Origin: Eledone cirrhosa
Lineage: Eukaryota
Direction: 5' to 3'
Length of the DNA: 64,000 nt
NCBI GenBank assembly: GCA_964016885.1
Contig: OZ024754.1
Span: 40,920,001-40,984,000 of the forward strand
Part shown: in pieces, positions 1 to 64,000 of the stretch
How positions within the stretch are numbered: position 1 is the stretch's first letter
Layout of the letters: each line of letters begins with the position of its first letter
Notes under the pieces: generated by a model
The model's input: the letters and a program-made list of their open reading frames with translations, nothing else
Told to the model about the DNA's origin: nothing
The model's database searches: none
Made by a program: the position numbers and the translations under genes

Positions 1-387
1 CACTAGCAATTTTCCTCACCTCTCTCCCCCATGCCACTAGCAATTTTCCTCACCTCTCTCCCCCATGCCACTAGCAATTTTCCTCTCCTCTCTCCCCCAT
101 GTCACTAGCAATTTTCCTCTCCTCTCTCCCCAATGCCACTAGCAATTTTCCTCTCCTCTCTCCCCAATGCCACTAGCAATTTTCCTCTCCTCTCTCCCCC
201 ATGCCACTAGCAATTTTCCTCACCTCTCTCCCCCATGCCACTAGCAATTTTCCTCACCTCTCTCCCCCATGCCACTAGCAATTTTCCTCACCTCTCTCCC
301 CCATGCCACTAGCAATTTTCCTCACCTCTCTCCCCCATGCCACTAGCAATTTTCCTCACCTCTCTCCCTCATATCAGTCTAGCAATT
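1..387. repeat. 34-bp minisatellite (CACTAGCAATTTTCCTCACCTCTCTCCCCCATGC), about 11 copies, truncated by window start; lies in the last RNASEK intron
   Basis: Unit recurs at 1, 35, 69, 103... directly visible. Confidence 0.95.
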
Positions 388-521
388 GCTGTATTTAATT
401 TTAGTATTAAAAGTTTAGTCCGTTATGACCCTCACAACCCATGTCAGCGCAGTTAAATGATGATATGTATTAGATAGGTTTTATTTTTTCTATTGTATCT
501 ATATATTTTTTCTCTTTCTAG

Positions 522-743
522 TCACTAATGGGTGTATTTCTACACATACGGAGTCCTGCTTTCTTCGAGGATTTACCCATTTCTGATTGGGAAGCTAACG
601 GTCACCATCCTGACTATATTAACAAAATGTATTCACAGGCATCTGTTAATTGTTTCATCGCAGCTGGACTCTATGTAGCAGTATTGGTATTCTCGATAGT
701 TCAACAGAGACAGAACGCCAGAGCCAGTTATGTCCTTTCCTAG
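522..743 (+). CDS. RNASEK: Ribonuclease kappa / V-ATPase subunit f, terminal coding exon
   Basis: Pyrimidine tract + AG at 520-521, then SLMGVFLHIRSPAFFEDLP...MYSQASVNCFIAAGLYVAVLVFSIVQQRQNARASYVLS*, matching the RNASEK C-terminal pattern (S..LIEDVP...YEQVSYNCFIAAGLY) from memory; AATAAA motifs downstream (~1116, ~1246). Confidence 0.92.
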   Translation, partial: SLMGVFLHIRSPAFFEDLPISDWEANGHHPDYINKMYSQASVNCFIAAGLYVAVLVFSIVQQRQNARASYVLS

Positions 744-1589
744 TGAAAACTGGAAGAGTTTTGTGTGTGAACAAGAATTGGGCTGCTTCTCTTGAACTGA
801 CTTCAGATGAAAGAAACCGAAATATAAACTAGAACTTGATGTTGAAAACAAAAGTTTTACAAAGATTTGTGTTCATCAGTCATGGAAACAGAGTAAAGTT
901 TTGATAAGCGATAGGCTTGCTCAATTTTTAGGTGTGTGTGTGGACAGATTTCTCTCTTCCTAGTCAAGAAAATTTTAACTAAATTTAAACTGGTAGTTGA
1001 GATGTGTAATTAAACCAAATGGATAACTGTCAGTTAATTAATTGTTGAAGATATGGAATTGATCAATAGATGTACTTTTTTCTTTTCTTTTTATTCAATA
1101 CGGATTGGAAAGAAAAATAAAACATTCCCTGCATTGTTTAAATGTATTTTGTAATGCTGAACCTCGTTTATATATATTTTGTTTGGGGATGTATGTGGTT
1201 ATTTTTTTTGTGTAATTGTTTGCAATAAGATACTGTTAATATTGAAATAAAATTTGTTGAAATTTACCTTGCCCCTTTTTTTTGTAAAGGGAGAATATCT
1301 GCAGTTATTGATATGAAAAATAAATATGGTGAGACTAGAAGTTATAGTTTTTAGGGGTAAACAATATTGAACTTGAGAAGACTCACAGCACATTTTTCAC
1401 TACCATGCAGCACTGTACATTATAGAGCCTCTAAACTCCCATCCTATCCTTATACTCTCGGTTCATCCACTGCTAATTAGACCACCTGGATAGCAGAAGC
1501 TATCAACTACGTCTGTGGATCCTTCCTGTGACTGGAAAAAGTTTATATCATTAGCAGTCTTCCTCACAATTTCTCCTGTGCATCTTCTA

Positions 1590-1760
1590 AAAGCAAATTT
1601 CAGGAAAGAATTGCTGGACAGATTTTATGGGCAAAACCAACTGGAAGGAGACCCAGGGGTAGACCTTGAATAAAATCAATAAGCTTGACTGGATCAATTG
1701 GAGACAGTTGCTTCTGACAAGACCCACTGGGAGGAGTGTGAGGACTCTTCCCCCCAGGAA
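1590..1760 (+). mobile_element. RTE-like LINE 3' fragment
   Basis: Degraded 'AKPTGRRPRGRP...W' tail; same family at 9060-9400(-), 19790-20135(+), 37130-37210(-), 55765-55960(-). Confidence 0.7.
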
Positions 1761-3119
1761 CAAGAACATACACACTATGATTTGGCAGGAAAGTCTATAT
1801 TTTGAAACAGGATTCTAAGTTATAAATATACATACCACTACAATATGGAAGGACTTTCCGTTGTGCAGGACCTTAAATACATATCTCCTGATGGCGCCAG
1901 TGGACAGACTAGGGAAAGCATTATCTTGGCGGAGTGAAGGTGATACATTGAAATAACCAGTTTAATTTATTAGCAGGAGAATATAGTAACTAAGGGAGGT
2001 AATTTCAATAAGGTCTGAGTCATCTCCCTTAAGCAAAACAAAATTGTTTACTTTAATAAGTGCAGAACGGTAAACTACTAATTTCACACACATATATATG
2101 GAGTCTGACGGACAGGTTTCCTTTTTATAATATAGATTACTACTGTCACAAGAATCTTAAGTCCTGTTATATTAAATCACTGAGTTGCTGATCATTTTCA
2201 AAATTATCTAGAAATATGGTAACGAAAAGATTAAATGTAAGAATCCCGTTGCATTTATGGAAAAATAAATGTTCATTTACTCCCTACGTCTATCTGATCA
2301 ATATTGAAATATTTTATCTTAAACTCATTTCTGGAAAATTCACTGGCGTCTACTAGACGACAGTGAATTTACCAGAACATTTACCATTAAAACGATGCTC
2401 CATAACTTTATAGGAAAGAAAGCATATATATTAGGATTGGTGCTCTGAAATAGCGATGTATAGTATATTTGGCTATATACCGCATATTTTCATGTATACA
2501 TCGCTATTACAGAGCAATCCTAATACCTAATTTTTGCTGGACCGGCAATCGCTCTGTATAATTACTGGAATTCTATAAGAATCCAACTATAATTTACGGC
2601 GAAAGCAGGGGAGTACGTGGCTCTGATGAACGCCAACCAGCGTGAAAGACTGTCAGCTTTTCTCGCCGAAAAGAAGTGACATAGTCACTACTTTAAAACC
2701 GATAGTGCATGGTCTTATGTTTTCAATATCGGGGCCCAAGCAAAAACTTGACCTTGTGTGGCTTCATAGATAAGTTTCTATTGTAATCATTTAAGGGTGG
2801 CAGTGTCTATAATTTTGACAATTGTCTGCCTATCTCTCACACACACACGTTTTCATGACATCCTCTATAATAGCTTCGCAGGCTATTAACTTAAATATAT
2901 TTGTAGTAGCATTCTTTTGTTCATTCATCGGCATTTTCACACATTGCTTATACAATATGGGACACCTTTTACATTCATAACGCAGGGACAATAACTTATG
3001 CCACGCTCAAATGAACAACAAACCAGCTTATTTTTTTGTGCTACATAACTCGAACTACATTTAATTTTATACACAAAGATCTTACTCAGATTGCAAATAA
3101 AAATGTTTCTGCTTTTGAC

Positions 3120-3345
3120 ACAAGGCCAGAACATTACTGGTACTTTATTTTATCGACCCCGTAAGGATGAAAGGCAAAGTTAACCTCGGCGGGATTTGAA
3201 AAATAAATAACTGTTTCTACTTTAGGCACAAGGCCAGCAATTACCCCAGTACATTACTGGTACTTTATTTTATCGACCCCGTAAGGATGAAAGGCAAAGT
3301 TAACCTCACGGGGATTTGAACTCGGACCGTAAAGGGACGTATATA
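3120..3345 (-). mobile_element. tRNA-derived SINE family A (two partial copies); further copies at ~11540-11645, 22860-23035, 25805-25900, 41040-41220, 44490-45365, 55370-55545, 59350-59460, 59940-60120, 60840-60930, 61160-61400, 61470-61590
   Basis: Recurrent near-identical block GGCACAAGGCCAGCAATT...GGTACTTTATTTTATCGACCCCGTAAGGATGAAAGGCAAAGTTAACCTCGGCGGGATTTGAACTC; reverse complement has Pol III A-box-like (TGGCAGTATCGG) and B-box-like (GTTCAAATCC) motifs. Confidence 0.9.
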
Positions 3346-3449
3346 ATGCTTACAGAACGAAAGCCCAAACGAATATAATTTATAGGGAGGGGGTGGACAA
3401 CCGAGCCCCGACTAAAAGATAACAGTATCGCGAGGAGTACTCGGAAACC

Positions 3450-3900
3450 TGATATTTGAGGCAAGCCACCACCCTCGCAGCCTTACATCGGATAATGACG
3501 AAAAGGGTGCTGGAACAAAGCGCCGTCACGAGCTTCAGTTACCTGTTAGGCGAACCGCCAGTGAAGATAGGAATCTCGCAGTCAGTAGCCCGACTCCCCC
3601 CAAATGTCGGGAATGTCACAGGATGGAAAATGTAGCTGACCGACAGGACACGGTATTTTAGGATTTTGTTCCGTTCGGCTGTGGCTCTCGCCCTAACCGC
3701 AGCACCCAGGATGTGGGAAGAAGTAAAAGAGTCGCTAACTGATGTTCCAGACAAGGTATCTGCCTCTCGATCAAGGGCGGCACAGGGTAAGGCCGTCAGG
3801 TCTTTTCCCCATCATTCTGGACAACCCAGATGGCTCCAAGATTGAGATGTTCGCCCGGGCCAAAGCTCACTTGAGAATAAGGTTTAGCTCCATGTGACGC
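3450..3900 (-). mobile_element. CRE-clade non-LTR retrotransposon 3' fragment (restriction-like endonuclease), frameshifted
   Basis: Minus-strand GKRPDGLTL... and ...AAVRARATAERNKILKYRVLSVSYIFHPVTF..., matching the RPDG / AE..K..KY..L / F.P motifs of CRE-type RLE domains. Confidence 0.65.
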
Positions 3901-3989
3901 TACATAATTACAATGTGTTAAACTAGGTTTCTTTTTAAGTAATAACCCAAACTCTTCTTTCAAGGGATCGAATTGATATGAAATCGATA

Positions 3990-4021
<32 letters not shown>

Positions 4022-4263
4022 AAAAAAAAAAAAAAAACAATCAACAAAAATTATTAAAAAACACATTAAGTGATCGTTTGAAGTATTTATTAAAATGAAA
4101 GCTACAAAATTATTTCAGTGAATTTTGTTGCAGAATCGAATGATGAAAAGTTGGAGTAAACATTTCTGTATTTTATGTAAATTAAATATTTCGACCTTTA
4201 AGTTTTCCTGTACCAGAGGAGATGAGATAAAGTACGAATAAAGACATTTTCTCTGTATTTGAA

Positions 4264-11829
<7,566 letters not shown>

Positions 11830-13291
11830 TCTTAATGTTTGTAATTTACAGCCGACACTCTACTTCAGATAAGCCTCTTCGTTGTTCTCGTTACACTTGT
11901 TGTGAATCCTTATAAACCCTAAACACATCTCGCTACTGTTGCAATCACTATTCTCATGTCATACGGCGAGTCCATTTCGACATTTTTATTTCTCCAATTT
12001 TTAACTTTATTTTTAACATCTACAGTTTTCTGTTTCGATTTCTAACAAATCTATAAATCATTTTCTCTTTTCCTCGCCAAATTTTAGAATAATGTAATTG
12101 TTGTTAATTTTTAAAAATTCTTGATAAAACTGTCGATGTTTATTCAATTGCTAACATTAACCATTTATTGAGATAAAATTTCAGTGATTGGCGATAATCG
12201 ATCTCTCTGTTTTCGATCTCAAATTGTAGTCAGACTTTTACTTCACTAAATTCATTAATGTCCGTTTTAAAGAAACAATCGTCACATCTTTCTGTTTAAC
12301 TTTTCTCCTGAGATGTAAAGCTTCTGTAACTGGTCAATATCAATTGATATTTGACAAAGTCTAACACTACACCATGAAATTCGTGAAATAATATATGAGC
12401 GAGACATTGGAGAGTTCAAAATCAAAATACTCCACAGCCTATATATCGAAGCAGACAACTTGACAGGTCTGTGTGAGAATCCTTTCAAATGTTTGCACGA
12501 GAAACACGAAGACTGCAGGGTTTCCTAGTCGAGTTACCATCCGCCCTACCATCGAGGTGGTGCAGGATATTAAAGGTTTTTAAAGAAGGACTTTCAGGAG
12601 CTCTGATAAAATGGACGAGGAGACTTTCTACTTGAAAAAAAAACACAAAAAAAAACACCAATCACCTCAACCTATCAGAATGACCATCACATATATTGGG
12701 ACTTTTAAAAAAAAGGGCCACTACAGAACATTGAATCAATATCCCATGGACTATGGCATTGACTTTAGATTGGCGATAACCACTGTCAAGGCTCAGAGAC
12801 AGCCAATGAACAAGATATGGGAGTATCTACTGACATCTCTGTTTTTAAAACGGACATTAATGAATTTAGTAAAGTAAAAGTCTGACTACAATTTGAGATC
12901 GGAAACAAAGAGATTGATAATCAATAATCACTGAAAGTTTATCTCAATAAATGGTTAATGTTAGCAATTTAATAAATATCGACAGTTTTATCAAGAATTA
13001 AAAAAAATAACAATAATTCCATTATTCTAAAATTTAGCGAGGAAAAGAGAAAATGATTTATAGATTTGTTAGAAATCGAAACAGGAAACTGTAGATGTTA
13101 AAAATAAAGTTTTTAAAAATTGGAGAAATAAAAATGTTTAAATGGACTCGTCGTATGACATGAGAACAATGGTTGCGACATATCTAATAGAAAATAGTGA
13201 TATGATTTATAAGGAGTCACTGAAGTGTAACGAAGAGGTTTATTGTATAGAGATTATCGGCTGTCTGAGTAAATCACAAACAACTTTAGTA
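11830..13291. promoter_or_regulatory. Putative shared bidirectional promoter region of copies 1 and 2, with inverted arms 11950-12277 / 12840-13167
   Basis: Divergent ATGs ~1.46 kb apart; ~330-bp highly similar inverted arms around a ~560-bp unique spacer. Promoter function is inferred from position. Confidence 0.55.
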
Positions 13292-15352
13292 ATGGGGAAA
13301 ATTTTATCGCAATTATTCGGGAAACGGCTATTGACAAACCGACATTTAATTTCTAAACGTGTCAGAGAGTCTTTTTCTAAAAGAAACCCCGAACAATTGA
13401 CTCTTAATTCTATTGGCGGGAGGGTTTATCCCTTTGAGAGTCTAGTATTTGAAGGGTGTGGTGTGAAGATTTACAGTTATTTTGGCGCCCTCAAAGTAAG
13501 ACATTATTCATAATTTGAAACTGTTTTGTTTTCATTTACTAAAGGTGTACATTTTTGTTGTCAGTTGTCCTGATCTAGGCATTAACAGCTACTTTTATTT
13601 AAATGTGAATCGATTCCCGAAAGTAATCAATATAGGTGTGGGTATTAGAATATAATTTCTCTGAACGAGACTCAATATTTAGACTTGCCGTATTTCCCGG
13701 GGCCGAAGACGCTTCGTCCTCGAGGACGCACCCTAATTTTGACAACCAAAAATTTGAAAAAAAAAAAAAATAAATAAACCACCTTCGGCCTCCAGGACGC
13801 ATGGTAGATGTTTGACATATTTTAGGAAAAAAAGTAGCGCCTTCGACGCCGGGAAATACGGTACATCTATATAGCTCCATAAAACAGGATTGGTCCTTTA
13901 TTTATTTATTTTTTTCGTTGACAGGTATTAGAAAGAACCGGGATCTTAAATAACATCAAACGGTTTGCCGGTGTTGGTACCGGTGCCTTTATAGCTGCTC
14001 TGGTAGCTTTTGATTACAATAGCGATGAAATACAAACTTTGTATAGCGGCCATTTGCTAAACGTATTGACAGGTAAGTTCTCTCATATAATTCCCAATAA
14101 CCTATATCTAAATGTTTCAATAATCCCAGTGGCTGGTGATCTCTGGTATCATGAATCCGAATTATGTCATTTCTTAGATAAAGCAGACGATATCGGACAA
14201 ACGTAATTTCGTCAGGTTAACTTTTGTGAAATATATTTTCCTCCATGAGGCTGGTTTATATTTTTGAGACTTATTGAGAAGGGCTTCGTTTACCCAAACA
14301 TAAAAGAAAAAACTATCGTTGCTATAGTTTACCCAAACATATAAGAAAAAAGTATCGTTGCTATAATTTACCTTAACATATAAAAGAAAGACTTCGTTGC
14401 AATAGTTTACCTTGACATATGAGAGAAAGACCTCGTTGCAATAGTTTAACCCAAACATACGAGAAGTATCGTTGTTATAATTTACCCCAAACATATGTGA
14501 GCTTTCATGCTCTTGTATGACTCGGTATTTTTATTTAATAATACCATCAAACCTCCTTGACTCATTCTAGTTAGTCGTAGTATCATTCACATTATATTTC
14601 ATCTTTTCTTGGTATCAACACATCTGTTACTTTACTGACAAATACTGGACAGTCAAGACATTTGGTTACATTTCTCTGATAATTACATGAATGTATTAGC
14701 TTTTATCCTACAATTTACTTGGGATTGTTTTTGTATTCGTTTAAACGTGTACGCACAATTTATTCCAGATTTTTCTCTAAGATCTAAATTTCTTTAATTA
14801 TCAAACTTCTATACTTCAGATGAGCGAACTAATTTAAAACGGCAGGGAAATAATCTGATCCAATTCTATGGCTGGTATCTCAGAGTATGTTTTCATAACT
14901 GGATTGGAGATTTGATAAAATCAAAGTTTAATGATAGGGAGCTCACATTTGGAGAGGTAAGACGTAAAAATATGTAAGGTTTGTGTATTAGACATGCGTT
15001 ATATATATATATATATACACACACACATACGATAGACAAGAGAGGCCACGTGTTGTCCCTCTCCGACTAAAAACTTCCCCCTCGGAAAACCCCCAGTTGA
15101 TGGATGCGAAATCCGAAATATAGGGACAATTAAATCACTTCCAAGGTAACTCTATCTCGTGTTATTATTTGTACACTCTTTCCTACGTTCCTCTACATCC
15201 TATACATCTCATTCAACATTTCCTCTTACATCTCTCTCTTTACCACCGGATTCAGTTACCTGGAGATTTACCCATCTGCATTGCTGAGGCTTCCAAAACG
15301 ACCAGTTTTATTATTCCACAATGCTTCAAGCAAACTTCAACACTCTCGTATG

Positions 15353-15396
<44 letters not shown>

Positions 15397-15554
15397 CACA
15401 CTAATGCTATTATGGAATCGATGAAATTGGTATGCACACTTTTCCTAGATATAACAAATCTCTTTAAATATTGCAAAGTCTGAATGTCCAAAACCAGAAA
15501 TGTTCGTTCCTATTGCCAGATCTGTGCATCTTTCTCTTTCTCTCTTTTTCTCTT

Positions 15555-15587
<33 letters not shown>

Positions 15588-15675
15588 TTTTTCTCTCTCC
15601 TCTCCTCTCTCTTCTCTCTCTCTCTCCTCTCTCTCTCTCTTCTCTCTCTCTCTTCTCTCTCTCTCTTCTCTCTCT

Positions 15676-15719
<44 letters not shown>

Positions 15720-18700
15720 TCTCTCTCTCTCTTCTCTCTCTCTCTCTCTCTTCTCTCTCTCTTCTCGCTCTCTCTCTCATTAAACGAAACTACATTTCTT
15801 TTTTAGTTATACCGATTGACAGGCAAGGAGCTGTGCATTGTTGTCACCAACGTCAACACACAACGTGAAGAATATTGTCACCCGAAAACTACCCCTAATC
15901 TTCGGATTACTACTGCCATTGTAATAGCTATGGTATTTCCAGGTTAGCATCACTTGTCAATATACAGGGGGGGGGGGGGGGGGGGGGCGTAAGTCGTGCA
16001 CCAAACCATTAAAAACAATTTAGTGTACATATTTAATACAGTTAATGTTAAGCCATTTAATGCTTTGTGAAGGTGCATGGCTTAGTGGTTAAGGCATTGG
16101 GCTTGCAATCGAAAGGTTGTGAGTTCAATTCTCGGACCGGGTGATGTGTTGTTTCCTTGAGCAAGACACTTCATTTCACATTGCCCCAGTTTACTCAGCT
16201 GTAGAAATGAGATGATAGGGACTGGGGTCCCTATCATTTAATTACCCAAGACACTTCCAACGAGATATACCTTGGAGGGGGGCCAGCTAAACCTTCATAG
16301 GTGTGAGCTGTCGCACACATTTAATGCTTTGATACGCGACTTAAGGCCCACTATGTATATCAATTTATCGAATCCATACATTTAACCATATTAGCTATTA
16401 TCAGGCCGGGTATTATCCCCAGTTTCCTTGGCGCTAAATGACAGAGTACAAGACTGTCTGGATAGGACGTTTGTCTATCGCAGGATTAACTCCTCACTCT
16501 CAACTGAGTGTACTGGAGCAATGTGAAATAAAGTGTCTTGCTCAAGAACACAACACAGCAGCCTGTCCAGGAATTGAACCAACGGTATTACGATCGTACA
16601 GCAAGTATCCTAAGCATTAGATTGCTAAAGACGAGGTAGTCACAACTAGAATACCTTTCTGAACATGTACTTCGTGAGATGACCTGTGGCTAAACTTGAC
16701 CGTAACGTGAATCTGACCTGGTCAATATAATACATATATCTAACTAGAAGTGAGATGACCTGTGGCTAAACTTGACCGCAGCGTGAATCTGACCTGGTCA
16801 ATATAATACATATATCTTACTAGAAGTGAGATGACCTGTGGCTAAACTTGACCGTAACGTGAATCTGACCTGGTCAATATAATACATATATCTAACTAGA
16901 AGTGAGATGACCTGTGGCTAAACTTGACCGTAGTGTGAATCTGACCTGGTCAATATAATACATATATCTTACTAGAAGTGAGATGACCTGTGGCTAAACT
17001 TGACCGCAGCGTGAATCTGACCTGGTCAATATAATACATATATCTTACTAGAAGTGAGATGACCTGTGGCTAAACTTGACCGTAACGTGAATCTGACCTG
17101 GTCAATATAATACATATATCTAACTAGAAGTGAGATGACATGTGGCTAAACTTGACCGCAGCGTGAATCTGACCTGGTCAATATAATACATATATCTAAC
17201 TAGAAGTGAGCTGACCTGTGGCTAAACTTGGCCGTAGTGTTAATCTGACCTGGTCAATATAATACATATATCTAACTAGAAGTGAGATGACCCGTGGCTA
17301 AACTTGACCGCAGCGTGAATCTGACCTGGTCAATATAATACATATATCTAACTAGAAGTGGGATGACCTGTGGCTAAACTTGACCGCAGCGTGAATCTGA
17401 CCTGGTCAATATAATACATATATCTTACTAGAAGTGAGATGACCTGTGGCTAAACTTGGCCGTAGCGTGAATCTGACCCGGTCAATATAATACATACATC
17501 TTACTAGAAGTGAGATGACCTGTGACTAAACTTGACCGCAGCGTGGATCTGACCTGGTCAATATAATACATATATCTAACTAGAAGTGAGATGACCTGTG
17601 GCTAAACTTGGCCGTAGTGTGAATCTGACCCGGTCAATATAATACATATATCTAACTAGAAGTGAGATGACCCGTGGCTAAACTTGACCGCAGCGTGAAT
17701 CTGACCTGGTCAATATAATACATATATCTAACTAGAAGTGGGATGACCTGTGGCTAAACTTGACCGCAGCGTGAATCTGACCTGGTCAATATAATACATA
17801 TATCTTACTAGAAGTGAGATGACCTGTGGCTAAACTTGGCCGTAGCGTGAATCTGACCCGGTCAATATAATACATATATCCTACTAGAAGTGAGATGACC
17901 TGTGGCTAAACTTGGCCGCAGCGTGAATCTGACCTGGTCAATATAATACATATATCTAACTAGAAGTGAGCTGACCTGTGGCTAAACTTGGCCGTAGTGT
18001 TAATCTGACCTGGTCAATATAATACATATATCTAACTAGAAGTGAGATGACCTGTGGCTAAACTTGACCGCAGCGTGAATCTGACCTGGTCAATATAATA
18101 CATATCTTACTAGAAGTGAGATGACCTGTGGCTAAACTTGGCCGTAGCGTGAATCTGACCCGGTCAATATAATACATACATCTTACTAGAAGTGAGATGA
18201 CCTGTGGCTAAACTTGACCGCAGCGTGGATCTGACCTGGTCAATATAATACATATATCTTACTAGAAGTGAGATGACCTGTGGCTAAACTTGGCCGTAGC
18301 GTTAATCTGACCCGGTTAATATAATACATACATCTTACTAGAAGTGAGATGACCTGTGGCTAAACTTGACCGTAGTGTGAATCTGACCTGGTCAATATAA
18401 TACATATCTTACTAGAAGTGAGATGCCCTGTGGCTAAACTTGACCGCAGCGTGGATCTGACCTGGTCAATATAATACATATATCTAACTAGAAGTGAGAT
18501 GACCTGTGGCTAAACTTGGCCGTAGTGTGAATCTGACCTGGTCAATATAATACATATCTTACTAGAAGTGAGATGACCTGTGGCTAAACTTGACCGTTCC
18601 TTTTAATAATTTAATATTCATTTGTTTCCAGGTACTTTCACTCCATTAAAAATAATCTCTGGGGAAATGACAAACTACTTCTTGGACGGAGGAGCAATCT

Positions 18701-19721
18701 GCAACTTCCCATTACATTGCTTTGATGGTGAGTAACGATGTGCGAAGACTTCCCCTGGATAGGACGATTATCAATATAATTATTTCACATTGCCTTTCTC
18801 TCTTTCTCTTTCTCTCTTTCTCTCTTTCTCTCTCTTTCTCTTTCTCTCTGTATATAAGTATTAATGAATATATGTACATGTTTCTAGGTTGGTGGTTATC
18901 CATGAAACCTGACGATTCCTTCTTTGATCAGTTGAACCCAGTTTACGATCGTTGTAGTTTCAATATGCAGAAATTCCAAACTCCAAATCCAACTACTTTG
19001 GGACTCCTGACGGTGAGTTGAATGTTAAAATGTTTATATTAATGGCTGCCAATGTTTGGTTAATGGGTCTTGGGATTATATCAATGGTCCAGTTTGGTTG
19101 GTGTTAAGTGAGACTTAAACATTTCTTTTATTTCTGATAGCTTGACGACTCTTGTGACTGTGAGTCGTACCAAGAACTGAACAACAGAGTTCAACAAATT
19201 GAAGCAAATAACTCCATTCCACGGACACAAATTGGACAGTAAGTTGAATCGTTTTTTGTCGAATTCAGCAATCTAATAAATCTTTTTTCATTTTGTTTGA
19301 CTTGGTCAGATGCGGAACGGAAGCATCTGGGAGCTTTTTCAGGCTCCTCCACACTGCTGAGAGAAAGTTAGTCTGCAGTTTTACAGTTTTAAAAGTAACT
19401 ATATCATTAGGTTAAATCGAATAGGGATATTACAACGATGATTATAATTTTTATCAATATAAATTTCTGATTTTTATCTTACTTTGAAGATTTCTCATTA
19501 ACATTAGTTTTTATATTCTCATTCCGGGTTTAATTTCGATTAAAACATTAGTTTACTACAAGTATTTAAGACGATACATATAGTTGCTTATTTTTTAAAA
19601 ATATTATTCTTACGATGTTACTCCATTAGCAAATACACTAACCAACAAGGTAGAAGAGAAACAGCAAAGACAGAACACAATATATTTCGTACAGCAAGTT
19701 TCAAACTTAGGCAGGTAAGTA

Positions 19722-19754
<33 letters not shown>

Positions 19755-22031
19755 TTATGGTAGCTTTCGTACTTTTCCGAATTGAGATCAAAGCTCTGAT
19801 ATTACAGATATGTGGTTAGAATGTCTCAGGAAAGAACCACTGGACCGATTTGTAGCTCTGGAGATCAGTAACTCCAGGTAGAGCCGCTACTTCTCTGAAT
19901 TGAGAGATCTCAGCTCTGTTACTATGGACATGTTTAGAATGCTCTGGGAAAGAATCCTTGGACAGATTTTACAGGCAAAATCAACTGGCAGGAGACTCGG
20001 GGGTAGACCTCAAGCAAGATGGTTGGATAACATCCATTAGCTTCGCTGGTCTTGCTTGGGGATCCAGCCGGATCAATTGGAGATGATTGCTTCTGAGAGG
20101 ACCCGCCGGAAGGAGTGTTTGAGGACTCTCCACGGAACATTTTGTATCCTAATTTGTGAACAATAGCGTCGTAGGTTATAATTTTCCAAGAACTTAATCA
20201 CTGGTTCTCAGCATTTCCGAGGGCGTGTCAAAATACTCGGTAAAAAATTATAGAAAGACACCGTTCAGATTTTCGGTCTTCTTGCTGGTATTTATATCTT
20301 TCATCACCAATATATATACCTGAAAAAAAAAATATATATGCAGGTACACAAATATAGTATAAGTATATATTTTATATGTATAATTTATGAGCTTCCGAAC
20401 AGTTTCCATTTAAAAAAAATTTCTCTCACAAGGAATTGGTCTGAAACTGATAGACAAGTTACACACACACACAGGAAACAAACTAGACTATTGCGAGGAG
20501 AACTCGACCACACATCCTTCCCTATAGACATTTCTAATAGTTGTATTTTAAATATTTCTTATACAGATTAATTAGTTACGTATCTTCAGACAACCGAGCC
20601 TATTTTTTTCTAAAATTTAAAAGAATTCTTGATTTATAACTTAAATCTTTGTTAGATTCTAAATATGTAATAAAACCTGATCCGAATATATCGTCTGTAT
20701 TATATTTGTAGCTACTAGAAGAAATAAGAGACGGCGACATTCTACCAATGGAGGAATTTATACAAGCCTTAATCAATGTATGTAATTATGTCTAAATTGT
20801 TTCACAAGTAATAAATTATTTCATGTACCAGTAACAAGTCTGAAAATAGACAACTTAATGCTAGAACAGAACTTTAATTCTTAGCTCTCCTTTCATTTTT
20901 ATTTGAGGGGGACCAGTCAATTAGAAATTGTTTTAAAAGATTCTCTTAGACCGGAATAGGAATAACTGAGGCTAATTTTAGTCGGACGTCTGAGAAATGT
21001 GACATAGCTCTTGGGGTGGGTGGGGTGGTCGGTCAATACGGGGTGGAGTATTTAATATCTTGGCGATAATGTACATAATTTCCAAACATTTGAGATTTTC
21101 AATAGACAAAATGGAACAGAATAGAAAACTAAGAATTTTTAGACCATTTGATCTTCTATAAACTATATTTTATTGGCAATCTTTTAACGGATTCTCCAAA
21201 TAAAATGTTAGATGTTCTCCTTTCAGTTTGCAGCAGATATTTAAATGTCAACCATTACTGAGTTCGTATCAATTTATCATTTCAATAGGGATGCACCTTA
21301 GAGATAAGAGAGATACAACTTTTATTTGGTTGCACGGAAGTTAATCGGGAAACCCTCTACCAAATCATAGAACCTTTAGCTCTGAATGGTGAGGTAAGTA
21401 GAGCCAAACCTTTTAGTAAGAAGTATTACAGATTCTGGTAGTTAGTATAACGACTCTATTTACTCTTTATAATTTCAGCTCAGATATAACCACATGATGT
21501 GCTATATCGAGTTAAAAGATGTACTTCACTACCAGAGACATTTTACAGCTAGGTCAGATGTACAGAACTTGCTTTCTTATTTTGGCATCGTAGCAGACAT
21601 TGTAAACCGACAAAACAGCTCTTTCACGGTGAGCATGTTTCATATCTCTCTGTATTTCGTCCAAATATGTTCCTATCTCTGGATCCCAGACCAGAAGTTA
21701 AAATGTTGACATGATCTCAGAAATTAACTAACGTTTCTTTCTAATTATTAGAGGAGTGATGTTGATCGAACAATAGCTATTTACACTGGCCATATTAACT
21801 GCAATGACTTGAACCTGGAGCAGGCTGATCAAATCTACCTGATTCGGGTGAGATATTTTACTTTCACATTTTAACGTTGATCTGCTTTATCTATTATCTT
21901 TTTCTTAATTTACTAAATATCACTTTTTCTTTTTTCCACCTTCCCCCTCTTCCCTGGAACAGCAAGGATGGAATTCTACCGTTGCTTATCTTCGATCGTT
22001 TGGAGAAAATCAAAACGGTCAAAACATTTGA
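13292..22031 (+). CDS. Patatin-like protein copy 2 (predicted pseudo-phospholipase), 13 exons, ~504 aa
   Basis: Exons: 13292-13495, 13925-14072, 14820-14956, 15807-15942, 18632-18727, 18888-19012, 19141-19238, 19630-19714, 20712-20777, 21289-21393, 21479-21628, 21752-21847, 21963-22031; GT-AG, open frame. Motifs FESLVFEGCGVK, KRFAGVGTGA, TGKELCIVVTN, FLDGGAICNFPLHCFDGWWLSM. Confidence 0.9.
13686..13863. mobile_element. Tc1/mariner (pogo/Tigger-like) MITE in intron 1 of copy 2
   Basis: Terminal inverted repeats CCGTATTTCCCGG...CCGGGAAATACGG with TA at the right flank; absent from the aligned intron of copy 1. Confidence 0.75.
14290..14495. repeat. Degenerate ~39-bp tandem repeat, about 5 copies
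   Basis: Recurrent TCGTTGC[TA]ATAGTTTACC..AACATA. Confidence 0.8.
15528..15779. repeat. (CT)n-rich microsatellite just upstream of exon 4 of copy 2
   Basis: Directly visible. Confidence 0.97.
16674..18597. repeat. 76-bp minisatellite, about 25 copies, intron 4 of copy 2
   Basis: Unit GTGAGATGACCTGTGGCTAAACTTGACCG[CT]A[AG]CGTGAATCTGACCTGGTCAATATAATACATATATCT[AT]ACTAGAA; starts at 16674, 16750, ...; no unique spacers. Confidence 0.97.
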
Positions 22032-23196
22032 TTCAAATACAGAGAAAATGTCTTTATTCGTACTTTATCTCATCTCCTCTGGTACAGGAAAACTTAAAGG
22101 TCGAAATATTTAATTTACATAAAATACAGAAATGTTTACTCCAACTTTTCATCATTCGATTCTGCAACAAAATTCACTGAAATAATTTTGTAGCTTTCAT
22201 TTTAATAAATACTTCAAACGATCACTTAATGTGTTTTTAAATAATTTTTGTTGATTGGTTATTTTATTGATATCGATTTCATATCAATTCGAACCCTTGA
22301 AAGATTTAGACACATTGGGTGTGTATTGTGTATACATTGCTATAGCTTGGTTTCTTATTTCTGTTACGAGCCGCCTATTCTCCGCAGTAATCTCATTAAT
22401 TCGTCGAAACTGCCGGAGGTTGAGATTGGAAGAGCATATTTTAGTGTTTGTGACCTGTTCGCTTCCATCCATTATTTTTTCCTCCATCCTATCTTCTCTT
22501 CCTTTCTTCGAATCAACCCACATCGAGCCACTGATCTGTCCTTCAAGGTAATATTTTACCCAGCACCGCTTCGACGGTATTTTGCTGTTCTAACAACTTC
22601 TATACGCCGAATTTTTCCCATTTTCCTGAGGAGCATTGTTTTAATGGTAAATGTTCTGGAAAATTCACTGGATTCTACAAATGCTGAATGGTCTTAAGTC
22701 GAAACATTTACTGGAAATTGATTAGTTTCAGGGATTTAATGAATTTTTAATAAAAATAAAACAGTTTTACCATATTTCTTATGAAACACAGCTTGTGATT
22801 TTTAAATTCAAAATCAGTTTAGTGGTTTCATAGTATAACGCATTGATGTTTTATATGAAATAATTGTTTCTACTTTAGGCGCATGGCCAGCAATTACCCA
22901 GTACATTACTGGTACTTTATTTTATCGACCCCCGTAAGGATGAAAGGCAAAATTAACCTCGACGGGATTTGAACTCGACGTAACTATGCTGGAAAGTATG
23001 GCGTCCGACCCTCTGCCGATACTGCCAATTCACCGCTCTTTTATATCAAATATTAGATTCGTTTGCAAGCAAACAGCCTCATAACGCTGTTTTAGACGAC
23101 CGTCATCCTTTTTGTTCGTTTTCGTTTATTTGGTCTTTGGAAGATTTTATATAAAACTACAATAACATTAAAGCATGATGGAATTTTTATTATTAT

Positions 23197-23234
<38 letters not shown>

Positions 23235-23521
23235 CTAAAAATAACAGCTTTGTACATTAAAAGCAGGGGCGAAAACTTCAGCGTATTAGCTTAAAACCCA
23301 CTTTATTATAGTTAAATTGAATACTGTATTCTGATATGAAAAAGCTGCTCCATGAAATCTAACCTAGGGCTACAATGTAGGTATGGTTGTGTGGTTCAAT
23401 TTATTCCACATCTAGATGGTCTCTGGTTCGATTTTTAGAGCGGCATCTTGGACAAGTTTATCCAACCAGAGCTTTGTAAGTAACATTTCGTAAGTGGAAA
23501 CTGCAAGCCCATGATAAGGGT

Positions 23522-23832
23522 GTAAGAGGGTACTGAAAAAGGAACATGGGCGCTGCTCCAATTTAGGTTTGAAAACTGAAGTCTCTCTCCCTGTCTCTGT
23601 GCGTCTCTCTTCCTCTCTCTCTCTCTCTATCCGTCTCTGTGTTTACCTTATTAGGTGACCCGTGTTGTCTTAGATGAACTTCATAAGAGGGTACTGAAAA
23701 AGGAACATGGGCGCTGCTCCAATTTAGGTTTGAAAACTGAAGTCTGTCCCTCTGTGTGTCTCTCTCTTCCTCTCTCTCTATCCGTCTCTGTGTTTACCTT
23801 ATTAGGTGAGCCGTGTTGTCTTAGATGAACTG
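23522..23832. repeat. Direct tandem duplication of ~160 bp
   Basis: TAAGAGGGTACTGAAAAAGGAACATGG...CTTAGATGAACT occurs twice in succession. Confidence 0.9.
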
Positions 23833-24697
23833 GCGATGACATTTTTCTGTAAAATATTGAAGGCCACCAACCATTTGGCTCTTGTGATGCTAACCCAATC
23901 GATAAGCTAATGTATATTTTTTTAAGAGTCCATCAGATTATATTCATAAACATTTCATTTAGAGTCTGCAAAAATCCCATAGGGTTCTACTGCACATCCA
24001 GGTTCAACAGATTTGCAACATTTTTAGCATGTTAGGTTCGGTTGTAATGGCGTCCCCTTCTCTAGATATAATCGGTTTCATACAAAACGGGGATGCACAG
24101 TATCTATCCACAGTATATACATTCTAGTAAGGATCTAGCAACAGGAATTCTCTACGATTTGGTATTGAAAAAAAGAATTTTACTTGATTCCAACTAGACA
24201 CCTATTAAAAATAAATCAGTATTTTTGGATAAAGAGGTCTTAACTCGTAGAGTTGTAGCGGGCGTTATCATGACAAACTGGGTGCCGTCGGAGTGTTAGA
24301 CCTAGGAGAGCCCGTCCCTCTCCAGGTGTGAACACAGCCGGTTTCTTACAGAAGAAGAATTGATCACAGTACCGGACTGGTAAATTTATCGACTGCGAAA
24401 GGATGAAAGATAAAGTTGATCTCGGTGTGATTTGAACTCCCAGCCCAGAGAATCGAAACAAATACCCAGGAATTTTCAAAGCCACTCTCAAGGACTCAGC
24501 CAGTTTATTTTTATTCTTAGAATTTAATGTCTCAAAATAAAAAAAAATGGAAACAAAGTTTTAGAGGAAAGAAAAGTTATGAGGGTCACATTTTCTCTCA
24601 AGAGAATTAAGATCGTATCTGAACGCTTATCAACTGACAAGAAGACACATACAACAATCGAAATGATGACTCTCCTAACGTTTACTCCATTTTATGG

Positions 24698-24860
24698 CAG
24701 GCATGTCAAACATGCGGCCCTTTACAAGTACACCTGCGGCTCGAACAAAGGTTTATCTTCATTAGTTGTAATGTGCGCAATTAGTTGTCGTGTGTGGCCC
24801 CCAGACAACACACATTTGACATGTGTGGCCCTCGGGGGGACCCTCAGCTTGATATTCCTG
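24698..24860. mobile_element. hAT-type MITE
   Basis: CAGGCATGTCAAAC left TIR, degenerate right TIR, 8-bp TSD TTTTATGG on both sides. Confidence 0.75.
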
Positions 24861-26856
24861 TTTTATGGTATCTGACTTCCGTTGCAAATAACAGAAACTA
24901 GCGAAAGTGATTCAATTTTCTAAGTATAATCACCTTTACGTGTGGAGGCACGTGGCCTAGTGGTAAGGGTGTTGGACTTACGATCATAATGTCGTGGGTT
25001 CGATTCCTGGGCTGCGTGTTGTGTTCTTGAGCAAAACACTTCATTTCACGTTGCTCCAGTATACTCAGCTGAAAATGAGTACCGGCAATAGCTGGGGGTT
25101 TAACCTTGTGATGGACTGGCGTCTCAGCCGCTTCACGCCATGAAACCGGACTAAACACCGGCCAAATGAGCCTTCTGGCTTAAGAAAAAGAGGGATTCAC
25201 CTTTACATAATTAATCTACCTTGTCAAGAGAATTCTTTATTATACCTACGATAAGACAAAGTTAAAGTCGGTTCTAAGTCGAAGGATCATCAGGTTGGGG
25301 ATTATTCCCAGTGTCCTTGACATTAAGCGACTGAGAGTACAAGACTCTCCCTGGCCAGGACGCCAGTCTATTGCAGGATTGACTCCCCATCTACTGTTGG
25401 TTATCACTCTCAGTTGAAAGTACTGGAACAACGTGAAATAAAGTGTTTTGCTCAAGAACACAACACAGCAGCCTGTCCAGGAATCGCAGTGATGACATTA
25501 TGATATTGTAGAAATAGTAAAGTCACGTAGAATTAGGGATACGCACATTGTGTACGTCCATCCCACGCCTCCCAGGACAGGTCGCAGGCCTATCACTAGG
25601 TTTTGCAGCATGAAATGGAGACTGCGTTGCTCCCTCTGCGGCCGACAGATAGTATTAGCAATTGGAAAGACATTGTTTCCTCGGTCCTATTTGACGACCC
25701 CCTACCCCCACTCGTTAGGCGAATGAGGCCTGGGATGTTGTCTATCGACTTTCATATGTATTGAGTTCTCTTCCTTTATGATTGTATACAAAGAAGTATA
25801 AGAAATAATTGTTTCTACTTTAGGCACAAGGCCAGCAATTACCCAGTACATTACTGGTACTTTATTTTATCGACCCCGTAAGGATGAAAGGCAAAGTTAA
25901 GAAATAATAAACTGCTAATGTTCATTTCATAATTACACACAAAACAATGTCGATGTAATGAAGTTATTTGTACCTACAATCAACTGCAGGATAATACGAA
26001 CTTCAAGTTGATTTACAATAAGGAACTTTTACTTTAGCACAAGGCTGAACCTCTTCTGGAGGAGCAAACCGACGTAGGAGATTGGTTAATGTCGTCTTAG
26101 ATATGCCAAAAATACGATTTGTTCATGGCTCGAATGCTTTTGATTACAAATGAAACTTTAAGTAGTAAAGGTATGCTCGGGCTGACTCGCGTGTAGCGGG
26201 TAACGTAGATCTCTGGAAAAACACCAAAGAAATGGCAATCTAGAGTCTTTTTCTACGTCCACTTATTACATGCCCCCTCCCTCTTCCAGTTGCAGTTTAG
26301 CCCAAAGTCAACTGTGGTTGAGTATATCTATTATCAAAGATCTTCTCGCTGTTTCCATTCCGCCGTTTTAGACAGTTTATCCTAGATTATATTATGCCCT
26401 TTTTTTAAAAGACGATAGAGGGGTAACCTGTGAGAGATTTGGCTGTTATATATGGGATAATATAATCTAGGATAAACGACAGAATGGTAACGACTAGAAG
26501 ATCTTTGATTACAGGTATACTCAACCACAGTTGACTTTGGACTAAACTGCAACTGAAAGAGACACGGAGAGAGAGTGAAAGAGAGAAGACGTGCCGAAAG
26601 GATTGAATATAAACGACATTTGTTGATTACATGGTTGAAAGAATTTCCATCAGTTAACTTTATTAACAGTTTCAATGGGGTGGGTAGGAATTGAACTTGA
26701 CAAGTCAGGAAGACAGTCTCTAAAAAGACACACAAACTTTCTGTACCTTCTCACACCCGTAACAAAAAAGTGGACGAAGATATTTCAAATGGTATTGGTC
26801 CAAATTTGGTTAAACGGGATATAAATCGAACGACTTGGACCAGTTCAACCAGCAAC

Positions 26857-28947
26857 ATGGGAAGCGGTCAATCCAATACGTCGCGCCTTGCACGGCACTC
26901 CGGTTCTGAATCAAGCCCAGGACTCTTGCGTCTCTCTAATCTCGTCAATAGACATTATCCGTTCGAGAATCTTGTTTTTGAAGGATGCGGCGCCAGAGGA
27001 CTTGCTTATGTTGGAGCAGTGAAGGTAATATTTCAAACATCTTCAATATTTCACAATCTTCCCCACATATTCTATCGAGAAGCTAGTAGCTGGAAATGTC
27101 AATTTATTTTTCTCATTTCCTATGACAGCTGAACTTGATACTAAACAAATTCTTTTCTTGGGTTTATTGCCATTTTTACCAACGCAATATTCACATGTTT
27201 CTTGGTTTCAAATTTTGGCTTATACCTTAACTTAGTAATGGTGCCATCATTTTACTTAGTCAACTTATTATAGCGTTATGCTTGTACAAAATAAAAAAAA
27301 TCTTAAATTTTAAAATTTCATTGCGTTTTACTTTAAGCCAGGCATGTCAAACAAAGAGTCCCCGAGAGCCACATGAGTCACATGTGTTGTCTGAGGGCCA
27401 CATGAGTCACATGTGTTGTCTGAGGGCCCCACATGACAACTAATTGCGCACATTACAGCAAAACAATTATTTTTATATTACGGTCACGCTGTAAAAACCT
27501 TTATGCGGGCCGCAGGTGTGTTGTAAGGGTCGCATGTTTGACATGCCTGCTTTAAGCCACGTTATCTCGTAACTATTCCTTTATTTATTTATTTTTATTT
27601 ATTTTTAATAAAAAAAATAATAATCTGGTTATTTTTGTAATTTTACAGGTTCTCGAAAAAATTGGTGTCCTCTCTAATATTAAGCGATTTGCGGGTGTTG
27701 GCACGGGTGCCGTGGTGGCTTGCTTGTTGGCTACTGGTATGGACTGTTATTCTATGCAAGAATCACTTAACCAACACTTGGAAAATTTGCTTGCTGGTAA
27801 GTATGTAAATTACGTACGAAAAATAGATTTAGTTAAACCTCCTTGAAGCTAACTTTGCACGAAGCTTATTTGAACTATATTTGACGTATAATTTGTTAAA
27901 AAAAAAAACTATTTTTGTGAGAAAGTGACTGTTCAGGGGTCAAATAAGTTTTCCGAAACCGGAGAAATCGCGGTTAATATTCGTTTTGAACTGTTTTCAT
28001 GCGTAAAGTGAATTTTCTAGAATTCTTTATATTTTGATGTAATGTTTTAATATTGTTGGAAACTTGTGAAGTTTTACATATTCTGAATCTGAGGGGTGGG
28101 GCTTGTGATGGTGGTAGGGAAGTCTATAATTGAAACTCTCATTTTGTCGATTTCCAGACAATCGGTGCAGCAACGAAGTTCTACTTGATGAATTACTTCA
28201 TAACTTTGGTTGGAATAGCGGCGATAAATTTCTTGATTGGTTTGGGTCTCTTCTGGAGGAACAATGTAATAACGCCGACATAACATTCCAAGAGGTGAGT
28301 GCATTTTTTTTTTTTTATTTTTTTTTTTTTATTTTATTTATTTATTTATTTTTTTTTTTTATCTTGGCAGACACTAACTTAGGTTATCCATAACGAATAT
28401 TTAATATAGAAAAGGCTTCTACGGGACTAGAACTTTCATTCGTATGAAATCACGAATACGCATTCCTAATAACTTCATACGAATGAAACTGTTCTAGTCC
28501 TGTAGAAGCCTTTTTCTATAATAAATCTTTGTTCTCACTCTGTATTAAGTACCTTACTGTCGTTACTCCCGATTCTACCCGGAATCATAATCCACTGAAA
28601 CATGTGACCCGTAGACAACTGATGAAGGGAGAAATGTCTCTTTTTGTGTTCCCTAATATATATATATATATATATATATTAGTGGATATATATTATATAT
28701 ATAATATGAGCGTTGAAATATCCGAGAGACTCCAGAATACGACTGACAAGGACCCCCCCCCCCCCGTTCTTGCTTTCTTCTTACTCTCATTCCATTTTTA
28801 AGTATGTGTGTATGTATATGTGTGTGTATATGTATATATATATGTCGGGTCACCAGTTGGTGCTACTGGTAACATGTATCCCAGTACAACCCATCTCGTG
28901 GTCGGCTTGTTGGTGACTAAACTGGCAACCCCACTATATATATATAT

Positions 28948-28978
<31 letters not shown>

Positions 28979-29004
28979 ATATATATAATATATATAATAT
29001 ATAT

Positions 29005-29036
<32 letters not shown>

Positions 29037-29052
29037 TATATATAATATATAT

Positions 29053-29106
<54 letters not shown>

Positions 29107-29176
29107 AACATAACGGATTAAAGTTTAAGAAAAGAATCGCTGCTTTCACCCTTTGGGTTTTAGTCTTCAAATTTAT

Positions 29177-29219
<43 letters not shown>

Positions 29220-32050
29220 TTCTACAGGACTAGAACCGTTTCATTCGGGGGAAATCATCAGGTAACCCATTTATATATTAAATATTTATATTCTATGTAT
29301 TGAGTACCTTACTTACTGTGGTTACCTTGTATGAGCTTGTGTGTGTATATATTTTCCAGTTGGTATTCAATATTATGAACATTTCTTTTTATTTCCTTTT
29401 CTTTGGTATTTCAGCTTTATTTTAGAACCGGCAAGGAGCTGTGTGTTGTGGCTATGAATCTAAACCGCATGCGGGAAGAGTACTTCCATCCAAAGACCAC
29501 CCCTAATATCAGCGTCCGTCGAGCAGTTCTTATGTCTATATCTATTCCTGGTAAAGCTTAACTTTCGTCAGATTTGTATTTCGATTGATGAATTAATGTT
29601 TCATGTTAAGAACTCCCGTGGCTGGCATTACTGAGCTACATGACCAATAAATTTGTTGGAAGGGCAAGCCGATTATATTGATCCATTCCATTATTTAACT
29701 AGTACTTATTTTATCGATCCCGGAATGATGAAAGGCAAAGTTGACTCTCACGGTGAGATTCGAACGCTAAACGTAAAGATTTGAAACGAATATCTCCATG
29801 ACATTTTGTTTCCCAGTTCTGCCAATCTACCCCCCCCCCCAACCCTCATCTGTAACTGAAGTTAATATTCACTGCTCAAAGAATCTTCCTATCTCTAACA
29901 GCGAGTTTTTATAGAAACTCTTCAGCTTCTACAATTAGTATATTGAATTCTACTTGACCATAATTTTTCTAAGATATTCTTTTCGAGCAATGAAACTGCT
30001 TTTATTTTTTTTTTTTATTTTTTTTTTATTATTATGCAGATCTTATTTTGATGGACATAAATATAATTGCCTTTAGGTGTATTGGTACCAGTTGAAGTTT
30101 TGCCAGATTCTCTCTACTTAAACTACATGATCACTAATACTCTTAAGTATTGTTGCTAGCTAATAATTCTTGTAATTCTTTACGCAAAAAGACTTTATTT
30201 TGTGAATGGTTTCTCCTAATTTCTGGCGTTATTTCCAGGTATACTTCGTCCCGTAAAATTCAGCTTAAATGAACCTACTCAAGACTTCTACTTAGATGGA
30301 GGAATTCTCTGCAATTATCCCATCCACTGCTTTGATGGTGAGTACAACTAGGTTTCCCTAAATATTGAACTTGTAACACATTTGTAATGAATTTGTAATG
30401 GTGATTTAATTTTTTTAACTTGTAGGTTGGTGGCTTTCCATGAAAACAGGGAAGAAAGTCTGTTATAAATCTCAAACGATTGCTGACTTAAAGGCTTCGA
30501 TTAGGGGTCGATTTGCTGAATTTAACATCAAAACCATTGGATTTACTTTGGTAAGATATATTAGTAAATAGTCGAACTTAATTTTAGAAAATCGCTTCTG
30601 AACATTCTAAGAATATCGATTCTGAGTTTTGTCAATCGGTTTTAACTGAATGGCTATAATTGAATATTTTAATTGGTCGTATGTTTTATTTTCTCCACTA
30701 GTTCGATGAATACCATCGTTATGATAATTTGTTGTACAGTGTGATGAAACGGAGACTAGATCATACGAGAGCCGTAATTCCGATACCAGCAACCGAACTT
30801 GGCAGGTAGGGATTATTAAATACATGTAGCTAAAACTGGTAACTGAGATATATTCAGATATTAGCTCTTCTTTTTTTTTTTTTTTTTTTTTTTTTTCTTT
30901 GTGTCCACCCGTTTAATGTTTGTGTACATATATACATATATACATATATATACGCATACATATACGCACACTGAATGGAATGAACTCAATAGACAAGGAT
31001 ATGGTCTGACCGTGGAAGAACCGAAACCCCAGTCATCGCCTCCATTGCTTAGGCTTTCCCTTTCCGAGCAGACATTTTGACTTCCGCTACATATAAGTCG
31101 GAATCACACACATTATTCAAGACATGACCACTCACTTGACAAATGAAGTTTGTGCCAAACTTCTACACTTACCCACCAGAGAAATCGTCTTCTATAACTT
31201 TTTTTTTTTTTTTTTTTTTCTCTTCCACTCATCAACTTTGAATAGTCTTCTCCCTTTTCCCAAACTTAATTCAAACATCTCTCTCCTCAATTCCTAATAA
31301 TCGCTAATGTTAAACAAATAGAAACTTTGAAATGTTTCTCTAGGCACAGAAATAAAATCTTGCTGTTCTTACAACTAATTTGTAAGGATTTAGTGTAGGT
31401 GTGATTTCTTAGCATATTTTTGTATATATTTTACATTGATAAATCTTTATTTCCTAGAAAATACGTGGATCGTTTGATAAAAGAGGAAGAATTGAAACAA
31501 TCGTTGGATATATTTCCAGAAGCTCTAAAAAAGCTGAAGACAGTAAGTTTGTTAAAATGACACTCTAACAATCAACTAAAATCTAGTTTGATCTATTCAG
31601 CAAAACACTTTCTAGCTATACATTCGTGAGTTTTATAAAAACTTATCCGCTGTTTGAGCGAAAAACGAAATTCTAACTTCCTATTTATATTTTTAGCTTT
31701 TGGACGCAATCAAAGAACGTGATAACTTAGTGTCTATTGAAAAATTGGAAGAGAAACTGACGAGTGAGGTAAGGATATTACATCTCTTGTTAGATTAGGC
31801 TCTACTGATTACATTTTAAATGTTGGTAGAATTCCGTTTATCTAAATTTTCCTATCTTCATTGATTGTTGCAGGACTCTAAATTCACTTCGTCAGATATT
31901 GAAGCTTTGTTTGGCGTTGAAAAAAGCGAAGAGAAACGTATTGAAATTTTACAGAAGAATGCCGGTGACCAGAAGATGGTAAGTTAAGAATTTGGTCTTC
32001 GTTAGTTGCTCCGATTTCTCTTTATTTTCTTGTCTGCGAGGTCTAATAGT

Positions 32051-32090
<40 letters not shown>

Positions 32091-60678: not shown

Positions 60679-63600
60679 TATATTTTCCAGCGTCAGTTCC
60701 TTCAGTTTCTACAACAACAACAACAACAACAACAACACAAACTATCAGAGAAATAAACACTTTGTATCCTGTCGGTATGTCATGATTGCTTTAAGACAAT
60801 TTTAATATCTGAAAGAATTAATTGTAAATATAATATAATTGTTTCTACGTTAGGCACAAGGCCAGCAATCACCCAGTGTATTACTGGTACTTTATTTTAT
60901 CGACCCCGTAAGGATGAAAGGCAAAGTTATAATATAATATAATATAATATAATATAATGATATAATCAACATTCCACTCACCATAAAATTACAGGCCATG
61001 TGTCTAGATTAGAAATAATTAAGTATGGTGGATTGGCAGAATTGGTCGAGCGTCAGATGAAATGCATTGCAACATTTCATTACGGCACTGTACATTCTAG
61101 TTTCAAATCCCACCAAGGTCATCTTTGTTTTTCTTCCTTCCAGGGTTGATAAAAATACTTGTTTCTTCTTTTGGCACAAGGCCAGCAATTACCCCAGTGC
61201 ATTACTGGTACTTTATTTTATCAACCCAATGCATTACTGGTACTTTATTTTATCAACCCCAGTGCATTACTGGTACTTTATTTTATTGACCCCCGTAAGG
61301 ATGAAAGGCAAAGCTCGCCTCAGCGGGATTTGAACTCAGACCGTAAAGGGGCGTAACTCTATGCTACAAAGCATGGCGTCAGACCCTCTACCAATACTAC
61401 CAATTCACAGGTTTGATAAAATAATGTGCCAGTTTAATGCCTCAATTAGAAATCATTATTATTTCTAGGCAGTGGATTGGCAGTATCAGTAGAGCGTCAG
61501 ATGCCATGCTTTGCAGCATAGAGTTATGGCCCTTTATGGTCTGAGTTCAAATCCTACGGGGTCGATAAAATAAAGTACCAGTAATGCACTGGGGTCAATT
61601 TAATCGACTTTCCTCTCCCCCAAAATTGATGGCCTTGTGCCTATATAAGAAACCAATATTTATATTAAGATTGGGCAACAGAAACGTTGGGTCCTTGTTC
61701 TGCATTTTAACTTGGCCTTTCCACTTTCCTTAGGTTGAGGGAGAAACTTAATTCCATGTCCAGTCAAAGACTAGCTTGATATTAACGTCTTCACTTGTAC
61801 CACCCAAATATGTGGCCCAGGTCCTAGATGGCTTTGTGTCTAAGTCAGAAATCCTTATTATTGTGTAGTGCTCAGGTGCACTACAACTCATCAAAGGTGC
61901 ATGTATAGTACATAGAATCATGTAGAAATGTCTGGAAAGTGAACAGTGTATGAGTCATGATATACATGTGTGCGTGTATATGGAGGGGGAATATTAGGTG
62001 TAGTGTTGGCGAATTTCAGGAAGCATGGAGGTTTTAAAGGATGCAGTGTCTCGACAGCTAACAACTGATGCAGGTAGTTTGTTCCATGGAGGTTTTAAAG
62101 GATGCAGTGTCTCGACAGCTAACAACTGATGCAGGTAGTTTGTTCCATGGAGGTTTTAAAGGATGCAGTGTCTCGACAGCTAACAACTGATGCAGGTAGT
62201 TTGTTCCATGGAGGTTTTAAAGGATGCAGTGTCTCGACAGCTAACAACTGATGCAGGTAGTTTGTTCCATGGAGGTTTTAAAGGATGCAGTGTCTCGACA
62301 GCTAACAACTGATGCAGGTAGTTTGTTCCATGGAGGTTTTAAAGGATGCAGTGTCTCGACAGCTAACAACTGATGCAGGTAGTTTGTTCAATGGAGGTTT
62401 TAAAGGATGCAGTGTCTCGACAGCTAACAACTGATGCAGGTAGTTTGTTCCATGGAGGTTTTAAAGGATGCAGTGTCTCGACAGCTAACAACTGATGCAG
62501 GTAGTTTGTTCCATGGAGGTTTTAAAGGATGCAGTGTCTCGACAGCTAACAACTGATGCAGGTAGTTTGTTCAATGGAGGTTTTAAAGGATGCAGTGTCT
62601 CGACAGCTAACAACTGATGCAGGTAGTTTGTTCCATGGAGGTTTTAAAGGATGCAGTGTCTCGACAGCTAACAACTGATGCAGGTAGTTTGTTCCATGGA
62701 GGTTTTAAAGGATGCAGTGTCTCGACTGCTAACAACTGATGCAGGTAGTTTGTTCCATGCTTCAGCAACTCTGAGCGTGAAAAAATGTTTCTGAAAGTCA
62801 TTTCCTTTTTGTCATTCAATTTGCAGCAGATCAAACAATTATCATGAATTTACCAACTAAAAAGAAATCGTTCATCTGGTTTTACATTGTTGGAGCAATT
62901 TTTCTTCTTCTGTTAGTGTTGGCTTTTCTGCTGATCTTAAAATGTAAGTAAAACATTTCTTATAGGATTATTTTGGGCACAGAATCATCATCATCATCAT
63001 CATGATCATCACCACCACCACCAATACCATCACCACTACCACCATCAATACCATCACCACTACCACCATCAATACCATCATCATCACTACCATCATCATC
63101 ACTACCACTACCACCACCACCACTACCATTATCATCATCACCACCATCACCATCACCACCACCACCATCATTATTATCACCACCACTATCATCACCACTA
63201 CCATCATCACCCCCTACCATCACCACCACTACCATCACCACCACCATCATCACCCCCTACCATCACCATCACCACCATCATCATCATTACCACTACTACC
63301 ACTACCATCATCACTACCATTATCATCATTATCACTACCACCACCATCACTATTATTATCACCATCACTATTATCATCATCACCCCCACCATCATCATCA
63401 TCACCACCACCATCATCATCATCATCATCATCATTTAATGTCCACTTTCCCAACACATGATCCAGCCATCTCATTCTATTTCTCTTCCCACTACTCATCA
63501 CTAGCTCTATTCTCATCACTCATTCACTTCCATCTTTCCTCAACAGATCAGTCAAATACACTCAGCATAAAACAGTCATCACCTAAAAACAACAAAAAAC

Positions 63601-64000
63601 AAATGTGCAACTTTACTAATATGGGAAGGAAAAAACCCCCCAAAAAACACATATCAAACCTATACGAGCGAGACACGGTCACCCGACCAATCTTGCCTCA
63701 AGTGGGACAATTCCCGTCTAACCCATGCTAGCGTGGAAGATAGACATTAAGCGATGATGATGATGGTGATGATGAAACATTTGAACTAACAAACCTGAAT
63801 TCTTACCAAAGTTTCATTCTAGACTTAGAAAAATTTCTTATTTTAATTCCAGGGTATGTTTCTACTAAAAGACCTAATATGAACTCAGTTGTCAGAAGTA
63901 ACTCTGGTTTATATCCACTCCAAAAACATGAAGAATCTGAATGTGAAGACAATAAAGACAACAACATGAGTGTTTTAATGGAGGCAATAAATTACACCAA
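53945..64000 (+). CDS. Tentative multi-exon gene, extracellular FN3-like/glycosylated protein, incomplete
   Basis: Phase-compatible candidate exons: 53945-54018?, 54692-54722, 56242-56325?, 57180-57293, 58918-59018, 59675-59753, 60394-60477?, 60691-60774, 63853->64000, each behind a pyrimidine tract + AG; joined frame stays open. No family recognised with certainty; some donors weak. Confidence 0.35.
54376..54600. repeat. (CT)n/(CTGT) microsatellite
   Basis: Directly visible. Confidence 0.97.
54810..55040 (-). mobile_element. RTE-like LINE 3' fragment; related piece at 40320-40430(-)
   Basis: VQKRRLCWYGHVMYMDDDHCVKKC... and VRADLKLL motifs. Confidence 0.7.
56545..56890. repeat. (CAT/CAC)n trinucleotide repeat
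   Basis: Directly visible. Confidence 0.95.
58387..58759. repeat. 48-bp minisatellite, about 8 copies
   Basis: Unit TAAAGTGGTCATGCTGGTGACATGACAAAAAGTGCCCAGTCCACCCT[AG]. Confidence 0.96.
61863..62800 (-). mobile_element. CR1-like LINE 3' end containing a 61-bp tandem amplification (62025-62759, 12 copies)
   Basis: Minus strand encodes FFTLRVAEAWNKLPASVVSCRDTASFK (FF..RV...WN.LP..VV......FK CR1 C-terminus); unit CATGGAGGTTTTAAAGGATGCAGTGTCTCGACAGCTAACAACTGATGCAGGTAGTTTGTTC. Confidence 0.85.
62984..63434. repeat. (CAT/CAC/TAC)n trinucleotide repeat
   Basis: Directly visible. Confidence 0.95.

Follow-up and report, generated by a model that had tools for sequence, protein, structure and literature searches.

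The four genes analysed here belong to an old, expanded and fast-evolving clade of probable pseudo-phospholipases in octopods, in which the catalytic serine of patatins has given way to glycine. The window, a stretch of 64,000 nucleotides (C14:40920001-40984000) from the 3.0 Gb genome of Eledone cirrhosa, holds four patatin-like paralogues, each intact and with 13 exons encoding 492-528 aa. With little more than even confidence, we read their products as catalytically dead, membrane-anchored and calcium-blind proteins whose effect would be to dampen or direct the Ser-bearing phospholipase encoded in the same genome. Patatins are described as requiring a glycine-rich loop, a GxSxG elbow and DGA/G (PMC12871566, as far as accessible). 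The window genes possess DGG and lack both GxSxG and the GGGxK/R loop. Judged from their sequences, they are patatin-fold members of an invertebrate patatin-EF-hand lineage that would not qualify as active Ser-Asp enzymes.

The spliced models of all four copies have GT-AG introns throughout and reach their first stop within the last exon (Table 1). All four start with Met-Gly, as do 12 of 16 database members; the start of copy 2 is uncertain, with an in-frame ATG upstream at 13142. Copies 1 and 2 are arranged head-to-head, and copies 3 and 4 lie next to them on the plus strand. An inverted repeat (20481-22268 vs 4027-5804) extends over 1.8 kb at 96.4% identity, introns included, whereas the 5' parts of copies 1 and 2 are only about 80% identical. 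Between these two copies dS is 0.064 in the homogenised 3' part compared to 0.48-0.51 upstream. Their 3' ends were likely homogenised recently by gene conversion between the arms.

Table 1. Positions of the four patatin-like genes and of their active-site motifs in the window.
Feature	Position	Strand	Description
Copy 1	4264-11829	-	13 exons, 496 aa
Copy 1, loop	11712-11692	-	EGCG
Copy 1, elbow	11035-11009	-	RFAGAGTGA
Copy 1, Asp motif	8449-8438	-	DGG
Copy 2	13292-22031	+	13 exons, 504 aa counted from the Met-Gly start
Copy 2, loop	13442-13462	+	EGCG (six-frame motif scan)
Copy 2, elbow	13961-13987	+	RFAGVGTGA (six-frame motif scan)
Copy 2, Asp motif	18685-18696	+	DGG (six-frame motif scan)
Copy 3	26857-32878	+	13 exons, 528 aa
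Copy 3, loop Cys	26986-26988	+	in place of the second Gly of the oxyanion loop
Copy 3, exon 2	27649-27796	+	148 nt, AG/GT borders
Copy 3, elbow	27685-27711	+	RFAGVGTGA
Copy 3, elbow Gly	27700-27702	+	at the position of the nucleophile Ser (scan and alignments)
Copy 3, elbow Thr	27703-27705	+	clade-fixed Thr following the Gly (scan and alignments)
Copy 3, Asp motif	30295-30303	+	DGG in exon 5, catalytic Asp position
Copy 4	39331-43548	+	13 exons, 492 aa
Copy 4, loop	39427-39447	+	EGCG
Copy 4, elbow	40042-40068	+	RFSGVGTGA
Copy 4, Asp motif	41581-41592	+	DGG

An initial annotation of the window had described the catalytic Ser as replaced in all four paralogues, the loop as EGCG instead of EGGG, DGG as intact, and the codons of the new residues as synonymously diverged. 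Our data bear this out in every point. A six-frame scan found LVFEGCG, the elbow G-V/A-G-T-G and DGG in each of the four genes, with the elbow sequences as described. The elbow Gly codons of copies 1 to 4 read GGT, GGT, GGC and GGT, and the loop Cys codons TGC, TGT, TGC and TGT. In all four genes the loop takes the form G-C-G-x-K/R and retains its basic residue. R69, G72, G76 and A80 are not separated by any gap in the alignment to homologues, nor in that to VipD and ExoU. Since the elbow aligns gap-free to Ser-bearing homologues and to these two active enzymes, the Gly does sit at the nucleophile position, and canonical Ser-Asp chemistry is removed, as had been proposed. A register shift by one residue, which would make the Thr the elbow nucleophile, finds no supporting indel. 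The replacement is no chance variation: among 128 aligned homologues of at least 300 aa, the nucleophile position was occupied by Ser in 114 and Gly in 12, with one mis-spliced row and one gap; the 283 rows obtained after a profile search comprised 231 Ser, 36 Gly, 2 Asn and 14 gaps. The loop Cys occurred in none of the 235 Ser-bearing rows, which had Gly in 228 cases, a gap in 5, and Ala and Ser in one each.

An assembly or sequencing error is ruled out by identical motifs in three Octopus species and Argonauta and by contigs covering the exon: contigs from public runs, which may derive from the assembly's own sample, span exon 2 of copy 3 with zero differences. No Ser-bearing alternative exon 2 was present among the four exon-2 matches in the window, and the nine matches genome-wide consisted of six with Gly and three with Ser. 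A-to-I editing can make a Ser AGY codon read as Gly, never the reverse. Rescue by RNA editing was rejected, as the elbow Gly codons cannot be turned into Ser.

The best named matches were octopod proteins of O. bimaculoides, O. sinensis, O. vulgaris and Argonauta hians, annotated as uncharacterised or PNPLA-domain proteins. The name 'NHL repeat-containing 2-like' carried by O. vulgaris records is given no support by Pfam. The next matches belonged to an invertebrate patatin + EF-hand family found in molluscs, cnidarians, a sponge, echinoderms, hemichordates and amphioxus, together with bacterial relatives. Among the bacterial and metagenomic sequences, P0311 (Cystobacter), P0305 and P0316 have the full patatin + EF-hand length of the animal family.

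A careful tree of 69 selected rows, calculated with the motif columns removed, contained a Ser-less clade of 22 rows (13 octopod and 9 ENA/Logan proteins) with a support of 100/100, and FastTree applied to 267/284 rows recovered the identical clade. Copy 3 was placed with O. bimaculoides LOC106880002 (P0006), O. vulgaris P0005 and Argonauta P0004, and copy 4 with P0001/P0003; copies 1 and 2 formed a separate long branch. As the initial annotation had supposed, the change thus predates the duplications, and it is far older than the cluster.

Further members were found elsewhere in the genome. A fifth intact Ser-less gene with 13 unbroken exons at C14:6862640-6871355 (EGCA, GIGSG, DGG) groups with P0026/P0027. 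It lies 34 Mb from the cluster. As its O. sinensis relative bears a gene number next to the one of the relative of copy 4, a rearrangement may have taken place. A partial duplicate of copy 3 at C13:39934051-39935475, with three exons and 93% identity over 1.4 kb, is dead, carrying a frameshift and an in-frame stop. In total, the genome contains at least five intact Ser-less copies and one dead fragment. An orthologue of P0011 was looked for in E. cirrhosa and not found, a result to be taken as a lower bound. Three tandem Ser-bearing genes (EGGG, GASAG/GASTG, DGG) are located at C2:111.16-111.39 Mb.

Several features tie the Ser-less genes to these Ser-bearing ones. The motif GWNxxV near the C-terminus is shared by 21 of 21 clade members compared to 8 of 173 full-motif proteins, and these eight all belong to the same branch as the octopus Ser-bearing genes. 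Exons 2 and 3 (148 and 137 nt) have the same lengths as in the Ser-bearing C2 gene. Exon 4 is a single exon of 235 nt in the Ser-bearing C2 genes versus two (136 + 96/99 nt) in the Ser-less genes, a difference that would represent an intron gain or loss. Common descent with the invertebrate patatin + EF-hand family is evident from the nesting among animal members and from the shared exon lengths. A recent bacterial transfer is rejected, as the 13 exons are common to the window genes and the animal gene. The Ser-less and the cephalopod Ser-bearing clades were joined in the quick tree, and the careful tree left this node open. Because of the shared GWNxxV motif and exon lengths we regard the Ser-less clade as the probable sister of the cephalopod Ser-bearing genes and infer a duplication in the cephalopod line. 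The ENA/Logan proteins are sister to octopod proteins in the Ser-bearing and Ser-less branches alike. A coleoid origin of the clade would fit, and the clade is likely coleoid-wide.

Separate losses of the Ser were seen in the family in Patella P0123 and P0143 as well as in P0190, P0201, P0203, P0216, P0218 and P0241, most of which have no Asp either. Limpets and one or more further branches have therefore undergone a similar loss.

The active site was compared between 12 non-redundant octopod plus 9 sister proteins (n=21) and 173 full-motif proteins. Gly replaced the nucleophile Ser in all 21. The catalytic Asp, which the initial annotation had considered kept, is indeed present in 11 of 12 octopod proteins; for the clade as a whole (12/21) this does not hold, as only 1 of 9 sister proteins has it. 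The loop Cys was found in 11 of 12 octopod and 2 of 9 sister proteins, and the loop Lys/Arg in 12 of 12 and 3 of 9. Block III is eroded: its Arg is missing from the entire clade (0/21 vs 156/173 full-motif proteins), and its Ser remains in 11/21 vs 166/173. Directly after the lost Ser, all 21 proteins carry Thr or Ser, a position at which the 173 full-motif proteins have 4 Ser and no Thr. Of 12 Ser-less rows that do not belong to the cephalopod clade, 5 also have Thr or Ser after the elbow. The initial annotation had overlooked this fixed residue, as well as the missing EF-hand loops, the Ser-bearing copies elsewhere in the genome and the precedent of plant pPLAIII enzymes.

As a more speculative option, it had raised the possibility that the loop Cys acts as a relocated nucleophile or redox switch; our counts weaken the idea of a rewired Cys-Asp site. 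In a broader form, the relocated nucleophile or acyl acceptor operating with the Asp could be either the Cys of the loop or the Thr behind the elbow, which would yield an acyltransferase or hydrolase dependent on cysteine, or else a redox-gated lipid sensor. We consider this very unlikely. The Cys is derived, and in the model of P0006 it lies just before helix 45-60 beside the loop Lys, a place in which its thiol could be acidic. Cys and Asp, however, coincide in no more than 10 of the 21 clade members, and the Asp is lost in 8 of 9 sister proteins, which makes a rewired Cys-Asp site improbable. P0011 combines Asn instead of Cys with a retained Asp, and P0027, P0069 and P0286 have the Cys without Asp; the Asn of this one octopod branch would suit a helix cap. 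As retention of the Asp is confined to the octopod subclade, a Cys-Asp dyad is not the common principle of the clade. In octopods alone such a dyad is conceivable, since the Cys is derived, close to the pocket and kept across paralogues with saturated dS. Nevertheless, octopods conserve 65 of the 196 domain columns to the same degree as Cys and Asp, so that a Cys in 11 of 12 proteins is not exceptional. An octopod site rebuilt around the Cys, which would be activated by helix start and Lys and paired with the Asp, into a cysteine-dependent and calcium-independent enzyme that accepts or passes on an acyl chain, or into a redox-gated lipid binder, deserves equally little credence. The Thr after the elbow opens helix 75-84 in the model. 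It persists in proteins without Asp and is also found beside an intact Ser in one C2 copy (GASTG). The elbows of potato patatin and iPLA2-beta read GTSTG. We read the loop Cys and the Thr as residues that start helices and fill the pocket, not as nucleophiles.

The patatin fold itself is preserved. PF01734 scored 49-85 bits in eight of eight clade proteins (cut-off 27.7); window exons taken singly fall below the cut-off. The model of P0006, the orthologue of copy 3, reached a pLDDT of 91.3 and a pTM of 0.90 and matched CapE, VipD, PlpD and potato patatin at Z 23-25. By contrast, the EF-hand loop pattern was found in none of the 21 clade members compared to 132 of 173 full-motif proteins, and Pfam EF-hand matches in 0 of 8 clade proteins versus 4 of 4 Ser-bearing ones. 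Residues of about 316-410 of P0006 gave middling matches to EF-hand proteins (Z 6-7).

These features suggest the following scenario for our preferred reading of dead, membrane-anchored regulators. A calcium-regulated patatin-EF-hand gene would have been duplicated early in cephalopods, and one duplicate would have lost the Ser and then the EF-hand ligands together with the conserved Arg. The Met-Gly start is probably myristoylated, which would anchor the proteins to membranes. The pocket for the lipid head group may be partly preserved in octopod copies, in which the loop Lys/Arg and the Asp are retained. The proteins could work either through occupation of lipid in the membrane or as partners of the active enzyme.

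Loss of the Ser from patatins has precedents. TgPL1 of Toxoplasma gondii lacks the Ser and PLA2 activity, yet is functional, and has been proposed to bind phospholipid or to assist other PLA2s (PMC10513453, as far as accessible). Like the window genes, it is a patatin-like protein that lost the Ser and kept the other catalytic residues, and the window genes likewise combine absence of the Ser with an intact gene under selection. In contrast, TgPL1 is a single parasite protein, and the accessible part of its description has no loop Cys, EF-hand remnant or multigene expansion.

The plant pPLAIII enzymes carry GxGxG and are reported, in secondary statements, to retain acyl-hydrolase activity (PMC7284883, PMC7031755, PMC4623698). 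Absence of the Ser is thus no guarantee of inactivity. As in the octopod clade, some members of this old multigene clade have kept the Asp and others have lost it, whereas the anion loop is intact (DGGG), according to the accessible parts of these sources (PMC7031755, PMC4623698). No plant protein was among the named matches, and the Ser loss in pPLAIII would be independent of the octopod one. By analogy, the octopod proteins could be residual, non-canonical hydrolases in which Asp, loop Lys and the oxyanion backbone activate water or allow slow acyl hydrolysis or transfer. Octopods do keep the Asp (11/12), the Lys/Arg (12/12) and the loop Gly43, and the activity reported for GxGxG pPLAIIIs (PMC4623698, PMC7031755) lends this some plausibility. 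We still regard it as unlikely. A Cys side chain is placed where 170 of 170 full-motif proteins (as selected) carry the oxyanion Gly, both block-III residues are eroded, and the sister proteins have largely dispensed with the Asp (8/9).

The parent family, represented by O. vulgaris P0080, oyster, Haliotis, Nematostella and Branchiostoma proteins and by Cystobacter P0311, is uncharacterised. It resembles the window clade in length, architecture, exon lengths and the HPKTTP and CFDGWWLSM blocks, the best matches being 35-39% identical to P0006. It differs in keeping GGG, GxSxG, the block-III Arg and mostly the EF-hand loop. The closest solved sequences are VipD (4e-21) and ExoU (8e-19), and the folds of VipD, ExoU, PlpD, CapE/CapV and potato patatin matched at Z 18-25. 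Loop, elbow and DGG of the octopus genes are in gap-free register with these solved patatins. All of them are active Ser-Asp enzymes turned on by partners or ligands (for VipD and ExoU: PMC12871566, as far as accessible). The octopus genes, in contrast, are spliced nuclear host genes with an EF-hand-like insert. The structural alignment spans residues 31-412 of VipD and 50-420 of ExoU, and its end in VipD falls before the Rab5-binding helices. Our literature search, with most subscription journals outside its coverage, found no paper on the Ser-less cephalopod clade or its gene identifiers, and none on the invertebrate patatin-EF-hand family. While Ser-less patatins are already known, this clade stands out by its expansion in octopods, by the Cys in the loop and the Thr fixed behind the elbow, and by having lost calcium sensing as well.

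Selection was analysed as dN/dS (NG86, bootstrap) in the patatin domain. The ratio was 0.43 between copies 1 and 2 (bootstrap 0.28-0.61; 1 or above in 0 of 300), 0.18 between copies 4 and 5 (0.09-0.28) and 0.06 between copies 3 and 4, the last being a rough value because dS is saturated. For copies 1 and 2 it amounted to 0.76 (0.29-3.11) where their 3' sequences have been homogenised. Domain identity between presumed orthologues was 62-75% for Ser-less and 89-95% for Ser-bearing proteins, and the path to the Octopus orthologue was 0.40-0.54 versus 0.05. Ser-less orthologues thus diverge 7-10 times faster than Ser-bearing ones. The genes are maintained by purifying selection, under much looser constraint than the Ser-bearing enzyme. 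Open frames and dN/dS below 1 confirm the suggestion of the initial annotation that the losses are maintained.

Raised rates, the loss of catalytic and calcium motifs, and the value of 0.76 in the 3' part of copies 1 and 2 might be taken as signs of functionless duplicates in decay. This is scarcely credible in view of frames that have stayed open at saturated dS in five genes and several species, with dN/dS well below 1. The truly dead C13 copy, in comparison, was already broken by a frameshift and a stop codon at a divergence of about 7%. A pseudogene reading is rejected in view of the open 13-exon frames together with dN/dS below 1.

The long branches, the presence of at least five intact copies beside one dead fragment, and VipD and ExoU as nearest solved sequences would also suit a role in immunity or host-microbe interaction. 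Inactive copies, diversifying by birth and death, might absorb inhibitors or lipids of microbes or imitate the patatin effectors of bacteria. We judge this distinctly unlikely: dN/dS exceeded 1 in no domain tested, none of the starts resembles a signal peptide, and likeness to VipD and ExoU is common to the whole family including its Ser-bearing members.

Pairing of the dead regulators with the active enzyme was addressed by structure prediction. The O. vulgaris pair of P0080 (Ser-bearing) and P0005 (Ser-less) scored 0.50 compared to 0.00 for the best of three controls, with at least 53% of contacts shared between runs and a partner pLDDT of at least 75. Of 157 solved pairs, 116 reach the pair-score mark, as do 2 of 215 mismatched ones; scores of at most 0.60 account for 18 of the 157 and for both mismatches, and close relatives are a case outside this calibration. 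These predictions weakly support a heterodimer of the active and the Ser-less protein. Ser-bearing rows were common to both pair alignments, so that a general self-association of the family could yield the score. Moreover, divergence as fast as that between Ser-less orthologues is unlike what would be expected of a fixed partner of a very conserved enzyme.

As Ser-bearing and Ser-less paralogues reside in one genome, they lend themselves to an unconfounded comparison that could tell whether patatins with GxGxG are dead or, in line with the reports on plant pPLAIII, still active. The same set also tests how pseudoenzymes regulate lipid signalling.

Repetitive sequences were also present in the window. 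ORF remnants at 35559-36005 (+) and 52510-52863 (-), for which no Pfam match was obtained, are similar to the restriction-like endonuclease region at the C-terminal end of non-LTR retrotransposons. A minisatellite of 76 bp x 25.4 occupies 16674-18597 within intron 4 of copy 2, and others were located at 62024-62759 (61 bp x 12.1), 58381-58759 (48 bp x 7.9) and 1-372 (34 bp x 10.9).
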